In this document: positions 1 through 64,000 of the stretch, one piece after another
How positions within the stretch are numbered: position 1 is the stretch's first letter
How the letters are laid out: each line of letters starts with the position of its first letter
DNA from: Escherichia coli
GTDB taxonomy: Bacteria; Pseudomonadota; Gammaproteobacteria; Enterobacterales; Enterobacteriaceae
Reading direction: 5' to 3' (one strand)
NCBI RefSeq assembly: GCF_029227855.1
Contig: NZ_CP074356.1
DNA: 64,000 nucleotides
The notes under the pieces: model-generated
Seen by the model: the letters and a program-made list of their open reading frames with translations, nothing else
Database searches by the model: none
Told to the model about the DNA's origin: nothing
Program-made: the position numbers and the translations under genes

Positions 1-254
1 GTAGATTTAACGAGTGTTCTGCGGCTGATGCCCACCATTTGTTCATTTTTGGACATAACTCACTCCCTGTTCTTTATCGTTATATAAAAGTTTATATATT
101 GAATATTTAGCGCGCTAACAATAGAGGGAGTCTACCTATTTTGGGTTAAGAATTATTAATCCATATCAATAGAAGGGTATGAGTAATAAGGTGGGATTAT
201 GTTGTATGTTCAAATCGCCGGATGTGTCGTATCCGGCGTGCAGTCGATAATGTG

Positions 255-563
255 TTACTGCGGTTCGGCAGGCGCGCCATCCTGGGTAGACTGCGCGGGA
301 GCAGAGACGTTACCGCTGGTGGTGCGGGTGTAGAGAATTTTATGCGTATCATTAGCGCAATGCCCGACGACCTGGGAATCAGGCTGATCAACCTGGTCAT
401 TGGGTACAATACTTAACGTGAAGCTGCTTTCGGGAACGCCATTATTGATAATGCGCTGTGATATATCGCTCTGTATGCGCTCACAGGATCCCGGCGCGGC
501 GAGTACCGCGGGTGAGGCGAGGGCGAGCAGAAGCGCGGCACAGCAGGTTGAGAGTTTCATCAT
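255..563 (-). CDS. ynfD: DUF1161 family secreted protein YnfD
   Basis: Minus-strand ORF; product begins MMKLSTCCAALLLALASPAVLA (signal peptide), about 101 aa from the ATG at 561-563 with SD taaggag upstream; matches remembered YnfD. Confidence 0.85.
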   Translation of the reverse strand: MMKLSTCCAALLLALASPAVLAAPGSCERIQSDISQRIINNGVPESSFTLSIVPNDQVDQPDSQVVGHCANDTHKILYTRTTSGNVSAPAQSTQDGAPAEPQ

Positions 564-667
564 AAGCTCCTTACGCGAAGATAACTTCTTTAAGCATAGC
601 ATTTAACGTGTAAAGTACTGTATTTGCTACTATGATTGAGAATCATCTCTACTCTCTGGTGACTGTT

Positions 668-1378
668 GTGAAATACAAATTACTGCCATGCTTACTCGCG
701 ATATTCCTCACAGGATGTGACCGAACAGAGGTAACACTTTCATTTACCCCTGAGATGGCCAGTTTCTCTAATGAATTCGATTTTGATCCGCTGCGTGGTC
801 CGGTAAAAGATTTCACTCAGACATTAATGGATGAGCAAGGTGAAGTGACGAAACGTGTTTCGGGGACTTTGTCGGAAGAAGGCTGTTTTGATTCACTCGA
901 ATTACTGGATCTGGAAAATAATACCGTGGTTGCCCTGGTACTGGACGCCAATTATTACCGTGATGCCCAGACACTGGAGAAAAGAGTTCGTTTGCAGGGA
1001 AAATGCCAGCTAGCAGAATTACCTTCTGCCGGGGTGAGTTGGGAAACCGATGATAATGGCTTTGTGATTAAAGCCAGCAGCAAACAGATGCAGATGGAAT
1101 ATCGCTATGATGATCAGGGGTATCCGCTGGGTAAAACCACGAAAAGTAACGACAAAACATTATCTGTTAGCGCCACGCCATCAACGGACCCGATCAAAAA
1201 ATTAGATTACACAGCGGTTACTTTACTGAATAATCAAAGAGTTGGTAATGTAAAACAGAGCTGTGAATATGACAGTCACGCCAATCCGGTGGACTGTCAG
1301 CTAATCATTGTTGATGAAGGAGTAAAACCCGCCATCGAACGGGTTTACACCATCAAAAATACTATCGATTATTATTAA
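668..1378 (+). CDS. ynfC: lipoprotein YnfC (UPF0257)
   Basis: ORF 632-1378; lipobox LAIFLTGCD; probable GTG start at 668 giving MKYKLLPCLL; start uncertain. Confidence 0.8.
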   Translation: MKYKLLPCLLAIFLTGCDRTEVTLSFTPEMASFSNEFDFDPLRGPVKDFTQTLMDEQGEVTKRVSGTLSEEGCFDSLELLDLENNTVVALVLDANYYRDAQTLEKRVRLQGKCQLAELPSAGVSWETDDNGFVIKASSKQMQMEYRYDDQGYPLGKTTKSNDKTLSVSATPSTDPIKKLDYTAVTLLNNQRVGNVKQSCEYDSHANPVDCQLIIVDEGVKPAIERVYTIKNTIDYY

Positions 1379-1380
1379 TG

Positions 1381-1941
1381 CTATTGTGCGGTCGGCTTCA
1401 GGAGAGTCTGACCCGGTGTTTTGTGCTCTGCCAGATACTGATGCTGGAATATGCACATGCGAATGGCATTCCGATATTGACCATTAATAAAGAACTCATG
1501 CATCAATTCACCTTCAACCGTAAAGCCAAGCTTGCGGTAAATGTGAATCGCTTTTTCATTCTCTTTATCGACGATCAGATACAGCTTATAGAGATTGAGA
1601 ACGGTGAAGCCATAGTCCATTGCTAATTTTGCGGCACGCGTTGCCAGACCTTTCCCCTGATATTCCGGGGAGATAATTATCTGAAATTCTGCGCGGCGAT
1701 GAACATGGTTAATTTCCACCAGCTCCACCAGACCGGCTTTTTCGCCGTCACATTCCACCACAAAGCGCCGTTCGCTCTGATCGTGAATATGCTTATCGTA
1801 CAGATCAGAGAGTTCAACAAAGGCTTCGTAGGGTTCCTCAAACCAGTAACGCATCACACTGGCGTTATTGTCGAGTTGATGTACATAGCGTAAATCTTCA
1901 CGCTCCAGCGGGCGTAGCTTAACACTGTGGGCGCTTGGCAT
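1381..1941 (-). CDS. speG: spermidine N1-acetyltransferase
   Basis: 186-aa [44 protein letters not shown]..., GNAT fold, matches remembered SpeG. Confidence 0.95.
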
Positions 1942-1975
1942 AACGTGTCCTTACATTCCTTAAATCAATAACAGG

Positions 1976-2317
1976 TTAGGGGGTAATAACGCGGCCAGTT
2001 CGACGATCCAGGCAGCGCAAAGTATTTGGCTCCCAGTAGGCATTGATGTTGGCGCTTTGCTCACATTTATCGCGGTTATCAAAAGCGGCGTCGGCTTTAT
2101 CCCACTCTTTTTCAGTGCGTTTATTCACTTTCTGGCGCAGATTGCGCGTGTCATTCCATTGCTCTTTTTCCATCGCGGCGTGCTGGCGGCTTTGTGCACT
2201 GTCGCCAGACTCAATCACCAGTTTGTTAGTTTCGGCATGAATAGTTGTGCTCAATGCCAGTGCGCAAGGCAGCAGAAAAGCGAGCAGGCCAATTCGTTTG
2301 CTGAGAGTAATTTTCAT
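1976..2317 (-). CDS. ynfB: UPF0482 protein YnfB
   Basis: 113-aa ORF with signal peptide [28 protein letters not shown]; conserved position between speG and ynfA. Confidence 0.85.
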
Positions 2318-2451
2318 AATTCATTCCCTGTATGAATGATTAAAGGTGATTCTACACCATCCACTGCGAACGCAAAACGTACCAGGAGGATGTTTATATT
2401 GATGATATTATGTCGCCCTATAACTATACATGATGTCAATAAGTGACAAAG

Positions 2452-2778
2452 ATGATTAAAACAACGTTACTATTTTTTGCTACTGCGCTGTGTGAAATTA
2501 TTGGATGCTTTCTGCCCTGGTTGTGGTTAAAACGAAACGCCAGTATCTGGCTGTTGCTTCCGGCGGGGATTTCTCTGGCACTGTTTGTCTGGTTGTTAAC
2601 GTTGCATCCTGCGGCGAGTGGGCGTGTTTACGCGGCTTATGGTGGCGTTTATGTCTGCACGGCGTTGATTTGGCTGCGCGTTGTGGATGGCGTGAAACTG
2701 AGTCTTTATGACTGGACGGGGGCGTTGATTGCGCTTTGCGGCATGTTGATCATTGTTGCGGGCTGGGGGCGCGCGTAA
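2452..2778 (+). CDS. ynfA: UPF0060 inner membrane protein YnfA
   Basis: 108-aa hydrophobic ORF from ATG 2452 ([26 protein letters not shown]...), four predicted TM segments. Confidence 0.9.
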
Positions 2779-2982
2779 GGACATAAATCCATTTTATCAA
2801 TAAGATACGAGGAAGTGTCAGCTGACAAAAGGTATTCTATTTCATCTTTTGTCAACCATTCACGACGCAAATATACGCCTTTTTTTGTGATCACTCCGGT
2901 TTTTTTGATCTTCATACTTGTATGGTAGTAGCTCAGTTGCGTAGATTTCATGCATCACGACAAGCGATGCAAGGAATCGAAC

Positions 2983-4197
2983 ATGAAGATCGTAAAGGCT
3001 GAAGTTTTTGTTACCTGTCCGGGGCGTAATTTCGTCACATTAAAAATCACTACTGAGGACGGTATTACGGGCCTTGGGGATGCCACCCTCAATGGACGTG
3101 AGCTTTCCGTGGCCTCTTATTTGCAGGATCACCTTTGTCCGCAGCTTATTGGTCGCGATGCGCACCGTATCGAAGATATCTGGCAGTTTTTCTATAAAGG
3201 TGCTTACTGGCGTCGCGGCCCGGTGACGATGTCGGCCATTTCAGCGGTTGATATGGCGCTGTGGGATATTAAAGCCAAAGCTGCCAACATGCCGCTTTAC
3301 CAGTTACTCGGCGGCGCGTCTCGTGAAGGGGTGATGGTTTATTGCCATACCACCGGTCACAGTATTGATGAAGCTCTGGATGATTATGCCCGTCATCAGG
3401 AGCTGGGATTCAAAGCCATCCGCGTGCAGTGCGGAATCCCTGGTATGAAAACCACATACGGCATGTCGAAAGGTAAAGGTCTGGCTTATGAACCCGCAAC
3501 CAAAGGACAGTGGCCGGAAGAGCAGCTGTGGTCGACGGAGAAATACCTCGATTTCATGCCGAAATTGTTTGACGCGGTACGTAACAAGTTTGGTTTTAAT
3601 GAACATTTGCTGCATGACATGCACCATCGCTTAACGCCTATTGAAGCGGCGCGCTTTGGTAAAAGCATTGAAGATTATCGCATGTTCTGGATGGAAGACC
3701 CGACGCCTGCGGAAAACCAGGAATGCTTCCGTCTCATTCGCCAACATACCGTCACACCCATCGCGGTGGGTGAAGTCTTCAACAGCATCTGGGACTGCAA
3801 GCAACTGATTGAAGAGCAACTTATCGATTATATCCGCACTACGCTGACCCACGCGGGTGGCATTACCGGTATGCGCCGGATTGCCGATTTTGCTTCGCTG
3901 TATCAGGTACGTACTGGCTCACACGGTCCTTCCGATTTGTCACCAGTCTGCATGGCTGCGGCGCTGCACTTTGATCTGTGGGTCCCCAATTTCGGTGTCC
4001 AGGAATACATGGGTTATTCCGAACAAATGCTCGAAGTCTTCCCGCACAACTGGACTTTCGATAACGGCTATATGCATCCGGGAGACAAACCGGGTCTTGG
4101 CATCGAATTCGATGAAAAGCTGGCGGCGAAATATCCCTATGAATCTGCTTATCTACCAGTCGCACGTCTGGAAGATGGCACGCTGTGGAACTGGTAA
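2983..4197 (+). CDS. rspA: starvation-sensing protein RspA (enolase superfamily, mannonate dehydratase-like)
   Basis: 404-aa ORF from ATG 2983 ([40 protein letters not shown]...), enolase-superfamily motifs. Confidence 0.95.
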
Positions 4198-4208
4198 GGA
4201 GTAAGATA

Positions 4209-5228
4209 ATGAAAAGCATTTTAATTGAAAAACCGAATCAACTGGCAATTATCGAACGCGAAATACCTACCCCGTCAGCGGGTGAAGTACGAGTAAAAGT
4301 GAAACTTGCCGGAATTTGTGGTTCAGATAGCCATATTTATCGTGGGCATAATCCTTTTGCGAAATATCCGCGCGTCATTGGACATGAATTTTTTGGCGTC
4401 ATTGATGCAGTGGGTGAAGGCGTGGAAAGCGCCAGAGTCGGTGAACGCGTTGCTGTCGATCCGGTGGTCAGCTGTGGGCATTGCTATCCGTGCTCTATAG
4501 GTAAGCCGAACGTTTGTACAACACTGGCTGTATTAGGTGTGCACGCTGACGGTGGTTTCAGTGAATATGCCGTGGTTCCGGCAAAAAATGCGTGGAAAAT
4601 TCCTGAAGCAGTGGCCGATCAATATGCGGTGATGATCGAACCTTTTACCATTGCGGCGAACGTAACCGGTCATGGTCAACCGACTGAAAATGATACCGTT
4701 CTGGTTTACGGTGCCGGTCCAATCGGCCTGACGATCGTTCAGGTATTAAAAGGCGTCTATAACGTTAAAAATGTGATTGTTGCCGATCGCATTGATGAAC
4801 GACTGGAAAAAGCGAAAGAGAGCGGGGCTGACTGGGCGATTAATAACAGCCAGACACCGCTTGGCGAGATTTTCGCTGAAAAAGGCATAAAGCCGACATT
4901 AATTATCGATGCGGCTTGTCATCCTTCTATCCTGAAAGAGGCCGTAATTCTGGCTTCTCCAGCGGCACGTATTGTATTGATGGGCTTCTCCAGTGAACCG
5001 TCTGAAGTGATTCAGCAAGGAATTACCGGAAAAGAACTCTCTATTTTCTCTTCACGCTTAAATGCAAATAAATTCCCGGTCGTTATCGACTGGTTAAGTA
5101 AAGGGTTAATTAAACCAGAAAAATTAATTACCCATACGTTTGATTTCCAGCATGTTGCTGATGCCATTAGTTTATTTGAACAGGATCAAAAACATTGCTG
5201 CAAAGTCTTACTCACTTTTTCTGAATAA
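4209..5228 (+). CDS. rspB: zinc-dependent dehydrogenase RspB
   Basis: 339-aa ORF from ATG 4209 (MKSILIEKPNQLAIIERE...), GHEFFG zinc-ADH motif and GAGPIG Rossmann motif. Confidence 0.95.
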   Translation: MKSILIEKPNQLAIIEREIPTPSAGEVRVKVKLAGICGSDSHIYRGHNPFAKYPRVIGHEFFGVIDAVGEGVESARVGERVAVDPVVSCGHCYPCSIGKPNVCTTLAVLGVHADGGFSEYAVVPAKNAWKIPEAVADQYAVMIEPFTIAANVTGHGQPTENDTVLVYGAGPIGLTIVQVLKGVYNVKNVIVADRIDERLEKAKESGADWAINNSQTPLGEIFAEKGIKPTLIIDAACHPSILKEAVILASPAARIVLMGFSSEPSEVIQQGITGKELSIFSSRLNANKFPVVIDWLSKGLIKPEKLITHTFDFQHVADAISLFEQDQKHCCKVLLTFSE

Positions 5229-5285
5229 TACCAATAACGGCGAATAAGTAGTACGCATCTTACCTCTTTTTTAGAGATAACCATT

Positions 5286-5378
5286 ATGACAATAGAAAAA
5301 CACGAAAGAAGCACTAAGGATTTGGTGAAAGCAGCAGTATCGGGATGGCTGGGCACTGCGCTTGAATTTATGGATTTC
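5286..5378 (+). pseudogene. ydfJ: 5' fragment (31 codons) of MFS transporter gene ydfJ, separated from the rest of the gene by the prophage
   Basis: ATG 5286 encodes MTIEKHERSTKDLVKAAVSGWLGTALEFMDF, then diverges into phage sequence; the reading frame resumes exactly at 52148 (MDFQLYSLGAALVF...). Confidence 0.75.
5364..5378 (+). repeat. prophage attachment-site core, left copy (GAATTTATGGATTTC)
   Basis: Imperfect direct repeat with 52143-52156 (GAATTATGGATTTC) at the two junctions between ydfJ sequence and phage sequence. Confidence 0.6.
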
Positions 5379-5415
5379 AAGAGTCATACGTGTCAACTAT
5401 TTGATAAATATTAAA

Positions 5416-6696
5416 TTAATTTTTCATTGCTTCGTTATGGGGCATGGTTGGGGCAAACTCGCTTAACTGTGTATTTAACAAAGCTACCTGTGCATTATTG
5501 TTTTCAGACATCCATTTTCCGTATACCTGAAATACCATTTGCGCATCTGCATGGCCCATCTGGTTTGCTATAAATGCCGGGTTAGCACCAGCTGTCAGCG
5601 ACCAGCAGGCATAAGTATGTCTCGACTGATATGATTTTCGATGGCGGAGTCCGGCACGTTTTATCGCTGCGTCCCACATCTGCCTTATTGAGTCAACGGT
5701 AAAATGGTCACCATAATTTTTTACTCTCGCTGACACTTCAGGTTGAAAAACAAAGGTGCATTTTTGTTTTTCTGTTCTGCCATACTCTCTGAGGTGAACA
5801 TCAATGATATGCTCTTTGCTCAGTCTCGTTAATGTCATCTGACTCCGGAGAGCGTCGATTGCTGGCTTAATAAGATGAATGACCCGATTGGTTCCCGCCT
5901 GTGTTTTTGGTACCGTGAAACGGTCTTTTGCTAAATTTCTCCTGATCATCATTGTTCCATTTTTCAGATCTATGTCCTCCCATCCAAGTGCACACAGCTC
6001 ACCAGGGCGAACGCCAGTATAAACAGAAACACACCATAAATTTTTTGCTTGCTGATTTCTGCACGCATCGATAAGACGGATAAATTCCTCCCGCGAAAGA
6101 GGATCCGGAATGGTTCTTGATTCCTTTAATGGCGAGATCCCCTTAAACGGATTATCTGGCAGGTAACCGTTATCAACACCAAACTGGAACACGGCGTTAA
6201 GATTTGTCATGTAATTATTTACAGTTACAGCCGATCTCCCTGGTTGTGTAACAATATAGTTACTTTTGGGGATCTGGTATCCAGTCAGTAGCTCTTTACG
6301 AACCTCCAGTAATTTTTCTTTATTAATCGATGAGGCAAGATTTTTTTCACCGATTATGCTCAGGATATTTTTGATGACGGCACGGTATGTGTTGAGTGAT
6401 GTTTTGGCGACTTCAGTTTCTTTCAGTGCCAGAAATTTTTCAGCCAGTTCTTTTATGGTTAAATCTTGTCGGGCCTCACCAAATTTTTCCAGATTGCGTG
6501 AGGAGGGAAACTGTTTTGCATAGTCGAAAACACCAGTTTTTATTGCGTAACAAACAGAGGCGCGTAGTTCACCTGCAACGCGCCTGTTTTTTGCTGTGTC
6601 AGGAACCCCCAGATTTTCCCTGACTCTTACGCCTTTATAAACAAACCAGATACGTAATTTCCCTCCATGGTTTTCCACGCCTGTCGGATATTTCAT
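5416..6696 (-). CDS. int: phage integrase (tyrosine recombinase)
   Basis: ORF 5416-6711; start at ATG 6696 with SD gagagg (MKYPTGVENHGGKLRIWF...); C-terminal catalytic region with RHTYA and terminal Tyr-containing motif. Confidence 0.9.
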   Translation of the reverse strand: MKYPTGVENHGGKLRIWFVYKGVRVRENLGVPDTAKNRRVAGELRASVCYAIKTGVFDYAKQFPSSRNLEKFGEARQDLTIKELAEKFLALKETEVAKTSLNTYRAVIKNILSIIGEKNLASSINKEKLLEVRKELLTGYQIPKSNYIVTQPGRSAVTVNNYMTNLNAVFQFGVDNGYLPDNPFKGISPLKESRTIPDPLSREEFIRLIDACRNQQAKNLWCVSVYTGVRPGELCALGWEDIDLKNGTMMIRRNLAKDRFTVPKTQAGTNRVIHLIKPAIDALRSQMTLTRLSKEHIIDVHLREYGRTEKQKCTFVFQPEVSARVKNYGDHFTVDSIRQMWDAAIKRAGLRHRKSYQSRHTYACWSLTAGANPAFIANQMGHADAQMVFQVYGKWMSENNNAQVALLNTQLSEFAPTMPHNEAMKN

Positions 6697-6730
6697 TTCA
6701 ACCTCTCTCATTAGTTAGTGTGGCTTTTAG

Positions 6731-6982
6731 TCAAGTAAGATGACGTCTTGGTCTCGCTGATGCCTGGCGCTCAATCCAGCGATCAATTTCTTCCAGGTTG
6801 TAAAAGCATGGACTGTTATCCCATGGCATACCGTCATGAGCGACATGCTTATATTCCCTTCCTTCCATAAACGATTTTTCCCGGGCCTTTTTTAACGTAC
6901 CTTTTTTTATTCCTTTCAGCGCAATTAACTGCTCTTCGGATACCCATTTGCCGGGAGAGACAATCATGATTACTTCGCTCAT
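6731..6982 (-). CDS. putative excisionase
   Basis: 83-aa ORF immediately upstream of int on the same strand; family assignment not verified. Confidence 0.55.
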   Translation of the reverse strand: MSEVIMIVSPGKWVSEEQLIALKGIKKGTLKKAREKSFMEGREYKHVAHDGMPWDNSPCFYNLEEIDRWIERQASARPRRHLT

Positions 6983-7054
6983 CGATTTCTTTATCTCTTA
7001 CATCAGACGAGCGCCGGTTGCAGAATACCAGTCACAACCGGCGACAGTTGAACA

Positions 7055-9526
7055 TTAAGAATCAGCCTGACTCGGGATCAGTTTTTGCCAGATAACTGAA
7101 ACGTATTTTGCCTGGTAACGGGCGTCATCAAGTGCATTATGCCGCTCACCTTCGAATGGAATAGCCGTTCTGGCATCGAAGTCTATGGCTTTCCCCAGCT
7201 CAACGATTGTGCGTACATCGCGATCGTTGTAGTAACGCCACGGGCAGGGGATCCCCTGCCGTTCGTATGAACGGCGCAAAATCGTGTTGTCGAAGTTGGC
7301 TCCATTTCCCCAGACCTGAACAAAAAATTCACCGGAGTTTTCGTCGATAAATTCCCGCAATTGTAACAGTGCATCATCTAACGGGATTTCATCGGTCATA
7401 ATGGCAGACTGCGCTTCACGTGATTGCTTCAGCCACCATTTAATGACGTCACGATCAATGACTCCGCCAGCAGTATTCAGATCTATGGTCTTGCTAAATT
7501 CCGGTCCCATATCTCCGGTTTGTGGATCGAAAAATATTGCGCCTATTGAGATAATCGGGGCATCAGGATTTTTTCCCATGGTTTCAAGGTCGATCATTAG
7601 ATGGTCACACGTCCTGCTGGTGGATGTGATAACGTGATGACCGTTCACCGTAATTAAGGGATCTGCCGTCTCGCCAGTTTCACTATCGCTGGCGTGGTCC
7701 TGAGCGCTGCCAGCATTCTCCTTGTGTGGATGTTCAGCGCCTTCCATTTTCTCCGAATCGTCTTCCTGAACTTCAACCTGGTTCTTGTCATCGAATGTTT
7801 CCTGGTATGTTGCGTCGCCCATCACCGCACCACATTCAGGGCAGTTGCCGCCGCCGGTCTGACCGTAGGCGGTGCAGATTTTTTCCGCTTCCTGTTGCGC
7901 TACTGGCTCAGGTTGTTTCGTTTCTGGCTCGTTTTGTAACGCATTTGGGCTGTTTTGTTCCGCTTTCTGGTCGTTCTGTTCCGTTTCTTGCTGGTTCTGG
8001 TTCACTGAATCGCGGGTTTCAATCCCCTTCACCCATTTCGGATCATTCGGATCGCTAATCCCTGCAACAAATTCACCACGTGATACAGCAAGCAACTGAT
8101 TGGCGTCAGGCTGGCTGATATTGGCTGCCTGCATAATTTTGTTTACTTCGTCAGCGGTAATTTTTACCGGCTCTGGTTGTGCGGTCGTGTCAGATGCACC
8201 AGTATTTTGTTGTGAACCTGAGTATGTACCGTTTTTGCGGGCGAAATATTCTTCTTTCGTGATTTCAGTAGCCCCGGCAGCCAGCGCCTTATCCAGACCA
8301 GAAAGTTTGTTTGCGCGACCGTATTTTTCGCCATCCTTGTCGGTAAAGAGGAAGTAGAACGGCCCCTCACGCTCTACAGATGGTTCGACTTCCACTTTGC
8401 ATTCAGTTTTTTCGTTGCCCGGAATTGCCGTTTCCACTGCATCAGTTTCTGGTACTGGCGACGAGAGAGTATCAGTTGCGCTCTGATTTGTTCCTTCATC
8501 TTCAAACACGCCCTTTGTAGTCAGGTATTTAGTAATGTATTTGTTCAGTGCCACAGGGTCTTTGTGAATGTCGATCGGACGTTCACGGACAAGGCCAAAA
8601 ATAGTCTGGCGGTCGTAGCGAAGGGCATCAGGCTGTTTGCGCATTGATGCCGAGATACGCTTCCAGTCTTCGCGGTCGTTGTCGATAACTTCATTTTTTG
8701 CCCAGCGATGGATGCTGCCGTCAATGTTTCCGGCATCCACATCACCAGGCCAGAGAGCGTAGGCCAGTTCGTCATCCAGTGTTTTCCATGTCTGCTTGTA
8801 TTCGCGATGAGTGGCAGCAATGACCGGGTTGATTTTTCCTGTTGAATTTTCAGTGTGCTGTTGATTGGCTCTGGCGCGGGCGAGATCAACAACAGACGTG
8901 TATTTTCCGGTTTCCTTGCGTTCATTTTCGCGACGTTTTTTCCAGATGCGCATCTCTGCCTGAATTTCGGGCCATTTAGCTCCAGGATTACATTTATGTT
9001 TAACCCACCCGATGGCATGCAGCTTAAGCTCCGGATACATGGCGTTAACTTCTGGCATTTTCATCAACGCTTCAACGATATGTCCGTCGAATGTTGCCAT
9101 GTCTTCCTGCAACAATTCCTGCGCGCTAATCACCATATCAACGGTGATGTTTTCACATGTGTCGAACTTAACCATGACAGCGTTCTGTACTTCAGGGGCC
9201 AGCTTGTCAAAAGTGACGTTCATCGGATCTGATTCAGTCTCAACCGGGACAAAGGAAGCAGACTCCTCATCCCAGCGGTTTTCCTGCATATATTCAGCAT
9301 CCCAGGAATCGAGGGCAGGGCGGGGTATACCGGGTTTATCCTCGCAAACAAGAAATTTATAAGCGCAGTCCTGAGCAACCGGATAATGTTCCAGGAATTG
9401 CCAGTGAAATTTTGCGCGGGCGCGACGTTCATCACCGGCTTCAATGGCAGTGGCTACAGCGATTGCACCTTCTTCCTTTATTGCCTGTTCGTCCGGAATG
9501 GCGGCGCAAATAAAGACTTTACTCAT
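7055..9526 (-). CDS. phage exonuclease, 823 aa, C-terminal DnaQ-like 3'-5' exonuclease domain
   Basis: C-terminal motifs DLETMG, NGANFD, HNALDDARYQAKY (DEDDh pattern); acidic low-complexity linker in the middle; position corresponds to the exo/recE slot of the early-left operon. Confidence 0.7.
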   Translation of the reverse strand: MSKVFICAAIPDEQAIKEEGAIAVATAIEAGDERRARAKFHWQFLEHYPVAQDCAYKFLVCEDKPGIPRPALDSWDAEYMQENRWDEESASFVPVETESDPMNVTFDKLAPEVQNAVMVKFDTCENITVDMVISAQELLQEDMATFDGHIVEALMKMPEVNAMYPELKLHAIGWVKHKCNPGAKWPEIQAEMRIWKKRRENERKETGKYTSVVDLARARANQQHTENSTGKINPVIAATHREYKQTWKTLDDELAYALWPGDVDAGNIDGSIHRWAKNEVIDNDREDWKRISASMRKQPDALRYDRQTIFGLVRERPIDIHKDPVALNKYITKYLTTKGVFEDEGTNQSATDTLSSPVPETDAVETAIPGNEKTECKVEVEPSVEREGPFYFLFTDKDGEKYGRANKLSGLDKALAAGATEITKEEYFARKNGTYSGSQQNTGASDTTAQPEPVKITADEVNKIMQAANISQPDANQLLAVSRGEFVAGISDPNDPKWVKGIETRDSVNQNQQETEQNDQKAEQNSPNALQNEPETKQPEPVAQQEAEKICTAYGQTGGGNCPECGAVMGDATYQETFDDKNQVEVQEDDSEKMEGAEHPHKENAGSAQDHASDSETGETADPLITVNGHHVITSTSRTCDHLMIDLETMGKNPDAPIISIGAIFFDPQTGDMGPEFSKTIDLNTAGGVIDRDVIKWWLKQSREAQSAIMTDEIPLDDALLQLREFIDENSGEFFVQVWGNGANFDNTILRRSYERQGIPCPWRYYNDRDVRTIVELGKAIDFDARTAIPFEGERHNALDDARYQAKYVSVIWQKLIPSQADS

Positions 9527-9619
9527 TTTGTTTTAACCTCATGACAGATTTAAGGGTGAACAAATCCCTGCCATTGCTGGCATATAAGAATGAAATCGGA
9601 TGTTTATTACGGAACTGTT

Positions 9620-9820
9620 TTAAAGACCTGCCGGGATTTCGTTATTATCCTGGTGAATAACTTTATCGACAGGGTAACAGTTACCGGGAATTTTCTGTTC
9701 GGTTGCTGCAGTCACACACTCCTGCATTGTCCTGTGAACACTGACTGCAATATCAACTGGTTCTCCGGAAACAAGAAAAACTGTCAGAACAAGTGCAAAT
9801 GCTGTATTCATTGCCAGCAT
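9620..9820 (-). CDS. hypothetical small secreted phage protein
   Basis: ORF with hydrophobic N-terminus MLAMNTAFALVLTVFLVSG; weak RBS; start uncertain. Confidence 0.3.
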   Translation of the reverse strand: MLAMNTAFALVLTVFLVSGEPVDIAVSVHRTMQECVTAATEQKIPGNCYPVDKVIHQDNNEIPAGL

Positions 9821-9996
9821 CCTTTTTGTATCGGACGTAAACGGGCCAGCATTGAAAGAATGCATACTTTATTTAATAGCTCCCGTTCTTGTTTTCTCTT
9901 GTTAATGGCATCTTCAGTAAATACTGGGTTACTGATAGTGACACCAATTTCAAAACAACCTTCAGACGTATTAACGTTTGGTAATAACGTTTTCAT
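9808..9996 (-). CDS. hypothetical early-left phage protein
   Basis: ATG at 9996 (MKTLLPNVNTSEGCFEIG...) preceded by SD gagga with about 7-nt spacer. Confidence 0.4.
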   Translation of the reverse strand: MKTLLPNVNTSEGCFEIGVTISNPVFTEDAINKRKQERELLNKVCILSMLARLRPIQKGCWQ

Positions 9997-10482
9997 TATC
10001 GCGTCCTCAACAATGAATTTTGTGATGCAGTGCCTGGTGCCTCCAGGTGACGTTAACCAGTTAACAATTAACGTCGGATACAGAGAATCCACCCATAACA
10101 CTGTTTTTGGTTTTAACTGTTCCGCGTGCGCTCAGCCGCATTCACCGCATCACAAAATTCACTTTAAAAACGGCGGCAGAGCAGTCACGGAGTAAAACTG
10201 ATACCGCTAAACGTCACCAGAAAATTGATAACAGAGGGCGTTGCAGCGGGGTTGTCACTTAAGCGTATGGTCAACCTGACAACCCGGTGTCCTCAACGGG
10301 GAAGGAATAACCCCGCCATACTTACCGCCGCGCCATTTCGCGGGTTGCCACAACCGGAAGCGCACGGTCGAATTAAATTTAACGACACCGTACAGTGAGA
10401 CGAACTTCGCCGTGCGCTTTCGTGTTGTGTGCCTGCTTTTAACCACGTCAGGCGAGGTGGTATCCTTAAAATCACCACAGTT

Positions 10483-11058
10483 TTAAGGATTCATTAAGCA
10501 ATGTCGCAACCACCAATAAATCCGCTTAAGAACATGAAAATTGATTACTGGTATAAAGCGCTTACAGTTGTTGGCGCTGCGTTGTTTGTCTTTAATGGAA
10601 CGTCTTTTTTTGACAGATATCCCGTTGTTCCATTGGGTTTTTTGTCCTCCGGCATCTTTTTTATTGGTTTGGGGGAGTGGATTAATCACCCTCTCAAAGT
10701 GAGATTTATTGGTCCTGGAGTTTGGACTCGTGGATATAATCGTTCTTCGTGCGCACTCGGTATCATCTTCGACATACTTGGTTGTTTCCTGATTGTTACA
10801 GGAGTCGTCAAGTTCTTCTGATGTAAAACCGCAAATGGGGCACGTAACGGGAATTTTGAAAAGCGTTTCTCCGGGTTCCAGAACAAAATTTTCTGCGGTC
10901 TGATTTTGCTTCTCATATTTGTGCTCCGCGTCATTGTGAGAGCACATTCTTATTCTGAGTGCCTGTTTAAACTCACTGAAGCTGAGAGCTTCTTCGCCTT
11001 CGGCAAGACCTTCGAAGTATTCTTCGTAAGCCTTTTCCATGATTGTGTCGAAATCCAT
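10483..11058 (-). CDS. hypothetical phage protein with zinc-ribbon-like N-terminal half
   Basis: Start ATG 11058 with SD aggtga; N-terminal half MDFDTIMEKAYEEYFEGL... with C-x-H...CPICG motif; C-terminal half fully overlaps a plus-strand ORF in antisense codon register, so one of the two is probably an artefact. Confidence 0.35.
   Translation of the reverse strand: MDFDTIMEKAYEEYFEGLAEGEEALSFSEFKQALRIRMCSHNDAEHKYEKQNQTAENFVLEPGETLFKIPVTCPICGFTSEELDDSCNNQETTKYVEDDTECARRTIISTSPNSRTNKSHFERVINPLPQTNKKDAGGQKTQWNNGISVKKRRSIKDKQRSANNCKRFIPVINFHVLKRIYWWLRHCLMNP
10501..10821 (+). CDS. hypothetical 3-TM membrane protein (possible superinfection-exclusion-like)
   Basis: 106-aa ORF with three clear hydrophobic segments separated by short polar loops; overlaps the minus-strand ORF 10483-11058 in antisense; cannot decide which is real without codon statistics. 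Confidence 0.35.
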   Translation: MSQPPINPLKNMKIDYWYKALTVVGAALFVFNGTSFFDRYPVVPLGFLSSGIFFIGLGEWINHPLKVRFIGPGVWTRGYNRSSCALGIIFDILGCFLIVTGVVKFF

Positions 11059-11059
11059 A

Positions 11060-11215
11060 TCACTCACCTGAGTTTCTTTCCAGCCAGCGACGGGCACCAT
11101 TTTCGGTTTTAAACGTTTTGCTTTTGGTATATGTCATCGCGGTGAACGTACCGTCCTGGTTGGGGAACACGCCACATACCAGAGATTCGCTGTTGCCAAG
11201 ATCGATAGTATCCAT
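11060..11215 (-). CDS. hypothetical small phage protein
   Basis: ORF 11060-11269; likely start MDTIDLGNSE at 11215; stop adjacent to start of downstream gene. Confidence 0.35.
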   Translation of the reverse strand: MDTIDLGNSESLVCGVFPNQDGTFTAMTYTKSKTFKTENGARRWLERNSGE

Positions 11216-11329
11216 GCTGACCTCATTTCCCCTTAACGCCGGGGTCGCGGAACTGTTTGCTGAGAACACCGTGCGGTGTCTTGATGGAAAGTAATTTAGA
11301 ATAACCTAACACGAGAGGCAAGTGTTTTT

Positions 11330-11347
11330 TGTTAGATTGATCTAACA
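11330..11347. promoter_or_regulatory. operator-like palindrome TGTTAGA-N4-TCTAACA (copy 1)
   Basis: Perfect 7-4-7 inverted repeat tgttagattgatctaaca downstream of repressor gene; same half-sites as 11841-11858. Confidence 0.55.
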
Positions 11348-11383
11348 AAAAGAGTGGGCGCAACTAATCACTTGAAAAGAATG

Positions 11384-11791
11384 TTATTTTATTGATTTAT
11401 TTTTACGCGCTTTAAGCATTTCTTCGAAGAGTTTGTTGAAGTTTTCTACTCTTGCGCGCATTTCAGACAGCAAGGCTTCCTGCTCGGAAGATGGAAGAGC
11501 ATCGAATAATTCGATCAATTCTTTGTGGTTGGGAGTTAGCTCTGTTTCCACATGAAGTTCTTGTGCAGGCACTGGTGCCTTGTCTTCGTCACCAAACATT
11601 AGCCATGTAGGTGAGCACTTCAGAGCATCCGCTAAAGCAAACAATCGTTTTCCGACTGGCTGGGTTTCGTCTCTTTCCCATTGTGAAATTGTGACGTGAG
11701 CAACTCCAGCGAGGCGCGCAGCTTCTCGTTGTGTTAAGCGTAATTCTTTTCGTCGCGCCAGAACTCGCTGGCCTAGGGTTCTTGTATCCAT
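11384..11791 (-). CDS. DicA-like HTH (XRE family) prophage repressor
   Basis: 135-aa ORF; HTH LTQREAARLAGVAHVTISQWERDETQP; no peptidase S24 domain; divergent from a Cro/DicC-like gene. Confidence 0.85.
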   Translation of the reverse strand: MDTRTLGQRVLARRKELRLTQREAARLAGVAHVTISQWERDETQPVGKRLFALADALKCSPTWLMFGDEDKAPVPAQELHVETELTPNHKELIELFDALPSSEQEALLSEMRARVENFNKLFEEMLKARKNKSIK

Positions 11792-11840
11792 AGTTAGGTA
11801 ATTCTAATTTTTCTTGACTTAGGTATCCCGCGCACAATAA

Positions 11841-11858
11841 TGTTAGAAAAGTCTAACA
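11841..11858. promoter_or_regulatory. operator-like palindrome TGTTAGA-N4-TCTAACA (copy 2) overlapping divergent promoter region
   Basis: Perfect inverted repeat tgttagaaaagtctaaca between repressor and Cro-like gene; TTGACT hexamer at about 11813. Confidence 0.6.
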
Positions 11859-11871
11859 AGAGGGGGCTTTG

Positions 11872-12099
11872 ATGCTTAAAGTTGACGCAATTACTTTTTT
11901 TGGCAGCAAAACAAAGCTTGCCAATGCCGCAGGAGTGAGACTGGCAAGTGTTGCTGCTTGGGGGATACTGGTTCCTGAAGGTCGCGCGATGCGTCTACAG
12001 GAGGCATCTGGCGGGGAGCTTCAGTATGATCCCAAAGTTTATGACGAATATCGTAAGACGAAGCGGGCGGGGCGGTTGAACAATGAAAATCACTCCTGA
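11872..12099 (+). CDS. DicC/Cro-like small regulator
   Basis: 75-aa ORF MLKVDAITFFGSKTKLANAAGVRLASVAAWG..., SD aggggg, divergent from repressor. Confidence 0.8.
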   Translation: MLKVDAITFFGSKTKLANAAGVRLASVAAWGILVPEGRAMRLQEASGGELQYDPKVYDEYRKTKRAGRLNNENHS

Positions 12100-12604
12100 A
12101 CAGGCTCGTGAGGCTCTGGATGCCTGGATATGTCGACCAGGAATGACACAGGAGCAGGCGACGATATTAATCACTGAAGCATTCTGGGCTTTGAAAGAGC
12201 GCCCGAACATCGATGTTCAGCGTGTCACATATGAAGGTGGCGCGGTTGATCAGCGAGCGCTTAGCGTTAATCGAGTGAAGATATTCGAACGCTGGAAGGC
12301 TATCGACACCAGGGATAAGCGTGAAAAGTTCACAGCGCTAGTGCCTGCAATTATGGAGGCTATCCGGATTAGTGATTTCAGGTTGTATCGTGAGATCAGT
12401 GATGGAAAAAGTATTACGTACATGATCGCCGGGTTAAATAAAGAATATGGCGATGTGGTGGAATCCGGACTGCTTTTTGCAGATCCTGCCGTTGTAGATC
12501 GTGAAACTGACGAACTTATAGAAAAAGCAATTGCTTTCAAGCTTGCGTATCGACAGCAATACCAACAAAAAGCTGGATGGAATTATGAGTCTTCTTTTTG
12601 CTGA
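12083..12604 (+). CDS. hypothetical early regulatory protein (CII/YdaT-like position)
   Basis: 173-aa ORF overlapping the Cro-like gene stop; family not verified. Confidence 0.55.
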   Translation: MKITPEQAREALDAWICRPGMTQEQATILITEAFWALKERPNIDVQRVTYEGGAVDQRALSVNRVKIFERWKAIDTRDKREKFTALVPAIMEAIRISDFRLYREISDGKSITYMIAGLNKEYGDVVESGLLFADPAVVDRETDELIEKAIAFKLAYRQQYQQKAGWNYESSFC

Positions 12605-13550
12605 ACGCCCACTGGTTATAAACACGCAGCTGGCAATGAAAATCGGCTTAAACGAAGCCATTGTTTTGCAACAACTGCACTACTGGTTGAGAGATACCAA
12701 CTCCGGTATGGAATGTGATGGTGTTCGCTGGATTTATAACACAACGGAACAATGGCTGGAACAGTTCCCATTCTGGTCAGAGTCAACGTTAAAGCGCGCG
12801 TTTGCAAGTCTGAAAACGCTGGGGCTTTTGCGTTGTGAAAAGCTCAATAAATCAAAGCGCGATATGACCAATTTCTACACGATCAACTATGGGAGCGAGC
12901 TTTTAGATGGTGGCAAATTGAACGAATCCATCGGTTCAAAATGCGCCGCTCCATCAGGTCAAAATGACACGATGGAAGAGGTCAAAATGAAACGCTCCAT
13001 TGGTTCAAAACGATCCAATGTCATCGGGTCAAAATGGCCTGATGATCTTACAGAGAATACAACAGAGATTACTACAGAGAATAAAAACACTTTTCGTCCG
13101 GAAGCTTCGCAACCGGACCCGCAGACGACTGAACAGGATTTTTTAACCCGGAACTCCGACGCGGTTGTGTTTAGTGCGAAAAAACGCCAGTGGGGTAGCA
13201 GGGAGGATTTGGCGTGTGCGCAGTGGATCTGGGGGCGGATCGTGGGTCTCTACGAACAGGCAGCCAGTGATGATGGCGAGATCATGCGACCAAAAGAGCC
13301 TAACTGGACTGCCTGGGCCAATGACGTGCGCACAATGCGGATGCTGGATGGCAGAAGCCACAGACAAATTTGCGAAATGTTTGGTCGGGTTCAGCGAGAT
13401 CCATTCTGGGTAAAAAACATCATGAGCCCGTCAAAGCTCCGCGAAAAATGGGACGAACTGGTCATCCGCCTGGGACGTTCACCTGTACAGCGTTGTGTTA
13501 ATCATATTTCTGAACCGGATACAGAAATTCCGCCTGGTTTCAGAGGATAA
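12585..13550 (+). CDS. phage replication initiation / replisome organizer protein (O-like, with DnaT-like C-terminal region)
   Basis: N-terminal winged-helix-like region (NEAIVLQQLHYWL); internal iterons; C-terminal region resembles primosomal DnaT-type domain by pattern only. Confidence 0.65.
   Translation: MSLLFAERPLVINTQLAMKIGLNEAIVLQQLHYWLRDTNSGMECDGVRWIYNTTEQWLEQFPFWSESTLKRAFASLKTLGLLRCEKLNKSKRDMTNFYTINYGSELLDGGKLNESIGSKCAAPSGQNDTMEEVKMKRSIGSKRSNVIGSKWPDDLTENTTEITTENKNTFRPEASQPDPQTTEQDFLTRNSDAVVFSAKKRQWGSREDLACAQWIWGRIVGLYEQAASDDGEIMRPKEPNWTAWANDVRTMRMLDGRSHRQICEMFGRVQRDPFWVKNIMSPSKLREKWDELVIRLGRSPVQRCVNHISEPDTEIPPGFRG
12930..13040 (+). repeat. putative phage replication origin: five iterons (consensus GGT(T)CAAAATG) at about 23-bp spacing
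   Basis: Direct repeats at about 12933, 12957, 12979, 13002 and 13026 inside the replication gene, followed by an A+T-rich stretch with ACAGAGA repeats (13040-13100). Confidence 0.7.
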
Positions 13551-13590
13551 GTGTTGATTTCAGGTCATGAGGTAATTTTAAGGGGGACTT

Positions 13591-14022
13591 GTGGCAAAAG
13601 TTTTTACACAAGAAGAGCGGGAAAAAATTAAAGGGCAGGTGGTGGAACTCGTGCGCCAGAGCGGTCGTGAGACGTTACGGCAACTGGAAGCTAAAACAGG
13701 TGCGACTAGATATCTGATGAGCGTTCTTGCCAGAGAGCTGGTAGCCAGTGGCGATGTATACAACTCCGGCTACGGGTTATTCCCGTCTGAACAGGCGCGT
13801 AAGGACTGGCAACACGCCCGCAAAAAACTCTCGAGGGCAAAGGTGAAGAAACCTGCTGTGGTTGATCCGGACCTTATCTGGTCATTACCTGACGGAGAAA
13901 TACGCCGCTACGACAGTCGCCTAAACATAATCTGTCGCGAGTGCCGGAAGACTGAAGTTATGCAGCGTATACTCGCATTCTATCAGGGAAATGTTCGATA
14001 TCTATTGAAGCGACGAGATTAA
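13591..14022 (+). CDS. hypothetical phage protein
   Basis: 143-aa ORF with GTG start at 13591 and SD aaggggg; function unknown. Confidence 0.55.
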   Translation: MAKVFTQEEREKIKGQVVELVRQSGRETLRQLEAKTGATRYLMSVLARELVASGDVYNSGYGLFPSEQARKDWQHARKKLSRAKVKKPAVVDPDLIWSLPDGEIRRYDSRLNIICRECRKTEVMQRILAFYQGNVRYLLKRRD

Positions 14023-14345
14023 AGAGCATTAGTTCAGATGTGAATTGACATTTTCGTGGCACAAGATTAGCGCTAGCGTGGTCGTTTGGTTTGTGCCAAG
14101 AGCGGATAATGCTGACATTCCTATGCACTAATTAACGCAGAGCAAGCCAGTTAGTTGGTTATGGAAGTAAGTTGTAGCCAGCAACTATCACCATCGGAGA
14201 TATTTAGGGGGATGCACTCTAAGTTGTAGTTACTTTATAATGTCACTTTCAAAGCGGAAGCTTGTACAAAAGATGGATAAGCTTTTGTATAGTATGGGAT
14301 TCAAGAATCACTAAAAGATGACAACAGTACTTACAGGATGTGGCT

Positions 14346-14585
14346 ATGATCCGAATTATGATTAGAATATTTTCTTTGACATTCGTTGCTTGCGCTGGCT
14401 TTGCTGCATATCACTTCAATAGTGTGCCATTGATGTTCACTTCTGGTAGCTTTCTTGTAACATTTTTAGGTACATTTATTGTTAATAAAAAAAGTTCAGG
14501 GCATACAATAATTCAAAAAAGCGGTAGCCATTCAAAAAATAATCATACGGTCGTTTTTGGAAATAATGAAAACAAGCGAGGCTGA
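14346..14585 (+). CDS. small two-TM membrane protein, first gene of AT-rich operon
   Basis: ATG 14346 with SD agga; MIRIMIRIFSLTFVACAGFAAYHF... two hydrophobic helices and a basic tail; stop overlaps start region of next gene. Confidence 0.5.
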   Translation: MIRIMIRIFSLTFVACAGFAAYHFNSVPLMFTSGSFLVTFLGTFIVNKKSSGHTIIQKSGSHSKNNHTVVFGNNENKRG

Positions 14586-14587
14586 TC

Positions 14588-15184
14588 ATGGTTGGTGTTA
14601 CTCAAAGGTCAGGGAATTACTCACGTAATGTGCAGGTGGTTGTCGATTCTAACTCTGTTGATATTATAAAGTCTCCATCGATTTTTATGGATCTTGTTGG
14701 TATTTTAGTTGATTCGAATGTTATTGATCCTCGTACAAACAATGACTACGAGCCATATGATATTGAGAATAAAATAGACTTCAATGATGTTATAAAACAT
14801 AGAGAACGTATTGAAGGGTTCTATCTATATTCTTCGATGATAGATAAAGCGTATGAAACATTAAATGAAAGTATGCCTACTGCTAAGGAAACGGCACTGA
14901 AAAGCATCAATTCACGATATCTTGATTGTCAAGGAGATTTATTGCTTAAACATAGAGAAGCGTATAAGAGCTGCAAGGATGCTCAGGAACGGAATAATTT
15001 AAAGATTCAATTGGTAAGAGAGTTTGCAGATTGGATAATAGACAGTGTAATAGAGCACATCATTAAGAAATGCTTAAATTCTCTTATGGCAATGAATTAC
15101 ACAAGCGAAGAAATCGAATGCCATGCTTCTTTTATCGTTTATCATGCATTCGTAGAGTGTAAGATTCTGGAAAAACCAATATGA
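14588..15184 (+). CDS. hypothetical protein, 198 aa (candidate effector/partner of SMC-like ATPase)
   Basis: ATG 14588 with SD gagg; AT-rich codon usage; stop overlaps next start (ATGA). Confidence 0.6.
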   Translation: MVGVTQRSGNYSRNVQVVVDSNSVDIIKSPSIFMDLVGILVDSNVIDPRTNNDYEPYDIENKIDFNDVIKHRERIEGFYLYSSMIDKAYETLNESMPTAKETALKSINSRYLDCQGDLLLKHREAYKSCKDAQERNNLKIQLVREFADWIIDSVIEHIIKKCLNSLMAMNYTSEEIECHASFIVYHAFVECKILEKPI

Positions 15185-15417
15185 TTATCTCTGATGTAAC
15201 AAAACCAAGCCAAACCTTGTATTACCTGGGAGCTCGGTTATTAGAATGCATGAGTTCAAATGCTTATTCGTATGTTGATATTATAGACTTGTATAATGAA
15301 TTCAAATCTAAAAATAACAACTCTTCATTCACGCAATATATTTACACTTTAAATTGGCTATATTTATTAGGCCTGGTTGATGCTAACGAAAATGGAGATT
15401 TGATATTATGTTTTTGA
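15181..15417 (+). CDS. hypothetical small protein, 78 aa (candidate middle component)
   Basis: Translationally coupled to both neighbours: 4-nt overlap upstream, 10-nt overlap downstream. Confidence 0.5.
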   Translation: MIISDVTKPSQTLYYLGARLLECMSSNAYSYVDIIDLYNEFKSKNNNSSFTQYIYTLNWLYLLGLVDANENGDLILCF

Positions 15418-17132
15418 AACGGCTAATAGTCAGTTCTTTCAGGCTTGGAGTGATTCGTGATATCGAATTTCACATTGGCGTTAATTTGATTATTGACCGA
15501 AACACCTCCAGCAAAGAGCAAACTGGAAATGGTGTGGGAAAAACTACTGTATTAAGAGCTTTAGATTTTTGTTTTGGAGCAGAACAACTGAATTTTTATA
15601 CCGATCCTGAATTCAAGAAAGAAAATTCGGTTATAAAAAATTATTTGATAGAGAACGAGATTGAGTTTTGTTTAATTCTCACAAAAGATTTGAATAATAA
15701 AACTGCACCAGTAATAAAAATTAAGCGTAAAATTACATCTGAGACTAATAAAACGAAGGTTATAGCCTCAATAAATGAAGAGTCCTATACGAAGGCTAAA
15801 GATTTCAACGAGGCTTTAAAAAGAACATTATATCTTGATTCCGCGATAAAACCGACCATACGAGAGATTATGGGACGTGTTATTCGAAATACGCATGACA
15901 AGATGTCGAACGCATTAAAAACGATAAAAATGGGTTCTAATACACAATATGAAACGTTAAATCTGTTTATGTTTGGGTTCGGTAACTCACAGATTCTGGA
16001 TGAAAAACAGTCAGTGACTAAAGCCTATAAACTGGCGAAATCCGATTATGAAGTAATTACTCGCCATCGCTCAAAGAATGCTTTGGAACAAGCTATTGCA
16101 ATTATAAATAGAGATATTATAGCACAAGAAGAGTTAATTTCTAATTTTCAAGTGGCAGACTCTTATAATGATATGCTTGCTGAGTTAAATGAGTTAAAAA
16201 TTAAAATTAGTGAAGTTTCTATCACACTATCATCTTTGGAGTTTAAGCAAAAATTAAACGATAAGGCTATACTAGATCTGGAAAAAAGTCATGAAAATAT
16301 AAATACACTAGATCTACAGAAGTTGTACTTAGAAGCAACTGATCGGTTAGGTAACTTAAACAAAGAGTTTACTGAGCTACTTTCGTTTCATAATAAAATG
16401 CTTGTAAAAAAAGCTGAGTTTATTAGAAAACAAATGCAGCCAGTGCTGCAAGAAATTTCCAAATATAAAGATGAACTAAATAATTTATTGACTCAAGAAT
16501 CAGAGCTTTTAAAGAGTTTGTCTTCGCATGGGACATTGGCAGACCTGCAAATAATGCAAAAAAAATTAAATTCATTATTTGAAGAAAAAGGTGGGCTTGA
16601 AGCTGGACTACTTCAAATCCAAGAGATGGAGAACAACTTTAATATACTGAAAGCAAAGTTTAATGATGTGTCAGATAGATTAAAATCTAAACTTGACGAT
16701 TTTAACAAACGTCTTGCGCTATTCAATTCCTATTTTTCTTTATATACTAAAAAATTATATCAGGATGAATATATTCTTTCCTATAAAGATTCCTCCGGTT
16801 CTTTCGTTTTTACCATTGAACCTTTAGGAACTTTGCTCACATCAGGTAATCAGGGAGAAGGAAAAAAGAAAGCCCAGGTTGCCTCTTTAGATTTTGCCTA
16901 TTTATCTGTCCAGGAGTCTTTAGAAGCCAGAACACCACGTTTTATAGCTCATGATGGAATTGAGGCAATTCATGTAAATCAAATAAATAAGTTATTCGAG
17001 ATAGCTTCGGGGATTAATGGTCAATATATATTGGCTATTCTTAAAGACAAGTTGGAGAATATTGATCAAGACTTCATCAATAATAGTGTTGTGCTTGAGC
17101 TTGGGGAGGACGATAAGTTTTTTAGGCTTTAA
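15408..17132 (+). CDS. SMC-like ABC-type ATPase with long coiled-coil insert, 574 aa
   Basis: N-terminal RecF/SMC-like head with Walker A TGNGVGKTT (about 15522-15548); roughly 230-aa K/E/L-rich coiled-coil region; C-terminal signature-like SGNQGEG and Walker-B-like RFIAHDG followed by IEAIH. Confidence 0.7.
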   Translation: MFLKRLIVSSFRLGVIRDIEFHIGVNLIIDRNTSSKEQTGNGVGKTTVLRALDFCFGAEQLNFYTDPEFKKENSVIKNYLIENEIEFCLILTKDLNNKTAPVIKIKRKITSETNKTKVIASINEESYTKAKDFNEALKRTLYLDSAIKPTIREIMGRVIRNTHDKMSNALKTIKMGSNTQYETLNLFMFGFGNSQILDEKQSVTKAYKLAKSDYEVITRHRSKNALEQAIAIINRDIIAQEELISNFQVADSYNDMLAELNELKIKISEVSITLSSLEFKQKLNDKAILDLEKSHENINTLDLQKLYLEATDRLGNLNKEFTELLSFHNKMLVKKAEFIRKQMQPVLQEISKYKDELNNLLTQESELLKSLSSHGTLADLQIMQKKLNSLFEEKGGLEAGLLQIQEMENNFNILKAKFNDVSDRLKSKLDDFNKRLALFNSYFSLYTKKLYQDEYILSYKDSSGSFVFTIEPLGTLLTSGNQGEGKKKAQVASLDFAYLSVQESLEARTPRFIAHDGIEAIHVNQINKLFEIASGINGQYILAILKDKLENIDQDFINNSVVLELGEDDKFFRL

Positions 17133-17577
17133 GATTTGTAATTTGATAGATATGTAGATATCATTTTTCTCGCTCAAAACTGACAGTCAGATTTGAGCGA
17201 ATTGCTTATGTAAGTATTTCGCAGAATCATGCCATTTATATTTATTAGAACATACGTACTTTAAATGTGGGAGGCTGTCATGTTGGTTCTTAAATGTTCG
17301 CTGACTATTGCGGTGGTGCGGGTAATTTATTGTTCTGTTATTCTTATGGATCGCCTTTCTGACTGATTTCATATTGGCGAGATAACGGGAGTTAAGTAGA
17401 ATGCCTGCGGGTGCTTGAGGCTATCTGCCTCGGGCATGAACACCAACGGCAGATAGAGAAAAGCCCCAGTTAACATTACGCGTCCTGCAAGACGCTTAAC
17501 ATTAATCTGAGGCCAATTTCATGCTAGACACATGTAGGTTAGCCTCTTACGTGCCGAAAGGCAAGGAGAAGCAGGCT

Positions 17578-17733
17578 ATGAAGCAGCAAAAGGCGATGTT
17601 AATCGCCCTGATCGTCATCTGTTTAACCGTCATAGTGACGGCACTGGTAACGAGGAAAGACCTCTGCGAGGTACGAATCCGAACCGGCCAGACGGAGGTC
17701 GCTGTCTTCACAGCTTACGAACCTGAGGAGTAA
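17578..17733 (+). CDS. hokD: Hok-family type I toxin HokD
   Basis: 51-aa product MKQQKAMLIALIVICLTVIVTALVTRKDLCEVRIRTGQTEVAVFTAYEPEE matches remembered HokD/RelF. Confidence 0.85.
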   Translation: MKQQKAMLIALIVICLTVIVTALVTRKDLCEVRIRTGQTEVAVFTAYEPEE

Positions 17734-17949
17734 GAGACCCGGCGAGGGAGAAATCCCTCGCCACCTCTGATGTGACAGGCATCCTCAACGCACCCGCACT
17801 TAACCCGCTTCGGCGTGTTTTTGTTTTTATTTTCAACGCGTTTGAAGTTCTGGACGGTGCCGGAATAGAATCAAAAATACTTAAGTAGCGCGCAGGGATA
17901 AGAGGGATGTTCCCTTAAAGGGGAGAGCTAATTATCCGGAAGGATTCTG

Positions 17950-18201
17950 ATGATGAACATCGAAGAACTGCGTAAAATTTTTTGTGAAGATGGCCTCTAT
18001 GCTGTGTGCGTTGAAAATGGAAATCTTGTTAGTCATTACCGCATTATGTGTTTGCGAAAGAATGGGGCTGCGTTAATTAATTTTGTGGATGGTCGAGTGA
18101 CAGACGGATTTATCTTGCGCGAAGGTGAGTTTGTCACTTCATTACAGGCACTGAAAGAGATCGGAATAAAAGCAGGCTTTTCAGCTTTTGCAGAAGAATA
18201 A
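17950..18201 (+). CDS. rem: prophage protein Rem
   Basis: 83-aa product MMNIEELRKIFCEDGLYAVCVENGNL... matches remembered Qin Rem. Confidence 0.85.
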   Translation: MMNIEELRKIFCEDGLYAVCVENGNLVSHYRIMCLRKNGAALINFVDGRVTDGFILREGEFVTSLQALKEIGIKAGFSAFAEE

Positions 18202-18267
18202 ACTCATCTACAATCTTGCGCGGGGCTGAACTCCCGCTGAGTAACACCGTGCCACCGGAGAAAACCG

Positions 18268-18546
18268 ATGGCACGCAACGTAAAATATTACAATTCTGAT
18301 AATTCGCCCGTTCTTGCCTGCACGCACGAGCGGTATTCTCACGCATTCAAGTCTGAATGGTTCCAGCACCCTCCATGCACTGAAGAGCAGGCTGAATGGA
18401 TAATTCAGTGTTACCGCAGGCGCGGATACGAGGTTAAGAAAGCCCTTAGTCTCGACTACCGTCACTGGATAATCTCAGTCAGATTGCCTTACTCCGAACG
18501 CCCACCGCGTCCGTCCCGTACATTCCAGCAACGCATCTGGAGGTAA
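18268..18546 (+). CDS. hypothetical nin-region protein
   Basis: 92-aa ORF with SD ggag; stop immediately before ydfU-like start. Confidence 0.5.
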   Translation: MARNVKYYNSDNSPVLACTHERYSHAFKSEWFQHPPCTEEQAEWIIQCYRRRGYEVKKALSLDYRHWIISVRLPYSERPPRPSRTFQQRIWR

Positions 18547-18547
18547 C

Positions 18548-19597
18548 GTGCGGGTATTACTTCGACCTGTTCTGGTACCGGAACTCGGGCTGGTGGTCGT
18601 TAAGCCGGGCCGTGAATCCATGCCGGTATTCCACAATACCCGGGTACTGGTGGAGCCGGAACCGAAAAGCATGCGTAATCTGCCGTCCGGGGTCGTTCCT
18701 GCCGTTCGCCAGCCGCTGGTGGAAGACAAAACATTGCTGCCGTTTTTCAGTAACGCACGGGTGATTCGTGCTGCTGGTGGTGCTGGTGCATTGTCTGACT
18801 GGCTGTTGCGCCATATTAAATCCTGCCAGTGGCCACACGGCGATTATCATCACAGCGAAACCGTCATTCACCGTTATGGTACCGGCGCAATGGTGTTGTG
18901 CTGGCACTGCGACAACCAGCTGCGTGACCAGACATCCGAATCACTCGAGCAAGTTGCTCATCAAAACCTGTCAGCATGGATGATTGACGTCATCGGTCAC
19001 GCAATAAGCGGTACGCAGGAGCGTGAATTATCTCTGGCTGAATTATCCTGGTGGGCGGTCCGCAATCAGGTGGCGGACGCGCTACCGGAAGCGGTATTAC
19101 GTCGTTCGCTGGGGTTGCGTGCGGAAAAAATCCGCTCAATGTACCGCGAAAGCGACATCGTACCGGGAGAGCAGACCGCCACCAGCATATTGAAACAGCG
19201 CACAAAAAATCTTGCACCGTTGCCTCACGCCCACCAGCAACAAAACCCATCACAGGAAAAGACGGTGGTAAGCATCACCGTTGATCCAGAGTCTCCGGAA
19301 TCTTTCATGAAGCTGCCTAAACGTCACCGTTGGGTTAAGGAGAAATACACACGCTGGGTTAAGACACAGCCGTGTGCTTGCTGCGGGATGCCAGCCGACG
19401 ATCCGCATCATCTGATTGGTCACGGGCAGGGCGGAATGGGAACCAAAGCACATGATCTCTTTGTGTTGCCTTTGTGCAGAAAGCATCACGACGAGTTGCA
19501 TACGGATACCGTGGCATTTGAAGAGAAGTATGGCTCCCAACTGGAGCTGATTTTTCGATTTATCGATCGCGCGCTGGCAATTGGTGTGCTGGCCTAA
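18548..19597 (+). CDS. ydfU: YdfU-like DUF968 protein with C-terminal HNH-like Cys/His motifs
   Basis: 349-aa ORF with GTG start and SD ggagg; C-terminal [18 protein letters not shown]...CRKHHDELH; same length and position as remembered Qin YdfU. Confidence 0.8.
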
Positions 19598-19614
19598 TTT
19601 TGTGGAGTAAGTTG

Positions 19615-19992
19615 ATGCGTGATATTCAGATGGTTCTTGAGCGTTGGGGGGCATGGGCGGCTAATAATCATGAAGATGTGACCTGGTCGTCCATTGCCGC
19701 TGGTTTTAAGGGATTAATTCCTTCAAAAGTAAGATCTCGTCCGCAATGCTGTGACGATGACGCGATGATCATTTGTGAATGTATGGCTCGCCTGAGAAAA
19801 AACAACAGCGATTTACATGGTTTATTGGTGGACTATTATGTCGGCGGCATGACTTTTATGGCGCTTGCACGTAAGCATGGGCGATCTGATTGTTGGGTTG
19901 GCAGGATGCTCCAGAAAGCTGAGGGCGTAGTGGAGGGCATGCTGATGGTATTGGATCTCCGATTGGAGATGGATGCTGATTGTTCGAAATAA
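19615..19992 (+). CDS. late-gene antitermination protein Q
   Basis: 125-aa [27 protein letters not shown]... typical of small Q antiterminators; followed by terminator. Confidence 0.85.
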
Positions 19993-20090
19993 TTAAAGGA
20001 AAAGTTGCTGTCTGATTGTCATTAGTCTAACATTTTAAATGTTGGAATCGCAACGTAGTTATTATCATATAACAGCTTGTTTCCTGATTT

Positions 20091-20119
20091 AGCCAGCCTC
20101 CCCAAAGGCTGGTTTTTTT
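20091..20119 (+). terminator. rho-independent terminator downstream of Q (tR'-like)
   Basis: Stem ccagcc / ggctgg with loop, followed by TTTTTTT. Confidence 0.55.
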
Positions 20120-20147
20120 CTAATAAGTATCATTTCGGGTAGGGATT

Positions 20148-20672
20148 TTATTGTTTAACCCATAATAATTCATTGACATTGAATCCCAACTTTTGAGCGG
20201 TTCGCACATAGTCTGCTTTTACTTTATCTGGAATAGTTGGGGTCCTTGCCAGAATCCATAGGTATTCTCTGTTCGAACCACTAACAAGAGCATACTTATA
20301 CTCATCATCCAGTTTGATTACATTATAGCCACCATAGAAGGGGCCAAAAAACGAAACCTTCAACGCTGCAGTTTTAGTATCTCCAGTAAAGTATGCTTTA
20401 CCTTCGCTCTCGCTCCATTTATTTTTCGTTGGATCGTATCCACGGTTAAGTACACGAATCCCTCCGTCGTTCCGTTTTCCATAAGTAGCGCTGACCTGTT
20501 CCAGACCACGTTCGAACCGGTTCTCGAGGCGAGCTATTTCATACCATTTTCCGAGGTAGCGGTTGGCGTCAAAATTTGTAATCGGCTGCACACCTTTAGG
20601 TGGTGTCGGGGCCTTACATGCTATAAGAGTGAAAGAGAGTGCAATGCCAGTCAACACAGGCCATAACTTCAT
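20148..20672 (-). CDS. bacterial lipocalin Blc-like outer-membrane lipoprotein
   Basis: ATG 20672 with SD agga; lipobox LIACK; lipocalin motifs NFDANRYLGKWYEIAR and FFGPFYGGYNVI. Confidence 0.85.
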   Translation of the reverse strand: MKLWPVLTGIALSFTLIACKAPTPPKGVQPITNFDANRYLGKWYEIARLENRFERGLEQVSATYGKRNDGGIRVLNRGYDPTKNKWSESEGKAYFTGDTKTAALKVSFFGPFYGGYNVIKLDDEYKYALVSGSNREYLWILARTPTIPDKVKADYVRTAQKLGFNVNELLWVKQ

Positions 20673-20864
20673 AATCAATCCTGTACTTTTGATAGTTGAG
20701 AGTAAGTATGAAAGATAGATGATTACGACCGATCACTTAAAGAACTTTCATACTATATTAGGAATAGTCCATAACAGAAAAATTGTCAGTGATGACGTCA
20801 GAAAGGCAATTTATTCCGTGCACTACACAGTTTATGTGTTAATGAATTAGTCAAGGGGGAGGAT

Positions 20865-21824
20865 ATGATAAAAAAACCTGTGATTGGAATCAGCGGTTGT
20901 TTGGCCGGTTCTGCTGTTCGTTTTGATGGTGGTCACAAAAGAGCTGACTTTTTAATGGACAAATTAGTGGAATGGGTAACATTCAGACCAGTATGTCCGG
21001 AAATGGCTATAGGGCTGCCAGTTCCGCGTCCTGCTCTACGTCTTGTGCGCTCGAAGCAAGGAAATATACGGATGTGTTTCAGCCACGACCAGAATGAGGA
21101 TGTGACAGAGAGAATGACAGAGTTTAGTCGTTCTTATATGCACAAATTAAAGGATGTATCGGGGTTTGTGGTTTGTGCTAAATCTCCCAGCTGTGGCATG
21201 GAGCGCGTGCGTGTCTATGATGAAAATGGTAATCGAGGTCGTAAAGATGGAGTGGGACTATTTACGAGCACTTTGATGGAAAAGTTTTCCTGGCTACCGG
21301 TTGAAGAGGATGGGCGATTACATGATCCAGTGCTTCGTGAGAATTTTGTTGAAAGAGTTTTTGCTTTGCATGAGCTCAATCACCTTTACAAGGAGAAATT
21401 ATCAAGAAGAGAGTTATTAGCTTTTCATAGTCGTTATAAGCTTCAGTTGTTGGCGCATAGTCAGGCAGGCTATAAAGATATGGGACCATTTGTGGCTGCA
21501 ATACACGAGTGGGCGGACCTTGAATCATACTTTGAGGTGTATCGTGATAAGCTGATGGCGATTCTCAGAAAACCTGCATCACGTAAAAATCACACGAATG
21601 TGCTGATGCATATACAGGGGTATTTTAGTAATTACTTAAGTACACGCCAGCGTAAAGAGTTGACCGAGGTTATACTTAACTATCGCTTTGGCACATTGCC
21701 TCTTCTTGCGCCGTTGACTCTGCTGAAGCATTATCTGGGTGAGTATCCTAATGATTACTTGCTTACACAGAATTACTTCGATCCCTATCCGGAAGAACTG
21801 GCTCTAAGACTGATGGTGAATTAA
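20865..21824 (+). CDS. DUF523 (TudS-like) plus DUF1722 (YbgA-like) fusion protein
   Basis: 319-aa ORF with SD agggggagg; N-terminal Cys-containing GISGCLAG...CPEM...SPSCG; C-terminal half YbgA-like. Confidence 0.75.
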   Translation: MIKKPVIGISGCLAGSAVRFDGGHKRADFLMDKLVEWVTFRPVCPEMAIGLPVPRPALRLVRSKQGNIRMCFSHDQNEDVTERMTEFSRSYMHKLKDVSGFVVCAKSPSCGMERVRVYDENGNRGRKDGVGLFTSTLMEKFSWLPVEEDGRLHDPVLRENFVERVFALHELNHLYKEKLSRRELLAFHSRYKLQLLAHSQAGYKDMGPFVAAIHEWADLESYFEVYRDKLMAILRKPASRKNHTNVLMHIQGYFSNYLSTRQRKELTEVILNYRFGTLPLLAPLTLLKHYLGEYPNDYLLTQNYFDPYPEELALRLMVN

Positions 21825-22230
21825 CTGTATGCGATATCATCTGAAAGTGATGAGTTCCTGTATGCAGGATATTTACAATCGTAAAAACTACACTATGATA
21901 CCCATAGTGTCAGTTTGTATAAAAATCCTGTTCACGCTGAAGAAAACATTGAGATGCAATTTAATGTTGGTAAACATACCAGCCCCAAAAGATTTTATTC
22001 AATCTGTTTTTATATGAAGATATTTCAAGTGAATATTAAGAGTATATAATATTATTATTGCACGCAGCTATTATAATATAACAGATTAGTTTAATGATTT
22101 GTTTTTTGTGAGTTAAACACATGGTTTTATAGTTGTGATGCAATGAGATTTTCCTTATTGTTGAACTGGCGAATATTGATTTTCCACCTATACTTACCTG
22201 GTGTAACCCCAGTGATATCAGGTGGATAAT

Positions 22231-22944
22231 ATGCCATACATATGTTCTGTCATTTTGGTGTTGAACTCGTTTGGTGTCCGAATTGGTAAAGAAGATATTT
22301 TGTTTAAAAAAGGAAGTGCTGTCCTCATCGAATACAATTTAAAAGATCTTTTTTCGTCAAATACAGATCATCTAATGATCGTAGATGTTGAGGAGAAAAC
22401 AGTTAATGATTTCTTTAAAAACTACACACTCTCACCTTTTTCTGTAAGAAGGTTTTATCCGGCATACTTGATAGTAGAATGTGAAGGTTTTTCTTTGTTA
22501 AAGAACTTGGTTGCATGCTTGAATTGTGATAGCAAAACCGTGGATGTGGTTAGAAATCAAATATCACTTGCATGTCTTGCTGTCTTATCTTCAGAGAAAA
22601 TAGTGCAAAGTTTTTTGTTCGGAAGTCTTAATAGCTTAGGTTGTAAAGTTAAGGCTATTATTCACTCGGATATCTCAGCGTCATGGAGACTTTGTGATAT
22701 ATCTTCAAGATTATATATGAGCGAGAGTTTGTTAAAAAGAAAATTAAAAGACGAAGGGGTATCGTTTAGTAGATTAATTCTTGAAGAACGAATGATGATG
22801 GCGCAAAGATTATTAATTTACAGTAACCATACTGTCGGCAAGGTGGCGGGAATATGCGGGTATGACAATGCATCATATTTTGTAAGTGTTTTTAGAAGAT
22901 ATTTTGGTGTGCCTCCGCACCAATATTTATCAAGATTTTCTTAG
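22231..22944 (+). CDS. AraC-family transcriptional regulator (AppY-like)
   Basis: C-terminal AraC HTH (GKVAGICGYDNASYFVSVFRRYFGVPPHQY); N-terminal half resembles remembered AppY; AT-rich. Confidence 0.8.
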   Translation: MPYICSVILVLNSFGVRIGKEDILFKKGSAVLIEYNLKDLFSSNTDHLMIVDVEEKTVNDFFKNYTLSPFSVRRFYPAYLIVECEGFSLLKNLVACLNCDSKTVDVVRNQISLACLAVLSSEKIVQSFLFGSLNSLGCKVKAIIHSDISASWRLCDISSRLYMSESLLKRKLKDEGVSFSRLILEERMMMAQRLLIYSNHTVGKVAGICGYDNASYFVSVFRRYFGVPPHQYLSRFS

Positions 22945-23135
22945 AAGATATGATGTGATGGCATTTTATAAAGTTGTTTTTTTGAAGTGTAAGATTATAC
23001 GATATTTTTAGCTACGCCAGAATAATTGCTGGCGTTTTTCTTTTTGAATAGATGTTCGGGCCTTACGCTAATGTAATTTTTTTCCTTCTTCGAACCAAAC
23101 CGTGTACACCATCCGTTATCTGCGGAGGTGAGGCT

Positions 23136-23351
23136 ATGAAATCCATGGATAAGTTAACAACGGGCATCGCCTACGGCACCTCTGCAGGCAGTGCTGGCTA
23201 CTGGTTTTTACAGTTGCTCGATAAAGTCACGCCCTCACAGTGGGCGGCAATAGGTGTATTGGGTAGTCTGGTATTTGGCATGCTGACGTATCTGACTAAC
23301 CTTTATTTCAAGATTAAAGAAGACAGGCGTAAGGCTGAGAGAGGAGAGTAA
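23136..23351 (+). CDS. class II holin
   Basis: 71-aa product [73 protein letters not shown] ggaggtgagg. Confidence 0.85.
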
Positions 23352-23355
23352 TCCA

Positions 23356-23700
23356 ATGACTCAAGTATACGAACTGGTTGTGAAAGGAGTCCGTAATTTT
23401 GAGAATAAAGTTGCGGTAACTTTAGCCTTACAGGACAAAGAACGCTTTGACGGTGAGATTTTTGACCTTGATATCACTATGGATCGTGTTGAAGGTGCTG
23501 CACTGGAGTTTTATGAGGCAGCAGCCAGAAGGAGAATCAGACAGGTGTTCTTGGATGTTGCTGCCGGGTTATGTGAAGGGGATGAGCAGTCGCCGGAAAA
23601 GCGCCCCATAATTTTAGAGGCGCAGAATGTGTGGATAACCTACAAAGGAAAGCTACCAGGAAGAATTACTGGTTATCTGAAGACTCCGCCGGAATGTTAA
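23356..23700 (+). CDS. YdfR-like lysis-cassette protein (DUF1327)
   Basis: 114-aa ORF MTQVYELVVKGVRNFENKVAVTLALQDKERFDGEIFDLD... resembles remembered YdfR. Confidence 0.7.
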   Translation: MTQVYELVVKGVRNFENKVAVTLALQDKERFDGEIFDLDITMDRVEGAALEFYEAAARRRIRQVFLDVAAGLCEGDEQSPEKRPIILEAQNVWITYKGKLPGRITGYLKTPPEC

Positions 23701-23938
23701 TTTTAACAGCATATTTCTCTTCCAGTAATGCCACCAGCCACTTGAAGGAATTTTGTTGTTCCTGGGACCATTTGGGGCTGTGTGATTCAAGCTGGAGCGA
23801 TGCCAGTGTTGGTTGCATTTGTTCCCTGGGAATTGACAATGCCAGATATGAAAATGCGACAGTAAGGGCATTAACATCATCCCGAAGCCTGGAAATGCAG
23901 TCGAGCAACTCCTGAAGAGAAATGGTGTTATTGTCCAT
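23666..23938 (-). CDS. hypothetical protein encoded antisense within lysis cassette
   Basis: 90-aa minus-strand ORF with good RBS (gagga, 6-nt spacer); acidic, protein-like composition. Confidence 0.45.
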   Translation of the reverse strand: MDNNTISLQELLDCISRLRDDVNALTVAFSYLALSIPREQMQPTLASLQLESHSPKWSQEQQNSFKWLVALLEEKYAVKINIPAESSDNQ

Positions 23939-24043
23939 AAATAATCCTCTTGATTGTATTTACCTGTTCTCCGCCTGATTCAACAGGTTGGGACAGATAA
24001 ACATATCCTGGGTTCAGAAATCGATAAATCCTGATAAATATCC

Positions 24044-24577
24044 ATGAACGTAAAAGTCAAATACGGCCTGTCGGCTGCCGTTCTGGCGCTGATTGGTGCT
24101 GGTGCATCTGCTCCCCAGATACTTGACCAGTTTCTGGACGAAAAAGAAGGTAACCACACAATGGCATACCGTGATGGTTCCGGCATATGGACCATCTGTC
24201 GGGGTGCCACAGTGGTGGATGGAAAACCCGTTTTTCCCAATATGAAACTGTCGAAGGAAAAATGCGACCAGGTTAACGCTATTGAGCGTGATAAGGCTCT
24301 GGCATGGGTGGAGCGCAATATTAAAGTACCACTGACCGAACCACAAAAAGCGGGTATCGCGTCATTTTGTCCCTATAACATTGGCCCCGGTAAGTGTTTT
24401 CCGTCGACGTTTTATAAACGGCTGAATGCTGGTGATCGTAAAGGTGCATGCGAGGCGATTCGCTGGTGGATTAAGGACAGGGGGCGTGATTGCCGCATTC
24501 GTTCAAATAACTGTTACGGTCAGGTTATTCGTCGTGATCAGGAGAGCGCGTTAGTGTGCTGGGGGATCGACAGATAA
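24044..24577 (+). CDS. phage lysozyme (endolysin) with signal-anchor-like N-terminus
   Basis: 177-aa ORF; hydrophobic N-terminal segment (LSAAVLALIGAGASA) consistent with a signal-anchor-release endolysin; lysozyme family assigned by position after the holin and resemblance to remembered prophage lysozymes. Confidence 0.85.
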   Translation: MNVKVKYGLSAAVLALIGAGASAPQILDQFLDEKEGNHTMAYRDGSGIWTICRGATVVDGKPVFPNMKLSKEKCDQVNAIERDKALAWVERNIKVPLTEPQKAGIASFCPYNIGPGKCFPSTFYKRLNAGDRKGACEAIRWWIKDRGRDCRIRSNNCYGQVIRRDQESALVCWGIDR

Positions 24578-24875
24578 GCAGAATATTTCTCTGAAAAATG
24601 ACGTTGGCCAACGCGAGTGGATAACACGATATTCGTCATAAATGAATTGAAGTAGTGAATAAGAGCAGAACCCCCGATTGCGCGAACAGTCGGGTTTTTT
24701 GTGTTTCCTGACTCCGGAAAAGCCAAAGGAGAAAGTGTGTTTGATTTTAGCAAACTGATTCGGGAGATTCGAACTATGGTTGAAAAATTATCCACCTGGA
24801 AATTCATTCTTTTCTGGCTGGTGTTTGCGATTATGGCCTCCGGTTATTTCATTGCTCAGATACGCTGGTGGTGAA

Positions 24876-25340
24876 ATGAAACCGGTTCTGTATGCGGTGA
24901 TTGTTATTCTACTGGTGGTCAGTGGTGCGCTGTTGCTGGCAATAGCCCATTACCGCGATAATGCCATCATCTACAAAGAGCAGAGAGATGATGCGAAGAC
25001 AAAACTCAGCCAGGCGAACGCAGCCATTACTGACATGCAGCAGCGCCAGCGTGATGTTACTGCACTCGATGCAAAATACCTGAAGGAATTAGCTGATGCG
25101 AAAGCTGAAAATGATGCTCTTCGTGATGATATTGCCGCTGGTCGTCGTCGGTTGCACATCAGAGCAGTCTGTCAGAGCGTGCGTGAAGCCACCGCCGCCT
25201 CCGGCGTGGGTAATGCAGCCGCCCCCCGACTGGCAGACACCGCTGAACGGGATTATTTCACCCTCAGAGAGCGACTGATAATAATGCAAAAACAACTTGA
25301 AGGGGCACAGCTATACATTCGAGAGCAATGCCTCAGATAA
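24876..25340 (+). CDS. i-spanin Rz
   Basis: ATG 24876; N-terminal TM ([22 protein letters not shown]) then coiled-coil region. Confidence 0.8.
25096..25278 (+). CDS. o-spanin Rz1 lipoprotein, nested in Rz in the +1 frame
   Basis: 60-aa product [23 protein letters not shown]... with lipobox and proline-rich stretch [15 protein letters not shown]. Confidence 0.75.
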
Positions 25341-25657
25341 AAACCGGCCAAGGATAATCCGCTGAAGATTCGCCGGGGCTAGAGAGAGCCAAAGCTTTAA
25401 TTGACACCATTACTCATAGCAAGGCAATGCATCGTTTTTATGAGGTCAATAGATGCCTGATTTATTTCTGTGCTCCGTATCGTCGCTGTATTCCTTCGTT
25501 AACCATGAGTGTAGTCCGACGGGGAGCACGAGTGTATGGGAATAATAAAAAAAGATACACACCTGGGTTTACCGCTTTTATGCTTCGCGGGTTTGCTCTT
25601 CATGCAGCTAGTCCGGTACAGAGGTGTATGAAACCGGACTGCTGATTTAATTAATTC

Positions 25658-26062
25658 CTATATTAATGGTCTGTTATTTTCAACATCTTCCATGTACAAA
25701 AGATCGTGATCAAACGAATAGTAAAACCTTATGTTTTTATCTATATCTGTAATCCAGCGATAAACACCTGCTTTTGCTAAAGTGAGACGATATTGATGAA
25801 ATGTAGATTTACCTGATATAAGATTTCTGGCTGCTTCTTTAATTAATTCTGGTTTCTTTGATGTGCTAACTTTCACAAGTCCTCTACTGCCTCGAACTAA
25901 TAAAATATTATCATCATGAGTAATTAGTCTTATATTATCAGTAGCCAGATAATAAATATAATGCGCAATATTATGGCGTTTTAATTCGGAGTAAAACCAT
26001 GGGAAGTATAAATTACTTCTAACGTGTTCGAATATCTCTTGAAAAATATCTGCCTGCTCCAT
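25658..26062 (-). CDS. hypothetical AT-rich moron protein
   Basis: 134-aa minus-strand ORF (MEQADIFQEIFEHVRSNLYFPWFYSELKRHNIAHYIYYL...) between spanins and terminase; start uncertain. Confidence 0.45.
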   Translation of the reverse strand: MEQADIFQEIFEHVRSNLYFPWFYSELKRHNIAHYIYYLATDNIRLITHDDNILLVRGSRGLVKVSTSKKPELIKEAARNLISGKSTFHQYRLTLAKAGVYRWITDIDKNIRFYYSFDHDLLYMEDVENNRPLI

Positions 26063-26402
26063 CAGGAAATATCCTCTTGTCACTGCTACTTCTTACCATG
26101 AGCTTAGATAGTTTGCATGATTTGTTCTCTCACATCAATCTGATCCGACCTCATTGAGGTGGGCGTTGTGAATACCTGATAAGAAATGTGGGTCCTCCCA
26201 ATGGGGGAGGCTGGCACGGGGCGGGAGCGTCGCGGAAAAAGGCTAGTTTTTGCATTTCCATGGCGGCGGCAGCATGTTTGGTAATTTATTGATAATTAAA
26301 AGTTATTTCCCTTTTCACCTGTACAATATTTTTTTCTTCCTGTCATTAGACCAGTTTGCAATTAATTGAAATATATAAATAAACCTGATTTTCACCTGCC
26401 AG

Positions 26403-26942
26403 ATGGAGTTGCTTATGTCAAATGTGAGCGGGATCGGTGATGCTTATTACTGGAGTGTTTTTAAAATCGCCGAGGCCTTTGGGCTTCACCGGGACACAGT
26501 AAAAAAACGGCTCCTCGCGGCCAACACTCCTGTGGCTGCGACTGTCAGGGGGAACCCCGTTTACGCCCTGCAGCATGTCGGGCCCGCCCTGTTTAGTGTG
26601 AAGCATGAGGCAGCAGACTCTGTTCATGATCCATCCCGTATGGAGCCGAAAGAGAGAAAGGACTGGTACCAGTCTGAAAATGAAAGGATCAAGCTGGAAA
26701 AGGAGCAGCGAAAACTCATCCCAGTTGATGAAGTAGTCATCGTCTATTCGTCCATGAGAAAGGCTGTCGTCCAGGTTCTGGAGACAATTCCGGATGTTCT
26801 TGAACGCGATTGCGCTCTGACTCCTCAGGCCGTCGGCGTTGTACAGCAGGCCATTGATGACCTGCGATACACTCTTCAGGAAAAATCCTACGAGGCTTGT
26901 GCTGCTGAATTAATTCCTGATGAGGAAGGAGAGAGTCTCTAG
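26403..26942 (+). CDS. terminase small subunit
   Basis: 179-aa ORF immediately upstream of terminase large subunit; family assigned by position and size. Confidence 0.65.
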   Translation: MELLMSNVSGIGDAYYWSVFKIAEAFGLHRDTVKKRLLAANTPVAATVRGNPVYALQHVGPALFSVKHEAADSVHDPSRMEPKERKDWYQSENERIKLEKEQRKLIPVDEVVIVYSSMRKAVVQVLETIPDVLERDCALTPQAVGVVQQAIDDLRYTLQEKSYEACAAELIPDEEGESL

Positions 26943-26950
26943 GAGGAATA

Positions 26951-29050
26951 ATGGGTTTTTCATCAGCCCGAAATTTGGGAAGGGACATATCGGCAGGATT
27001 TTCCCCACCACGTCGCATGCCGATTTCGGAGGCTGTTAAAAAATTCATGCGTGTTCCCAAGGGGGCTGGTAACTCGGTGCCATGGGATCCTGAACTGACA
27101 CCCTACATCATTGAGCCCATGAACTGCCTGGCATCGCGTGAATACGATGCGGTGATTTTTGTTGGTCCTGCGCGAACAGGGAAGACCATTGGTCTGATCG
27201 ATGGATGGATTGTCTATACCATCGTTTGCGATCCTTCGGACATGCTCGTTGTGCAGATGACCGAAGATAAGGCCCGCGAGCATTCTAAAAAGCGCCTCGA
27301 CAGAACGTTCAGAAGCAGTGCGGCGGTAAAGAAAAGAATGAGTCCACGTCGTAACGACAATAATGTCCATGATAAGAAGTTCAGGGATGGCTCGTTCCTT
27401 AAAATTGGTTGGCCCTCGGTCAACATTATGTCGTCGTCGGATTACCGGTTTGTCGCCTTAACCGATTACGACCGTTTTCCGGAGAATATCGACAGCGAGG
27501 GTGATGGTTTCTCCCTGGCCTCAAAACGTACCACCACATTTATGTCCGCCGGGATGACTCTGGTGGAGAGCTCGCCGGGACGTGACATCTGCGACAGCAA
27601 ATGGCGACGTAAGTCGCCTCATGAAGCGCCACCGACGACTGGTATTCTTTCCCTTTACAATCGTGGTGACCGCCGCCGCTGGTACTGGCCATGTCCGCAC
27701 TGCGGTGAATATTTTCAGCCAGCTATGGATGCCATGACCGGCTACCGTAATGAACCGGATCCCTTTAAAGCCAGTGAGGCGGCGTATCTACTTTGCCCGC
27801 ACTGCAGCGGCATTATCACTGCGGAGAAAAAGCGTGAGCTCAATAGTGCAGGAGTCTGGTTGCGTGAAGGTCAGGTCATTGATCGTAACGGCAACGTTTC
27901 CGGTGAACCGCGCCGCTCCCGTATCGCCAGTTTCTGGATGGAAGGGCCAGCTGCTGCGTATCAGACCTGGGCGCAACTGGTTTACAAATTACTGACTGCA
28001 GAACAGGAGTATGAAGCGACAGGAAGCGAAGAAACACTCAGGGCGGTTATCAACACCGACTGGGGATTGCCTTATCTTCCTCGTGCCAGCATGGAGCAAC
28101 GAAAAAGTGAACTGCTTGAGCAGCGGGCAGAGCCAGTTCCTTCCTGCAGTGTGCCGGATGGCGTTAATTTCCTTGTGGCGACAGTGGATGTGCAGGCGGG
28201 ACGTCATCGCCGTTTTGTGGTTCAGGTAACTGGCTATGGCAGTCGTGGCGAACGCTGGATTATTGATCGTTACAATATCACGCAGTCATTGCGCAGTGAC
28301 TGCGACGGGGAGAGCCAGCGAATTGATCCGGCCAGCTATCCGGAAGACTGGGATGTCCTGCTGACGGATGTTTTTCATAAAAGCTGGCCGCTGGCCTCCG
28401 ATCCTTCTCAACAAATGCGACTGATGGCAATGGCGGTGGACTCCGGCGGTGAAGACGGGGTCACTGATAATGCCTATAAATTCTGGCGTCGTTGCCGTCG
28501 TGATGGCCTTGGTAAACGTATTTACCTGTTTAAGGGCGACAGCATCCGGCGCGCAAAACTGATCACCCGTACATTCCCTGATAACACCGGACGAACGGGC
28601 CGACGGGCGCAGGCCGCAGGTGATGTGCCGCTCTGGCTTCTTCAGACGGATGCACTGAAAGACCGGGTGAATAACGCGTTATGGCGTGACTCGCCAGGTC
28701 CCGGCTATGTGCATTTCCCTGACTGGCTGGGGAGCTGGTTTTACGACGAACTGACGTATGAAGAGCGGAGCAGTGACGGGAAATGGAGTAAGCCGGGTCG
28801 CGGTGCCAACGAAGCTTTTGACCTGATGGTGTATGCCGAGGCTCTGGTCATTCTGCATGGATACGAAAAGATCCGCTGGCCGGATGCACCGGAGTGGGCG
28901 AGCCGGGAAACCTGGCTGGAGTGTGTCCCGGACAGTACCGAACCGTCACCCTCACCGGAACCGGTATCCACGCCTGTTAAAAAACAAAAACGGAAGAAAA
29001 CAGTAACTGACGATGTTAACCCCTGGCTGACTTCCGGAGGATGGTTATGA
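26951..29050 (+). CDS. terminase large subunit (GpA family)
   Basis: 699-aa ORF with SD aggagg; Walker A-like GPARTGKT; characteristic size. Confidence 0.9.
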   Translation: MGFSSARNLGRDISAGFSPPRRMPISEAVKKFMRVPKGAGNSVPWDPELTPYIIEPMNCLASREYDAVIFVGPARTGKTIGLIDGWIVYTIVCDPSDMLVVQMTEDKAREHSKKRLDRTFRSSAAVKKRMSPRRNDNNVHDKKFRDGSFLKIGWPSVNIMSSSDYRFVALTDYDRFPENIDSEGDGFSLASKRTTTFMSAGMTLVESSPGRDICDSKWRRKSPHEAPPTTGILSLYNRGDRRRWYWPCPHCGEYFQPAMDAMTGYRNEPDPFKASEAAYLLCPHCSGIITAEKKRELNSAGVWLREGQVIDRNGNVSGEPRRSRIASFWMEGPAAAYQTWAQLVYKLLTAEQEYEATGSEETLRAVINTDWGLPYLPRASMEQRKSELLEQRAEPVPSCSVPDGVNFLVATVDVQAGRHRRFVVQVTGYGSRGERWIIDRYNITQSLRSDCDGESQRIDPASYPEDWDVLLTDVFHKSWPLASDPSQQMRLMAMAVDSGGEDGVTDNAYKFWRRCRRDGLGKRIYLFKGDSIRRAKLITRTFPDNTGRTGRRAQAAGDVPLWLLQTDALKDRVNNALWRDSPGPGYVHFPDWLGSWFYDELTYEERSSDGKWSKPGRGANEAFDLMVYAEALVILHGYEKIRWPDAPEWASRETWLECVPDSTEPSPSPEPVSTPVKKQKRKKTVTDDVNPWLTSGGWL

Positions 29051-29259
29051 ACCAGAATGATATCGAAGCCATGATTCAGCGTTATACGGAAGCTGAAATG
29101 GCGGTGCTGGACGGAAAATCCGTCACCTTTAATGGTCAGCAGATGACCATGGAAAACTTATCTGAGATCCGGCAGGGACGGCAGGAGTGGGAGCGCCGCC
29201 TTGCGGCTCTGATTACACGACGACGGGGGCATCCCGGGTACCGGCTGGCGAGGTTCTGA
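29047..29259 (+). CDS. head-tail joining protein (gpW-like)
   Basis: About 70-aa ORF overlapping terminase stop and portal start, ends RRRGHPGYRLARF. Confidence 0.7.
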   Translation: MNQNDIEAMIQRYTEAEMAVLDGKSVTFNGQQMTMENLSEIRQGRQEWERRLAALITRRRGHPGYRLARF

Positions 29260-30767
29260 TGGCAATTCTTGATGATGTGATTGGCGTTTTTTCACCAGGA
29301 TGGAAAGCGGCAAGGCTGCGTTCCCGGGCGGTGATCCAGGCTTATGAGGCCGTAAAAACGACGCGGACACACAAAGCCCGGCGGGAAAACCGAACTGCCG
29401 ACCAGTTAAGCCTCTACGGGGCCGTGTCGTTACGTGAGCAGGCCCGTTACCTTGATAACAACCACGATCTGGTCATTGGTGTATTTGACAAGCTGGAAGA
29501 ACGGGTGGTGGGGAAAAACGGGATTATTGTCGAGCCACATCCGGTATTACGCAATGGGGCCATTGCCCGTGATCTGGCAGCGGAGATACGCACCCGATGG
29601 AGTGAATGGTCTGTCAGTCCGGAAGTTACCGGGCAGTTTACCCGTCCGATGCTGGAACGTCTGATGCTGCGTACCTGGCTGCGCGATGGTGAGGTGTTTG
29701 CCCAGATGGTTTCCGGGCGCATAAACAGCCTGACGCCTTCTGCCGGTGTTCATTTCTGGCTGGAGGCACTCGAGCCAGACTTTATTCCCATGACCAGTGA
29801 TGAGAGCAACAGGCTGAATCAGGGCGTGTTTGTTGATGACTGGGGGCGTCCCGAAAAATATCTGGTGTATAAAAGTCGTCCTGTATCCGGACGGCAGATG
29901 GAAACCAAAGAAGTGGATGCAGAGCGAATGCTGCATCTTAAATTTGTTCGCCGTCTGCACCAGATGCGCGGGACGTCTTTATTGTCCGGTGTGCTGATCC
30001 GCCTCAGTGCCCTGAAAGAATATGAAGATTCTGAGCTGACTGCAGCAAGGATCGCTGCTGCTCTGGGGATGTACATCCGCAAAGGCGACGGACAGAGCTA
30101 TGAAACGGATGGTAATGACAGCAAGGAGAATGAACGCGAGCTTACCATTCAGCCAGGCATTATTTACGACGATCTGAAACCCGGCGAAGAAATCGGAATG
30201 GTGAAGTCGGATCGCCCCAATCCTAACCTTGAAACTTTTCGTAATGGTCAGTTGCGTGCCGTGGCGGCGGGCAGTCGTCTGAGTTTTTCCAGTACAGCGC
30301 GCAACTATAACGGCACTTACAGCGCCCAGCGTCAGGAGCTGGTTGAATCCACTGATGGCTACCTGATCCTGCAGGACTGGTTTATTGGTGCCGTCACCCG
30401 CCCGATGTATCGTGCCTGGCTGAAACAGGCTGTGGCATCCGGTGTTATCAGGCTACCCCGCGATCTTGACCGTTCTTCACTGTATACCGCGGTGTATTCC
30501 GGACCGGTGATGCCGTGGATTGACCCTGTTAAGGAGGCTGAGGCCTGGAAAATTCAGATTCGTGGTGGAGCGGCGACAGAATCAGACTGGGTACGTGCAG
30601 GTGGTCGTAATCCGGATGATGTCAAACGTCGGCGCAAGGCAGAAATTGATGAAAACCGCAAGCTGGATCTGGTATTTGATACCGATCCGGCCAGTGATAA
30701 AGGAGGCAGCAGTGCCGCAACGAAACGACAGGAGCCGCAGCACACCGACGACCAGTCCGAAGAATAA
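29259..30767 (+). CDS. portal protein
   Basis: 502-aa ORF from ATG 29259 in the position and size of a lambda-type portal. Confidence 0.85.
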   Translation: MAILDDVIGVFSPGWKAARLRSRAVIQAYEAVKTTRTHKARRENRTADQLSLYGAVSLREQARYLDNNHDLVIGVFDKLEERVVGKNGIIVEPHPVLRNGAIARDLAAEIRTRWSEWSVSPEVTGQFTRPMLERLMLRTWLRDGEVFAQMVSGRINSLTPSAGVHFWLEALEPDFIPMTSDESNRLNQGVFVDDWGRPEKYLVYKSRPVSGRQMETKEVDAERMLHLKFVRRLHQMRGTSLLSGVLIRLSALKEYEDSELTAARIAAALGMYIRKGDGQSYETDGNDSKENERELTIQPGIIYDDLKPGEEIGMVKSDRPNPNLETFRNGQLRAVAAGSRLSFSSTARNYNGTYSAQRQELVESTDGYLILQDWFIGAVTRPMYRAWLKQAVASGVIRLPRDLDRSSLYTAVYSGPVMPWIDPVKEAEAWKIQIRGGAATESDWVRAGGRNPDDVKRRRKAEIDENRKLDLVFDTDPASDKGGSSAATKRQEPQHTDDQSEE

Positions 30768-30780
30768 TTCCTGGTTCAGG

Positions 30781-32739
30781 ATGCAGGCTGGTCACCAGAG
30801 TGACGCGGATATTTATATTTATGACGAGATTGGTTTCTGGGGTGTTACAGCGAAGCAGTTTATCAGTGATCTGAATGCACTGGGCGATATCACCCACATT
30901 AATCTCCATATCAATTCACCGGGTGGCGATGTCTTTGAAGGCATCGCCATTTTTAATGCGCTGAAAACACATGGTGCGTCCATTACCGTTTATGTCGACG
31001 GTGTGGCGGCGTCAATGGCGTCGGTCATTGCGATGGTGGGAAACCCGGTCATTATGCCGGAAAACACCTTCATGATGATTCATAAACCATTTGGCTTTAC
31101 GGGCGGTGATGCGGAGGACATGCGCACCTATGCCGACCTGCTCGATAAGGTTGAGGCGGTTCTGTTACCCGCTTATGCACAGAAAACCGGGAAAACCACC
31201 GATGAAATTGCTGCCATGCTGGCGGATGAGACCTGGATGTCCGGTGCCGAATGTCTGGCACATGGATTTGCTGATCAGGTGACGCCAGCCGTTAAGGCAA
31301 TGGCATGTATTCAGTCAAAACGTACAGAGGAATTTAAAAAGATGCCGGAATCCATTCGAAACATGATTACTCCGCCACGCAACAGTGCTCCACGCGTACA
31401 GGATGATGAACCTGCAGCCTCCCGGACGCCAGTGCAGGCAGCAGCACCCGTGGTGGATGAAAACAGTATCCGTGCGCAGGTACTGGCAGAGCAAAAAGCG
31501 CGTGTAAACGGTATTAATGATCTGTTTGCCATGTTTGGCGGGCGTTATCAGACGCTGCAGGCTCAGTGTCTTGCCGATCCTGAGTGTTCGCTGGAGCAGG
31601 CCCGCGAAAAGCTGTTGAACGAGATGGGGCGCGAGTCCACGCCATCCAATAAAAATACACCGGCTCATATTTATGCTGGTAACGGTAATTTTGTGGGGGA
31701 CGGGATCCGCCAGGCGCTGATGGCGCGTGCCGGATTTGAAAAAACCGAACGTGATAATGTCTACAACGGGATGACCCTGCGTGAATATGCCCGTATGTCA
31801 CTGACTGAACGGGGTATTGGGGTTTCCGGTTATAACCCGATGCAGATGGTCGGTGCGGCGTTCACCCACAGTACGTCTGACTTCGGTAATATTCTGCTGG
31901 ATGTTGCGAACAAAGCCATTCTGCAGGGCTGGGAAGATGCTCCTGAAACCTATGAACAATGGACGCGGAAAGGTCAGTTGTCTGATTTTAAAATTGCCCA
32001 TCGTGTGGGTATGGGGGGCTTCAGTGCTCTGCGTCAGGTGCGTGAAGGGGCGGAATATAAATACGTCACCACCGGAGATAAACAGGCCACTATTGCACTG
32101 GCGACCTATGGCGAGCTGTTCAGTATCACCCGTCAGGCCATTATCAATGATGATCTGAATATGCTGACCGATGTCCCGATGAAACTGGGCCGTGCGGCGA
32201 AATCCACTATTGCCGATCTGGTTTATGCCATTCTGACGTCTAACCCGAAAATCTCCACAGATAATGTAAGTCTGTTCGATAAAGCGAAACATGCAAACGT
32301 ACTGGAGAGCGCTGCAATGGACGTGGCATCGCTGGATAAAGCCCGCCAGTTGATGCGCGTTCAGAAAGAGGGGGAGCGTCATCTGAATATTCGTCCTGCG
32401 TTCGTACTGGTACCGACGGCGATGGAGTCTGTTGCTAACCAGGTCATTCGCTCCTCAAGTGTCAAGGGGGCTGACATTAACGCCGGTATTATTAACCCGG
32501 TGAAAGATTTTGCGACCGTTATTGCAGAGCCTCGTCTTGATGATAACAGCCAGACCACCTTCTACCTGGCTGCGTCAAAAGGCTCCGATACGATTGAAGT
32601 GGCTTATCTCAACGGTGTGGATACGCCATATATTGATCAGATGGAGGGCTTCAGTGTGGATGGCGTGACAACGAAAGTGCGTATTGACGCCGGTGTCGCG
32701 CCAGTTGATCACCGCGGTCTGGTGAAATGTACGGCGTAA
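30781..32739 (+). CDS. ClpP-like prohead protease fused to major capsid protein
   Basis: N-terminal ClpP-like region (INSPGGDVFEGIAIFNALK, MASVIAMVGN), C-terminal capsid-like region; single ORF of about 652 aa. Confidence 0.8.
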   Translation: MQAGHQSDADIYIYDEIGFWGVTAKQFISDLNALGDITHINLHINSPGGDVFEGIAIFNALKTHGASITVYVDGVAASMASVIAMVGNPVIMPENTFMMIHKPFGFTGGDAEDMRTYADLLDKVEAVLLPAYAQKTGKTTDEIAAMLADETWMSGAECLAHGFADQVTPAVKAMACIQSKRTEEFKKMPESIRNMITPPRNSAPRVQDDEPAASRTPVQAAAPVVDENSIRAQVLAEQKARVNGINDLFAMFGGRYQTLQAQCLADPECSLEQAREKLLNEMGRESTPSNKNTPAHIYAGNGNFVGDGIRQALMARAGFEKTERDNVYNGMTLREYARMSLTERGIGVSGYNPMQMVGAAFTHSTSDFGNILLDVANKAILQGWEDAPETYEQWTRKGQLSDFKIAHRVGMGGFSALRQVREGAEYKYVTTGDKQATIALATYGELFSITRQAIINDDLNMLTDVPMKLGRAAKSTIADLVYAILTSNPKISTDNVSLFDKAKHANVLESAAMDVASLDKARQLMRVQKEGERHLNIRPAFVLVPTAMESVANQVIRSSSVKGADINAGIINPVKDFATVIAEPRLDDNSQTTFYLAASKGSDTIEVAYLNGVDTPYIDQMEGFSVDGVTTKVRIDAGVAPVDHRGLVKCTA

Positions 32740-32825
32740 ACGTCGCAGACAACAACTCTGATGGCCCGTAAGGGCTTTTTTTGTACCTGAAATCAGCCCC
32801 TGAACGGGGCTGTGCGGAGACAGTT

Positions 32826-33149
32826 ATGGCAAAGAATTTTGTAGAAGAAGGAAAAACGGTGGCGATTGTTGCCAGTGCAGCCATCAGCAGCGGAGAGCTG
32901 GTGCAGGTGGGTGATGTTTTTGCGGTGGCGCTGACCGATATTCCACAGGGTGAAACAGGCGACGGCATGACCGAAGGTGTGTTTATGCTGCCTAAGCTGA
33001 AAACGGATGACATGAAAACGGGTAAGAAGGTTTATCTGAAGTCCGGAAAAGTTCAGCTGACTAACAGCGGCTCTGATCCGCTGGTCGGGGTTGTCTGGGC
33101 AGATGCCGGAACCAGTGCAGAAGAAGTGCCGGTAAAACTCAATGTCTGA
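32826..33149 (+). CDS. head-associated protein (decoration/DUF2190-like)
   Basis: 107-aa ORF from ATG 32826 after capsid gene; family not verified. Confidence 0.55.
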   Translation: MAKNFVEEGKTVAIVASAAISSGELVQVGDVFAVALTDIPQGETGDGMTEGVFMLPKLKTDDMKTGKKVYLKSGKVQLTNSGSDPLVGVVWADAGTSAEEVPVKLNV

Positions 33150-33417
33150 TCCCTTTTCCCGGCTGGCAGCGCGTATGGATGCGATCACGGTCAGAAAGAT
33201 GGGAAAGACAGCCTCGATTAATGATGTCGATATGACTGTGATCCCGGGAGAAACACTGGCAGAGCTGAATGCTCTGTCCGGACCTGCGGTCTCTCTGGTG
33301 GTGTTTTCTTCGGGATACCGCCCACGGCGCGGGGATCGCGTTGTTTATGACGGACAACAATGGACGGTCACACGGCATGAACGCTTTAACGGTAAGCCAA
33401 TGATCTTTATTGAGTAA
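33142..33417 (+). CDS. head-tail connector protein (FII-like position)
   Basis: 91-aa ORF overlapping upstream stop, directly preceding gpZ-like gene. Confidence 0.55.
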   Translation: MSDPFSRLAARMDAITVRKMGKTASINDVDMTVIPGETLAELNALSGPAVSLVVFSSGYRPRRGDRVVYDGQQWTVTRHERFNGKPMIFIE

Positions 33418-33428
33418 AGAGGTGTGGG

Positions 33429-34019
33429 ATGAAGGGGCTTGAGAATGCCATCCGCAATCTGAACAGCCTTGATACCCGTATGGTGCCACAGGCCAGCGCA
33501 TGGGCGATAAACCGTGTGGCACAGAAAGCGGTCTCGGTTGCCACCCGGCAGGTTGCCGGGAATACCGTTGCGGGAGATAACCAGGTGAAAGGGATCCCCC
33601 TGAAACTGGTACGTCAGCGTGTCCGGGTGTTTAAAGCCAGTCCGTCAGGAAAAATGACGGCCAGGATCCGCGTTAACCGGGGCAATCTGCCCGCCATCAA
33701 ACTGAACACAACACGGCGGCGTGCTGGTGAAGGACTGAGAGTGGGAAAATACTTTTTCCGGGGGGCATTTGTTCAGCAACTGGCGAATGGCCGCTGGCAT
33801 GTTCTGAGGCGTCTTCCTGAAGCGCGTTTTGCAACAGGGCATGACCATCAGGGCAGGCCAAGAAAAAATCGTCTTCCTGTGGAGGTAGTGAAAATCCCGC
33901 TGTCCGGACCGCTGACACAGGCATTTGAAGATGCCCGCGACCACATCATTGCTGCGGAAATGCCGAAACAGCTGGGGTATGCACTGAAACAACAACTGAG
34001 GTTATGGCTGACCCGATGA
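33429..34019 (+). CDS. tail completion protein (lambda gpZ-like)
   Basis: 196-aa ORF; GAFVQQLANGRWHVLRRL and C-terminal KQLGYALKQQLRLWLTR resemble remembered lambda Z. Confidence 0.8.
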   Translation: MKGLENAIRNLNSLDTRMVPQASAWAINRVAQKAVSVATRQVAGNTVAGDNQVKGIPLKLVRQRVRVFKASPSGKMTARIRVNRGNLPAIKLNTTRRRAGEGLRVGKYFFRGAFVQQLANGRWHVLRRLPEARFATGHDHQGRPRKNRLPVEVVKIPLSGPLTQAFEDARDHIIAAEMPKQLGYALKQQLRLWLTR

Positions 34020-34417
34020 ACCGACATACACAAATCCGCCAGGTCGTACTGGCACGCCTTCGGGAACAGTGTGGAGACAGCGCCACGTTTTTTGACGGGC
34101 TTCCGGCATTTATTGATGCGCAGGAACTGCCTGCCGTGGCGGTGTGGCTGAGTGATGCTCAGTACACCGGAAAAATGACGGATGAAGATGACTGGCAGGC
34201 TGTTCTGCATATTGCCGTCTTCATCCGGGCACAGGCACCGGATTCAGAGCTGGATATGTGGATGGAGAGCACCATTTTCCCGGCCCTGAATGATGTACCG
34301 GCACTTTCCGGACTCATCGACACCCTGAACCCACTCGGTTTTAACTATCAACGTGATAATGAGATGGCCACCTGGGCGATGGCGGAAATCACGTACCAGA
34401 TCACGTACACGAATTAA
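34004..34417 (+). CDS. tail terminator protein (lambda gpU-like)
   Basis: FFDGLPAFIDAQELPAVAVWLSDAQYTG...PDSELDMWMES...ITYQITY closely parallels remembered lambda U. Confidence 0.85.
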   Translation: MADPMNRHTQIRQVVLARLREQCGDSATFFDGLPAFIDAQELPAVAVWLSDAQYTGKMTDEDDWQAVLHIAVFIRAQAPDSELDMWMESTIFPALNDVPALSGLIDTLNPLGFNYQRDNEMATWAMAEITYQITYTN

Positions 34418-34427
34418 GGAGGTGGTA

Positions 34428-35171
34428 ATGACCACACCAAATCCACTGGCAAAGACGAAAGGTGCGGGGACGACGTTCTGGATGTATACCGGCAACGGCG
34501 ATGCGTTTGCGAACCCTTTGTCGGACACTGACTGGCTGCGTCTTGCGATGGTGAAGGATCTGCAACCTGGCGAAATGACCGCTGATGCAGAAGATGACAC
34601 TTATCTCGATGATGAAGATGCAGACTGGAAAACGACAACCCAGGGGCAGAAATCCGTTGGTGATACTTCGGCGACGCTGGCCTGGCGTCCGGGTGACAGC
34701 GGGCAGAAAAAACTGGTTCAGTTGTTCGACTCCGGTGAAGTCTGCGCGTTTCGTATCAAATATCCCAACGGCACTGTTGATGTTTTCCGTGGCTGGCTGA
34801 GCTCACTGGGTAAAACCATTGCCTCAAAAGACGTGATGACCCGCACTGTGAAAATCAGCGGTGTGGGGCGTCCGTATCTGGCAGAGGAAGGCACTGAAAC
34901 CGTGAGCGTTACCGGGCTGACAGTATCACCGGCGTCTGCCAGTGTAAAAGTGGGAGCAACCACCACGCTGACCTTTACAGTAAAACCTGACGGAGCCAGT
35001 GACAAAGCGATCAGTGTGCATTCGTCAGATCCACAGACTGCCACGGTTACCCTGAACGGACTTGTGGCCACGGTAAAAGGCGTGAAGCAGGGCAGTGTCA
35101 GCATTGTGGGCATGACCGCTGACGGGAATTTTGTGGCTGTGGCTGCGGTGACTGTCAGCGCCGCAGGTTAA
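34428..35171 (+). CDS. major tail protein (lambda gpV-like) with C-terminal Ig-like domain
   Basis: ATG 34428 with SD aaggaggtgg; C-terminal Big_2-like region (VTGLTVSPASASVKVGATTTLTFTVKPDGA). Confidence 0.9.
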   Translation: MTTPNPLAKTKGAGTTFWMYTGNGDAFANPLSDTDWLRLAMVKDLQPGEMTADAEDDTYLDDEDADWKTTTQGQKSVGDTSATLAWRPGDSGQKKLVQLFDSGEVCAFRIKYPNGTVDVFRGWLSSLGKTIASKDVMTRTVKISGVGRPYLAEEGTETVSVTGLTVSPASASVKVGATTTLTFTVKPDGASDKAISVHSSDPQTATVTLNGLVATVKGVKQGSVSIVGMTADGNFVAVAAVTVSAAG

Positions 35172-35228
35172 CAGGACGATACTCATCATTTGCCCCGGTT
35201 ATCCGGGGCTTTTTTGCAGGTGGAGAAC

Positions 35229-35618
35229 ATGATGTTTCTGAAACAGGGCACGTTTAATTATGAAAAACAGTCCGTGGTGCTCAGTGAGCTGTCCGGGCTG
35301 CAGAGAATTGAATATCTGGCGTTTGTTCAGCAGCGAACGGCAAAGTTTGATGCCGGTGAGGGAGAACTGCCGGAGGCTGAACGACAGATTGCTTTTCTGC
35401 GGATGGGGATGGATATCAATGCCTGGCTGGTTTCCCGCTCACTGTGGAATGCGGATCAGTCTAAGGATGTAGAGACGCTTTGCGCATCCGTTATTACAAC
35501 ATGGTCGTATGATGCCCTGGGTGCGGGGGCGGAGATGGTTCTGTCGCTGAGCGGTATGGGGGCCATTGATAATGCCGGGGATGATGAGCATGAGGCGCTG
35601 ACGCCGGAAAAGTCCTGA
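35229..35618 (+). CDS. tail assembly chaperone G
   Basis: ORF between major tail and tape measure genes; followed by overlapping -1 frame ORF. Confidence 0.8.
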   Translation: MMFLKQGTFNYEKQSVVLSELSGLQRIEYLAFVQQRTAKFDAGEGELPEAERQIAFLRMGMDINAWLVSRSLWNADQSKDVETLCASVITTWSYDALGAGAEMVLSLSGMGAIDNAGDDEHEALTPEKS

Positions 35619-35626
35619 CGCGGGAA

Positions 35627-35956
35627 ATGCAGTTTGTCATGCGGCTTGCCCGGGAGTTCCGACGGGCAGACTGGCGGCGGATGCTGTCGGAAATGTCGGC
35701 CACTGAGCTTGGTGAGTGGGGCGATTATTTCCGGATGCAGAGCTTCAGTGATGTGTGGATGGATGCGCAGTTTGCCTCGCTGAAGGCATTGATCGTGAGA
35801 ATGGTGTCCGGCAGCAGTGATGCTGCGGTGGCTGATTTCAGCCTTTTACCGGAAGAGAACGGGATACCGGAGCGAACGGACGAAGAACTGATGCATCTTG
35901 GGGAAGGTATTTCCGGAGGTGTGCGTTATGGACCAGATAGCCAACCTGGTCATTGA
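35627..35956 (+). CDS. tail assembly protein T segment (probably expressed as a G-T fusion by -1 frameshift)
   Basis: Open frame in -1 relative to G, overlapping the G stop; A-rich slippery-like ggaaaag at 35606-35612. Confidence 0.6.
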   Translation: MQFVMRLAREFRRADWRRMLSEMSATELGEWGDYFRMQSFSDVWMDAQFASLKALIVRMVSGSSDAAVADFSLLPEENGIPERTDEELMHLGEGISGGVRYGPDSQPGH

Positions 35957-38900
35957 TTTGGGGATTGATGCGGCAGAGTTTAAAAATGAAATCCCCCGTA
36001 TCAAAAACCTTCTGAATGGTGCAGCCAGCGATGCAGAACGGTCTTCTGCCCGTATGCAGCGTTTTATGGAGCGTCAGACTCAGGCCGCCCGGCAGACAAC
36101 GCAGGCGGCGTCTTCGGCTGCAACAGCCGCATCCGTCCATGCGCAGACAGTGGAGAAGAACGCACAGGCTCATGAACGCATGGCCCGCGAGGTGGAGAAA
36201 ACCCGCCAGCGCATGGAGGCGCTGAGCCAGAAAATGCGCGAGGAACAGGCGCAGGCCATGGCTCTGGCGGAGGCTCAGGATAAAGCGGCTGCTGCGTTTT
36301 ATCGTCAGATTGACAGTGTGAAACAGGCCAGTGCGGGGCTGCAGGAATTACAGCGTATTCAGCAGCAGATCCGACAGGCCAGAAACAGTGGCGGGATTGG
36401 TCAGCAGGATTATCTGGCGCTGATTTCTGAGGTTACGGCGAAAACCCGTGTTCTTACACAGGCTGAGGAAGAGGCTACCCGACAGAAAGTGGCGTTTATC
36501 CGTCAGCTTAAAGAGCAGGCAACCCGCCAGAATCTTTCTTCTTCTGAGTTGCTTCGTGCTAAGGCTGCCCAGCTGGGGGTAAGCAGTGCTGCAGAAGTGT
36601 ATATCCGCAAAATGGAGCAGGCAGGAAAAGCCACGCATTCGCTGGGTCTGAAAAGTGCAGCGGCCCGTCAGGAGATAGGCGTTCTGATAGGTGAACTGGC
36701 CCGCGGAAATTTAGGTGCGCTGAGGGGATCCGGAATAACGCTGGCTAACCGTGCCGGGTGGATAGACACATTGATGTCACCGAAAGGCATGATGCTTGGC
36801 GGGGTTATTGGCGGTATTGCCGCGGCTGTCTATGGTCTGGGTAAAGCCTGGTATGACGGTCAGAAGGAGGGGGAAGAATTTAACCGCCAGCTGTCGCTGA
36901 CGGGGCATTATGCCGGAGTCACTGCCGGGCAGCTGTGGACGCTCAGTCGTGCTATTTCCGGGAATGGTATCACGCAACATGCTGCAGCCGGTGCGCTGGC
37001 TCAGGTGGTGGGTAGTGGTGCATTTCGTGGAAACGATATCGGTATGGTGGCGAGAGCTGCCGCACAGATGGAGCGATCGGTTGGCCAGTCGATCAGCGAT
37101 ACCATAAATCAGTTTAAGCGGCTGAAGGATGATCCTGTAAATGCCGCGAAGGCTCTGGACAATGAGCTGCATTTTCTTACTGCCACTCAGCTTGAGCAGA
37201 TACGTGTCCTTGGGGATCAGGGACGGTCCAGTGATGCTGCACGGATAGCCATGTCTGCACTGGCAGAGGAAACCGGTCGGCGTACTGCGGATATTGATAA
37301 TAACCTCAATGCGCTTGGTAGTACGCTGAAGTATCTGTCTGATTTGTGGAGTCGTTTCTGGGATGCGGCCATGAATATTGGTCGTGAAGACTCGCTGGAT
37401 GAACAAATTGCCGCTTTACAGGAGAAAGTGTCGCGGGCGAAAAGACTCCCCTGGACGGCATCATCTTCTCAGGTTGAATACGATCAGCAGCGTCTTAACG
37501 ATCTTCAGGAGAAAAAACGCCAGAAGGATTTGCAGGATGCAAAAGAGCAGGCAGAGCGGAATTATCAGGAGCAACAGAAACGCCGTAATGCTGAAAATGC
37601 TGCACTGAACCGGATGAATGAAACTGAAGCAGCACGGCATCAGCGTGAAATTGCGCGTATTAATGCCATGCAGTACGCCGATCAGGCTGTCAGGGATGCG
37701 GCGATACAACGTGAAAATGAACGTTACGAGAAAGCCCTGGCATCCGGTAAGAAAAAAACACGCGAAACCCGTAATGATGAGGCCACCCGGTTATTGCTGC
37801 AGTACAGTCAGCAACAGGCACAGGTGGAAGGGCAGATTGCTGCTGCAAGACAGTCAGCAGGCATTGCCACTGACAGGATGACAGAAGCGCATAAACAGCT
37901 TCTGGCTCTGCAGCAGCGCATCAGCGACCTGGACGGGAAAAAACTGACGGCAGATGAAAAGAGTGTGCTTGCCCGTAAAGATGAACTGATTCAGGCATTG
38001 ACGCTGCTGGATGTAAAACAGCAGGAGCTTCAGAAACAGACGGCACTCAACGAGCTGAAGAAAAAAACAATTCAGCTGACCAGTCAACTGGCTGAAGAAG
38101 AGCGCGCTCAGCGTCAGCAACATGACCTGGATATCGCCACGGTGGGTATGGGTGATCAGCAGCGGCAGCGATATCAGGTACAACTGAGTCTTCGCCAGAA
38201 ATACCAGCAACAGCTGGAGCAGTTGAGGCGGGATAGTGAGCGGAAAGGGACATATAACACGGATGACTACAGAAAGGCCGAGCAGGCGCTGACGGAGAGC
38301 CTGAACCGACAACTGAGTGAGAATCGCCGTTACTGGCAACAGCTTGAAATTGCTCAGGGTGACTGGAAAAACGGAGTCCTGCGTGCACTCCAGAATGTCA
38401 CTGAGAATGCGGATAACACAGCCGGGACAGTGGAACAGTTGTTCACGTCTGCGTTCAGTAGCATGAGTGACTGGCTGGCGACATTCTGTACTACAGGCAA
38501 ACTCAATTTCAAATCCTTCACCTCTTCTGTGCTGTCAGATATGTCCAGAATCATGGCTCAGATAGCTTTAATGAAAGCGGTAAAAGGCATTGCTTCCGCG
38601 CTGCCTTTTGATTTTGTAGCTAATGCTGATGGCGGTGTTTATCAGTCGGCTGATTTGAGTCGCTACAGTGGCACGGTGGTTAACCGTCCGACGTTTTTTG
38701 CTTTTGCAAAAGGCGCGGGTGTGATGGGGGAAGCTGGGCCTGAAGCCATTCTGCCACTGCGTCGTGGTGCTGACGGTAAGCTGGGGGTTGTGGCGGATAT
38801 TGGTGGTTCAGGTATGGCGATGTTTGCCCCGCAGTACAACATCGAGATCAATAACGATGGCACGAACGGGCAGATAGGTCCGGCTGCCCTGAAGGTGGTT

Positions 38901-38984
38901 TATGACCTTGGGAAAAAAGCGGCAGCGGACTTTATGCAACAGCAGGCCCGTGATGGTGGTCGGTTAAGTGGAGCATATCGGTAA
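35928..38984 (+). CDS. tail tape measure protein (gpH-like)
   Basis: 1018-aa ORF, long helical/coiled region rich in Q/A/R/E, SD ggaggtg. Confidence 0.9.
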   Translation: MDQIANLVIDLGIDAAEFKNEIPRIKNLLNGAASDAERSSARMQRFMERQTQAARQTTQAASSAATAASVHAQTVEKNAQAHERMAREVEKTRQRMEALSQKMREEQAQAMALAEAQDKAAAAFYRQIDSVKQASAGLQELQRIQQQIRQARNSGGIGQQDYLALISEVTAKTRVLTQAEEEATRQKVAFIRQLKEQATRQNLSSSELLRAKAAQLGVSSAAEVYIRKMEQAGKATHSLGLKSAAARQEIGVLIGELARGNLGALRGSGITLANRAGWIDTLMSPKGMMLGGVIGGIAAAVYGLGKAWYDGQKEGEEFNRQLSLTGHYAGVTAGQLWTLSRAISGNGITQHAAAGALAQVVGSGAFRGNDIGMVARAAAQMERSVGQSISDTINQFKRLKDDPVNAAKALDNELHFLTATQLEQIRVLGDQGRSSDAARIAMSALAEETGRRTADIDNNLNALGSTLKYLSDLWSRFWDAAMNIGREDSLDEQIAALQEKVSRAKRLPWTASSSQVEYDQQRLNDLQEKKRQKDLQDAKEQAERNYQEQQKRRNAENAALNRMNETEAARHQREIARINAMQYADQAVRDAAIQRENERYEKALASGKKKTRETRNDEATRLLLQYSQQQAQVEGQIAAARQSAGIATDRMTEAHKQLLALQQRISDLDGKKLTADEKSVLARKDELIQALTLLDVKQQELQKQTALNELKKKTIQLTSQLAEEERAQRQQHDLDIATVGMGDQQRQRYQVQLSLRQKYQQQLEQLRRDSERKGTYNTDDYRKAEQALTESLNRQLSENRRYWQQLEIAQGDWKNGVLRALQNVTENADNTAGTVEQLFTSAFSSMSDWLATFCTTGKLNFKSFTSSVLSDMSRIMAQIALMKAVKGIASALPFDFVANADGGVYQSADLSRYSGTVVNRPTFFAFAKGAGVMGEAGPEAILPLRRGADGKLGVVADIGGSGMAMFAPQYNIEINNDGTNGQIGPAALKVVYDLGKKAAADFMQQQARDGGRLSGAYR

Positions 38985-39313
38985 TGGAGACGTTTCACTG
39001 GAAAGTGCGCCCGGATATGAATGTGGTATCAGAGCCGAAAGTGGTGACAGTGAAGCTGGGCGATGGTTATGAACAGCGTCGTGCGGCGGGACTGAATAAC
39101 CAGTTGTCGACTTACAGCGTGACGATACGTGTTCGTAAATGTGAACACCCATCTTTAAAAGCCTTTCTGGAACGGCACGGTGGCGTCCGCGCATTTCAGT
39201 GGACGCCACCTTATGACTGGAAGCCGATCAGGGTGGTTTGTCGTAAATGGTCGGCAAGCGTGGGGGCGCTGTGGGTAACCATAACGGCAGATTTTGAACA
39301 GGTCGTGGCATAG
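38984..39313 (+). CDS. minor tail protein M
   Basis: 109-aa ORF overlapping tape-measure stop; lambda M position. Confidence 0.85.
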   Translation: METFHWKVRPDMNVVSEPKVVTVKLGDGYEQRRAAGLNNQLSTYSVTIRVRKCEHPSLKAFLERHGGVRAFQWTPPYDWKPIRVVCRKWSASVGALWVTITADFEQVVA

Positions 39314-39322
39314 GAGGCCCTG

Positions 39323-40021
39323 ATGCAGGATATTCCACAGGAAACACATCATGAGACGACACGCCTTACTCAGTCAGCCCAGGTGGTGCTCTGGGAAATC
39401 GATCTGACAGAGGTCGGTGGTGAACGTTATTTTTTCTGTAATGAGCAGAACGAAAAAGGTGAGCCGGTCACCTGGCAGGGGCGGCAGTATCAGGTATACC
39501 CTATTCAGGGGACGGGATTTGAACTGAACGGTAAGGGTAGTGCTGCCCGTCCGACACTGACGGTCTCTAACCTGCACGGCATGGTCACCGGGATGGTGGA
39601 AGACCTGCAGAGTCTGGTCGGCGGAACGGTGGTCAGGCGTAAGGTTTACGCCCGTTTTCTGGATGCGGTGAACTTCGTCAACGGAAACAGCGACGCCGAT
39701 CCGGAGCAGGAGGTGATCAGCCGCTGGCGCATCGAGCAGTGCAGCGAACTGAGTGCGGTCAGTGCCTCCTTTGTGCTCTCCACACCGACGGAAACGGATG
39801 GTGCTGTTTTTCCGGGGCGCATCATGCTGGCCAACACCTGCACCTGGACCTATCGCGGTGATGAGTGCGGTTATCATGGTCCGGCTGTCGCGGATGAATA
39901 TGACCAGCCGACGTCCGATATCACGAAGGATAAATGCAGCAAATGCCTGAGCGGCTGTAAGTTTCGCAATAACGTCGGCAACTTTGGCGGCTTCCTTTCC
40001 ATTAACAAACTTTCGCAGTAA
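39323..40021 (+). CDS. minor tail protein L
   Basis: 232-aa ORF with C-terminal Cys cluster (CTWTYRGDECGY...CSKCLSGC); lambda L position. Confidence 0.85.
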   Translation: MQDIPQETHHETTRLTQSAQVVLWEIDLTEVGGERYFFCNEQNEKGEPVTWQGRQYQVYPIQGTGFELNGKGSAARPTLTVSNLHGMVTGMVEDLQSLVGGTVVRRKVYARFLDAVNFVNGNSDADPEQEVISRWRIEQCSELSAVSASFVLSTPTETDGAVFPGRIMLANTCTWTYRGDECGYHGPAVADEYDQPTSDITKDKCSKCLSGCKFRNNVGNFGGFLSINKLSQ

Positions 40022-40025
40022 TCCC

Positions 40026-40769
40026 ATGACACAGACAGAATCAGCGATTCTGGCGCACGCCCGGCGATGTGCGCCAGCGGAGTCGTGCGGCTTCGTGGTG
40101 AGAACGCCGGAGGGGGAAAGATATTTTCCCTGCGTGAATATCTCCGGTGAGCCGGAGGATTATTTCCGGATGTCGCCGGAGGACTGGCTGCAGGCAGAGA
40201 TGCAGGGTGAGATTGTGGCGCTGGTCCACAGTCATCCCGGTGGTCTGCCCTGGCTGAGTGAGGCTGACCGGTGGCTGCAGGTGCAGAGTGATTTGCCGTG
40301 GTGGCTGGTCTGCCGGGGGGCGATTCACAAGTTCCGCTGTGTGCCGCATCTCACCGGGCGGCGCTTTGAGCACGGGGTGACGGACTGTTACACGCTGTTC
40401 CGGGACGCTTACCATCTGGCGGGGATTGAGATGCCGGATTTTACGCGGGAGGATGACTGGTGGCGTCACGGTCAGAATCTCTATCTGGATAATCTGGAGG
40501 CCACAGGGCTGTATCAGGTGCCGTTGTCAGCGGCGCAGCCGGGCGATGTGCTGCTGTGCTGTTTTGGTTCATCGGTGCCGAATCACGCCGCAATTTACTG
40601 CGGCGACGGCGAGCTGCTGCACCATATTCCTGAACAACTGAGCAAACGAGAGAGGTATACCGACAAATGGCAGCGACGCACACACTCCCTCTGGCGTCAC
40701 CGGGCATGGCGCGCATCTGCCTTTACGGGGATTTACAACGATTTGGTCGCCGCATCGACCTTCGTGTGA
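40026..40769 (+). CDS. tail assembly protein K (JAB/MPN plus NlpC/P60-like)
   Basis: HSHPGG motif (JAB/MPN-like) and downstream Cys/His region; lambda K position. Confidence 0.85.
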   Translation: MTQTESAILAHARRCAPAESCGFVVRTPEGERYFPCVNISGEPEDYFRMSPEDWLQAEMQGEIVALVHSHPGGLPWLSEADRWLQVQSDLPWWLVCRGAIHKFRCVPHLTGRRFEHGVTDCYTLFRDAYHLAGIEMPDFTREDDWWRHGQNLYLDNLEATGLYQVPLSAAQPGDVLLCCFGSSVPNHAAIYCGDGELLHHIPEQLSKRERYTDKWQRRTHSLWRHRAWRASAFTGIYNDLVAASTFV

Positions 40770-41308
40770 AAACGGGGGCTGAAGCCATCCGGGCGCTGGC
40801 CACACAGCTCCCGGCGTTTCGTCAGAAACTGAGCGACGGCTGGTATCAGGTACGGATTGCCGGGCGTGATACAGGTGAAACGGAATTATCAGCCCGTCTT
40901 AATGAACCGCTGGCAAATGGTGCTGTGATCCATATCGTGCCGCGTCTGGCAGGAGCCAAAAGTGGCGGTGTGTTTCAGGCTGTGCTGGGGGCGGCTGTTA
41001 TGGCGGTTGCTATATGGATGCCGGGGGTAGGAATTATGGCGAGTAATCTGCTGTTTTCTCTCGGTGCCAGTATGACGCTTGGCGGTGTTGCACAGATGCT
41101 GGCCCCTAAACCCAAAACCCCCCGCACACAGACAACGGATAACGGCAAACAGAACACCTATTTTTCTTCACTGGATAATATGGTTGCCCAGGGCAATGTT
41201 CTGCCCGTTCTGTACGGTGAAATGCGCGTGGGATCACGTGTGGTATCTCAGGAGATCAGCACAGCAGATGAAGGTGATGGTGGTCAGGTTGTGGTGATTG
41301 GTCGCTGA
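40667..41308 (+). CDS. tail assembly protein I
   Basis: 213-aa ORF overlapping K 3' end; ubiquitin-like N-terminus and hydrophobic C-terminal segment. Confidence 0.8.
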   Translation: MAATHTLPLASPGMARICLYGDLQRFGRRIDLRVKTGAEAIRALATQLPAFRQKLSDGWYQVRIAGRDTGETELSARLNEPLANGAVIHIVPRLAGAKSGGVFQAVLGAAVMAVAIWMPGVGIMASNLLFSLGASMTLGGVAQMLAPKPKTPRTQTTDNGKQNTYFSSLDNMVAQGNVLPVLYGEMRVGSRVVSQEISTADEGDGGQVVVIGR

Positions 41309-41368
41309 TGAAAAACGTTTTATGTGAAACCGCCTCCGGGCGGTTTTATCGTTTATGGAGCATGACGA

Positions 41369-44300
41369 ATGGGTAAAGGCAGCAGTAAGGGGCATACCCC
41401 GCGCGAAGCGAAGGACAACCTGAAGTCCACGCAGCTGCTGAGTGTGATCGATGCCATCAGCGAAGGGCCGGTTGAAGGTCCGGTGGATGGATTAAAAAGC
41501 GTGCTGCTGAACAGTACGCCGGTGCTGGACAGTGAGGGGAATACCAATATATCCGGCGTCACGGTGGTGTTCCGGGCCGGTGAGCAGGAGCAGACTCCGC
41601 CGGAGGGATTTGAATCCTCCGGTTCCGAGACGGTGCTGGGTACGGAAGTGAAATATGACACGCCGATCACCCGCACCATCACGTCGGCAAACATCGACCG
41701 TCTGCGCTTTACCTTCGGTGTGCAGGCACTGGTGGAAACCACCTCAAAGGGGGACAGGAATCCATCGGAAGTCCGCCTGCTGGTTCAGATACAACGTAAC
41801 GGTGGCTGGGTGACGGAAAAAGACATCACCATTAAGGGTAAAACCACCTCGCAGTATCTGGCCTCAGTGGTGGTGGATAACCTGCCGCCGCGCCCGTTTA
41901 ATATCCGGATGCGCAGGATGACGCCGGACAGCACCACAGACCAGCTGCAGAACAAAACGCTCTGGTCGTCATACACCGAAATCATCGATGTGAAACAGTG
42001 CTACCCGAACACGGCACTGGTCGGCGTGCAGGTGGACTCGGAGCAGTTCGGCAGCCAGCAGGTGAGCCGTAATTATCATCTGCGAGGGCGTATTCTGCAG
42101 GTGCCGTCGAACTATAACCCGCAGACGCGGCAATACAGCGGTATCTGGGACGGGACGTTTAAACCGGCATACAGCAACAACATGGCCTGGTGTCTGTGGG
42201 ATATGCTGACCCATCCGCGCTACGGCATGGGGAAGCGTCTCGGTGCGGCGGATGTGGACAAATGGGCGCTGTATGTCATCGGCCAGAATTGCGACCAGTC
42301 GGTGCCGGATGGCTTTGGTGGCACGGAGCCGCGCATCACCTGTAATGCCTGGCTGACCACGCAGCGCAAGGCGTGGGATGTGCTCAGTGATTTCTGCTCG
42401 GCGATGCGCTGTATGCCGGTATGGAACGGGCAGACGCTGACGTTCGTGCAGGACCGGCCATCGGATAAGGTGTGGACCTATAACCGCAGTAATGTGGTGA
42501 TGCCGGATGATGGCGCGCCGTTCCGCTACAGCTTCAGCGCCCTGAAGGACCGTCATAATGCCGTTGAGGTGAACTGGATTGACCCGAATAACGGCTGGGA
42601 GACGGCGACAGAGCTTGTGGAGGACACGCAGGCCATTGCCCGTTACGGTCGTAACGTCACGAAGATGGATGCCTTTGGCTGTACCAGCCGGGGGCAGGCA
42701 CACCGCGCCGGGCTGTGGCTGATTAAAACAGAACTGCTGGAAACGCAGACCGTGGATTTCAGCGTCGGCGCAGAAGGGCTTCGCCATGTACCGGGCGATG
42801 TTATTGAAATCTGTGATGATGACTATGCCGGTATCAGCACCGGTGGTCGTGTGCTGGCGGTGAACAGCCAGACCCGGACGCTGACGCTCGACCGTGAAAT
42901 CACGCTGCCATCCTCCGGTACCACGCTGATAAGCCTGGTTGACGGAAGTGGCAATCCGGTCAGCGTGGAGGTTCAGTCCGTCACCGACGGCGTGAAGGTA
43001 AAAGTGAGCCGTGTTCCTGACGGTGTTGCTGAATACAGCGTATGGGGGCTGAAGCTGCCGACGCTGCGCCAGCGACTGTTCCGCTGCGTGAGTATCCGTG
43101 AGAACGACGACGGCACGTATGCCATCACCGCCGTGCAGCATGTGCCGGAAAAAGAGGCCATCGTGGATAACGGGGCGCACTTTGACGGCGAACAGAGTGG
43201 CACGGTGAATGGTGTCACGCCGCCAGCGGTGCAGCACCTGACCGCAGAAGTCACTGCAGACAGCGGGGAATATCAGGTGCTGGCGCGCTGGGATACGCCG
43301 AAGGTGGTGAAGGGTGTGAGCTTTATGCTTCGCCTGACCGTGGCAGCGGATGACGGCAGTGAGCGGCTGGTCAGCACGGCCCGGACGACGGAAACCACAT
43401 ACCGCTTCAGGCAGCTGGCGCTGGGAAGCTACAGGCTGACAGTCCGGGCGGCAAATGCCTGGGGGCAGCAGGGCGATCCTGCATCGGTATCGTTCCGGAT
43501 TGCCGCACCGGCAGCGCCGTCGCGGATTGAGCTGACGCCGGGCTATTTTCAGATAACCGCCACGCCCCATCTTGCCGTTTATGATCCGACGGTACAGTTT
43601 GAGTTCTGGTTCTCGGAAAAGCGGATTGCGGATATCAGGCAGGTTGAAACTACAGCCCGCTATCTTGGCACGGCGCTGTACTGGATAGCTGCCAGTATCA
43701 ATATCAAACCGGGCCATGATTATTATTTTTACATCCGCAGTGTGAACACCGTTGGCAAATCGGCATTTGTGGAGGCTGTTGGCCAGCCGAGTGATGATGC
43801 ATCCGGCTATCTGGATTTTTTCAAAGGCGAGATAGGGAAAAGCCATCTGGCTCAGGAGCTGTGGACGCAGATTGATAACGGTCAGCTTGCGCCTGACCTG
43901 GCTGAAATCAGGACGTCCATTACGGATGTCAGCAATGAAATCACGCAGACCGTCAATAAGAAACTGGAAGACCAGAGTGCGGCAATCCAGCAGATACAGA
44001 AGGTTCAGGTTGATACAAATAATAACCTGAACAGCATGTGGGCTGTGAAGCTGCAGCAGATGCAGGACGGACGCCTTTATATCGCGGGTATTGGTGCCGG
44101 TATTGAGAATACCCCTGACGGTATGCAGAGTCAGGTGCTGCTGGCGGCGGACAGGATTGCGATGATTAATCCTGCGAATGGCAACACAAAACCGATGTTT
44201 GTTGGTCAGGGCGATCAGATATTCATGAACGAAGTGTTCCTGAAATATCTGACGGCTCCCACCATTACCAGCGGCGGTAATCCTCCGGCATTTTCCCTGA

Positions 44301-44848
44301 CACCGGACGGGCGGCTGACGGCGAAAAATGCCGATATTAGCGGTAACGTGAATGCGAACTCCGGGACGCTCAACAACGTCACGATTAACGAGAACTGCCG
44401 GGTTCTGGGAAAACTGTCCGCGAACCAGATTGAAGGCGATCTCGTTAAAACAGTGGGCAAAGCTTTCCCCCGGGACTCCCGTGCACCGGAACGGTGGCCA
44501 TCAGGGACCATTACCGTCAGGGTTTATGACGATCAGCCGTTTGACCGGCAGATTGTTATTCCGGCGGTGGCATTCAGCGGCGCTAAACATGAGAGAGAGC
44601 ATACTGATATTTACTCCTCATGCCGTCTGATAGTGCGGAAAAACGGTGCTGAAATTTATAACCGTACCGCGCTGGATAATACGCTGATTTACAGTGGCGT
44701 TATTGATATGCCTGCCGGTCACGGTCACATGACGCTGGAGTTTTCGGTGTCAGCATGGCTGGTAAATGACTGGTATCCCACAGCAAGTATCAGCGATCTG
44801 CTGGTTGTGGTGATGAAGAAAGCCACCGCAGGCATCAGTATCAGCTGA
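41369..44848 (+). CDS. host specificity protein J (central tail fibre)
   Basis: 1159-aa ORF in lambda J position. Confidence 0.9.
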
Positions 44849-44867
44849 ATTTTATAACCCATATACG

Positions 44868-44891
44868 GGCGCCAGAAATGGCGCCTTTTTT
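44868..44891 (+). terminator. rho-independent terminator after J
   Basis: Hairpin ggcgccagaaatggcgcc followed by TTTTTT. Confidence 0.6.
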
Positions 44892-44915
44892 ATTGCAGAA
44901 AAGCGAGAGGTAATT

Positions 44916-45515
44916 ATGCGTAAAGTTTGTGCCGCCATTTTTTCCGCAGCCATTTGTCTGGCCGTATCCGGTGCGCCTGCATGGGCATCTGAACATCAGT
45001 CCACGCTGAGCGCGGGGTATCTTCATGCCTCGACGAACGTTCCCGGCAGCGATGATCTGAACGGGATTAACGTGAAATACCGTTATGAGTTTACGGACAC
45101 ACTGGGGATGGTGACGTCATTCAGCTATGCAGGAGACAAGAATCGCCAGCTTACCCGTTACAGCGATACCCGCTGGCATGAAGATTCCGTGCGTAACCGC
45201 TGGTTCAGCGTGATGGTGGGGCCGTCTGTGCGCGTGAATGAATGGTTCAGCGCGTATGCGATGGCGGGTATGGCTTACAGCCGTGTTTCGACTTTCTCCG
45301 GAGATTATATCCGCGTAACTGACAACAAGGGGAAAACGCACGATGTGCTGACCGGAAGTGATGACGGTCGCCACAGCGACACGTCTCTGGCATGGGGGGC
45401 TGGCGTGCAGTTTAACCCGACCGAATCCGTGGCCATTGATATTGCTTATGAAGGTTCCGGCAGTGGCGACTGGCGCACTGACGGTTTCATCGTTGGTGTC
45501 GGTTATAAATTCTGA
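44916..45515 (+). CDS. lom: Lom/Ail family outer-membrane beta-barrel protein
   Basis: 199-aa ORF with signal peptide, ends GVGYKF (aromatic C-terminal residue typical of OM barrels), SD gagagg. Confidence 0.9.
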
Positions 45516-45541
45516 TTAGCCAGGTAACACAGTGTTATGAC

Positions 45542-45568
45542 AGCCCGCCGGTTCAGGCGGGCTTTTTT
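45542..45568 (+). terminator. rho-independent terminator after lom
   Basis: Hairpin agcccgcc...ggcgggct followed by TTTTTT. Confidence 0.6.
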
Positions 45569-46250
45569 GTGCACAGAAAACCCCCAGCTAGGCTGGGGGT
45601 TCCGGAAAGCTTTCAGCTTTGAGCCAGTTATTAAAACCCCTTTTGATTTGTTAAAACACTTTGCGGTCTGGCAACTGCAAGTGTCAAACAAGAAATCAAA
45701 AGGGGGTCCCAATGGGGAACGAAAAGAGCTTAGCGCACACCCGATGGAACTGTAAATATCACATAGTTTTTGCGCCAAAATACCGAAGACAGGTGTTCTA
45801 CAGAGAGAAGCGTAGAGCAATAGGCAGTATTTTGAGAAAGCTGTGTGAGTGGAAAAGCGTACGGATTCTGGAAGCTGAATGCTGTGCAGATCATATCCAT
45901 ATGCTTGTGGAGATCCCGCCCAAAATGAGCGTATCCGGGTTTATGGGATATCTGAAAGGGAAAAGCAGTCTGATGCTTTACGAGCAGTTTGGTGATTTGA
46001 AATTCAAATACAGGAACAGGGAGTTCTGGTGCAGAGGGTACTACGTCGATACAGTGGGTAAGAACACGGCGAAGATACAGGATTACATAAAGCACCAGCT
46101 TGAAGAGGATAAAATGGGAGAGCAGTTATCGATTCCCTATCCGGGCAGCCCGTTTACGGGCCGTAAGTAACGAAGTTGGATGCAAATGTCAGATCGTGTG
46201 CGCCTGTTAGGGCGCGGCTGGTAAGAGAGCCTTATAGGCGCATTTGAAAA
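45569..46250 (+). mobile_element. IS200-type insertion sequence (IS200/IS605 family)
   Basis: Y1 (HUH) transposase gene flanked by short noncoding ends; perfect palindrome cccccagctaggctggggg at 45581-45599 near the left end; boundaries approximate. Confidence 0.7.
45712..46170 (+). CDS. tnpA: IS200-type transposase TnpA
   Basis: 152-aa product MGNEKSLAHTRWNCKYHIVFAPKYRRQVFY... with HUH-like HMLVEIPP and catalytic Tyr region. Confidence 0.85.
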   Translation: MGNEKSLAHTRWNCKYHIVFAPKYRRQVFYREKRRAIGSILRKLCEWKSVRILEAECCADHIHMLVEIPPKMSVSGFMGYLKGKSSLMLYEQFGDLKFKYRNREFWCRGYYVDTVGKNTAKIQDYIKHQLEEDKMGEQLSIPYPGSPFTGRK

Positions 46251-46290
46251 ACCTCCGGCTATGCCGGAGGATATTTATTGTGGAGTGGAT

Positions 46291-48696
46291 ATGGCAGCAG
46301 TAAAAATCTCAGGTGTGCTGAAAGATGGTGCGGGAAAACCAATACAGAACTGCACTATTCAACTGAAGGCAAAGCGTAACAGCACCACGGTACTGGTGAA
46401 CACGGTGGCTTCTGAAAATCCGGATGAAGCCGGACGTTACAGCATGGATGTTGAGTATGGCCAGTACAGCGTCACCCTGCTGGTTGAAGGTTTTCCGCCT
46501 TCACATGCCGGGACCATTACCGTCTATGAAGGCTCCAGACCAGGTACGCTGAATGATTTTCTCGGTGCCATGACGGAAGATGATGTCATGCCGGAGGCAT
46601 TGCGTCGTTTTGAGGCAATGGTGGAAGAAGTGGCACGCAACGCCGAAGCCGCCTCTCAGAGCGCAGCGGCGGCAAAGAAATCCGAAACTGCAGCGGCATC
46701 ATCAAAGAACGCGGCGAAAACCTCAGAAACGAATGCAGCTAATAGTGCACAGGCGGCAGCGACCTCAAAGACTGCATCGGCAAACTCCGCGACAGCAGCC
46801 AAAAAATCAGAAACCAACGCGAAAAATAGCGAGACAGCCGCAAAGACGAGCGAAACCAACGCAAAGTCCAGCCAGACGGCAGCGAAAACCAGCGAAACGA
46901 ATGCCAAAGCCAGTGAAACTGCGGCAAAAAACAGCCAGGTTGCAGCAGCCCAAAGCGAGAGCGCGGCAGCCGGTTCTGCGACTTCAGCAGCTGGATCAGC
47001 AACTGCTGCGGCTAACAGCCAGAAAGCTGCGAAGACGAGTGAAACTAACGCAAAGTCCAGCCAGACGGCAGCGAAGACCAGCGAAACGAATGCCAAAGCC
47101 AGTGAAACTGCGGCGAAAAGCAGTCAGGATGCAGCGGCCCAAAGCGAGAGTGCCGCAGCCAGTTCTGCAAGCGCGGCGGCTGCTTCTGCCACTGCATCAG
47201 CCAACAGTCAAAAAGCAGCAAAAACCAGTGAAACCAACGCAAAGGCGAGCGAGACTGCGGCGGCGAACTCGGCGCAAGCATCGGCAGCAAGCCAGACAGC
47301 AGCTAAAGCAAGTGAAGACGCAGCCAGAGAGTATGCAAGCCAGGCAGCGGAGCCGTATAAATATGTCTTACAGCCACTGCCTGATGTGTGGATACCGTTT
47401 AACGATTCACTGGATATGATTACGGGCTTTTCGCCATCATATAAAAAAATTGTTATTGGCGACGATGAAATAACAATGCCTGGCGACAAGATTGTAAAGT
47501 TTAAACGCGCATCGAAAGCAACTTACATTAATAAATCTGGTGTGCTGACAGAGGCTGCCATTGACGAGCCACGATTTGAACGTGATGGCCTGCTTATTGA
47601 GGGGCAAAGAACTAACCTGCTAATCAATTCAACAAATCCGACTAAATGGAACAAGTCGTCAAATATGATCTTAAGTGCATCAGGTGTAGATGATTTCGGA
47701 TTCCAGTACGCAAAATTTACATTAAAACCAGAAATGGTAGGGCAAATTTCAGCGATTAACATAGTAACCGTTTCCGGCAGTAAAGGTTTTGATGTAACAG
47801 GCGGAGAAAAGTATGTAACCATATCATGCAGGGTGCAAAGTGGCACTCCAAATTTAAGATGCCGATTACGATTTGAAAACTATGATGGTTCTACCTACAC
47901 ATTCTTAGGTGACGCTTACTTAAATACGACAGATTTATCTATTGATAAGACGGGTGGTGCCGCTAATCGCATTACTGCAAGGGCTGTTAAAGATGAAGCA
48001 AGCAAATGGATCTTTTTTGAGGCGACAATTAAGGCACTTGATACAGAAAATATGATAGGTGGAATGGTTCAGTATGCCCCGGCAAAAGGAGTGGGCACTG
48101 GCGCGGATGATTATATTTATATTGCGACCCCTCAAGTTGAAGGTGGGGCGTGCGCTTCATCGTTTATTATAACAGGCGCATCCCCTGTAACACGCGCCAG
48201 CGATATTGTAACGGTCCCCATTTCTCTAAATTGGTGCAATCCCGCTATTAGTTCATTAGCAGAAGTTAATACCAATTGGGATGAATCGCCAAACAAAGAA
48301 GGTAGCGCACGTATTCTTAATATTTCCACTACGGGAGATACAACTGAAATTGCAGATGAAAGTTATATGTATTTGGGGTATACATCTTTGGGAGCACGCG
48401 CAATCATTACAAATGGTAAAGGCACTAAAATAGAATATAAAAGCGTTATAGAACGACCAGAGAGAAAAAGCATTATCGGCTTTAGATTCACAGAAAGTCG
48501 AGAATTGTGTGTTGTGGTTAACGGTAATATTGGTGCTAAGGTGGTTTCTCCTTATAAAAAACACAAATATACAGGAGGCTTCATTAATATTGGTGGTCAA
48601 TCATCATCCGGCAACCGTCACCTATTTGGACACGTTCGAAATCTGCGTATTTGGCACAAGGCATTGACTGATGCTCAGATGGGGGAGTCAATCTAA
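46291..48696 (+). CDS. stf: side tail fibre protein (Stf-like) with repeat-rich shaft and distinct C-terminal receptor-binding region
   Basis: N-terminus MAAVKISGVLKDGAGKPIQNCTIQLKAKRNSTT... matches conserved Stf N-terminal domain; Ala/Lys/Thr/Ser/Glu-rich repeats; AT-richer C-terminal third. Confidence 0.85.
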   Translation: MAAVKISGVLKDGAGKPIQNCTIQLKAKRNSTTVLVNTVASENPDEAGRYSMDVEYGQYSVTLLVEGFPPSHAGTITVYEGSRPGTLNDFLGAMTEDDVMPEALRRFEAMVEEVARNAEAASQSAAAAKKSETAAASSKNAAKTSETNAANSAQAAATSKTASANSATAAKKSETNAKNSETAAKTSETNAKSSQTAAKTSETNAKASETAAKNSQVAAAQSESAAAGSATSAAGSATAAANSQKAAKTSETNAKSSQTAAKTSETNAKASETAAKSSQDAAAQSESAAASSASAAAASATASANSQKAAKTSETNAKASETAAANSAQASAASQTAAKASEDAAREYASQAAEPYKYVLQPLPDVWIPFNDSLDMITGFSPSYKKIVIGDDEITMPGDKIVKFKRASKATYINKSGVLTEAAIDEPRFERDGLLIEGQRTNLLINSTNPTKWNKSSNMILSASGVDDFGFQYAKFTLKPEMVGQISAINIVTVSGSKGFDVTGGEKYVTISCRVQSGTPNLRCRLRFENYDGSTYTFLGDAYLNTTDLSIDKTGGAANRITARAVKDEASKWIFFEATIKALDTENMIGGMVQYAPAKGVGTGADDYIYIATPQVEGGACASSFIITGASPVTRASDIVTVPISLNWCNPAISSLAEVNTNWDESPNKEGSARILNISTTGDTTEIADESYMYLGYTSLGARAIITNGKGTKIEYKSVIERPERKSIIGFRFTESRELCVVVNGNIGAKVVSPYKKHKYTGGFINIGGQSSSGNRHLFGHVRNLRIWHKALTDAQMGESI
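46650..47300 (+). repeat. tandem and near-identical direct repeats inside stf (about 110-bp copies at 46861-46975 and 47050-47164, 189-bp period)
   Basis: Repeated blocks gcaaagtccagccagacggcagcgaa(a/g)accagcgaaacgaatgccaaagccagtgaaactgcggc...; many spurious ORFs on both strands. Confidence 0.75.
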
Positions 48697-48977
48697 TGAA
48701 AGATTTAACACTCAAATTTGCCGACAGGGCCGATTTTTCGGCCTTTATGGGAAGTATTGGCTATTATAATGACGAGTCGATGCAGGATGATATTCTGATT
48801 GATGTGATAGGTAACGTGTACAAAGAAACCGGAGAGCTGACTGAAGATGGCGAACCGGTATGTGTTAAGGAAGATGGATATTTTGTAAACGTGCGCATCA
48901 TTAAGGATACGCAAATATCGTCATTATTCGATGAATACGCGGTTGCTGTTGAGCATCAACTTCGTGGCTGGATGTGA
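48696..48977 (+). CDS. hypothetical protein downstream of stf
   Basis: 93-aa acidic ORF, ATG overlaps stf stop. Confidence 0.5.
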   Translation: MKDLTLKFADRADFSAFMGSIGYYNDESMQDDILIDVIGNVYKETGELTEDGEPVCVKEDGYFVNVRIIKDTQISSLFDEYAVAVEHQLRGWM

Positions 48978-48986
48978 GGTAGAGAA

Positions 48987-49691
48987 ATGGCTACATCAAC
49001 AGTAATTCCGGGAGACATCACCACGCTGAAGGGAGATGTTAGTAAAGCAAAGGAAGATATTTCCTCTATTAACGGAAAAGTATCAACGCTTCAGACTGAT
49101 ATGGCCAGTGCAAAGCAGGATATCAGCACCAGATACACAAAAACTGAAGTTGATAATAAGCTGAAAAACAAAGTGGAAGTGAACGATCTGGAAAGTGGTC
49201 GTTATGGCGGAGATTTTTACCCGCTGACTGGCCGTGAAGCGTTTTATTTATGGGGATTGGGCACAACTACAGCGGCGGCAAATCTTTATCTTAATCCTGA
49301 CCCTGCAATTTCGTCTGTGCTGCGGTCAACATCGTCTATCCGCTATAAACATTCAGTAGAGACGATAGATTCAGAGCACGCCGATCTCATTTTCAGGATG
49401 CGCCCTGTGTGGTACAGGTCGCAATGCGAAAATGACAGGCGTGACTGGGGATTCTATGGATTGATTGCCGAGGAAGTTGGAGAAATTGCCCCTCAGTTTG
49501 TTCACTGGCGACCAGCCAACGAAGATGATGCACCGGAAACCATTTCCAGCAATGGCCTTGTTGCCGAAGGTGTAATGTACGAACGTCTGGTTGTTCCACT
49601 GATTCACCATATCCAGAAGCTGACTGAAAGAGTTGATGAACTTGAGTCAGAATTAAAGTTGTTATCCGTTTCCCGAAGCGATATCGGATAA
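48987..49691 (+). CDS. tail-fibre-associated protein with N-terminal coiled coil and C-terminal intramolecular-chaperone (peptidase S74-like) region
   Basis: C-terminal segment IRYKHSVETIDSEHADLIFRMRPVWYRSQCENDRRDWGFYGLIAEEVGEIAPQFV resembles the autoproteolytic chaperone domain of tailspike/fibre proteins (pattern recall only). Confidence 0.55.
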   Translation: MATSTVIPGDITTLKGDVSKAKEDISSINGKVSTLQTDMASAKQDISTRYTKTEVDNKLKNKVEVNDLESGRYGGDFYPLTGREAFYLWGLGTTTAAANLYLNPDPAISSVLRSTSSIRYKHSVETIDSEHADLIFRMRPVWYRSQCENDRRDWGFYGLIAEEVGEIAPQFVHWRPANEDDAPETISSNGLVAEGVMYERLVVPLIHHIQKLTERVDELESELKLLSVSRSDIG

Positions 49692-49701
49692 AGGAGGCGT
49701 A

Positions 49702-49995
49702 ATGGATATAACACCTTTCCTTCATGCACTTTGTGCTGTGGCTGCGCAGGTACTGGTTGGTCTTTTTACCGGAAACTGGGCTTACGGGGCGATAGCTGGT
49801 TGTACGTTCTTCATTGCGCGTGAACATACCCAGGCAGAATATCGCTGGATTGAAATGTTCGGGCATGGCAAGCGTATGAATATGCCGTGGTGGGGCGGTT
49901 TTGATCCGCGTGCGTGGGATGTGGCAAGCCTGATGGATTTTGCTGTGCCGGTGGTGGCGTGTCTGCTGGTCTGGCTGTTGGTTAATCGTGGGTGA
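49702..49995 (+). CDS. hypothetical membrane protein
   Basis: 97-aa ORF with strong SD aaggagg; hydrophobic segments at both ends. Confidence 0.5.
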   Translation: MDITPFLHALCAVAAQVLVGLFTGNWAYGAIAGCTFFIAREHTQAEYRWIEMFGHGKRMNMPWWGGFDPRAWDVASLMDFAVPVVACLLVWLLVNRG

Positions 49996-50005
49996 AAAAA
50001 GGTGA

Positions 50006-50125
50006 GCTGTATATGCAACGGAGGAAGAAACCTCGTTGCGGGAAGCCTTGAAGAAGTATCGGGTGTTGCTGAACCGTGTTGATACGTCAACTGCACAGGA
50101 TATTGAATGGCCAGCACTGCCGTAG
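50006..50125 (+). pseudogene. 3' remnant of a tail fibre assembly gene (tfa)
   Basis: Frame without start codon encoding ...[36 protein letters not shown], resembling the remembered conserved Tfa C-terminus. Confidence 0.55.
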
Positions 50126-50222
50126 GGTAAAACATATAAATTCTATAATTAGATGTATCTTTCCATTTACGGCAAGGAAGGGGGCTTGGAAGACGTAAGG
50201 CATCTCACACCGAGATTATTTT

Positions 50223-61439: not shown

Positions 61440-62627
61440 TCAACAAAGCGCGGGCTGCCCCCACGGTCTTGCACGAATTCCTTTTAACATCAGCACCCAC
61501 GCAGCAATAATCACCAACGTTAAGATGATAAACAGCGAGGAAGGCGGCAGGTTGGTTAGCACTACGCCACTCACTAATGGGTTAATCGCGGCACCAAGCC
61601 AGCCTAAAGACTGGGCGGAAAAATAGCTGGCTTTCATTCCTGGCGGCGCAATATGGTCAATCAACATATACTCGCCCGGCGCATAAATGATTTCACCGAC
61701 AGTAAATACCGCAGCTGACATACCCCACAATAGCAGGCTGTTGCCGGAAAAAATAAAACCAACCAGACCGATGACGAAACAGAGGGTGCCTGCTGTCATC
61801 AGCGCGCGGATGTTAGCCGGGTTAAGGCGGCGGCCCACGGAATATTGCAACGTAACTACCATGGCAGCATTCACCGGAAGAACAACCGCAACCACCTTTT
61901 CGGCAAAATCCCCATCAGCAATCACCATCACATATTGTGAAATGCATGAAGCAAATGCGCCGCTAACAAAGGAAGCCAGAAAACCAGAGCAGGTAAACCA
62001 CAACAGTGCTTTATCTTGTAATAAAACTTTCGGCGACCAGGCACTGCCTGTTTCCGTGGCGATGATTTTCTCGCTGCGCTTTACCCAAATTTGAATGAAA
62101 AGCATGGGAAACGCGGAACAGATAGCAGCCAGCCAAAAGGGCAGATTGATGCTCTGCATCACCAACAGCGTGCCGAGCGGCGGACCGATGGTCCAGCCAA
62201 TGTTGAGCATGGTGTAGTTGATTGAGAAGATTTTCGTTTTGCTGGTGGAGGAAAGATTGTCGGCAAACCAGGCTTTCAACACGGTAGCAAAAACGGAATA
62301 GGCGCAGTTAATAAGGGCAAAAAAGAGCACCACCAGCGTCACGTTATTCACTAAAGGAATGGCAATAAAACCGCTGGCGAAGGCGGTAATTGCCAGTAAC
62401 ATATAGCGTTTCTTGTCGAACTTATCCGCCAGGATACCAAAACCGAGACTAAAAACGACGCCAATAGTGAGCGCAATTGTCATCGCATAACCGATTAGAT
62501 CGACACTCAGGTTGTACTGGCGACTCAAGTAAATGGTCATAAACGGCAGCGTAGCGCCGCGTCCGATGGTTAATAACAACGACGAGGCAAGAAGGGCGCT
62601 GGTAGAGCGTCGGAGGGATAAGTTCAT
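61440..62627 (-). CDS. ydeE: MFS transporter YdeE
   Basis: 395-aa ORF, 12-TM MFS-like hydrophobicity pattern. Confidence 0.9.
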   Translation of the reverse strand: MNLSLRRSTSALLASSLLLTIGRGATLPFMTIYLSRQYNLSVDLIGYAMTIALTIGVVFSLGFGILADKFDKKRYMLLAITAFASGFIAIPLVNNVTLVVLFFALINCAYSVFATVLKAWFADNLSSTSKTKIFSINYTMLNIGWTIGPPLGTLLVMQSINLPFWLAAICSAFPMLFIQIWVKRSEKIIATETGSAWSPKVLLQDKALLWFTCSGFLASFVSGAFASCISQYVMVIADGDFAEKVVAVVLPVNAAMVVTLQYSVGRRLNPANIRALMTAGTLCFVIGLVGFIFSGNSLLLWGMSAAVFTVGEIIYAPGEYMLIDHIAPPGMKASYFSAQSLGWLGAAINPLVSGVVLTNLPPSSLFIILTLVIIAAWVLMLKGIRARPWGQPALC

Positions 62628-62821
62628 TTGTCTGTCCGGCAGTGCGTTTCGTTATGTTTTGTTTTAGAGATGTAAAGAAATAGCATGGCAAAAATCCGAA
62701 GTATAGCGACTTATTTGCGCATTAATGCCGTCGTAATCGGCGACTAACGAATCAACTGTTAAAGAAAAGTAAATTCAGCTAAGTTGATTGCTTACAAAAG
62801 ATGAAATTCAGAGGCGGTAGA

Positions 62822-63721
62822 ATGTCGCGAAAAGATGGGGTGTTGGCGCTACTGGTAGTGGTCGTATGGGGGCTGAATTTTGTGGTCATCAAAGTGGGGC
62901 TTCATAACATGCCACCGCTGATGCTGGCCGGTTTGCGCTTTATGCTGGTCGCTTTTCCGGCTATCTTTTTTGTCGCACGACCGAAAGTACCGCTGAATTT
63001 GCTGCTGGGGTATGGATTAACCATCAGTTTTGCGCAGTTTGCTTTTCTTTTTTGTGCCATTAACTTCGGTATGCCTGCTGGACTGGCTTCGCTGGTGTTA
63101 CAGGCACAGGCGTTTTTTACTATCGTACTTGGCGCATTTACTTTCGGTGAGCGGCTGCATGGCAAACAATTGGCGGGGATTGCCTTAGCGATTTTTGGCG
63201 TACTGGTGTTAATCGAAGATAGTCTGAACGGTCAGCATGTGGCGATGCTCGGCTTTATGTTGACCCTGGCGGCAGCATTTAGTTGGGCGTGTGGCAACAT
63301 CTTCAATAAAAAGATCATGTCGCACTCAACGCGCCCGGCGGTGATGTCGCTGGTAATCTGGAGCGCATTAATCCCAATCATTCCCTTCTTTGTTGCCTCG
63401 CTGATTCTCGATGGTTCCGCAACCATGATTCACAGTCTGGTCACTATCGATATGACCACCATCTTGTCTCTGATGTATCTGGCGTTTGTGGCGACAATTG
63501 TTGGTTATGGGATCTGGGGGACGTTACTGGGACGCTATGAAACCTGGCGGGTTGCACCGTTATCGTTACTGGTGCCCGTAGTAGGACTGGCAAGTGCGGC
63601 ACTATTGTTGGATGAACGCTTAACGGGTCTACAATTTTTCGGTGCGGTGCTCATTATGACCGGGCTGTATATCAATGTATTTGGCTTGCGGTGGCGTAAA
63701 GCGGTAAAGGTTAGAGGCTAA
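62822..63721 (+). CDS. eamA: O-acetylserine/cysteine exporter EamA (DMT superfamily)
   Basis: 299-aa ORF from ATG 62822 (MSRKDGVLALLVVVVWGLNFVVIKVG...), two EamA-type repeats. Confidence 0.9.
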   Translation: MSRKDGVLALLVVVVWGLNFVVIKVGLHNMPPLMLAGLRFMLVAFPAIFFVARPKVPLNLLLGYGLTISFAQFAFLFCAINFGMPAGLASLVLQAQAFFTIVLGAFTFGERLHGKQLAGIALAIFGVLVLIEDSLNGQHVAMLGFMLTLAAAFSWACGNIFNKKIMSHSTRPAVMSLVIWSALIPIIPFFVASLILDGSATMIHSLVTIDMTTILSLMYLAFVATIVGYGIWGTLLGRYETWRVAPLSLLVPVVGLASAALLLDERLTGLQFFGAVLIMTGLYINVFGLRWRKAVKVRG

Positions 63722-63724
63722 ACC

Positions 63725-63770
63725 ATACGCACAGAATGTGATGCCAGCACTCTGTGCGTATGCTTTTATC
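63725..63770. terminator. hairpin between convergent genes (probable bidirectional terminator)
   Basis: Perfect 12-bp inverted repeat catacgcacaga / tctgtgcgtatg with 14-nt loop, followed by cttttat. Confidence 0.5.
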
Positions 63771-64000
63771 GCGGGAAAAAGTACTTTACCTGGAACTCGA
63801 AAATATTGCTGTAAAGTAACGAATAATCCAGCGGAATAGAGTTACTGTCCACAGCCTGGGTCTGAATTTTAAGTATGGGATCCCGTGGGCTGATCCGTAA
63901 AATACTGGCGATTTCTGGGGTAGGAAAAGTAGGGGAGAAAGTTTCAAAGGTGCCAATGATTTTGATCCCGCATTCGTTCTCAATATACGAAAATTTGGAT
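63769..64000 (-). CDS. 3' end of an unidentified ORF running off the window edge
   Basis: Open minus-strand frame ending ...LLYSNIFEFQVKYFFPR with stop at 63769-63771; does not match the marB I expected here. Confidence 0.25.

What the first reader, a model, noticed from the sequence alone, without database searches (positions are those of the whole stretch)
16941..16973. SMC-like ATPase may lack the catalytic Walker B glutamate (FIAHDG instead of hhhhDE)
By eye, the C-terminal head has a signature-like segment (SGNQGEGKKKAQVASLDFAYL, about 16842-16900) followed by RFIAHDGIEAIH. If FIAHD is the Walker B strand, the residue after the aspartate is glycine rather than the hydrolytic glutamate, which would imply ATP binding without efficient hydrolysis. 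My alignment is manual and may be wrong.
Basis: inference. Interest (0 to 1): 0.4.

Follow-up and report, generated by a model that had tools for sequence, protein, structure and literature searches.

The report
Lamassu-like ATPase lacking catalytic glutamate
The protein is the SMC/Rad50-like ATPase of a prophage-borne, Lamassu-like (ABC-3C) anti-phage system. It does lack the usual catalytic glutamate, but this is already a known hallmark of that group, so the finding is correct and mostly ordinary.

Summary
Bases 16941-16973 encode FIAHDGIEAIH (aa 512-522) of a 574-aa ORF (15408..17132, +), and FIAHD is the Walker B strand. Four lines of evidence agree:
- the AlphaFold topology;
- head-anchored hhalign registers against RecN and SbcC;
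- covariation of residue 517 with the signature and Q-loop regions.

No conserved D-E lies elsewhere in the C-terminal head.

The missing glutamate is family-wide, not specific to this protein. In 147 representatives, the residue after the aspartate (D+1) is K, Q, R, S or G, and E in only 3. D516 is present in 145/147.

The gene belongs to an ABC-3C operon: a 2-TM protein, a CTD10 protein, MC6, and this DUF2326/YydD-type ATPase. The operon sits in a low-GC cassette of a lambdoid prophage. Lamassu papers already describe deviant Walker B motifs (hhhhD[Q/S/T/E] and hhhhDD) with slow ATP hydrolysis.

New details:
- a glutamate at D+3 (E519) is present in 146/147;
- the Q-loop glutamine and H-loop histidine also appear to be replaced.

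Seen in passing: the tail of the 2-TM protein matches the N-terminus of the CTD10 protein, and the motif is lineage-specific. This resembles amyloid-type effector signalling.

The parts
15408..17132 (+). ABC-3C ATPase of the DUF2326/YydD type, LmuB-like: N-terminal head, antiparallel coiled coil, C-terminal head; 574 aa
15522..15548 (+). Walker A / P-loop, TGNGVGKTT (K45)
   Evidence: G44 148/149, K45 149/149 and T46 141/149 in representatives. hhalign aligns the N-terminal head to E. coli RecN with probability 93%.
15882..15890 (+). Q-loop-equivalent segment, I159-R160-N161: invariant Arg, no Gln
   Evidence: R160 is present in 149/150. Position 161 is Y/I/K/D/N and never mainly Q. A short strand at 159-160 follows helix 151-158. 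Positions 161, 163 and 166 are among the top covariation partners of 517. The equivalence to the Q-loop is inferred from spacing and secondary structure, not from a superposition.
15987..16760 (+). Coiled-coil arm (aa 194-451) with a helical apex around aa 296-321; no CxxC zinc hook
   Evidence: AF2 helices 194-296 and 321-451. The protein has only two Cys residues (55, 88) and no CxxC.
16845..16871 (+). Divergent signature motif, GNQGEGKKK. Family consensus is G-N-x-G-[TS]-G-K-K; this clade has E/D at 484 in place of the usual Ser/Thr.
   Evidence: G485 146/147, K487 139/147, and 484 = T56/S47 in representatives. The motif opens helix 484-504, which leads into the Walker B strand. Position 484 is the best long-range covariation partner of 517, and the reverse also holds.
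16941..16958 (+). Walker B strand FIAHD plus G517 at the position of the catalytic glutamate
   Evidence: AF2 strand 512-516 lies directly after the signature helix. D516 is present in 145/147, and D+1 is E in only 3/147. In the head-anchored hhalign runs, D516 pairs with the Walker B Asp and G517 with the Glu of RecN (ALIFDE) and SbcC (LFLDE); confidence is low in that stretch.
16956..16982 (+). D-loop-equivalent segment GIEAIHVNQ, with near-invariant E519 (16962-16964), plus H522, N524 and Q525
   Evidence: E519 146/147. H522 86/147, with D in 36. N524 117/147 and Q525 127/147. In the RecN alignment, E519 pairs with the Asp of 'DEVD'.
17043..17051 (+). K546-D547-K548 at the end of the last core strand, where SbcC/Rad50 carry the H-loop histidine
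   Evidence: Position 546 = K52/R45, with H in only 5. D547 111/147 and K548 120/147. AF2 strand 539-545. Spacing was compared with E. coli SbcC '...GVISH'. The equivalence is inferred.
15181..15417 (+). ABC-3C middle component MC6 (78 aa), LmuC-like. It overlaps both neighbouring genes (ATGA overlap upstream, 10 nt downstream).
   Evidence: Pfam PF20293 MC6 E=1.6e-13. PGAP names it 'ABC-three component system middle component 6'. It occupies the same position in all homologous loci examined.
14588..15184 (+). CTD10-only protein (198 aa): LmuA/YydB-like adaptor without an enzymatic effector domain. It has a disordered N-terminal motif (14597-14656, VTQRSGNYSRNVQVVVDSNS).
   Evidence: Pfam PF20275 CTD10 E=1.6e-10. 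In the AF2 model, aa 1-28 have pLDDT <50 and aa 29-198 are all-helical. The only probable fold match is YydB in the YydD-YydB integrative model 9a6c_B (probability 1.0, TMq 0.53, E 0.075).
14346..14585 (+). Small protein with two hydrophobic helices (79 aa; PGAP start at 14346, mechanical ORF start at 14340). Its C-terminal tail (14508-14567, IIQKSGSHSKNNHTVVFGNN) matches the N-terminus of the CTD10 protein. It is the putative membrane effector.
   Evidence: Hydropathy scan gives 2 TM segments. The tail/head alignment scores 43, and 0 of 1000 shuffles reach that score. The same arrangement, with lineage-specific matching motifs, occurs in 8 other loci.

Best explanation
FIAHD (aa 512-516) is the Walker B strand of the ATPase of an ABC-3C (Lamassu-like, YydBCD-type) anti-phage operon carried on a prophage.

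The ATPase keeps the residues needed to bind Mg-ATP: the Walker A lysine K45 and the Walker B aspartate D516. It lacks the general-base glutamate, which is glycine here and K, Q, R, S or G across the family. By inference it also lacks the Q-loop glutamine and the H-loop histidine.

The most likely mode of action follows LmuB in Lamassu. The protein works as a natural 'EQ-like' switch. ATP drives engagement of the two heads of a coiled-coil dimer, hydrolysis is slow, and the long-lived engaged state, probably on phage DNA ends or replication intermediates, releases or activates the CTD10-bound effector module.

What is shown: the motif assignment, the family-wide loss of the glutamate, and the operon membership. 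What is inferred: slow hydrolysis, the DNA trigger and the release mechanism, all taken from the LmuB literature.
For: Motif assignment:
- AF2 places strand 512-516 directly after signature helix 484-504, followed by helix 523-535 and strand 539-545. This is the canonical order of an ABC C-terminal half.
- hhalign of the concatenated heads against RecN (probability 90%) and SbcC pairs D516 with the Walker B Asp and G517 with the catalytic Glu.
- The spacing from the signature motif to the Asp is 32 residues, against 31 in SbcC.
- Residue 517 covaries best with 520, 484, 488 and 161-166, that is the signature and Q-loop regions that surround the gamma-phosphate.
- Three of 147 representatives carry a canonical D-E at exactly this column.

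ATP binding retained: K45 149/149 and D516 145/147.

System identity: Pfam MC6, CTD10 and DUF2326; PADLOC PDC-M68B, plus LmuB models in 34/38 members; PGAP names; conserved synteny.

Precedent:
- LmuB 'variant Walker B ... glutamate replaced by glutamine'. The complex turns over about 1 ATP/min with DNA, and this is abolished by K40I or S536R. S536R also kills defence.
- Short Lamassu has hhhhD[Q/S/T/E] and long Lamassu has hhhhDD, with slow hydrolysis.
Against: - No biochemical data exist for this family.
- E519 (D+3) is present in 146/147 and could act as the base, so hydrolysis may not be slow.
- One study reports a 'moderate' ATPase rate for LmuB despite its deviant motif.
- The profile alignment of the C-terminal head alone against SbcC/Rad50 is not significant, and its best local register is shifted by one residue.
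- No LmuB sequence could be obtained for a residue-level alignment.
Confidence: 0.7

Rival explanations
1. The catalytic carboxylate has moved rather than been lost. E519, two residues after the canonical position, activates the water, so the enzyme is a competent ATPase with a non-canonical 'hhhhD-x-h-E' Walker B.
For: E519 is present in 146/147, while D+1 is free to vary among K, Q, R, S and G. Even the three D-E members keep E519. LmuB proteins without the glutamate still hydrolyse ATP.
Against: In the RecN alignment, E519 pairs with the Asp of 'DEVD'. RecN has that residue in addition to its catalytic Glu, so an acidic D+3 does not have to be the base. The geometry could not be measured. 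E519 could equally be structural, or a D-loop contact with the partner head.
Confidence: 0.22
2. In the G517 clade the base is supplied in trans. The acidic residue at signature position 484 (E in this protein) of the partner head reaches into the space freed by glycine, so hydrolysis depends strictly on head engagement.
For: Among near relatives, G517 pairs with D/E484 in 50/50 cases and Q517 with T/A484 in 61/61. Positions 484 and 517 are each other's best long-range covariation partners. The G/acidic combination occurs in two clades, the enterobacterial clade and the P0086 clade, which are only ~29% identical.
Against: The covariation may simply reflect shared ancestry. Among representatives with G517, only 3 of 8 have D/E at 484. 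A carboxylate at the position of the signature serine would be expected to repel the gamma-phosphate. There is no structural test.
Confidence: 0.08
3. The nucleotide site is degenerate. The protein is a scaffold that no longer uses ATP.
For: The catalytic Glu, the Q-loop Gln and the H-loop His are all missing from their expected positions, and the signature motif is divergent.
Against: Walker A G-K-T-T, the Walker B Asp, E519, Q539, D547 and K548 are all near-invariant across sequences that share <50% identity. A dead site would have drifted. In LmuB, Walker A and signature mutants lose defence.
Confidence: 0.05
4. The manual alignment is wrong, and a canonical hhhhDE Walker B lies elsewhere in the C-terminal head.
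For: The sequence-only profile comparison of the C-terminal head with SbcC/Rad50 is not significant.
Against: Only two other acidic dipeptides exist in the head, at 453-454 and 567-569. Neither is conserved as D-E and neither follows a hydrophobic strand. AF2 topology, the head-anchored alignments and covariation all point to 512-517.
Confidence: 0.02

Closest known systems
LmuB of short Lamassu / DdmC (DUF3732; PDB 9uxl, 9hqu, 9hqx)
   Same: - About 570-630 aa with a short coiled coil.
- Encoded last in an effector(CTD)-middle component-ATPase operon.
- Walker B lacks the catalytic Glu.
- Like V. cholerae LmuB, it has no zinc hook.
- 34/38 family members hit PADLOC LmuB models.
   Different: - The Pfam family is DUF2326, not DUF3732.
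- The best PADLOC model is the untested candidate PDC-M68B.
- D+1 is G/K/R/Q/S rather than mostly Q.
- E at D+3 is near-invariant.
- The signature motif is [TS/ED]-G-K-K rather than containing the S536-type serine.
- The partners are MC6 and CTD10, and the CTD10 model does not match the LmuA CTD in Foldseek.
B. subtilis YydD-YydB (PDB 9a6c, integrative model from crosslinking MS)
   Same: - YydD is the top Foldseek hit for the ATPase, E 5.5e-22.
- YydB is the only probable hit for the CTD10 protein.
- Both ATPases are DUF2326; JGI names some relatives 'YydD (DUF2326 family)'.
   Different: - Only 14% and 12% identity.
- YydB is 481 aa, so it carries a large extra region. Here the CTD10 protein has no enzymatic domain and is preceded by a small 2-TM protein.
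Rad50/SbcC and SMC heads, including engineered Walker B E-to-Q mutants
   Same: - The N-terminal head aligns to RecN with probability 93%.
- Functionally it resembles the E-to-Q mutants, which bind ATP and engage heads but hydrolyse poorly (established knowledge; cited).
   Different: - There is no Mre11/SbcD or kleisin partner.
- The coiled coil is much shorter.
- The Glu, the Q-loop Gln and the H-loop His are naturally absent.
- The context is defence, not DNA repair.
Bab/Agp BASS11 amyloid signalling pair of E. coli prophage hotspots, and NLR/Bell or NWD2/HET-S pairs
   Same: - This applies to the side observation only.
- A small membrane-targeting protein carries a C-terminal G/N/Q-rich motif that matches the N-terminus of the adjacent sensor-side protein.
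- The context is prophage defence.
   Different: - The sensor side here is a CTD10 adaptor of an SMC-like ABC-3C ATPase, not an NLR or a TPR-PIN protein.
- The effector has two hydrophobic helices rather than a Bell domain.
- Amyloid formation was not tested.

Membership tests
ABC ATPase superfamily, SMC/Rad50-like (coiled-coil insert) clade | Walker A GxxxxGK[ST] | tested here: met
   TGNGVGKTT. K45 149/149 and G44 148/149. The first Gly is replaced by S/T39.
ABC ATPase superfamily, SMC/Rad50-like (coiled-coil insert) clade | Walker B hhhhD followed by the catalytic Glu | tested here: not met
   The strand FIAHD with D516 (145/147) is present. D+1 is G here and is E in only 3/147.
ABC ATPase superfamily, SMC/Rad50-like (coiled-coil insert) clade | Signature motif (LSGGQ/E) at the N-terminus of the helix preceding Walker B | tested here: inconclusive
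   A conserved G-[TS]-G-K-K sits at the right place, but it is divergent. In this protein the S/T position is E484.
ABC ATPase superfamily, SMC/Rad50-like (coiled-coil insert) clade | Q-loop Gln and H-loop His | tested here: inconclusive
   The positions inferred from spacing and secondary structure carry I-R160-x and [KR]546-D-K, with no Q or H. No residue-level superposition was possible.
ABC ATPase superfamily, SMC/Rad50-like (coiled-coil insert) clade | Bipartite head fold with a coiled coil inserted between the N- and C-terminal halves | tested here: met
   [not shown]
ABC-3C (ABC-three-component) system, Krishnan et al. 2020 | An operon encoding a coiled-coil ABC ATPase, a small middle component, and a protein carrying an ABC-3C C-terminal domain | tested here: met
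   Pfam MC6 (1.6e-13), CTD10 (1.6e-10) and DUF2326 (4e-14) on overlapping co-directional genes. The order is conserved in Dickeya, Flavobacterium and 20+ other loci. The defining paper itself could not be read.
Lamassu (LmuA-LmuC-LmuB) | LmuB-family (DUF3732) ATPase | tested here: inconclusive
   [not shown]
Lamassu (LmuA-LmuC-LmuB) | Deviant Walker B (hhhhD[Q/S/T/E] or hhhhDD) | tested here: met
   The family has D-[K/Q/R/S/G]. Literature definition.
Lamassu (LmuA-LmuC-LmuB) | Demonstrated anti-phage activity and DNA-end sensing | not testable with these tools
   PADLOC lists the family only as an untested candidate, PDC-M68. The defence context is supported by neighbouring AbiEii, MmeI-type RM and integrase genes, and by prophage locations.
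DUF2326 / YydD family | Pfam PF10088 match above the gathering score on the C-terminal head | tested here: met
   52.9 bits against a cutoff of 28.7, over aa 447-573. 38/38 aligned relatives match.
Amyloid signalling pair (BASS-type); side observation | A matching short motif at the C-terminus of the effector and the N-terminus of the adjacent sensor-side protein | tested here: met
   In 9 loci the cognate alignment scores are 35-79. Shuffles reach the observed score 0/1000 times in 7 loci, 1/1000 in one and 9/1000 in one. The motifs are lineage-specific.
Amyloid signalling pair (BASS-type); side observation | The motif forms cross-beta fibrils and templates the partner | not testable with these tools
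   The only supporting data are the G/N/Q/S-rich composition alternating with V/I, and predicted disorder of the motif in the monomer (pLDDT <50 for aa 1-28).

The most novel reading that the evidence does not exclude
The Walker-B-deviant ATPase is the slow switch of a Lamassu-type sensor whose seemingly missing effector is a separate small 2-TM protein. After activation, the CTD10 adaptor would use its N-terminal G/N/Q-rich motif to template or recruit the matching C-terminal motif of the membrane protein, in the manner of amyloid signalling (Bab/Agp, NLR/Bell), and kill the cell through the membrane. This would link SMC-like sensors to amyloid-type signalling for the first time. It may also explain the published 'effector-less' clade of short Lamassu. 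Within the ATPase itself, the near-invariant E519 at D+3, or E484 acting in trans, may replace the lost Walker B glutamate.
Probability: 0.3. Interest if true: 0.75.

Novelty: new member of a known kind. Interest (0 to 1): 0.35.

Why it matters
The missing glutamate itself adds little. A deviant Walker B is already a recognised hallmark of Lamassu/ABC-3C ATPases, where it is read as slow hydrolysis with ATP-dependent head engagement as the signalling step.

The analysis does add three things:
- The hallmark extends to the DUF2326/YydD branch, which PADLOC lists only as an untested candidate. That branch has a different consensus, hhhhD-x-h-E, with a near-invariant glutamate at D+3. This gives a concrete residue for asking how these ATPases hydrolyse ATP at all, a question the Lamassu papers leave open.
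- The active site looks remodelled as a whole, with changes at the Q-loop, H-loop and signature motif.
- The operon context shows an effector arrangement that, if confirmed, would be a new coupling between an SMC-like sensor and a membrane effector: a 2-TM protein and a CTD10 adaptor that share a lineage-specific motif.

Tried and rejected
- **Profile search of the PDB.** HMM searches with the full-length family (A1) and the C-terminal head (A2) returned only coiled-coil noise and chance hits, with no ABC ATPase.
- **hhalign of the C-terminal head alone.** Against E. coli SbcC or RecN as single sequences, and against a 3-sequence SbcC/Rad50 alignment built from PDB hits, nothing was significant. 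The best local register was shifted by one residue. Only the concatenated heads, anchored by the N-terminal half, gave the expected D-to-D register, and confidence there was low.
- **LmuB sequence.** I could not obtain one for a residue-level alignment. The PNAS paper has no held supplements, and no collection here can be searched by annotation text.
- **Krishnan et al. 2020.** This paper, which defines ABC-3C, is not held. What I say about its content comes from papers that cite it and from my own knowledge.
- **Model coordinates.** They are not exposed to the scripting environment, so the distance from E519 or E484 to the nucleotide could not be measured.
- **Other candidate Walker B sites.** D453-E454 and E567-D568-D569 were considered and rejected.
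- **Literature on DUF2326 or YydD.** Nothing relevant was found.
- **Phage genomes.** Megablast of the cassette against deposited phage genomes found no match.
Full report
**1. Observation**

The finding lies in ORF 15408..17132 (+), 574 aa. Bases 16941-16973 translate to FIAHDGIEAIH (aa 512-522). Bases 16842-16904 translate to SGNQGEGKKKAQVASLDFAYL.

**2. What the gene is**

Pfam places the C-terminal 127 aa in DUF2326 (E 4e-14, above the curated cutoff). The two genes upstream are ABC-3C families: MC6 (15181..15417, E 1.6e-13) and CTD10 (14588..15184, E 1.6e-10). PADLOC's best model is the untested candidate PDC-M68B (1.3e-41), with weak LmuB and AriA hits. Across 38 aligned relatives, 34 also hit LmuB models, the best at 8.6e-21. 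No member hits Pfam DUF3732.

The identical cassette occurs in 16 of 5426 complete E. coli genomes. PGAP annotates it as 'ABC-three component system protein', 'ABC-three component system middle component 6' and 'DUF2326 domain-containing protein'.

The cassette sits in a lambdoid prophage inserted next to rspB. The order is int, xis, exonuclease, dicB, cI/cro-like genes, replication genes, the cassette, hokD, rem, ydfU, Q and the lysis genes. Its GC content is 30-38%, against 44-56% in the flanks. IMG/VR holds the same cassette on predicted viral contigs. Deposited phage genomes do not.

**3. Is FIAHD the Walker B strand?**

Four independent lines say yes.

- *Predicted topology.* The AlphaFold2 model (38-sequence alignment, pLDDT 84, pTM 0.70) has an N-terminal head, two long antiparallel helices (194-296 and 321-451), and a C-terminal head. 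The C-terminal head runs: hairpin 455-472, a loop with GNQGEGKKK, helix 484-504, strand 512-516, helix 523-535, strand 539-545, then the terminal strands. This is the canonical ABC order of signature helix, Walker B strand, D-loop helix and H-loop strand.
- *Alignment register.* hhalign of the N-terminal head against E. coli RecN gives probability 93%. With the two heads concatenated, the alignment extends into the C-terminal head. There D516 pairs with the Walker B Asp, and G517 with the catalytic Glu, of both RecN (ALIFDEVD) and SbcC (SLFLDEGF). Confidence in that stretch is low. The signature-to-Asp spacing is 32 residues, against 31 in SbcC.
- *Covariation.* In a 168-sequence non-redundant alignment, the best covariation partners of column 517 are 520, 484, 488, 166, 163 and 161. 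These are the signature motif and the segment after R160, which is the inferred Q-loop. Column 484's best partner is 517. This is what one expects of residues that surround the gamma-phosphate in an engaged ABC dimer.

The refuting condition fails. The only other acidic dipeptides in the C-terminal head are D453-E454 and E567-D568-D569. Neither is conserved as D-E and neither follows a hydrophobic strand.

Sequence-only comparison of the C-terminal head with PDB chains or with SbcC/Rad50 was not significant. The assignment therefore rests on structure prediction, the anchored alignments and covariation.

**4. The loss is family-wide**

Among 113 near relatives, D+1 is Q (59), G (49), S, K or R, and never E. 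Counts among 147 full-length representatives at <50% mutual identity:

| Position | Residues observed |
|---|---|
| F512 | 146 |
| D516 | 145 |
| D+1 (517) | K67, Q28, R20, S16, G9, E3, N2 |
| E519 (D+3) | 146 |
| H522 | 86 (D in 36) |
| N524 | 117 |
| Q525 | 127 |
| Q539 | 147 |

Walker A is intact, with K45 present in 149/149. The three members with a canonical D-E also have serine at the signature position.

By spacing and secondary structure, the Q-loop position carries I-R160-x. R160 is present in 149/150 and there is no Gln. The H-loop position carries [KR]546-D547-K548, with His in only 5 sequences. These two equivalences are inferred, not superposed.

The signature motif is G-[TS]-G-K-K. 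In this protein's clade the S/T is replaced by E or D. Among near relatives that change pairs perfectly with G517: 50/50, against Q517 with T/A484 in 61/61. This may be phylogenetic.

**5. What is already known**

Three recent Lamassu papers describe exactly this kind of deviation.

[quoted passage not shown] The Salmonella complex turns over about 1 ATP/min, and only with DNA. This is abolished by K40I or S536R, and S536R also abolishes defence.
- Long Lamassu has hhhhDD and short Lamassu has hhhhD[Q/S/T/E]. The authors read this as slow hydrolysis.
- Bacillus and Vibrio LmuB have a 'naturally deviant Walker B' yet hydrolyse ATP at a moderate rate.

DdmC was likewise described as having an 'atypical Walker B'. 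Reviews place ABC-3C, DdmABC and Lamassu in one superfamily.

It is not new, and those same papers show that hydrolysis is reduced rather than absent.

**6. Most likely mechanism**

*Shown:* the protein keeps the Mg-ATP-binding residues, lacks the canonical base, has an SMC/Rad50-like fold with a short coiled coil and no zinc hook, and is encoded with MC6 and a CTD10 protein.

*Inferred by analogy to LmuACB:* a dimer whose heads engage on ATP, with slow hydrolysis giving a long-lived engaged state, triggered by phage DNA ends or replication intermediates, and releasing or activating the CTD-bound effector module.

The near-invariant E519 is the main caveat. It may be a relocated base (rival 1), a D-loop contact, or structural. 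RecN has an Asp at the same offset ('DEVD') in addition to its catalytic Glu. This argues that an acidic D+3 need not be the base.

**7. Side observation: the effector module**

The CTD10 protein here is only 198 aa. Its AF2 model has a disordered N-terminus (aa 1-28, pLDDT <50) and an all-helical body. The only probable fold match is YydB, the crosslinking partner of YydD.

In relatives the CTD10 protein is longer and carries an enzymatic N-terminal domain:
- HNH-like (CxxC...H...CxxHH) in L006, L010, L025 and L026;
- a ~170-aa domain of unknown type in L016, L018 and L023.

Wherever the CTD10 protein is short, a small protein with one or two hydrophobic helices lies directly upstream, and its C-terminal tail resembles the N-terminus of the CTD10 protein. 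This holds in the window, Dickeya L004, and loci L015, L009, L008, L022, L024, L027 and L029. Examples:

| Locus | Tail of the TM protein | N-terminus of the CTD10 protein |
|---|---|---|
| E. coli (window) | IIQKSGSHSKNNHTVVFGNN | VTQRSGNYSRNVQVVVDSNS |
| L009 | TGYQAENMTVNN | TGYQADRMTVHN |
| L022 | SVNNKGVIGGSISGGVSNN | SVNNKGIIAGKIEGDVTNN |

Cognate Smith-Waterman scores are 35-79. One thousand shuffles reach the observed score 0 times in seven loci, once in one locus and nine times in one locus. Non-cognate pairs mostly score 15-35.

The motifs differ between lineages but match within each pair. They are G/N/Q/S-rich with alternating V/I. This is the architecture of amyloid signalling pairs: NLR/Bell BASS motifs and the experimentally shown Bab/Agp system of E. 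coli prophage hotspots.

No paper in the library links amyloid signalling to Lamassu. [quoted passage not shown] Whether that is this family could not be checked. Amyloid formation itself is untested.

**8. Verdict**

The feature is a new member-level instance (the DUF2326/YydD branch, with Gly at D+1) of a known property of Lamassu/ABC-3C ATPases.

The points worth carrying forward are the near-invariant D+3 glutamate, the wholesale remodelling of the catalytic motifs, and the paired-motif 2-TM effector arrangement.

Noticed in passing
window 14508-14567 (tail of the 2-TM protein) and 14597-14656 (N-terminus of the CTD10 protein); also L004, L015, L009, L008, L022, L024, L027, L029: The C-terminal tail of the small TM protein and the N-terminus of the adjacent CTD10-only protein share a G/N/Q/S-rich motif. 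The motif is lineage-specific but matches within each pair. Cognate scores are 35-79, and shuffles reach the observed score 0/1000 times in 7 of 9 loci. The arrangement resembles amyloid signalling pairs such as Bab/Agp and NLR/Bell.
   Followed up: partly
L006 3979-4773, L010 2959-3780, L025 2953-3783, L026 2959-3780; L016 2819-3796, L018 2832-3812, L023 2819-3796: The CTD10 proteins of related DUF2326 systems are modular. Some are 264-276 aa with an N-terminal HNH-like domain. Others are ~325 aa with an unidentified N-terminal domain. Neither type has a TM partner gene upstream.
   Followed up: partly
window 14000-17200: The four-gene cassette has 30-38% GC, against 44-56% in the surrounding prophage. 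It lies between the replication genes and the hokD/rem/ydfU/Q region. It is present in only 16 of 5426 complete E. coli genomes.
   Followed up: yes
ATPase aa 484 (window 16857-16859) and aa 517 (16956-16958): The signature-motif position that is normally Ser/Thr is Glu here. It covaries with the Walker B D+1 residue: G517 with D/E484 in 50/50 near relatives and Q517 with T/A484 in 61/61. The two columns are each other's best long-range MI partners. This could reflect contact across the engaged dimer, or phylogeny.
   Followed up: partly
L004 and L005 4772-5010 (Dickeya dadantii): The MC6 gene is split into 57-aa and 25-aa ORFs in two Dickeya genomes. This is probably a frameshifted, inactivated copy of the system. 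IS elements and RHS toxin genes lie nearby.
   Followed up: no
L026 2540-2962: Upstream of an HNH-CTD10 gene lies a 140-aa HTH (Xre-like) protein with an internal G/N-rich stretch (NQQANGNSGVIMGNNNSNVNNVAASHGGDIEG) that resembles the paired motifs. Its significance is unknown.
   Followed up: no
window 17521-17733 and L001 12379-12534: A hokD type I toxin gene lies immediately downstream of the ATPase gene, so a second toxic small membrane protein is adjacent to the cassette. It is part of the Qin/Rac-like prophage backbone.
   Followed up: no

What the first reader, a model, noticed from the sequence alone, without database searches (positions are those of the whole stretch)
17380..17770. hokD type I toxin retained without relBE, immediately downstream of the candidate defence operon
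The 51-aa HokD sequence is intact, with the usual in-frame upstream leader ORF and a structured untranslated region where a Sok-like antisense RNA would be expected. The relB-relE pair that precedes hokD in K-12 Qin (from memory) is absent; the AT-rich operon occupies that position instead. Toxin modules next to defence cargo are worth noting.
Basis: partly seen in the sequence, partly recalled or inferred. Interest (0 to 1): 0.35.

Follow-up and report, generated by a model that had tools for sequence, protein, structure and literature searches.

The report
Intact hokD/sok toxin module in prophage
This is an ordinary, complete copy of the well-known hok/sok RNA-controlled killer-peptide module that many E. 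coli lambdoid prophages carry; the K-12 relBE-hokD arrangement is the truncated exception, so nothing has been lost here.

Summary
Window 17578-17733 (+) encodes a 51-aa peptide identical to K-12 HokD. An in-frame 70-codon leader ORF starts at 17521. The 5' UTR matches Rfam 'sok' at 115 bits. No relB or relE homologue exists anywhere in the 64 kb.

The interpretation has the polarity reversed. This locus is a complete, self-contained hok/sok-type module. It has its own promoter (17374-17402), tac, ucb, mok SD/ATG and dcb. It has a minus-strand Sok promoter (17564-17536) and a Sok RNA (about 17529 to 17455). It also has the hok SD/CDS, a 3' protective hairpin, fbi (17783-17795) and a terminator.

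K-12 shares homology only from 17564 onward, so K-12 is the rearranged form that lost the leader and sok.

The module is 92.8% identical to hokW-sokW of phage Sp5/VT2-Sakai, an experimentally validated type I toxin-antitoxin system, and the Sok promoter sequence is identical.

Related leaders occur in 5053 of 5426 complete E. coli genomes. The K-12 junction occurs in 1173 and the ABC-3C-hokD junction in 16.

The only mildly new point concerns the slot just upstream of hokD. It is hypervariable (49 sequence clusters in 86 loci) and often holds defence systems.

Verdict: already known, low interest.

The parts
17374..17402 (+). hok mRNA promoter-like site, TTGGCG-17 nt-TAGAAT. It places the transcription start near 17409.
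   Evidence: Promoter scan. The -10 element GTTAAGTAGAAT is conserved in VT2-Sakai hokW. The Rfam model begins at 17409.
17409..17822 (+). Predicted full-length mok-hok mRNA, about 414 nt.
   Evidence: MFE -165.1 kcal/mol, z -7.55 against shuffles. The RNAalifold consensus structure is kept in 30 homologues.
17409..17420 (+). tac element (GGGUGCUUGAGG) at the 5' end. It pairs with fbi in the full-length mRNA and with ucb in the 3'-truncated mRNA.
   Evidence: Folds. Present in 69 of 77 unique variants, with 2 more differing only at the first base. The tac/fbi pairs are kept in 29-30 of 30 sequences.
17463..17469 (+). ucb, the anti-SD box (GCCCCAG). It sequesters the mok SD in the full-length fold.
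17455..17529 (-). Sok-like antisense RNA, about 75 nt. It has a single-stranded 5' tail, a long terminator hairpin and a CUUUUCUCU tail. It is complementary to the mok SD and start codon.
   Evidence: The annotated sokW misc_RNA of VT2-Sakai maps onto window 17459-17529. Fold -30.5 kcal/mol, z -6.1.
17536..17564 (-). Sok promoter, TTGCCT (17564-17559), 17-nt spacer, TAACCT (17541-17536).
   Evidence: Read from the sequence. The 29-nt sequence is identical in VT2-Sakai sokW. It occurs in 46 of 77 unique variants, and a second allele, TTGACC...TAATCT, occurs in most of the rest. sokW promoter mutations abolish antitoxin activity (PMC8621323).
17509..17523 (+). mok Shine-Dalgarno (GAGG, 17509-17512) and mok ATG (17521-17523).
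17521..17733 (+). mok leader ORF, 70 codons, in frame with hok. Its product would be an N-terminally extended HokD.
   Evidence: mokW is annotated the same way in VT2-Sakai. The exact 70-aa sequence is recorded on at least 1000 contigs.
17542..17546 (+). dcb box (GCCUC). It pairs with the mok SD in the truncated-mRNA fold.
17578..17733 (+). hokD CDS, 51 aa. The SD GGAG lies at 17565-17568.
17716..17718 (+). Tyr47 codon TAC within CUUACGAA. This is the TadA A-to-I recoding site (Tyr to Cys) reported for hokD mRNA.
   Evidence: The sequence context is kept in 76 of 77 variants. Editing of K-12 hokD at 6% is reported in PMC12214031.
17741..17762 (+). 3' protective stem-loop (GGCGAGGGA-GAAA-UCCCUCGCC). 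It is the expected 3' end of the processed, translatable mRNA.
   Evidence: Folds. Compensatory changes occur at two of its pairs.
17783..17795 (+). fbi element (CCUCAACGCACCC), complementary to tac.
17803..17822 (+). Intrinsic terminator hairpin, ACCCGC-UUCG-GCGUGU plus a U run. It carries a private G-to-T change at 17816.
   Evidence: Hairpin energy is -4.6 kcal/mol here and -11.8 kcal/mol in the common allele.
17280..17366 (+). Context, not part of the hok module: a conserved small hydrophobic ORF (28 aa, SD GGAGG) in the flank shared with Qin/mEp460-type prophages.
14340..17132 (+). Context: the AT-rich four-gene ABC-3C-type candidate defence operon. Its genes are an 81-aa ORF, a CTD10 protein, MC6 and the DUF2326 ATPase.

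Best explanation
This is a complete hok/sok-family type I toxin-antitoxin module of the hokD/hokW subtype. It belongs to the backbone of a Qin-like but apparently complete lambdoid prophage.

Mechanism (inferred from homology and predicted folds, not measured here):
1. A stable mok-hok mRNA is made from its own promoter, starting near 17409.
2. In the full-length transcript the 5' tac element pairs with the 3' fbi element, and ucb sequesters the mok Shine-Dalgarno. Neither mok nor hok is then translated.
3. Slow 3' trimming back to the 17741-17762 hairpin removes fbi. tac then pairs with ucb, the mok SD moves into a weaker stem with dcb, and mok translation drives coupled hok translation.
4. 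A short, unstable Sok RNA is transcribed from the minus strand (about 17529 to 17455). It pairs across the mok SD and ATG, blocks translation, and marks the duplex for RNase III.
5. When Sok synthesis stops, HokD is made, inserts into the inner membrane and depolarises or lyses the cell. Sok synthesis could stop on prophage induction, on loss of the element, or on transcription shut-off by an infecting phage.

The K-12 relBE-hokD arrangement is a derived rearrangement that removed everything upstream of the hok SD. The ABC-3C operon is interchangeable cargo in the variable slot upstream.
For: - The protein is identical to K-12 HokD and matches HOK_GEF.
- Rfam RF01794 scores 115 bits on the leader.
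- The full-length MFE closes tac with fbi and pairs ucb with the mok SD. The truncated MFE switches to tac/ucb and SD/dcb, which is the published R1 model described in PMC9841398.
- The consensus fold is kept in 30 homologues, including hokC and a P1-like plasmid copy. Nine pairs show compensatory changes.
- The module is 92.8% identical to hokW-sokW of VT2-Sakai. The Sok promoter is identical and the annotated sokW maps onto 17459-17529.
- hokW-sokW has been shown experimentally to be a type I TA that promotes lysis and phage release after induction (PMC8621323).
- The Sok fold has z -6.1.
- K-12 homology starts at 17564 only, and no leader remnant exists in 12 kb of K-12-type Qin.
- The neighbouring genes are prophage backbone: rem, ydfU and Q downstream, replication genes upstream.
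Against: - No expression data exist for this strain.
- The Sok promoter matches the sigma-70 consensus at only 7 of 12 positions, so the simple scan missed it. The scan also reported no terminator.
- tac is invariant across the family, so the tac/fbi pairing has no compensatory support. It shows only G-U-compatible changes.
- Chromosomal hok loci tested by others did not mediate post-segregational killing (bioRxiv 10.1101/2025.08.07.668861).
- This copy has a private mismatch in its terminator stem.
- The physiological role is not resolved. Candidates are lysis helper, prophage maintenance and phage exclusion.
Confidence: 0.85

Rival explanations
1. First reader's reading. hokD is an orphan left over from a relB-relE-hokD operon whose relBE genes were lost or displaced by the AT-rich operon.
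For: relBE precedes hokD in K-12-type genomes, and that junction is present in 1173 of 5426 genomes. No relBE is present in this window.
Against: The 170-nt leader with its own promoter, tac, ucb, mok start and sok gene is present here. It is homologous to hok loci that never had relBE, namely hokW, hokC and plasmid copies. K-12 lacks all of these elements. Leaders of this family are in 5053 of 5426 genomes. The literature calls K-12 hokD the rearranged form.
Confidence: 0.03
2. The module is structurally intact but functionally silent, like the other chromosomal hok loci. It would be a neutral passenger of the prophage.
For: Chromosomal hokA, hokB and hokC loci did not give post-segregational killing or rifampicin activation. 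The terminator stem here carries a destabilising private SNP, lowering hairpin stability from -11.8 to -4.6 kcal/mol. The Sok and hok promoters are only moderate matches to consensus.
Against: Every regulatory element is conserved across dozens of variants while the flanks turn over. The closest relative, hokW-sokW, is active in its native prophage. The HokD peptide is toxic when expressed.
Confidence: 0.12
3. hokD/sok is functionally coupled to the adjacent ABC-3C system. It could act as a backup abortive-infection effector, or be controlled by read-through from the operon.
For: hokD lies directly next to the operon on the same strand. No canonical terminator lies between the DUF2326 stop and hok. 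R1 hok/sok reduces T4 plating (cited in PMC8621323). The slot upstream of hokD often holds defence systems.
Against: The same hok module sits next to at least 49 unrelated upstream sequences, so the partnership is not specific. This junction is in only 16 of 5426 genomes. hok has its own promoter. Genome-wide, hok is not enriched near defence systems: 12% observed against 9.4% expected.
Confidence: 0.05

Closest known systems
hokW-sokW (mokW) of Stx2 phages Sp5/VT2-Sakai and 933W
   Same: The two loci are 92.8% identical in nucleotide sequence over promoter, leader, CDS and fbi. The Sok promoter is identical. Both have an in-frame 70-codon mok and a 51-aa toxin. Both lie in a lambdoid prophage.
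   Different: Four C-terminal residues differ: FTAYEPEE here, FVDYESEK in HokW. There are a few substitutions in the Sok/mok-start region. The terminator and the flanks differ. The small ORF 17280-17366 is absent from VT2-Sakai.
hok/sok (parB) of plasmid R1
   Same: The architecture and the predicted folding pathway are the same: tac/fbi closure, ucb/SD sequestration, refolding after 3' trimming, and Sok antisense to the mok initiation region.
   Different: HokW, which differs from this HokD at four residues, is 44% identical to R1 Hok. R1 mok is out of frame with hok, 58 nt between start codons, whereas here the distance is 57 nt and mok is in frame. R1 is on a plasmid and this copy is in a prophage.
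K-12 Qin relB-relE-hokD (relF)
   Same: The HokD protein is identical. The sequence from 17564 through rem and ydfU is nearly identical (about 94% over 1.4 kb). The chromosomal neighbourhood is the same: ynfE...rspAB, dicB, DicF.
   Different: K-12 lacks the hok promoter, tac, ucb, the mok start and sok. There hokD follows relE by 71 nt. Here relBE is absent and the module is autonomous.
Chromosomal hokC/mokC locus
   Same: The leader is about 70% identical. The tac sequence is the same, and the consensus fold is shared.
   Different: It is a core-genome locus next to dnaJ, not in a prophage, and the toxin sequence differs.

Membership tests
[quoted passage not shown] | Small Hok/Gef-family membrane toxin (Pfam PF01848) | tested here: met
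   HOK_GEF 82.9 bits against a cut-off of 22. PHROG 251 at 114.7 bits. Identical to K-12 HokD.
[quoted passage not shown] | Conserved structured hok mRNA leader | tested here: met
   Rfam RF01794 at 115.3 bits against a gathering score of 59, covering the full model length 1-157.
[quoted passage not shown] | Overlapping mok leader ORF with its own SD upstream of hok | tested here: met
   GAGG at 17509-17512, ATG at 17521, 70 codons. The frame relative to hok varies among close relatives.
[quoted passage not shown] | cis-encoded antisense Sok gene (promoter, short RNA, terminator) overlapping the mok initiation region | tested here: met
   The promoter sequence is identical to that of validated sokW. 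The annotated sokW maps to 17459-17529 (-). The hairpin plus U tail folds with z -6.1. Expression was not measured.
[quoted passage not shown] | Long-range 5'-3' tac/fbi pairing, with alternative tac/ucb and SD/dcb pairings after 3' trimming | tested here: met
   Both conformations appear as MFE structures of the full-length and truncated RNAs. tac/fbi is kept in 29-30 of 30 homologues, but without compensatory changes.
[quoted passage not shown] | Toxin kills the cell, and Sok RNA neutralises it | not testable with these tools
   Shown for the 92.8%-identical hokW-sokW (PMC8621323) and for HokD overexpression. Not shown for this locus.
relBEF operon (K-12 arrangement) | relB and relE immediately upstream of, and co-oriented with, hokD | tested here: not met
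   tblastn of RelB and RelE against all 64 kb gives best E-values of 2.2 and 0.18. Homology to K-12 starts at 17564.
ABC-three-component (ABC-3C / Lamassu-like) systems (the neighbouring operon, context only) | ABC/SMC-like ATPase plus middle component plus effector-domain protein in one operon | tested here: met
   DUF2326 at 52.9 bits, MC6 at 50.8 bits and CTD10 at 42.1 bits. PADLOC PDC-M68B at 140.9 bits and a weak LmuB match. The RefSeq product names agree. Anti-phage activity is untested.

The most novel reading that the evidence does not exclude
The conserved hokD/sok module may mark the fixed right-hand edge of a hypervariable cargo slot in lambdoid prophages, one that preferentially collects anti-phage systems. 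In Qin/mEp460-type phages the 28-29-aa membrane ORF just upstream of hok is part of that edge.

The cargoes seen in this slot are ABC-3C, AIPR, AbiH, SIR2, NACHT, Kiwa KwaB, a type I-C retron, PD-T7-1, PD-Lambda-2, PDC-S06/PrrC-like, AAA_15 and relBE.

The toxin module might help to retain or recombine this cargo. The K-12 relBE-hokD fusion would be one imprecise exchange at this hotspot.
Probability: 0.35. Interest if true: 0.4.

Novelty: already known. Interest (0 to 1): 0.15.

Why it matters
For annotation, the result corrects a K-12-centred view. The 'hokD' of most E. coli is a full hok/sok module. Its Sok RNA, mok and leader are left unannotated in RefSeq, where the leader matches carry no features. 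K-12 is the truncated outlier.

For this window, the toxin gene next to the ABC-3C operon is prophage backbone, not part of the defence cargo. It therefore should not be counted as a component of that system.

The hotspot observation could guide mining for new defence genes by anchoring searches on the hokD leader. However, prophage defence hotspots are already an established concept.

Tried and rejected
- The simple promoter and terminator scan found the hok promoter. It found neither the Sok promoter (7 of 12 consensus matches) nor any terminator, so those features rest on homology to sokW and on folding.
- I searched the whole window for relB and relE and found nothing.
- I searched 12 kb of K-12-type Qin for a displaced remnant of the leader or the small ORF and found none. 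The K-12 form is therefore a replacement or deletion, not an insertion that split the leader.
- I looked for compensatory covariation in tac/fbi. tac is invariant, so only G-U-compatible changes were seen and the test is uninformative.
- The weak Rfam hits in the region are sub-threshold and I treat them as chance: isrK-like at 17742-17823 (19 bits, E 0.24), plus snoRNA and CncR1.
- The Rfam 'sok' model matches the plus strand. It models the hok mRNA leader up to the hok start, so the strand of the hit is not the strand of Sok.
- The small ORF has no match in Pfam-independent libraries: PHROGs and NCBIfam gave nothing.
- I considered hokD as a component of the ABC-3C operon and rejected it, because the same module abuts at least 49 unrelated upstream sequences.

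Full report
WHAT IS THERE

The window is E. coli DNA, 100% identical over the queried region to strain 19A14. The finding lies inside a lambdoid prophage integrated beside rspAB and ynfE. The prophage carries an integrase, dicB, DicF, replication genes, rem, ydfU, a Q antiterminator, lysis genes and a full set of head and tail genes. It occupies the Qin position but, unlike K-12 Qin, looks complete.

At 17578-17733 (+) there is a 51-codon gene. Its product is the same RefSeq protein (WP_000813254.1) as HokD of a K-12-type genome. It matches Pfam HOK_GEF at 82.9 bits and PHROG 251 'MokW-like host killing' at 114.7 bits. A 70-codon ORF starting at 17521 is in frame with it. Rfam RF01794 ('sok') matches 17409-17583 over its whole length at 115.3 bits, against a gathering score of 59. 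That model describes the sense-strand hok mRNA leader up to the hok start codon, so its plus-strand orientation is expected.

No RelB or RelE homologue exists anywhere in the 64 kb.

ANATOMY OF THE MODULE

All the elements that define a hok/sok locus are present.

- Promoter. TTGGCG-17-TAGAAT at 17374-17402 places the transcription start at about 17409, exactly where the Rfam model and the tac sequence GGGUGCUUGAGG begin.
- Full-length RNA. Folding 17409-17825 gives -165.1 kcal/mol, z -7.55. In this fold the 5' tac pairs with CCUCAACGCACCC at 17783-17795 (fbi). The mok Shine-Dalgarno GAGG (17509-17512) is held by GCCCCAG at 17463-17469 (ucb).
- Truncated RNA. Folding the RNA cut back to the strong hairpin at 17741-17762 switches tac onto ucb. 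The mok SD moves into a stem with GCCUC at 17542-17546 (dcb). This is the refolding pathway described for R1 hok mRNA (PMC9841398).
- Sok promoter. On the minus strand, TTGCCT (17564-17559), a 17-nt spacer and TAACCT (17541-17536) form a promoter.
- Sok RNA. That promoter would start an RNA at about 17529. The RNA has a free 5' tail complementary to the mok start and SD. A long hairpin and a CUUUUCUCU tail follow, ending near 17455. Its fold is -30.5 kcal/mol, z -6.1.
- Terminator. A hairpin plus U run at 17803-17822 ends the hok transcript.

An RNAalifold consensus over 30 homologues keeps the tac/fbi closure in 29-30 sequences. These homologues include hokC next to dnaJ and a P1-like plasmid copy. 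Nine pairs elsewhere show compensatory changes. tac itself never varies, so that helix has no covariation support.

RELATION TO KNOWN LOCI

The whole module is 92.8% identical to the hokW-sokW-mokW locus of phage VT2-Sakai (Sp5). There, sokW is annotated as an antisense RNA that maps onto window 17459-17529. The 29-nt Sok promoter is identical in the two loci. mokW is likewise an in-frame 70-codon ORF. HokW differs from HokD at four C-terminal residues.

Takada et al. (PMC8621323) showed the following for hokW-sokW:
- HokW is toxic.
- sokW expressed from its own promoter neutralises it.
- Mutations in the sokW promoter abolish protection.
- RNase III and Hfq contribute.
- Prophage induction removes sokW and lets HokW reach the inner membrane.
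- Loss of the locus halves phage release.

The most likely mechanism here is therefore the classical one, and the role best supported by a close relative is assistance of lysis on induction. Prophage maintenance and exclusion of other phages remain possible.

K-12-type DNA is homologous to this window only from 17564, which is 14 nt upstream of the hok ATG. The relE stop lies 71 nt upstream of hokD, and no displaced leader remnant is found in 12 kb of K-12-type Qin. K-12 therefore lacks the hok promoter, tac, ucb, the mok start and sok. This agrees with the published view that K-12 hokD was inactivated by a genomic rearrangement (PMC12214031, citing Pedersen and Gerdes 1999).

In 5426 complete E. 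coli genomes:
- 5053 hold a match covering at least 80% of this leader (this count includes paralogues).
- 1173 hold the K-12 relE-hokD junction.
- 16 hold the DUF2326-hokD junction of this window.

The locus has not 'retained hokD without relBE'. It has the ordinary complete module, and K-12 is the derived form.

The leader ORF being in frame is also not 'usual' for the family. In R1 the mok and hok start codons are 58 nt apart. I compared 77 unique variants: 76 encode the identical HokD and one is the VT2-Sakai hokW locus. Of these, 52 have an in-frame mok, 18 have an out-of-frame mok and 7 have none. This fits the view that translation of mok, not its product, is what matters.

THE NEIGHBOURHOOD

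The upstream AT-rich block has GC 0.28-0.37. It is a four-gene ABC-3C-type operon encoding an 81-aa ORF, a CTD10 protein, MC6 and a DUF2326 ATPase. The ATPase matches PADLOC candidate PDC-M68B at 140.9 bits.

In other genomes the same interval between the DUF977 replication-module gene and hokD holds different contents:
- an AIPR protein;
- a DUF4145 protein with two unknown genes;
- a PD-T7-1 homologue in phage mEp460_ev081;
- in K-12, flxA-ydfV-relBE.

Across 86 loci (81 with identical HokD and 5 other comparison loci), the distal 1 kb upstream falls into 49 sequence clusters. Representatives carry:
- defence-type domains: PD-Lambda-2, SIR2, PDC-S06/PrrC-like AAA_13, AAA_15, AbiH, a NACHT helical domain, KwaB and a type I-C retron RT-Toprim;
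- non-defence genes: QueH, KilA-N, ORF6N, a ParA-like gene, NA37 and IS elements.

hokD therefore borders a variable, defence-rich slot, and the ABC-3C operon is one rare occupant. A recent survey found no genome-wide enrichment of hok near DefenseFinder systems (12% observed against 9.4% expected), although hok is enriched in prophages. Prophage defence hotspots are an established idea. The hotspot reading is thus a modest, subset-specific addition that I did not test statistically.

OTHER DETAILS

- The Tyr47 codon (TAC, 17716-17718) sits in the CUUACGAA context reported to be A-to-I edited to Cys in hokD mRNA. This context is kept in 76 of 77 variants.
- This window and strain 19A14 carry a private G-to-T change at 17816 in the terminator stem. 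It lowers hairpin stability from -11.8 to -4.6 kcal/mol.
- A conserved 28-29-aa hydrophobic ORF with a good SD lies at 17280-17366, just before the hok promoter. It shows ATG/GTG start exchange, a one-codon indel and synonymous changes. The 29-aa form is a RefSeq 'hypothetical protein' found on 650 contigs. It has no family assignment.

VERDICT

Its closest relative has been annotated for over two decades and tested experimentally. Novelty: already known. Interest: low.

Noticed in passing
window 17280-17366 (+): A conserved small ORF sits 8 nt before the -35 element of the hok promoter. It encodes 28 aa (MLVLKCSLTIAVVRVIYCSVILMDRLSD) and has the SD GGAGG 5 nt upstream. Homologues of 29 aa keep the frame through ATG/GTG start exchange, a one-codon indel and synonymous changes. 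The 29-aa form is a RefSeq 'hypothetical protein' on 650 contigs. It has no Pfam, PHROG or NCBIfam family. It looks like a single transmembrane peptide of unknown function. It is present in Qin/mEp460-type prophages and absent from VT2-Sakai.
   Followed up: partly
window about 14100-17270, and the equivalent interval in L002-L087: The interval immediately upstream of the hokD module is hypervariable, with 49 sequence clusters among 86 loci. It often carries defence or TA genes: ABC-3C, AIPR, AbiH, SIR2, NACHT, KwaB, retron I-C, PD-T7-1, PD-Lambda-2, PDC-S06, AAA_15 and relBE. No statistical enrichment test was done.
   Followed up: partly
window 17816: There is a private G-to-T substitution in the 3' arm of the hok terminator stem (GCGGGU to GCGUGU). 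It was seen only in this window and strain 19A14 among 77 unique variants. The predicted hairpin energy drops from -11.8 to -4.6 kcal/mol. This may allow read-through into rem.
   Followed up: partly
window 17521 versus 17578, and loci L006-L087: The reading frame of mok relative to hok differs among 77 unique variants, 76 of which encode the identical HokD (the other is the VT2-Sakai hokW locus). 52 are in frame, 15 are in frame 2, 3 are in frame 1 and 7 have no mok. Where mok is in frame, its product is a 70-aa N-terminally extended Hok, whose toxicity is unknown.
   Followed up: partly
window 17169-17200 (+): A strong hairpin (CUCGCUCAAAACUGACAGUCAGAUUUGAGCGA) lies 37 nt after the DUF2326 stop and has no U run. 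It is unclear whether it terminates the ABC-3C operon or lets transcription run into the small ORF and hok.
   Followed up: no
window 10171-10222 (-), 45579-45702 (+), 61011-61224 (+): Rfam gathering-level hits to DicF (64.8 bits), STnc490 (144.6 bits) and STnc560 (281.1 bits). DicF confirms the Qin-like identity of the prophage. The other two were not examined.
   Followed up: no
window 17409-17577; RefSeq records: In RefSeq E. coli genomes the hok leader and sok region carry no annotated feature ('none' under every listed match). The Sok RNA and mok are therefore systematically unannotated outside old phage records such as AP000422.
   Followed up: no

Follow-up and report, generated by a model that had tools for sequence, protein, structure and literature searches.

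Accessory genes of lambdoid phages recur in the interval between the late antiterminator gene Q, with its promoter PR' and terminator tR', and the holin gene, which holds stx in Stx phages, nmpC in DLP12 and csp in Qin-type prophages. An outer-membrane lipocalin gene, blc, has been counted among the morons of over 50% of infant-gut lambda phage isolates (Mathieu et al., 2020; PMC6969025). RudS_vir, gp66 of Escherichia phage 1H12 (NC_049947), lowers the 4-thiouridine (s4U) content of tRNA in E. coli upon overexpression, the only form in which it was assayed, and, at similar amounts of protein, falls short of other RudS proteins in activity (Jamontas et al., 2024; PMC11417400). In vivo, RudS proteins behave unlike free-base TudS; the shortened UVA growth delay reported in that study is a phenotype of RudS_KT and not of the phage enzyme. 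The same authors described E. coli as devoid of RudS, with BL21(DE3) as their test host; their paper describes neither the cassette analysed here nor its prevalence in E. coli, and its supplement mentions neither a lipocalin nor 1H12. Among AraC-type regulators, PatE, PsrB and AppY are all activators of AR2/hdeAB genes. Our literature search found no description of a lipocalin gene, rudS and an AraC-type gene as one unit.

In a 64,000-nucleotide stretch of an E. coli genome (hereafter the window), positions 20148-22944 carry three such genes, flanked by a Q21-family antiterminator and its terminator on one side and the holin (23137) on the other. A three-gene accessory island in the Q/tR'-to-holin slot had been proposed in an initial annotation, and all three open reading frames are present and complete. 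The same annotation placed the island where Stx phages carry stx, which agrees with phiSTEC1575-Stx2k, where a 39%-identical AraC homologue occupies the slot directly 5' of the tRNAs and stx2k. Unlike Stx- and DLP12-type cargo, the three genes encode neither toxin nor porin and one of them is read from the opposite strand; a scan for tRNAs across the window gave none, in contrast to Stx phages. We read the island, with a probability of roughly 60%, as a common lysogenic-conversion cassette that lambdoid E. coli prophages carry between Q and the holin. The cassette is real but largely ordinary, and two of its genes are already in the literature, one as the lambda moron blc and the other through the enzyme RudS_vir. 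What is added here is the match of the lipocalin-RudS pair to a module in the chromosomes of Enterobacter, Serratia and Citrobacter sedlakii, and a second phage group with RudS alone. An intact prophage copy of RudS is present in about 20% of complete E. coli genomes, against the published view of E. coli as a species without it. The understanding of lambdoid cargo slots is unchanged, and the practical value is modest but concrete.

On the left, the slot is bordered by a 125-aa late antiterminator (19615..19992, plus strand) of the Q21 structural family (PHROG 79, 169 bits; PDB 6P18 Q21, E = 5e-10), which is 95% identical to gp64 of 1H12. An intrinsic, tR'-like terminator follows on the plus strand (20091..20114, U-run to 20121; 9-bp stem, dG -14.9 kcal/mol, z -4.7); it is strand-specific, the minus-strand hairpin being followed by CUAAAUC and no U-run. 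A candidate PR' region (19964..20040, plus strand), placed from lambdoid architecture only, contains TGGAGA-18-AATAAT at 19964-19993 (9/12 in a consensus scan) and TTGCTG-17-TAACAT at 20005-20033 (8/12, read by eye), either of which may be the promoter; promoter-like matches in the region show no excess, with 12 found against 10.6 expected from shuffles. The right border is an EssD/EssQ-type holin, the first lysis gene (23137..23351, plus strand), followed 3' by genes for a YdfR-family protein, a lysozyme and a spanin-like lysis protein.

Several properties mark the island as a moron. It is inserted between backbone genes, with homology to DLP12 ending inside Q at 19974 and restarting at 23116 with nmpC in the gap; it has its own intrinsic terminator between the AraC-type gene and the holin (23014..23035, to 23046 with its tail, plus strand; dG -11.3 kcal/mol, z -3.2), followed directly 3' by UUUUUCUUUUU; and its GC content deviates, at 31-44% against 48% for the prophage. 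As judged from its sequence, this terminator would keep cassette transcripts of the lysogen from running on into the lysis genes. Within the island, no RNA family was detected by an Rfam scan of 17000-26000; sok was detected upstream of it, along with a sub-threshold look-alike on the terminator. The possibility that the genes are pseudogenes, raised as a caveat initially, is ruled out by end-to-end alignments of all three with their family profiles and by dN/dS values, relative to the 1H12 alleles, of 0.07 for the lipocalin, 0.13 for RudS and 0.21 for the AraC-type gene. Because these ratios hold over dS of 0.2-0.6, sustained purifying selection acts on all three proteins.

The middle gene (20865..21824, plus strand) encodes a RudS of 319 aa, in which a [4Fe-4S] TudS domain (PF04463, 2-thiour_desulf/DUF523; residues 7-149, E = 1e-39) is joined to DUF1722 (PF08349; residues 192-309, E = 9e-40). 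Pfam thus bears out the DUF523-DUF1722 fusion recognized earlier, while the generic label of thiouracil desulfurase gives way to RudS, a tRNA 4-thiouridine desulfidase with a tested, 92%-identical orthologue. Residues C12, C44 and C110 align with the [4Fe-4S] cluster cysteines C10, C43 and C104 of TudS (PDB 6Z92) and have the same positions in RudS_vir (Jamontas et al., 2024). E46, R55, S107 and S109 correspond to E51, R60, S111 and S113 of RudS_KT when matched by offset from the cluster cysteines and not by alignment with RudS_KT. RudS_vir has the same length and the same two domains, lies likewise between a lipocalin and an AraC-type gene 3' of the 95%-identical Q, and differs as an allele by 8% amino-acid divergence. 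By analogy with RudS_vir, the window RudS would restore uridine from s4U at tRNA position 8. A 62-aa open reading frame after rudS (21829-22017) was rejected as a gene, as indels break it in other alleles.

The lipocalin gene (20148..20672, minus strand) encodes an outer-membrane lipoprotein of 174 aa that scores 312.4 bits against the NCBIfam model NF007786, 'outer membrane lipoprotein Blc' (cutoff 267; profile positions 1-174 of 176), and aligns over its full length with the solved structures of E. coli Blc (PDB 1QWD, 2ACO and 3MBT; E = 5e-68 for 3MBT). Translation probably starts at the ATG and not at the TTG at 20678 given in the list of open reading frames, since RefSeq copies start at ATG. 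The signal peptide ends in the lipobox L16-I17-A18-C19, followed by K20 and not by Asp; sorting to the outer membrane by the residue after the lipobox cysteine is an established rule of the Lol pathway. The initial call of a Blc-like lipocalin lipoprotein on the minus strand is therefore sound on both model score and lipobox, but its interpretation as a paralogue of the host blc is not: the protein is 59% identical to K-12 Blc and 79-80% identical to RudS-linked lipocalins of Enterobacter, Serratia and C. sedlakii. Orthology with, or copying from, E. coli blc was rejected on this identity and on genomic context, the chromosomal gene, which is sigma-S dependent, being ampC-linked and the phage gene not. 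Relative to 1H12 the lipocalin is 97% identical, and it is the gene listed as blc in the infant-gut lambda phages.

The relatives of the pair outside phages lie in a chromosomal locus of lipocalin, MlrA-like MerR, (HiuH) and RudS genes in Enterobacter, Leclercia, Lelliottia and Serratia, with a reduced form in C. sedlakii. An upstream lipocalin on the opposite strand, 68-81% identical to the phage protein, accompanies 22 of 41 enterobacterial RudS loci. The MlrA-like gene separates lipocalin and RudS in Enterobacter and Serratia; in C. sedlakii the two adjoin directly, as in the phage, with a gap of about 190 bp. Phage and chromosomal versions share the divergent orientation, with 79-81% identity for the lipocalin and 70-75% for RudS, and differ in gene content, the phage copy having neither MlrA-like regulator nor transthyretin-like gene but an added AraC-type gene. 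By sequence, the window lipocalin belongs to this RudS-linked lineage of other Enterobacterales, and it was probably captured jointly with RudS; against this, no chromosomal RudS comes closer than 76% identity, too distant to name a donor. In the window, the pair is separated by a divergent intergenic region of 192 bp (20673..20864; 34% GC), which must carry the lipocalin promoter and any RudS promoter; it includes a strong Shine-Dalgarno sequence, AAGGGGGAGG, 5' of RudS and is nearly identical in 1H12 and IdasGreatGrand. A four-sequence alignment of this region with that of C. sedlakii, inspected for a shared operator, showed no evident similarity, and the window has no MerR-type gene.

The chromosomal neighbours also bear on the suggestion, which we consider very improbable, that the lipocalin is an envelope factor of the Bor/Lom/Cor type, acting in receptor block (superinfection exclusion) or in survival in the host, with RudS a mere passenger. 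It is indeed a lipoprotein with an outer-membrane sorting signal, encoded opposite the late-gene strand as bor is, and the best conserved of the three by dN/dS; lambda morons, moreover, are dominated by membrane proteins (Mathieu et al., 2020). However, its 79-80% identical homologues stand beside RudS in non-phage loci, so that the lipocalin has a cellular function older than the phage, and a PADLOC scan of the three proteins returned zero defence families, on which ground the cassette was also dropped as an anti-phage system. Blc, furthermore, faces the periplasm.

Because the pair travels jointly from a chromosomal locus of other Enterobacterales, we suggest that the lipocalin and RudS share a function, probably against near-UV or photo-oxidative damage, which would be the first functional lead for the RudS-linked lipocalin lineage. 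For the chromosomal locus with its MlrA-like gene, gene neighbourhood and the discussion in the RudS paper point to a possible light or photo-oxidative role. Under the favoured reading of a lysogenic-conversion cassette, a phage would have captured the pair without the MlrA-like regulator, and would later have gained the AraC-type gene together with a promoter-like element and a terminator for it. The lysogen would transcribe the lipocalin, and probably RudS, from the divergent region; RudS would lower tRNA s4U and with it near-UV cross-linking of tRNA and the ensuing growth arrest, a trait missing from the E. coli core genome, while the lipocalin in the outer membrane would handle damaged or lyso-lipids. 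A bolder version, which we put forward tentatively as possible but not probable, treats lipocalin-RudS as a mobile anti-photodamage module that combines s4U erasure with a lipocalin for damaged membrane lipids, its RudS captured at least twice by temperate enterobacterial phages. If that holds, uncoupling from the MlrA-like repressor by phage capture would have given about one-fifth of E. coli strains prophage-borne near-UV tolerance, seen as shorter UVA-induced growth arrest in lysogens, as protected late phage translation after sunlight-triggered induction, or as both.

How the cassette is expressed bears on whether it serves the lysogen or the phage. The initial description as late-operon cargo holds in position and strand for rudS and the AraC-type gene, which lie 3' of Q and 5' of the holin on the late-operon strand; it fails for the lipocalin gene, whose opposite-strand position excludes expression from the late promoter and over which late read-through would run antisense. 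Upon induction, Q-modified RNA polymerase would pass the terminator at 20091-20114, run antisense over the lipocalin gene, co-transcribe rudS and the AraC-type gene, and reach the lysis genes by reading past the terminator at 23014-23035. The two plus-strand genes might then serve the phage, with late RudS remodelling the tRNA pool in lytic growth, for example by keeping up translation after sunlight or UV has at once induced the prophage and cross-linked s4U-containing tRNA, or by avoiding stringent-response shutdown, and the AraC protein tuning host metabolism for the burst. Their location directly 3' of Q and its terminator would suit such a role, as would the tie of the cassette to a specific Q allele, the independent gain of RudS by another phage group and the effects of s4U loss on tRNA stability and UVA response. 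We nevertheless find it unlikely. Cross-linked tRNA is, as far as is known, no substrate of RudS; a late gene acts mere minutes ahead of lysis; the opposite-strand partner must be lysogen-expressed; and that second phage group, which gained its RudS independently, carries it alone and in the early (nin) region, not in the late operon. The terminator before the holin and the promoter-like element before the AraC-type gene point to autonomous, lysogen-type expression, and the bracketing of the plus-strand genes by terminators suggests that their expression depends not only on induction.

Far from being rare, the cassette and its Q allele travel jointly in about one-fifth of complete E. coli genomes. 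Matches occur in 1,152 of 5,426 such genomes and cover at least 80% of the query in 888, and the linked Q allele (≥90%) is found in about 1,289, of which 1,075 run on into the lipocalin, with invariant spacing between Q allele and cassette. The flanks match 4,648 genomes, so that most flank-sharing genomes are without the cassette. Induced or isolated temperate phages carry the cassette as well, including inducible infant-gut coliphages. At this prevalence, natural lysogens offer a native system for the role of tRNA s4U erasure in a gut bacterium or its phage. The very tight linkage to one Q allele at fixed spacing would also be expected of neutral baggage, locked to a successful Q/PR'/tR' module and spread by phage recombination with benefit to neither phage nor host, and the cassette does decay in places: IS elements interrupt rudS in the E. 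coli B lineage and elsewhere, and copies of the AraC-type gene are frameshifted. We regard this as a long shot, given the purifying selection described above, the independent capture of RudS by another phage lineage and an enzyme that is active in the RudS_vir assay (Jamontas et al., 2024).

The third gene (22231..22944, plus strand; 34% GC against 48% for the prophage) encodes an AraC/XylS regulator of 237 aa, counted from the ATG, which HMM and full-length alignments place in the GadW/AppY/YdeO/PatE clade. Its first description as an AT-rich AppY-like AraC regulator is right as to family, and loose as to AppY: from residue 1 to about 235 the protein is 48% identical to ECs_0287 of the Sakai prophage Sp1, the probable PatE orthologue judging by its Sp1 locus, 34% to GadW, 31% to AppY and 30% to YdeO. 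The best HMM is YdeO (115.5 bits, cutoff 348), GadX scores 89.7 bits (cutoff 500), and many NCBIfam AraC models match the C-terminal double helix-turn-helix (residues ~133-238); being below every equivalog cutoff, the protein is an orthologue of no characterised regulator. It shares with the group of PatE, PsrA/PsrB of EHEC, AppY of DLP12 and GadW/YdeO, as compared through ECs_0287, GadW, AppY and YdeO, its size, the N-terminus M-x-x-x-C-S-V-I-L...SF and the C-terminal double helix-turn-helix, and with PatE, PsrA/PsrB and AppY an AT-rich, prophage-borne gene. Unlike appY and the PatE-type gene (mEp332, Sp1), which lie 3' of tail-fibre genes, it sits in the Q-holin slot. Like PatE, PsrB and AppY, it would most likely activate acid-resistance genes of the host, among them gadE and hdeAB; at 48% to a probable PatE and below all cutoffs, its regulon is a guess. 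The prophage regulators by which acid resistance is rewired in pathogenic E. coli thereby gain a further, uncharacterised member.

The AT-rich leader or intergenic region 5' of this gene (21825..22230, plus strand; 31% GC) has indels among alleles and unconserved small open reading frames. It holds a candidate promoter (21872..21910, plus strand), sigma-70-like TTTACA-16-TATGAT at 21872-21899 (10/12 in the consensus scan), which starts 48 bp after the RudS stop and overlaps a hairpin (dG -11.2 kcal/mol, z -3.4); both hexamers are identical in three diverged alleles, amid flanking DNA with indels. The AraC-type gene itself, with a dS of 0.61, is mosaic and the most dispensable of the three; its alleles stand at 97, 86 and 76% identity, and of 28 viral contigs sampled about 6 have a frameshifted, truncated or IS-displaced copy.

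Both members of the pair also occur in other operons. In Klebsiella, RudS closes a lipid-modification operon (SDR, amine oxidase, DUF1365, CFA-synthase-like); a 174-aa unannotated protein of that operon was considered as a lipocalin and rejected for lack of similarity. In Stenotrophomonas, it is the lipocalin that closes an analogous operon of the singlet-oxygen type.

The three-gene cassette at 20148-22944 lies in a complete-looking lambdoid prophage that occupies the Qin site between rspB and ydfJ and carries an integrase, an excisionase, an exonuclease, repressor/Cro, replication genes, Q, lysis genes, a terminase, and head and tail genes; both content and site follow from the 99.7% identity of window positions 1-43400 to Escherichia coli strain 2D and from the annotation of that record. 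Upstream of the cassette is a 125-aa Q antiterminator (PHROG 79; Q21, PDB 6P18, is a distant relative, E 5e-10), followed after ~100 bp by a strong intrinsic terminator on the plus strand (20091-20114; dG -14.9 kcal/mol, z -4.7). The downstream border is formed by the holin gene (23137-23351), with a second terminator ahead of it (23014-23035; dG -11.3 kcal/mol). There are two candidates for the late promoter, 19964-19993 and 20005-20033, in a region where promoter-like matches do not exceed their frequency in shuffled sequence. Between these flanks stand three intact open reading frames, so the initial annotation had recognized a real feature, placed it correctly between Q with its terminator and the holin, and guessed its general nature; none of the three genes is a pseudogene. 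Its proposal that this is where Stx phages hold their toxin genes also proved sound, in that the antiterminator-to-holin interval of phiSTEC1575-Stx2k (contig L049, 4001-6324) carries stx2k, together with an AraC homologue 39% identical to that of the window, three tRNAs and an IraM-like gene. There, the AraC homologue is directly upstream of the tRNAs and stx2k, and the IraM-like anti-adaptor gene follows the toxin genes. The window contains no tRNA genes, and in DLP12 the corresponding slot is occupied by nmpC, on the minus strand. The cassette itself is not new, as the blc moron and phage RudS have been published and the regulator comes from a well-known group.

The middle gene (20865-21824, plus strand, 319 aa) encodes 2-thiouracil-desulfurase/DUF523 and DUF1722 domains, each with E ~1e-39. 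The combination of TudS with DUF1722 identifies the protein as RudS, a [4Fe-4S] enzyme turning tRNA 4-thiouridine (s4U) back into uridine (Jamontas et al. 2024, PMC11417400). That study assayed six enzymes, among them RudS_vir, which is gp66 of Escherichia phage 1H12 and is 92% identical to the window protein over all 319 residues. The cluster cysteines C12, C44 and C110 are common to both proteins and align with the TudS cysteines in PDB 6Z92, and the offsets that hold catalytic residues in RudS_KT, another assayed enzyme, are occupied in the window RudS by Glu, Arg and two Ser. Upon overexpression in E. coli, every tested RudS lowered tRNA s4U (4.7- to 26-fold); RudS_vir was active, yet weaker than predicted from its protein level, and RudS_KT shortened the UVA growth delay that arises via s4U8-C13 cross-linking (PMC11417400). 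Free-base TudS allows a uracil auxotroph to grow on thiouracil, which RudS proteins did not (PMC11417400), and for this reason the label of a possible thiouracil desulfurase, though close, is not correct. The same paper used BL21(DE3) as the host and stated that E. coli lacks RudS (PMC11417400); contrary to that statement, we find a prophage rudS in ~20% of complete E. coli genomes, and its carriage by roughly a fifth of E. coli strains is new from this analysis. The E. coli B lineage, including BL21 (matches H29, H63 and H64), has the cassette with rudS IS-interrupted or truncated, and some other strains likewise have an IS in rudS (H29, H34, H41 and H63 are the IS-interrupted matches from E. 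coli B and these strains together).

The first gene (20148-20672, minus strand) encodes a lipocalin that is 174 aa long when counted from the ATG, the start given to identical copies in RefSeq. Its match to the NCBIfam model NF007786, 'outer membrane lipoprotein Blc', reaches 312 bits (cutoff 267), and the protein aligns with solved Blc structures across its whole mature length and has the lipobox L-I-A-C19 followed by Lys, while K-12 Blc is only 59% identical to it. A clue to the source of the pair comes from a RudS scan of one genome per bacterial species, which returned 41 chromosomal loci at 66-76% identity to phage RudS, 22 of them with a lipocalin upstream on the opposite strand (68-81% identical to the phage lipocalin). 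Citrobacter sedlakii has the arrangement seen in the phage, with lipocalin and RudS adjacent, divergently oriented and ~190 bp apart; between the phage and C. sedlakii, the intergenic lipocalin-RudS DNA has no evident similarity. A MerR-type regulator of 241 aa, with MlrA domains, separates lipocalin from RudS in Enterobacter, Leclercia, Lelliottia, Phytobacter, Raoultella terrigena and Serratia rubidaea, often along with a transthyretin-like hydroxyisourate hydrolase, and a homologue of this regulator is absent from the window. The simplest reading of these gene orders, new from this analysis, is that a phage may have taken the lipocalin-RudS pair as a unit from a chromosome and left the MlrA-like regulator behind; the closest chromosomal RudS is only 76% identical. 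Because no chromosomal RudS locus scanned has an AraC homologue beside it, the cassette's regulator was probably added in the phage context.

RudS has also entered temperate phages elsewhere. Six viral contigs from IMG/VR (L086-L091), which represent a different lambdoid phage group, have RudS by itself (73% identical), placed in the early nin region (e.g. L090, 4001-4960), between replication genes and the rusA/DUF968 gene/Q stretch, with cold-shock genes after Q. This separate group indicates at least two acquisitions of RudS by temperate phages, and the second, independent capture is a new observation. Light-responsive operons often include rudS, in the company of LitR/MerR regulators and of genes for photolyase or carotenoids (PMC11417400). 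In Klebsiella pneumoniae (contigs L095-L097, 106-6960), RudS stands at the end of what looks like a nine-gene operon, in the order SnoaL-like, SDR, FAD amine oxidase, DUF1365, cyclopropane-fatty-acid (CFA)-synthase-like methyltransferase, DUF2878, an unannotated 174-aa protein, DUF3833 and RudS. An analogous operon in Stenotrophomonas, under a ChrR-controlled sigma factor, ends with a lipocalin gene that is up 165-fold on ChrR deletion (PMC11832516). These neighbourhoods point, only by association, to a role in light or photo-oxidative stress. The Klebsiella operon resembles singlet-oxygen and furan-fatty-acid clusters, and one database protein (P0005, 500 aa) has DUF3833 joined to both RudS domains.

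The third gene (22231-22944, plus strand, 34% GC) encodes a 237-aa AraC/XylS regulator. Of the family models, YdeO fits it best but reaches just 115 bits (cutoff 348), so none of the curated regulators is its orthologue; aligned pairwise over the full length, it is 34% identical to GadW, 31% to AppY and 30% to YdeO, and an N-terminal motif is common to them. Over 237 residues, it is 48% identical to ECs_0287 of Sakai prophage Sp1, which should be PatE, judging from its position in the OI-8/CP-933H equivalent. PatE, PsrB and AppY are each prophage-borne and each activate AR2/hdeAB acid-resistance genes, and by analogy our best guess is that this regulator would have a similar host-directed role. 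A sigma-70-like element (TTTACA-16-TATGAT, 21872-21899) keeps its hexamers unchanged in three diverged alleles amid intergenic DNA with indels; this conserved element and the terminator at 23014-23035 make the AraC gene look like an autonomous unit. Its alleles in E. coli-type IMG/VR contigs fall at ~97, 86 and 76% identity, and in six IMG/VR contigs the gene is broken or displaced (L058, L062, L066, L069, L079 and L055; four frameshifted, one truncated and one displaced by an IS66-type element) with lipocalin and RudS intact. The regulator is thus the dispensable part of the cassette. Elsewhere, the PatE-type AraC genes of mEp332 (contig L048, 3492-4651) and Sakai Sp1 (L051, 24101-25239) are 99% identical, and each stands after tail-fibre assembly genes and just ahead of the same IS3-family transposase remnant, which suggests that this regulator travels as a unit with the IS3-family fragment.

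Of 5,426 complete E. coli genomes, 1,152 have a match to the 2.9-kb island, and in 888 of them the match covers 80% or more of it; identical copies are annotated in hundreds of genomes, with the genes labelled 'lipocalin family protein', 'YbgA family protein' and 'helix-turn-helix domain-containing protein'. It also occurs in phage IdasGreatGrand and in temperate phages that infant-gut E. coli released (the Lambda_ev/1H12 series), in whose description blc is listed as a moron in more than half of the lambda isolates (PMC6969025). The gene order of 1H12 is that of the window, namely Q, lipocalin (minus strand), RudS, a 243-aa protein and holin, with identities of 95% for Q, 97% for lipocalin, 92% for RudS and 76% between the 243-aa protein and the regulator. 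The cassette is linked to one Q allele, which is likewise new: the window's allele (at least 90% identity) is present in ~1,289 genomes and the match runs on into the lipocalin in 1,075, and for the QuuD allele (84% identical) homology always ends at 19974, within Q. The spacing of Q, lipocalin and RudS does not vary among 36 E. coli-type IMG/VR contigs, in which the holin is 60 to 100% identical. Values of dN/dS between the window and 1H12 alleles (lipocalin 0.07, rudS 0.13, AraC gene 0.21, Q 0.09) argue that selection maintains the cassette genes, the AraC regulator least. The synonymous divergence of the AraC gene (dS 0.61) is twice that of its neighbours (0.2-0.3), which implies a separate history.

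It is established what the three genes are, that the catalytic residues of RudS are conserved and a near-identical orthologue is active, that purifying selection acts on the genes, and that they lie in the Q-holin slot with its terminators; a model of expression can be proposed alongside this. In the lysogen, transcription of the lipocalin and probably of rudS would start in the 192-bp divergent region and that of the AraC gene at a promoter of its own, and the terminator ahead of the holin would shield the lysis genes from cassette transcription. Upon induction, Q-modified polymerase would read through both terminators, so that rudS and the AraC gene would be expressed with the late genes and transcription would run antisense to the lipocalin. 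The suggestion that the cargo is expressed on prophage induction consequently fails for the lipocalin, to which the Q-driven late transcript would be antisense. Expression of rudS with the late genes would fit a benefit to the phage, through translation during the burst; we rank this below a benefit to the host, in the form of reduced growth arrest under UVA, care of envelope lipids and acid resistance, because the cassette has features of an autonomous unit, its lipocalin is on the opposite strand and the second phage group has RudS in the early region.

Three further observations concern other parts of the window. For an early-region three-gene block at 14588-17132 (GC 31-34%), the annotation of strain 2D (99.7% identical) gives 'ABC-three component system' and a DUF2326 protein. 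Its 574-aa protein (15408-17132) has a match in PADLOC to PDC-M68B, a candidate defence family (E 1e-41), and the block probably represents a moron for anti-phage defence. At 17409-17733 lies hok/sok, a type I toxin-antitoxin locus (Rfam sok 115 bits; HokD-like ORF), with rem and then a DUF968 (YdfU-like) gene after it, an arrangement shared with K-12 Qin. Finally, ~700 bp at 45571-46274, between a lom-like gene and a tail-fibre gene, are missing from the strain 2D prophage, which is otherwise 99-100% identical.

Follow-up and report, generated by a model that had tools for sequence, protein, structure and literature searches.

A small-protein gene family carried antisense to the late operon in the lysis region of Escherichia coli prophages

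An open reading frame (ORF) of 90 codons runs antisense to the late operon in the lysis region of a Qin-like Escherichia coli prophage. Sequence comparison identifies it as a real protein-coding gene, of which the long ORF on the opposite strand is the shadow, and identifies the segment that carries it (about 23555..24030 of the window, by which we mean the whole stretch of 64,000 nucleotides analysed here) as a replacement or insertion. Relatives of the gene occupy several positions away from lysis genes, chromosomal ones among them, and the protein has no membrane segment. These four points are backed directly; the promoter of the gene, the timing of its expression, the binding mode of its product and the resulting phenotype we infer. 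Taken together, the comparisons make it probable that the gene is a moron-type accessory gene, i.e., a portable unit that lies backwards in the late operon, is expressed in the lysogen and encodes a cytoplasmic binding protein.

E. coli WP2-W18-ESBL-08 has a Qin-like prophage that matches the window at 100% identity. PGAP annotates the ORF there as WP_069903859.1, "hypothetical protein", and some sources name its product Ybl58. Annotation as a hypothetical protein and membership of a PHROG were thus already on record; what is new here is that the coding strand is proven, that the replaced segment is defined, that the family is linked to a chromosomal dinI-bssS gene in Yersiniaceae and relatives, and that its antisense placement in late operons recurs. 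In literature searches, neither ybl58 nor the WP accessions nor phrog_2411 led to a publication or dataset; transcript, ribosome-profiling and proteomic evidence for the gene was not found, and no gene in the LF82 moron table is recognisable as the antisense ORF. The gene is common, being present in about 19% of complete E. coli genomes, in the B/BL21 lineage and in an Stx2k-converting phage, yet it has no Pfam or NCBIfam model and no literature. The present results make of this nameless "hypothetical protein" a family that is defined and can be tested, and steer experiments towards lysogen phenotypes and away from lysis timing. Nothing is overturned by this, and lambdoid prophages hold plenty of unknown morons.

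Table 1. Features of the lysis region in the window and of family loci elsewhere (positions refer to the window unless a contig is named)
Feature	Position	Strand	Remarks
P21-type class II holin	23136..23351 (within listed ORF)		PF04971
YdfR-like gene, 114 aa	23356..23700	+	Pfam DUF1327 (PF07041), E 5e-42
Variant C-terminal third of YdfR-like gene	23556..23700	+	Left part of replaced segment; boundary approximate
E. coli counterpart of convergent partner ORFs	23587..23700	+	
Terminator-like hairpin GCGCCTC-N9-GGGGCGC, then TTTTCC	23595..23623	-	RNA fold; 43 nt past stop of antisense ORF
Shadow ORF, 94 aa	23631..23915	+	Third codon positions coincide with antisense ORF
Alternative minus frame, open for 75 codons	23653..23880	-	ORF listing
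Antisense ORF, 90 aa	23666..23938	-	ATG start; ORF listing
ATG of antisense ORF	23936..23938	-	Read from sequence
AT-rich spacer, 105 nt, 37% GC	23939..24043	-	Presumed promoter and leader of antisense gene
Shine-Dalgarno AAGAGGA of antisense ORF	23945..23951	-	6 nt 5' of ATG; read from sequence
Candidate promoter TTGAAT / TACAAT	23978..23983 / 23953..23958	-	N19; PWM scan
Candidate promoter TTTATC / TATGTT	24023..24028 / 24000..24005	-	N17; PWM scan
Phage lysozyme	24044..24577	+	Listed ORF, domain match
Rz with embedded Rz1	24780..25340		Listed ORF, domain match
DUF1398, YdfO-like gene	25658..26083	-	Second antisense passenger, directly after Rz; GC3 only 0.24
Family gene, Citrobacter prophage (L092)			Antisense, directly 5' of holin
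Family gene, contig L083			Antisense, 5' of two small genes, DUF1441 and terminase
Family gene, contigs L108-L110			Antisense, between tail genes M and L
Family gene, contig L107			Adjoins AIDA-type autotransporter
Family gene, Serratia, Chimaeribacter, Sodalis			Syntenic chromosomal gene X in pyrC-dinI-X-bssS-solA
Convergent partner ORFs	L092 5239..5430; L083 5248..5436; L108 4261..4476; L086 1068..1325	-	
Shared leader	L083 4925..5003; L108 3925..4003; L086 765..823; L200 4790..4848; L092 4925..5003		

Coding strand of the antisense reading frame

The initial annotation had described an acidic, 90-residue ORF with a good ribosome-binding site on the minus strand, overlapping the last 35 nt of the YdfR-like gene and lying between holin-proximal genes and the endolysin gene, and each part of this description was confirmed. 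The product has a pI of 4.61 (D+E 12 versus K+R 7), the start codon is preceded by the Shine-Dalgarno (SD) sequence AAGAGGA, the overlap is convergent (23666..23700), and the surrounding genes encode a P21-type holin, the YdfR-like protein, lysozyme and Rz. Homologues, for which a search had been proposed, were found in PHROG 2411 and in several enterobacterial genera, and the family HMM of PHROG 2411 spans the product end to end (residues 1-90 on profile positions 1-90 of 90, E 3.4e-53). Codon usage, lack of support from which had been named as a refuting point, was scored with a model trained on 34 long ORFs of the window. The antisense ORF gave a log-likelihood ratio (LLR) of 0.186 per codon, within the range of the neighbouring genes (0.13-0.27), whereas the values for the plus-strand shadow and the alternative minus frame were -0.04 and -0.07.

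Three long ORFs overlap in this stretch of about 270 nt, and the ORF on the plus strand is unmasked as a shadow only beyond short-range comparison. An antisense ORF of 90 codons is not improbable by chance. Alternatively, the antisense ORF might be no gene at all but the shadow of a 94-residue gene on the plus strand, with which the cassette would stay unidirectional. This reading draws on the common third codon positions of the two ORFs and on the lower pN/pS of the plus frame within E. coli (0.29, versus 0.41 for the antisense ORF), as measured in 48 unique region versions aligned from 80 IMG/VR loci. In the same 48 sequences, variable sites in the antisense-ORF stretch number 28, 11 and 12 by codon phase, the periodicity of coding sequence, and the non-synonymous changes have a mean BLOSUM62 score of +0.30 in the minus frame and -0.63 in the plus frame. 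Stops interrupt the plus frame in six of the sequences and the minus frame in one, leaving the antisense ORF intact in 47. As a discriminator, E. coli diversity failed to separate two frames that have their third positions in common. At six divergent loci, the family frame alone is open, and the coincident frame on the other strand contains one to five stops in every one of them. In chromosomal orthologues, pS is near saturation (0.58-0.75) versus a pN of 0.11-0.21. With 18 Ser and 5 Cys residues, the plus-frame product is rich in both, and it has no PHROG match. We conclude that the minus ORF is a real gene because of its homologues, the openness of its frame and its codon usage; the distant homologues and codon usage already refute the shadow hypothesis, to which we attach hardly any probability.

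The alternative minus frame is interrupted by stops in 14 of the 48 sequences. Variants of 94 residues (P0044, P0047, P0050 and related clusters; 1501..1785 in contig L106) continue in the other minus frame after W57-S58. A programmed frameshift at this point was rejected in view of these stops and of the inspected assembly, L106, in which the lysozyme and Rz genes are split too. The frame-switch variants are most likely indel errors in assemblies.

Replaced segment and genomic contexts of the family

In the Qin prophage of K-12, ydfR (103 aa) ends on a stop codon that overlaps the rrrQ start, with no antisense gene between the two. Aligned with K-12 Qin, the window is more than 90% identical from the start of ydfR up to about 23555 and loses homology thereafter, until this returns about 10 nt 5' of the lysozyme ATG. 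The intervening segment measures about 475 nt in the window versus about 100 nt in K-12, and consists of a new C-terminal third of YdfR (114 versus 103 aa for the whole protein), the antisense ORF and the 105-nt spacer. Since the antisense gene is absent from K-12 Qin, where ydfR abuts rrrQ, this segment is, by alignment, a replacement or insertion, which bears out the earlier suggestion that the antisense gene could be an insertion. Extra DNA between genes that are adjacent in related phages is one mark of a moron. By base composition, another such mark, the ORF is inconspicuous, with 44.7% GC (44.6% for the module) versus 47-51% in its neighbours (holin 47.2%, lysozyme 50.0%; window 47.8%), and the spacer alone stands out (37%).

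The YdfR-like protein is chimeric, with the first ~67 residues almost identical to K-12 YdfR and the last ~47 unrelated to it. Residues 1-72 of K-12 YdfR bind the catalytic half of RNase E, and YdfR co-purifies with RNA (PMC13232886); as the chimera keeps the ~67 N-terminal residues, the RNase E-interacting part is therefore retained. The antisense ORF itself has no Pfam match to PF07041 (YdfR/DUF1327) at E <= 1, the DUF1327 member being its neighbour on the plus strand.

The premise of the initial annotation that lysis cassettes are normally unidirectional proved too strong. Downstream of pR', morons are known to accumulate together with convergent elements, including sRNAs (PMC4104026), and in the window the DUF1398 gene lies antisense after Rz, so that antisense genes are routine in this region. 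Three cargo genes that are not phage-like, encoding a lipocalin (minus strand), a YbgA/DUF1722 protein and an AraC-type regulator, occupy the classic pR'-proximal moron site between the Q antiterminator gene and the holin gene (20148..22944). A terminator-like hairpin is located at 23014..23035, just 5' of the holin gene.

A cassette query matched about 5293 of 5426 complete E. coli genomes, and most of the ORF segment was present in only 1052. E. coli B derivatives, BL21 and REL606 among them, have it in Rac under the accession WP_000370546.1, and 428 contigs encode exactly the protein of the window. In 80 of 80 E. coli-type IMG/VR loci the gene order is holin, YdfR, antisense ORF and lysozyme, with the spacer fixed at 105-106 nt. 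In phiSTEC1575-Stx2k, the holin-YdfR-ORF block is followed by a different set of holin, holin and M15 peptidase, which places a mosaic joint in the spacer. This phage (contig L097, 1285..3303) has two tandem lysis sets, two further holins and the M15 peptidase replacing the lysozyme, and carries an IraM-like anti-adaptor gene antisense between stx2B and the first holin.

Beyond E. coli, an exhaustive profile search of 1.8 billion representatives yielded 20 proteins, among them relatives of 80-97 aa that align with the window protein at 25-54% identity. About 60 more clusters came from a second profile search, in Serratia, Sodalis, Chimaeribacter, Chania, Gibbsiella, Acerihabitans and Citrobacter. 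Homologues in Citrobacter, Serratia, Sodalis and Chimaeribacter have 80-106 aa and 25-55% identity. Truncated copies of 46-78 aa are frequent among the database clusters, and the large intact clusters hold 34-370 members. In all phage contexts the family gene is antisense to the late operon, and its place within the operon varies (Table 1); one of these places is flanked by tail genes M and L, direct neighbours in lambda. Three of the four phage contexts are near the lysis or packaging end, and hence a link to late-gene control may exist. On the chromosome, the dinI-bssS family gene is present on at least 1000 Serratia contigs, and Sodalis and environmental relatives have more family paralogues in ordinary chromosomal surroundings.

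These contexts bear directly on lysis timing, the other role suggested by the initial annotation. As a lysis-timing factor, the protein would bind the cytoplasmic tail of the pinholin or the SAR endolysin and thereby delay or sharpen lysis. The place between holin-proximal genes and endolysin in all 80 E. coli-type loci speaks for such a factor, as do the Citrobacter copy directly 5' of a holin gene and the acidic nature of the protein, which in principle would allow it to bind the holin at its basic C-terminus. However, other family members lie between tail genes or beside terminase genes, the syntenic dinI-bssS gene of three genera has no lysis genes nearby, and K-12 Qin and most such E. coli cassettes do without the gene (5293 cassette matches, 1052 carriers). 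Moreover, convergent late transcription would shut an antisense gene down exactly when lysis is timed, and the protein lacks a transmembrane segment. Because relatives occur elsewhere in late operons and in the Serratia chromosome, the gene is not a dedicated lysis-timing factor, and we regard this role, which the comparisons do not support, as very unlikely. The varying late-operon positions and the phage-free copies point instead to the behaviour of a moron-type passenger rather than of a lysis component.

A small ORF of 62-85 aa on the sense strand runs towards the family gene in five contexts (the short contig L086 and four from phages), the two overlapping by 7-35 nt at the 3' end of the family gene; the variant YdfR C-terminus fills this place in E. 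coli. The partner ORFs begin with (T/S)LE(Q/E)xV..LE, and three of them, as well as the YdfR variant, end with (I/L)(T/F)GxLxxP. Homology between partners is significant solely for the Citrobacter prophage (L092) versus L083 (E 7e-7) and marginal for L086 (E 0.006 and 0.06), and a two-gene module with a homologous partner is unsupported for the L108 partner and the YdfR C-terminus. The Citrobacter prophage also encodes an isrI-type Hfq-binding sRNA at 6929..7026 of L092 on the minus strand (Rfam RF01392, 51.7 bits, above the gathering score).

Expression signals and upstream leader

A consensus scan of the minus strand called neither a promoter nor a terminator, and consensus and PWM scans together revealed no convincing sigma-70 promoter for the antisense gene. 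The best PWM score was obtained for TTGAAT-N19-TACAAT (11.7 versus a shuffle 95th percentile of 10.8). Its spacing is poor, and it ends 14 nt before the ATG; transcription from it would begin inside the SD sequence and thus leave this sequence out of the transcript. Variability in the spacer is lowest in the block 24000..24043 (pi 0.01-0.02), which contains the TATGTT candidate; TATGTT or TATGAT with a flanking CCCTGG is common to the regions upstream of the L108 and L092 homologues, which have 36-55% protein identity. The 48 unique E. coli-type regions contain nine distinct versions of a 111-nt stretch; all of them have the same ATG, and their SD sequence reads AAGAGGA, AGAGAGG or ATGAGGA. 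Past the stop codon of the gene, the terminator-like hairpin sits within the variant 3' part of the YdfR-like coding sequence and is kept in 45 of the 48 unique regions, being weakened in three (two of 13 versions of this stretch). It shows no covariation, and the scan left it uncalled because its U-tract is only 4 nt. Given these signals, independent transcription of the antisense gene is plausible.

Control by the SOS response was considered and rejected, with no LexA box upstream of the family gene in the window or in Serratia. The CTGT-N8-ACAG sequence of L083 was discarded as a LexA box too, having a GC-rich interior and being in reality the stem of a conserved hairpin. In Serratia (contig L089, 4586..4605 and 4884..4907), the upstream dinI has a LexA-box-like CTGTATAAATATCCAG and a terminator hairpin of its own; the family gene there is therefore a separate transcription unit, without its own LexA box.

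Distant family members have an upstream leader of ~80 nt in common, which is conserved better than their coding sequences (Table 1). Hairpin P1 has 8 bp and a GTGGGA or GTAGGA loop, its stems being CGACTGTG, CGCCAGTG and CGTCAGCG, each with a matching 3' arm. Hairpin P2 has the stems GCGGAG, AAAGAGG and CCGAAG, again each with a matching 3' arm, and its loop contains an SD sequence and the three-codon mini-ORF ATG GCT GAT TAA. RNAalifold found four compensated pairs in P2, and the leader of distant members has no Rfam match. This element, seen in four to five lineages, may represent a new cis-regulatory leader. The E. coli copies have a degenerate leader only, in which the mini-ORF ATG is lost.

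The degenerate upstream region in E. coli and the lack of a strong promoter in our scans would also fit a silent hitch-hiker, i.e., a real family whose E. coli prophage copy is an unexpressed, slowly decaying remnant riding the holin-YdfR module. The many truncated clusters of 46-78 aa point in the same direction, as does the pN/pS of 0.41 compared with 0.11-0.12 in the holin and lysozyme genes. However, the neighbouring YdfR-like gene has a similar pN/pS of 0.37, the third-position bias persists (28, 11 and 12 variable sites), and all but one of the 48 unique sequences are intact, alongside intact clusters of up to 370 members. With the exact protein on 428 contigs, an invariant ATG and a preserved SD sequence, a remnant of this kind seems decidedly unlikely.

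It is also conceivable, although unlikely, that the transcript is more important than the protein, with antisense transcription, running through the 3' end of ydfR and against the late mRNA, insulating the lysogen against leaky endolysin expression or yielding an antisense RNA that destabilises the late transcripts of related superinfecting phages. Consistent with this, no phage context departs from the antisense orientation of the family gene relative to the late operon, and its 3' end always overlaps a sense-strand ORF. There is also precedent in STnc6030, an antisense RNA that lies within BTP1 prophage late genes and blocks related phages (PMC7067206), and in the convergent sRNAs at the pR' moron site (PMC4104026). 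Conservation at the protein level argues against it: homologues of 25-40% identity keep their length, helices and motifs despite DNA divergence. Furthermore, the chromosomal copies have no late operon opposite, the SD sequence and ATG are conserved, and no Rfam match was found.

Predicted protein, proposed role and known systems

An AlphaFold2 model based on a 48-sequence alignment (pLDDT 81.7) has helices at residues 8-35, 38-52 and 59-77 and a disordered tail at 79-90. The conserved core of the family comprises the hydrophobic residues L11, L12, I15, A28, F29, Y31, L32, F65 and L68, plus E51. The maximum Kyte-Doolittle value over 19 residues (KD19) is 0.93, versus 1.62 for the P21-type holin, and the GRAVY is -0.35. 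By KD19 the protein has no transmembrane segment and in Pfam it has no holin match, so that the features of a holin or antiholin were not found. Profile searches of Pfam, NCBIfam, PADLOC and the PDB returned no match for the protein; for PADLOC, at E <= 1, the same was true of two homologues, YdfR and two partner ORFs. Kinship to DinI or BssS was discarded (hhalign probabilities 0.3% and 0.1%), and none of the fold or family matches was informative on what the protein binds. The product is thus predicted to be a small, soluble, acidic three-helix protein, which probably acts by protein-protein contact.

For the moron-type passenger that we favour, we propose that a self-contained unit entered the Q-dependent late operon in reverse orientation, between the YdfR-like and endolysin genes, and that the insertion would have supplied the new 3' end of ydfR and the 105-nt AT-rich leader. 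The gene would be transcribed from a weak promoter of its own in the spacer, independently of late transcription and mainly in the lysogen, until strong convergent late transcription silences it after induction. The protein would bind a host or phage partner in the cytoplasm and would benefit the lysogen rather than the lysis machinery. Several observations weigh against this model. The scans gave no convincing sigma-70 promoter, the best PWM candidate having a 19-nt spacer, and the terminator-like hairpin has four U and no covariation. The base composition is close to that of the neighbours, constraint is relaxed within E. coli (with frequent truncated copies), and no fold or family match points to a binding partner.

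The RNA and the protein could also both be functional, in the manner of an "antisense guard" made up of a portable leader, the small-protein gene and the sense mini-gene, in which the RNA would silence late mRNA and the protein would modulate stress. Phages would insert this cassette backwards at various points of the late operon, and the transcript made in the lysogen would pair with the late polycistronic mRNA, destabilising both leaky resident transcripts and those of superinfecting phages. A stress gene linked to dinI and bssS on the chromosome of Yersiniaceae would have been the source of the acidic three-helix protein, which would modulate a host stress pathway, and the two-hairpin leader of distant members, with its three-codon mini-ORF, would be a new cis-regulatory RNA controlling the protein gene. 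We consider this dual function quite improbable.

Among known systems, STnc6030 of the Salmonella prophage BTP1 is likewise a unit antisense to prophage late genes and active in the lysogen (PMC7067206). It is non-coding, however, and acts by RNA pairing, whereas the antisense ORF is conserved as a protein and has chromosomal homologues without a late operon opposite. PHROG 2411 matches the antisense protein over its full length. This PHROG carries a functionless label and covers only the phage-borne, Escherichia-type branch, to which the present work adds chromosomal homologues. The passengers of Qin- and DLP12-type prophages (YdfO/DUF1398, YnfO, GnsB and CspI), whose functions are unknown or stress-related, are also small opposite-strand genes between lysis and packaging genes, and ydfO and ynfO of K-12 Qin occupy the same place as the DUF1398 gene of the window. 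In contrast to the antisense ORF, to which they have no sequence relationship, they sit after Rz and not inside the cassette. Lambda bor resembles the antisense ORF in being a small accessory gene near lysis genes, on the strand opposite to the late operon and absent from similar phages. Both bor and lom, morons of the late region, are transcribed in the lysogen (cited in PMC7067206). The two systems differ in that Bor, encoded after Rz, is a lipoprotein of the outer membrane that carries a signal peptide and is known for its serum-resistance phenotype, whereas the antisense protein is predicted to be cytoplasmic, acidic and helical, and its gene lies between ydfR and R and overlaps ydfR.

Follow-up and report, generated by a model that had tools for sequence, protein, structure and literature searches.

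What is the small, AT-rich gene that lies against the direction of its neighbors between the lysis and packaging genes of this prophage, and what keeps it there? The window (the whole stretch of DNA analyzed, 64,000 nucleotides of the Escherichia coli contig NZ_CP074356.1) carries a lambdoid prophage here, with the gene order Q, morons, holin, lysozyme, spanin, DUF1398 gene, DUF1441 small terminase, large terminase, and portal; a 1151-bp region of it is 100% identical in five complete genomes. An earlier note, made from the letters alone, had singled out an AT-rich minus-strand ORF at 25658–26083 as an opposite-strand moron between spanin and terminase, and could not place its family. The ORF listing confirms the ORF, and its composition and setting support the moron reading. 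The gene falls between the spanin gene (end 25340) and the small terminase gene (start 26403), on the strand opposite to both, and its GC content is 31.6% (GC3 23%), against 51% for Rz, 50% for the lysozyme gene, 51% for terS, and 54% for terL. Both a composition far from the 50%–54% of the flanks and a strand opposite to the flanking operon are as expected of a moron.

The ORF spans 141 amino acids if read from its GTG. Its first in-frame ATG, at 26062, gives 134, the length the note had estimated, and has a Shine-Dalgarno sequence, AAGAGGA (26072–26078), 9 nt on its 5′ side. The N-termini of all homologues in an 18-sequence alignment align to this ATG, and the RefSeq entry for the identical protein (WP_025238988.1, annotated as a DUF1398 family protein) has its start called at the same position. 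On the strength of the homologue N-termini, the RefSeq call, and the Shine-Dalgarno sequence, the ATG at 26062 is likely the start of the gene. The peptide that the note had quoted, FPWFYSELKRHNIAHYIYYL, is present in the translation.

25658..26062, minus strand: DUF1398/YdfO-like gene of the YcgX lineage, 134 aa plus stop (ORF list, Pfam, RefSeq)
26063..26083, minus strand: in-frame extension to GTG upstream of the ATG, containing the Shine-Dalgarno sequence; probably 5′ UTR and not coding

The HMM and structure searches that the note had proposed supply the family it lacked, with a full-length DUF1398 match and YdfO as a relative of solved structure. Pfam PF07166 (DUF1398) matches the protein at 139.5 bits (cut-off 22; E 6.8e-41), window residues 8–126 covering profile positions 1–119 of 119. 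By sequence, PDB 2HH8 matches at E 3.5e-40, and a profile search of the PDB has this entry as its sole match; it is E. coli YdfO, a soluble protein solved by solution NMR. PHROG 413, a family labeled "head protein," also matches (E 2.8e-47). Invariant in the 18-sequence alignment are L27, G99, and W103 together with hydrophobic and aromatic core motifs; these three residues and the motifs YY(I/V)(Y/H)(Y/F)(L/V)(A/S)T and AG(V/I)(F/Y)(K/R)W are all found in the window protein. The ORF almost certainly belongs to the DUF1398/YdfO family, of which it is an ordinary member, a divergent and rare allele in the canonical slot. The family is small: across 1.84 billion representatives, an all-against-all HMM search yielded 112 matches, many of them fragments. 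Searches with the window protein gave nothing in NCBIfam, no family at E ≤ 1 among the PADLOC-DB defense models (which cover systems described up to 2023), and nothing at E ≤ 0.001 in a BFVD fold search; the fold neighbors other than YdfO were just weak MHC-like analogies.

The fold of the window protein is predicted with a pLDDT of 92 and is shared with YdfO. In the model, two helix-helix-three-strand (alpha-alpha-beta3) repeats build a two-layer platform, and an hhalign comparison of the N-terminal with the C-terminal half finds a local match (probability 69%, E 4e-5) with 43 columns in register. The two repeats of the model and the match between the half profiles together indicate that the predicted DUF1398 protein is an internal tandem duplication that forms a pseudo-dimeric platform. 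A conserved set of residues of catalytic type was sought in the 18-sequence alignment, and none was found. The protein has no Cys, hence no lipobox, and its highest 19-residue Kyte-Doolittle mean is 0.36, from which it follows that it has neither signal peptide nor membrane helix, as the note had said. Its pI is 8.0. We take it to be a soluble, cytoplasmic protein.

The place of the gene in the prophage can be fixed closely. Two phages, Tritos and cdtI, have genome records that begin exactly at window position 26219, at what is probably the cosN cohesive end; the cohesive end of lambda is GGGCGGCGACCT. With the cohesive end at 26219–26230, the DUF1398 gene becomes the last gene of the linear phage map.

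26219..26230, plus strand: probable cosN cohesive end GGGCGGGAGCGT, at the start of the Tritos and cdtI records
25341..25657, no strand assigned: conserved non-coding spacer of about 318 bp from the spanin gene to the DUF1398 gene
25605..25644, minus strand: hairpin with inner stem AGUCCGGU / ACCGGACU, beginning 14 nt past the stop codon

The lambda homologue, lambdap78 (J02459 47066–47452, minus strand; 50% identity), adjoins bor and lies just before cos. Judged by sequence and gene order, the counterpart of the window ORF is lambdap78, not bor. The position that the note had called bor-equivalent is thus right as to the gap between modules, which is the one that holds bor, and wrong as to the counterpart, which is bor's neighbor. 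No bor was detected in the window by tblastn with Bor (nothing better than E 0.46), and blastn against the lambda right end returned Rz and 116 nt of the DUF1398 ORF only. A bor remnant in the ~318-bp gap was considered and rejected, tblastn with Bor, lambda p79, and another lambda right-end ORF having found nothing there.

The slot is shared widely. Phage Tritos, PhiR42_1, and the E. coli 55989 prophage carry a DUF1398 gene in the same place, with differing cargo between Rz and it. The distribution in other prophages, a check that the note had also suggested, was followed in IMG/VR among the best 80 loci (two of the window allele, 43 of the lambda/YbcV type, and 35 of ycgX at the edges of predicted prophage regions). 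A spanin gene (Rz), oppositely oriented, comes directly after the DUF1398 gene in 44 of 45 phage-borne copies, the remaining copy (L101) having too little flank to score. In every copy with enough sequence upstream, a terminase gene is found there, likewise in the opposite orientation. One record met along the way, GenBank MW057783.1 (L107; "Campylobacter phage CJLB-4," 48,361 bp, classified as Lambdavirus), has the order R-Rz-bor-ybcV-ybcW at lambda-like coordinates and looks like lambda DNA, not a Campylobacter phage.

The spacer at 25341–25657 recurs after Rz, at ~80% identity, in many E. coli prophages with a different DUF1398 allele. The recombination joint seems to fall at the ORF itself, as the spacer is common to prophages with other alleles. 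A 72-aa plus-strand ORF at 25427–25645 was rejected as coding; its frame is broken by single-base indels relative to the E. coli 55989 copy. Rfam searches of spacer and leader gave one sub-threshold chance match only, and folding for structured RNA gave z-scores of only -0.8 and -1.0. The minimum-free-energy and the centroid fold both contain the hairpin at 25605–25644, and E. coli 55989 shares its inner stem. The hairpin lacks a U-tract on the minus strand and was not picked up by a terminator consensus scan; it may end or stabilize the transcript.

Elsewhere in the same prophage, the interval from the antiterminator Q region to the holin gene contains another AT-rich ORF, at 22222–22944 on the plus strand (~31%–35% GC, 240 aa), which RefSeq annotates as a helix-turn-helix domain protein. 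In the matching RefSeq record, lipocalin-family and YbgA-family genes lie upstream of it, and the three together look like a second moron cluster. Inside the lysis cassette, a minus-strand ORF at 23666–23938 (90 aa, "hypothetical protein" in RefSeq) sits between the lysozyme gene and a YdfR-family gene, and overlaps the end of the latter.

The nearest relatives of the window protein (61%–66% amino acid and ~71% nucleotide identity) stand alone on the chromosome and are not prophage copies: ycgX next to bluR, one that follows yedE/yedF in other Escherichia, and one beside icd in Citrobacter. Of 5426 complete E. coli genomes, 4994 have DNA like ycgX (~71% identity with a coverage of 80% or more), so that chromosomal ycgX is near-core in the species; the window allele is rare, in eight of the 5426. 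No conserved partner gene was seen near distant or chromosomal homologues in the neighborhoods of the copies examined, and distant full-length members are singletons. From a 98%-identical allele, the window allele differs by five synonymous and two non-synonymous codons (dN/dS 0.097); against the 61%–64% relatives, dN/dS is 0.09–0.19, and it is 0.08–0.37 in every unsaturated family pair, prophage and chromosomal copies alike. These ratios indicate that the gene is under purifying selection and functional.

A second kind of conservation lies outside the coding sequence. Alignment of the regions upstream of seven DUF1398 copies from unrelated contexts brings out a block from ~90 to ~47 nt before the ATG.

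26109..26152, minus strand: conserved 44-nt block GAGGTCGGATCAGATTGATG...TGCAAACTA, from the alignment upstream of DUF1398 copies
26148..26160, no strand assigned: ACCTCATTGAGGT, a perfect palindrome of 13 bp at the block's upstream edge, read from the sequence

The block is found upstream of the lambda, Tritos, E. coli 55989, ycgX, yedF-side, and Citrobacter copies (six unrelated contexts). Between lineages it is 68%–95% identical, against 57%–61% for the ORFs and just 40%–49% for ORF third positions. The window copy is the most diverged (68%–77% identical to the other lineages), with its PdhR-like palindrome degraded; the block occurs once in the window, against 0.06 occurrences expected by chance. 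Copies also lie at L002 2986–3019, L012 4932–4965, L015 4932–4965, L008 7932–7965, and L020 3303–3336. Upstream of distant DUF1398 homologues the block is absent. In a scan of one genome per species with a strict pattern, it was found only in Escherichia and Citrobacter, which is a lower bound, since the pattern does not match the diverged copy in the window itself. For nine leaders, RNAalifold returned -1.15 kcal/mol with no consensus structure and no covariation, and this lack of an RNA structure signal suggests that the block is read at the DNA level.

Within the block is a candidate promoter (-35 TTGATG at 26133–26138, a 17-nt spacer, and a weak -10 CAAACT at 26110–26115); a consensus promoter scan flagged no minus-strand promoter upstream of the ORF. 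In position, the block overlaps the PdhR box published for ybcV and ydfO (PMC7660256). In the window, ACCTCATTGAGGT stands in place of the palindrome GGTCAGACC of the lambda/YbcV type, which is degraded here, and is possibly a regulator site. We suggest that the block acts as a portable promoter/operator, with the operator at its upstream edge.

In published work on the paralogues, T4 MotB, which alters H-NS-dependent repression, raises ybcV/ybcW more than 1000-fold when overexpressed (PMC7827196); loss of hha and ydgT derepresses ycgX (PMC3686432); ionic-liquid shock increases ydfO 116-fold (PMC4077768); ybcVW are up 5 min after induction of a DNase toxin (bioRxiv 2024.12.20.629666); and ybcV falls 10-fold in a pdhR mutant (PMC7660256). 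The DUF1398 paralogues thus behave as silenced, inducible genes. Knock-down of lambdap78 leaves plating unchanged (PMC10695390). Overexpression of ybcV gave no sabinene-tolerance phenotype (PMC7181518) and altered glycogen content in a library screen, and a 2025 survey lists ycgX as "unclear" (PMC12356324). No experiment in the literature searched assigns a function to any DUF1398 protein. The report that YdfO overexpression confers oxidative-stress resistance (PMC4077768) was set aside as a mis-citation, the cited paper (PMC3105296) being about YfdO of prophage CPS-53, without mention of ydfO; literature matches to B. subtilis "ydfO" concern an unrelated gene. The small gene lambdap79, divergent from lambdap78 and next to cos, is essential by CRISPRi (PMC10695390) and non-essential in the earlier literature, and its CRISPRi essentiality may reflect a polar or cos-proximal effect. 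The labels "head protein" (PHROG 413) and "putative envelope protein" (a legacy of lambda, DE3, and HK629) have spread over many phage DUF1398 records.

On balance we favor the reading that the window gene is a functional moron cassette of the YcgX lineage at the right end of a lambdoid prophage, encoding a soluble, non-enzymatic binder that benefits the lysogen. That the gene is an independent cassette we consider likely. Its parts would be the ~44-nt promoter/operator block, the 134-codon ORF, and the downstream hairpin, although neither of its candidate signals (the -35/-10 in the block and the hairpin) passed a consensus scan. As the cassette is read against the late operon, its expression should not depend on late transcription in the lytic cycle. 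Being AT-rich, it would be kept silent until stress or a perturbed nucleoid turns it on, and the gene would be dispensable for lytic growth and kept through its benefit to the lysogen, a benefit for which the near-core standing of chromosomal ycgX speaks. More tentative, and on the doubtful side of even, is the mechanism of binding and host benefit: the platform protein may bind a partner, protein or small ligand, stoichiometrically and without catalysis. Promoter function, expression in the lysogen or under stress, and binding are all things we infer, and the preference for binding over catalysis would rest on the absence of conserved polar residues from the 18-sequence alignment.

Alternatively, a lysogen-expressed DUF1398 protein could act as a single-gene anti-phage or superinfection-exclusion factor that binds a component of an incoming phage or senses infection and so blocks its growth, as other lambdoid morons do. 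A moron position opposite to the late genes, the strong induction of ybcV/ybcW by T4 MotB, the induction of ybcVW within 5 min of DNase-toxin DNA damage, the presence of several diverged paralogues per genome, and a platform fold suited to protein binding would all agree with this. We nevertheless hold it unlikely, as no PADLOC defense model was matched, the neighbors of those distant and chromosomal copies that were examined are housekeeping, fimbrial, or regulatory genes and not defense islands, and the near-core, low-diversity ycgX is unlike fast-turnover defense genes; nor did the literature searched hold a phage-resistance phenotype, the loss of ydfO in one phage-resistant APEC isolate being a mere listing. 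It is quite unlikely, in our estimate, that the protein is instead a DNA-binding regulator that binds its own upstream block in autoregulation, or other targets, and so alters host or prophage transcription. The block accompanies the gene into every context, as it would in an autoregulated unit, there are palindromes at its upstream edge, and a pseudo-dimeric architecture would fit a palindromic site.

The invariant adjacency of phage-borne copies to cos and the terminase genes, like the "head protein" label of PHROG 413, might be taken to mean that the gene serves the lytic cycle as an accessory of cos and the packaging of DNA, or encodes part of the virion, and is kept next to cos as it works there. 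This seems improbable for a gene that is antisense to the late operon and outside the head module. Knock-down of lambdap78 has no effect on plating; chromosomal copies with no cos or terminase nearby, among them the near-core ycgX, are under equal purifying selection; and nothing in the material retrieved supports either the "head protein" or the "putative envelope protein" label. The second of these labels, carried by the lambda, DE3, and HK629 copies, and the gap shared with bor are what speak for an envelope or serum-resistance factor equivalent to Bor. That equivalence is effectively refuted by a protein with no similarity to Bor and with no signal peptide, lipobox, Cys, or membrane segment, whose relative YdfO was solved in solution. 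Finally, the note had allowed for a pseudogene or antisense artefact, and AT-rich DNA that is probably silenced would suit a non-functional relic. We give this next to no credence: the domain is full-length, with no frameshift or stop, the predicted fold is confident, the upstream block and ribosome-binding site are conserved, and selection is purifying, with dN/dS ~0.1 against the closest allele and similarly low values against the more distant relatives.

The formerly unplaced ORF is thereby settled as a DUF1398/YdfO moron, and not a Bor analogue, an envelope protein, or a head protein. The family itself is a remaining blank both in phage lambda and in the y-ome of E. coli K-12, which has three paralogues (ybcV, ydfO, and ycgX). 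Two modest points are new. The 44-nt block that travels with the gene is conserved more strongly than the ORF and offers studies of regulation a concrete starting point. The rare window allele, in turn, connects the canonical lambdoid Rz–cos slot with the lineage of the near-core chromosomal gene ycgX, which suggests a route by which ycgX was acquired. A far bolder extension, to which we allow only a small chance, is that DUF1398 might be an unrecognized class of portable lysogenic-conversion factors triggered by stress or infection: a pseudo-dimeric platform protein with its own promoter/operator would bind a host or phage target once nucleoid silencing lifts (T4 MotB and DNA damage are examples of what might lift it) and would thereby protect the lysogen, with the window allele as the phage-borne source lineage of ycgX.

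Set beside known systems, the window gene is closest to YcgX and its Escherichia and Citrobacter relatives, with which it shares a length of 134 aa, the C-terminus ...ENN(K/R)PLI, and the upstream block. Those genes are stand-alone and chromosomal (YcgX itself is beside bluR, near the e14 prophage), whereas the window copy is prophage-borne, in the Rz–cos slot, and rare. With lambdap78, YbcV of DLP12, and YdfO of Qin it has in common the Pfam family, the fold, the upstream block, and the position as last gene before cos on the opposite strand. These proteins, however, are 47%–50% identical to it and belong to another sublineage (136 aa, C-terminus ...QIFPR), and their usual extra neighbors, bor, ybcW/p79, or cspI-cspB-ynfN-gnsB, are absent from the window. 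The resemblance to MHC class I-like platforms (ULBP6, MICA/B, m152, and UL18) comes with 7%–11% identity, a differing order of secondary-structure elements, and coverage of about half the protein, and is an analogy only, from which no function should be read. Bor, the serum-resistance outer-membrane lipoprotein of lambda, is likewise a moron in the same gap, directed against the late operon, but it is unrelated in sequence, and the signal peptide and lipobox Cys belong to Bor alone; in lambda, bor and the DUF1398 gene are adjacent, not alternatives.

Follow-up and report, generated by a model that had tools for sequence, protein, structure and literature searches.

Protease and capsid domains in one reading frame

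Can a single gene supply the protease, the scaffold and the shell of a phage head? The question is raised by an open reading frame in a 64,000-nucleotide stretch of Escherichia coli DNA (contig NZ_CP074356.1; here called the window), in which the initial annotation, made from the sequence alone, had seen a prohead protease and a major capsid protein fused in one 652-aa ORF at positions 30781 to 32739. Translation of this region on the plus strand gave 652 residues followed by TAA, and the hidden stop or frameshift that might divide it into two genes was looked for throughout 30781-32739 and is absent; the frame is in fact already open from 30520 and stop-free between 30520 and 32737. Mapping of domains with HMMs, the check proposed with the annotation, placed both halves of the fusion on the same polypeptide: Pfam CLP_protease matches residues 23 to 168 (E 4.5e-36) and Phage_capsid_4 residues 352 to 649 (E 8.3e-55; both in 652-aa numbering). 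The protein scores 985.9 bits, against a curated cutoff of 475, with the NCBIfam model NF045540 (scaf_prot_MCP1), 'ClpP-like prohead protease/major capsid protein fusion protein', and this match is nearly full length (protein residues 9-651 on profile positions 2-651 of 652), with both domains in one unbroken frame. PHROG 133 likewise matches the whole protein end to end. The length of the ORF and its domain matches are far beyond chance, and the fusion of an N-terminal ClpP-type domain to a C-terminal HK97-fold capsid domain is confirmed.

The neighbouring genes form a canonical lambdoid head-tail block. A small terminase gene (DUF1441; 26403-26942) is followed by genes for a gpA-type large terminase (26951-29050), a 72-aa head-tail adaptor (29041-29259) and, immediately upstream of the fusion gene, a lambda-family portal protein (29259-30767, plus strand; Pfam Phage_portal_2, E 9.5e-82, and annotated as such by PGAP). 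Immediately downstream, on the same strand, lies a gene for a 107-aa cement or decoration protein (32826-33149; Pfam Phage_cement_2, 74 bits; PHROG 122, 'head decoration'), which found no match in a sequence search of the PDB. A separate scaffold or capsid gene was sought in the head block around the fusion gene, both in the annotation and with profiles, and none was found, in agreement with the earlier remark that no scaffold gene is visible between portal and capsid. The order portal, fusion gene, cement gene is kept even among homologs with only 36-45% identity, the cement gene lying directly 3' of the fusion gene in all eight of the distant loci examined.

Decayed copies of the gene exist, one frameshifted (L004) and one interrupted by IS629 (VT1-Sakai), and these lend some colour to the idea that the fusion is not genuine, two separate genes having been run together through a mistake in sequencing or assembly or through recent mutation of a prophage in decay. 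Against this stands the fact that the DNA, with the frame fused, is 100% identical in many complete, independently sequenced E. coli chromosomes, where PGAP gives it the NF045540 product name; the earlier statement that some annotated E. coli prophages share this arrangement thus holds. Matches were found in 2124 of 5426 complete E. coli genomes (~40%), with query coverage of at least 80% in 2016. The fusion is also present in phage genome records, the gene being 98-99.8% identical at the nucleotide level in phages mEp460, cdtI, Tritos, Ayreon and phi458 and ~77% identical in several Stx-converting phages; at the protein level, full-length identity is 72% with Fels-1, 69.6% with Gifsy-2 and 57% with the Pseudomonas phages MD8 and F10. 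Beyond these, a HMMER search of 1.84 billion representatives listed more than 100 end-to-end homologs of 640-740 aa with 35-60% identity, and the family has a dedicated, curated NCBIfam model. Because of this frequency in E. coli, in phages and among distant homologs, the comparison indicates that the fusion is an old, widespread and stable arrangement. An artefact is vanishingly improbable and, on these comparative data, already refuted.

Start codon, anatomy and probable cleavage zone

The frame and the end of the gene stand as first annotated, but its start probably lies 69 nt further upstream, at GTG 30712 rather than at ATG 30781. The full gene would then run from 30712 to 32739 on the plus strand (675 codons plus TAA), with a predicted product of 73.5 kDa. 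We place the start there because of its strong Shine-Dalgarno (SD) sequence, the position of a conserved motif, the extent of the homolog alignment and the choice made by PGAP. The sequence AAGGAGG (30700-30706) stands 5 nt ahead of GTG 30712, and its duplex with the anti-SD (-11.6 kcal/mol) is stronger than at any other start codon in the ORF, ATG 30781 reaching -2.7 kcal/mol. The residues N-S-W-F-R-M in the window align to (N/E)-S-W-Y-S-I in Gifsy-2 and MD8, and the conserved N-S-W-F/Y motif with its Trp sits upstream of M24, the residue encoded by ATG 30781, which is Ile in both of these phages. Among diverse homologs the alignment begins at about residue 16 of the 675-aa form, residues 1-15 being mostly gaps, and in an AF2 model the first strand of the protease domain occupies residues 23-26 of this form. 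PGAP picks GTG 30712 in identical E. coli DNA; the mEp460 and cdtI GenBank records pick the ATG and so have the 652-aa boundaries of 30781-32739, and annotated lengths differ between records, being 652, 675 or 707 aa. With the GTG start, the gene shares 56 nt, read in another frame, with the end of the portal gene. Residue numbers below refer to the 675-aa form.

The AF2 model (mean pLDDT 87), for which 53 homologs were used, contains a protease fold and a capsid fold in one chain, with disordered linkers at residues 224-247 and 307-326. Following a disordered N terminus (residues 1-17), a ClpP-fold head-maturation protease domain occupies residues ~20-222 (30769-31377, plus strand), and its fold in the model is of the ClpP/crotonase type. 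Ser101 (codon 31012-31014) and His124 (31081-31083) align to the nucleophile and the general base of ClpP, and the third triad position, Asp in ClpP-type serine proteases of MEROPS family S14, is taken by Glu173 (31228-31230). The presence of Glu instead of Asp at this position might suggest that the domain is an inactive ClpP-like module, serving only as scaffold or cargo while a host protease carries out maturation. This is very improbable, in that neither the Ser nucleophile nor the His varies among the 53 homologs, which range from 69% down to 33% identity, the Glu is itself conserved in an 'ETW' family consensus, and the domain scores 215.8 bits, against a cutoff of 120, with the NCBIfam equivalog-domain model 'head maturation protease, ClpP-related'.

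The protease domain is followed by Linker 1 (residues 224-247; 31381-31452, plus strand), a Pro/Ala-rich stretch that is predicted to be disordered (pLDDT below 50); it varies in length and sequence and shows low conservation and many gaps in the homolog alignment. Next comes a scaffold-like segment (residues 250-306; 31459-31629, plus strand) of three helices (250-273, 280-288 and 294-306), predicted with high pLDDT and conserved across the family, which by analogy may be the counterpart of the HK97 delta domain or of lambda Nu3. The earlier description of the N-terminal third as ClpP-like is therefore apt for the protease core, which takes up approximately the first 30% of the protein, but it did not single out this distinct helical segment of ~60 residues. 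Linker 2, GRESTPSNKNTPAHIYAGNGNF, covers residues 307-326 (31630-31689, plus strand) and is disordered in the model, and it leads into the HK97-fold major capsid protein domain (residues 327-675; 31690-32736, plus strand), which has the HK97 fold in the model. A phmmer search of the PDB for a close solved structure returned only weak matches to Mu GpT-domain capsid proteins (E 3e-4).

Where, then, would the capsid protein be freed? The maturation cleavage most likely falls in or near residues 307-326, a zone favoured because it is predicted to be disordered (pLDDT below 50 at 316-323) and because conservation between the two folded parts, the helical segment and the capsid fold, is lowest there. 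A cut in Linker 2 would give a mature capsid protein of a predicted 38-40 kDa, or 38.0 kDa if made between residues 326 and 327. The earlier caution that the cleavage points are not evident from the sequence remains fair, since our narrowing reached only a disordered zone. The literature searched gave no usable proteomics or cleavage data on the family; the primary Gifsy-2 paper, which possibly reports precursors and the mature N terminus, lay outside that search.

Overall, we consider it likely, with a probability of roughly 0.85, that the gene is intact and serves head assembly in a lambdoid E. coli prophage whose head is of the mEp460/cdtI/Gifsy-2 type, and, with the same probability, that it encodes in frame and in this order a ClpP-fold serine protease, a Pro/Ala linker, a helical scaffold of ~60 residues, a short linker and an HK97-fold capsid protein.

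A candidate internal translation start

An in-frame SD sequence and start codon lie downstream of the protease domain, an arrangement of the lambda C/Nu3 type. In the window the candidate element (31327-31344, plus strand) consists of GAGGA (31327-31331), a spacer of 10 nt and ATG 31342, which encodes Met211 (Met188 in 652-aa numbering). Initiation here would yield a predicted product of 465 aa (50.7 kDa) that comprises linker, scaffold and capsid protein without the protease, and its removable N-terminal part, residues 211 to ~326, would measure 116 aa.

A linker ATG preceded by a strong and well-spaced SD is conserved in more distant clusters as well. Hypervariable as Linker 1 is, almost every distant homolog in the alignment has a Met in it; Pro, Thr or Lys comes next, and the residues ahead are rich in Glu, Gly or Lys. 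We made no use of such Met counts, and tested DNA context instead, because in linkers of ~50 residues chance alone would put a Met in about two thirds. Eight independent, distant homologs (36-45% identity) have a linker ATG with a strong SD at a spacing of 5-8 nt, for example AGAAGGAGG, AAAAGGAGG and AGGAGGAA, and in seven of the eight no more than one of the ~44 in-frame start codons ranks above this ATG. The analysis was extended to 164 fused genes, grouped into 46 clusters at 70% identity, with start codons ranked by SD energy. The best linker start was the first of ~45 in-frame starts in 14 clusters, among the top two in 24 and among the top three in 30, giving a combined p of ~2e-9, a value that overstates the independence of the clusters, which are related to each other. 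The comparison indicates that the SD is placed specifically before the linker ATG and is not a by-product of composition, because an SD of this quality stands before only ~6.5% of the codon positions in the linkers.

Within the clade to which the window belongs, the ATG of Met211 is kept in all 74 distinct loci, with a fixed NAG-GAN element upstream. Codon -5 in these loci is GAG (57), CAG (6), AAG (5) or GGN (6), and never GAA, AAA or CAA; at codon -2, where Glu is encoded in the same clade, GAA outnumbers GAG by 35 to 5. The GAG-GAN element also encodes a conserved Glu-Glu/Asp pair, so that the protein sequence accounts for some of its conservation. In a profile of synonymous entropy over 86 distinct sequences, the most constrained stretch comprised codons 1-18, where the gene overlaps the portal gene and which thus serves as a built-in positive control, and the second most constrained comprised codons 202-217, around Met211.

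Two proteins, P0167 (443 aa) and P0227 (468 aa), begin exactly at the equivalent of Met211, and both were considered as natural split genes and rejected. Locus L004 lies in a degraded prophage and is a pseudogene with a frameshift; at locus L005 the frame stays open up to the end of the contig, 35 nt upstream.

The internal SD of the window is itself modest (GAGGA, -6.0 kcal/mol), with a spacing longer than optimal, and the 5' start is far stronger. Because of this difference, and of the wide spacing, members of the window's clade could make little or none of the internal product. The same facts, together with the presence of a single ORF, speak for a quite different reading, that the 73.5-kDa protein is the sole product and that the linker ATG and its SD-like element have no role in initiation, each of the ~415 subunits of the shell carrying a protease and a scaffold that are removed after assembly. 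Consistent with this, the published descriptions consulted speak of one composite gene, with no second product. A lone polyprotein is a real possibility, to which we give a little less than even odds, and it has to be weighed against the conservation of a linker ATG with a well-spaced SD over 46 diverged clusters despite the hypervariable linker, and against the suppression of synonymous variation near Met211. It would also make for a crowded, if possible, procapsid: by a rough estimate, an internal part of 35.5 kDa in 415 copies would take up over half of the interior of a T=7 procapsid, and, equally roughly, the internal mass would be several times that of HK97 or lambda proheads. We regard a nested second product, a protease-free scaffold and capsid protein initiated at ATG 31342 in the manner of lambda C/Nu3, as having a slightly better than even chance, on the sequence comparisons and by analogy with lambda. 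For the head genes of the Gifsy-2 type in general, it is an even bet that the gene is such a nested pair, in which the ratio of the two starts would set the number of protease copies per procapsid. No mention of a nested pair was found in the literature searched, of which the primary Gifsy-2 paper was not part.

Related heads and a proposed assembly pathway

The closest counterpart for which there is experimental work is Salmonella phage Gifsy-2, whose 'tripartite capsid gene' (STM1034.3n) was reportedly described by Effantin et al. (2010, Virology 402:355). This gene is a full-length homolog (69.6% identity over query residues 1-651 by tblastn) in which protease, middle segment and capsid domain follow each other as they do here, and its neighbours are shared as well, with a lambda-type terminase, a small head-tail adaptor and a portal gene upstream and, downstream, a 107-aa cement or decoration protein gene (STM1034) whose product is 60% identical to that of the window. 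The gene of the window is accordingly of the Gifsy-2 type in its full-length homology and in the synteny of portal and cement genes with no separate scaffold or capsid gene. Also present in Gifsy-2 are the Met-Pro at the candidate internal start and, ahead of it, a GAGGAG element; this gene differs in host and prophage, in its longer linker and in its annotated length of 696 aa. Published work gives the Gifsy-2 capsid as T=7 (PMC8814770) and places a trimeric decoration protein at its three-fold axes (PMC8538268). Among closer relatives, mEp460, cdtI, Tritos, Ayreon and phi458 (NF045540) differ in nothing of substance, only in the annotated start. Pseudomonas phage MD8 gp5 is more distant (57% identity over its full length; a different host), again with a head decoration gene following it, and a bioinformatic description that does not mention an internal start reads it as one gene uniting protease, scaffold and capsid protein (PMC8508860).

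Two classical systems, HK97 and lambda, share features with this gene. In HK97 gp5, as here, a scaffold function is fused N-terminally to an HK97-fold capsid protein and is removed by the phage protease, and the delta domain of 102 aa is comparable to the predicted 116-aa removable part of the internal product. HK97 differs in having a separate protease gene (gp4) of another family, no decoration protein and a covalently crosslinked chainmail, whereas the gene described here carries a ClpP-like protease in the capsid frame and is followed by a cement protein gene. In lambda, the scaffold is produced from an internal in-frame start within the protease-scaffold gene C/Nu3 (Shaw and Murialdo 1980, cited in PMC8508860). 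Here too a protease of the ClpP/SppA clan lies N-terminal to the scaffold in one frame, with the candidate start just past the protease domain, and lambda-type terminase, portal and tail genes and a decoration protein are present. Lambda differs in that its capsid protein E is encoded by a separate gene and its C protein is of the SppA-like S49 type, and the internal product proposed here is predicted from sequence only. Fusions of protease, scaffold and capsid protein are also described in small actinobacteriophages, among them Microbacterium cluster EE and Arthrobacter cluster AN (PMC7302621); these unite the same three functions in one gene in unrelated siphoviruses with small genomes, and they possibly represent an independent event.

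Drawing on the family and on the HK97 and lambda paradigms, we infer the following course for assembly, cleavage and the second product. Driven by the scaffold segment, capsid subunits would assemble together on the portal to form a T=7 procapsid whose interior holds their N-terminal parts, and the tethered protease, thereby encapsidated, would become active. It would then cut in or near residues 307-326, strip off everything N-terminal to the capsid domain and digest itself, and the resulting shell of ~38-40-kDa subunits would expand as DNA is packaged. Trimers of the cement protein encoded by the downstream gene would lock the three-fold positions last. Were ATG 31342 used as a start, 50.7-kDa protease-free subunits would be made beside the protease-bearing ones, all from one gene.

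In phage records, the gene goes by names as different as 'protease C', 'Nu3', 'terminase protein', 'major capsid protein' and 'scaffold protein', and at least three starts are in use. Because the annotation is so chaotic, automated searches for capsid proteins can miss the gene; one study failed to retrieve an HK97-fold capsid protein for Gifsy-2 (PMC8814770).

The fusion arrangement as such is already known from a curated NCBIfam model, from the experimental precedent of Gifsy-2 (2010) and from the bioinformatic description of MD8 (2021). What is added here is the correction of the start codon and a conserved signal for internal initiation. If the internal start is real, it would explain how a phage with one head gene controls its protease dosage, and it would join at a single locus the strategies of lambda, with its nested C/Nu3, and of HK97, with its fusion of delta domain and capsid protein.

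Start and naming of the fused gene

The prophage head gene that fuses a ClpP-type protease, a scaffold-like segment and an HK97-fold capsid protein has been given three alternative starts in database records, its start region spanning positions 30712 to 30783. The GenBank records of mEp460 and cdtI begin at ATG 30781 (652 aa), PGAP begins at GTG 30712 (675 aa), and older NCBI entries have a product of 707 aa. Sequence evidence favours GTG 30712 as the start. An antisense ORF of 194 codons (31798 to 32382, minus strand) lies within the capsid-coding region and is most likely a mechanical ORF.

Naming of the gene is very inconsistent among the phage records that match it (H1-H25 and H91-H150), with labels that include "head-tail preconnector protease C," "Nu3," "terminase protein," "major capsid protein," "putative protease," and "protease/scaffold protein." Such inconsistency is possibly why one published pipeline retrieved no HK97-fold capsid protein for the Salmonella phage Gifsy-2 (PMC8814770).

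Interrupted copies

In the Stx1 phage VT1-Sakai (AP000400.1, H107), the copy of the fused gene is interrupted by IS629, and the record of PAN70 (KJ959591.1, H132) itself states that the reading frame is disrupted. At a further locus, L004 (positions 2411 to 4386; GCA_000755365.1, contig BBMQ01000056), a copy 51% identical to the fused gene carries a one-base frameshift that leaves the protease in an ORF of 201 aa and the capsid part in a second ORF of 443 aa, and the gene caller's restart for the second ORF falls exactly at the equivalent of Met211, the candidate internal start (ATG 31342) in the linker after the protease domain. This copy appears to sit in a scrambled prophage remnant.

RNA genes in the window

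At the gathering threshold, Rfam matches in the window comprised the DicF antisense RNA (10171 to 10222, minus strand), the sok antitoxin RNA (17409 to 17583, plus strand), which points to a hok/sok-type module within the prophage, and the Hfq-binding small RNAs STnc490 (45579 to 45702, plus strand) and STnc560 (61011 to 61224, plus strand). A search for tRNA genes across the 64,000 nucleotides found none.

Genes downstream of the capsid gene

The gene at 33142 to 33417 (91 aa) matches Pfam PF13856 "Gifsy-2," described as "ATP-binding sugar transporter from pro-phage," and PHROG 153, and is named "DNA breaking-rejoining protein" by PGAP. Its position and the PHROG 153 match identify its product as either a head-tail joining protein or a minor tail protein, and both the PF13856 description and the PGAP name therefore look wrong. 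Between it and the fused gene lies a Phage_cement_2 (formerly DUF2190) gene (32826 to 33149), which PGAP still calls "DUF2190 family protein." In all of the distant loci examined (L085-L092), the gene immediately downstream of the fusion is likewise a Phage_cement_2 gene, suggesting that this capsid type and its cement protein form an obligate pair.
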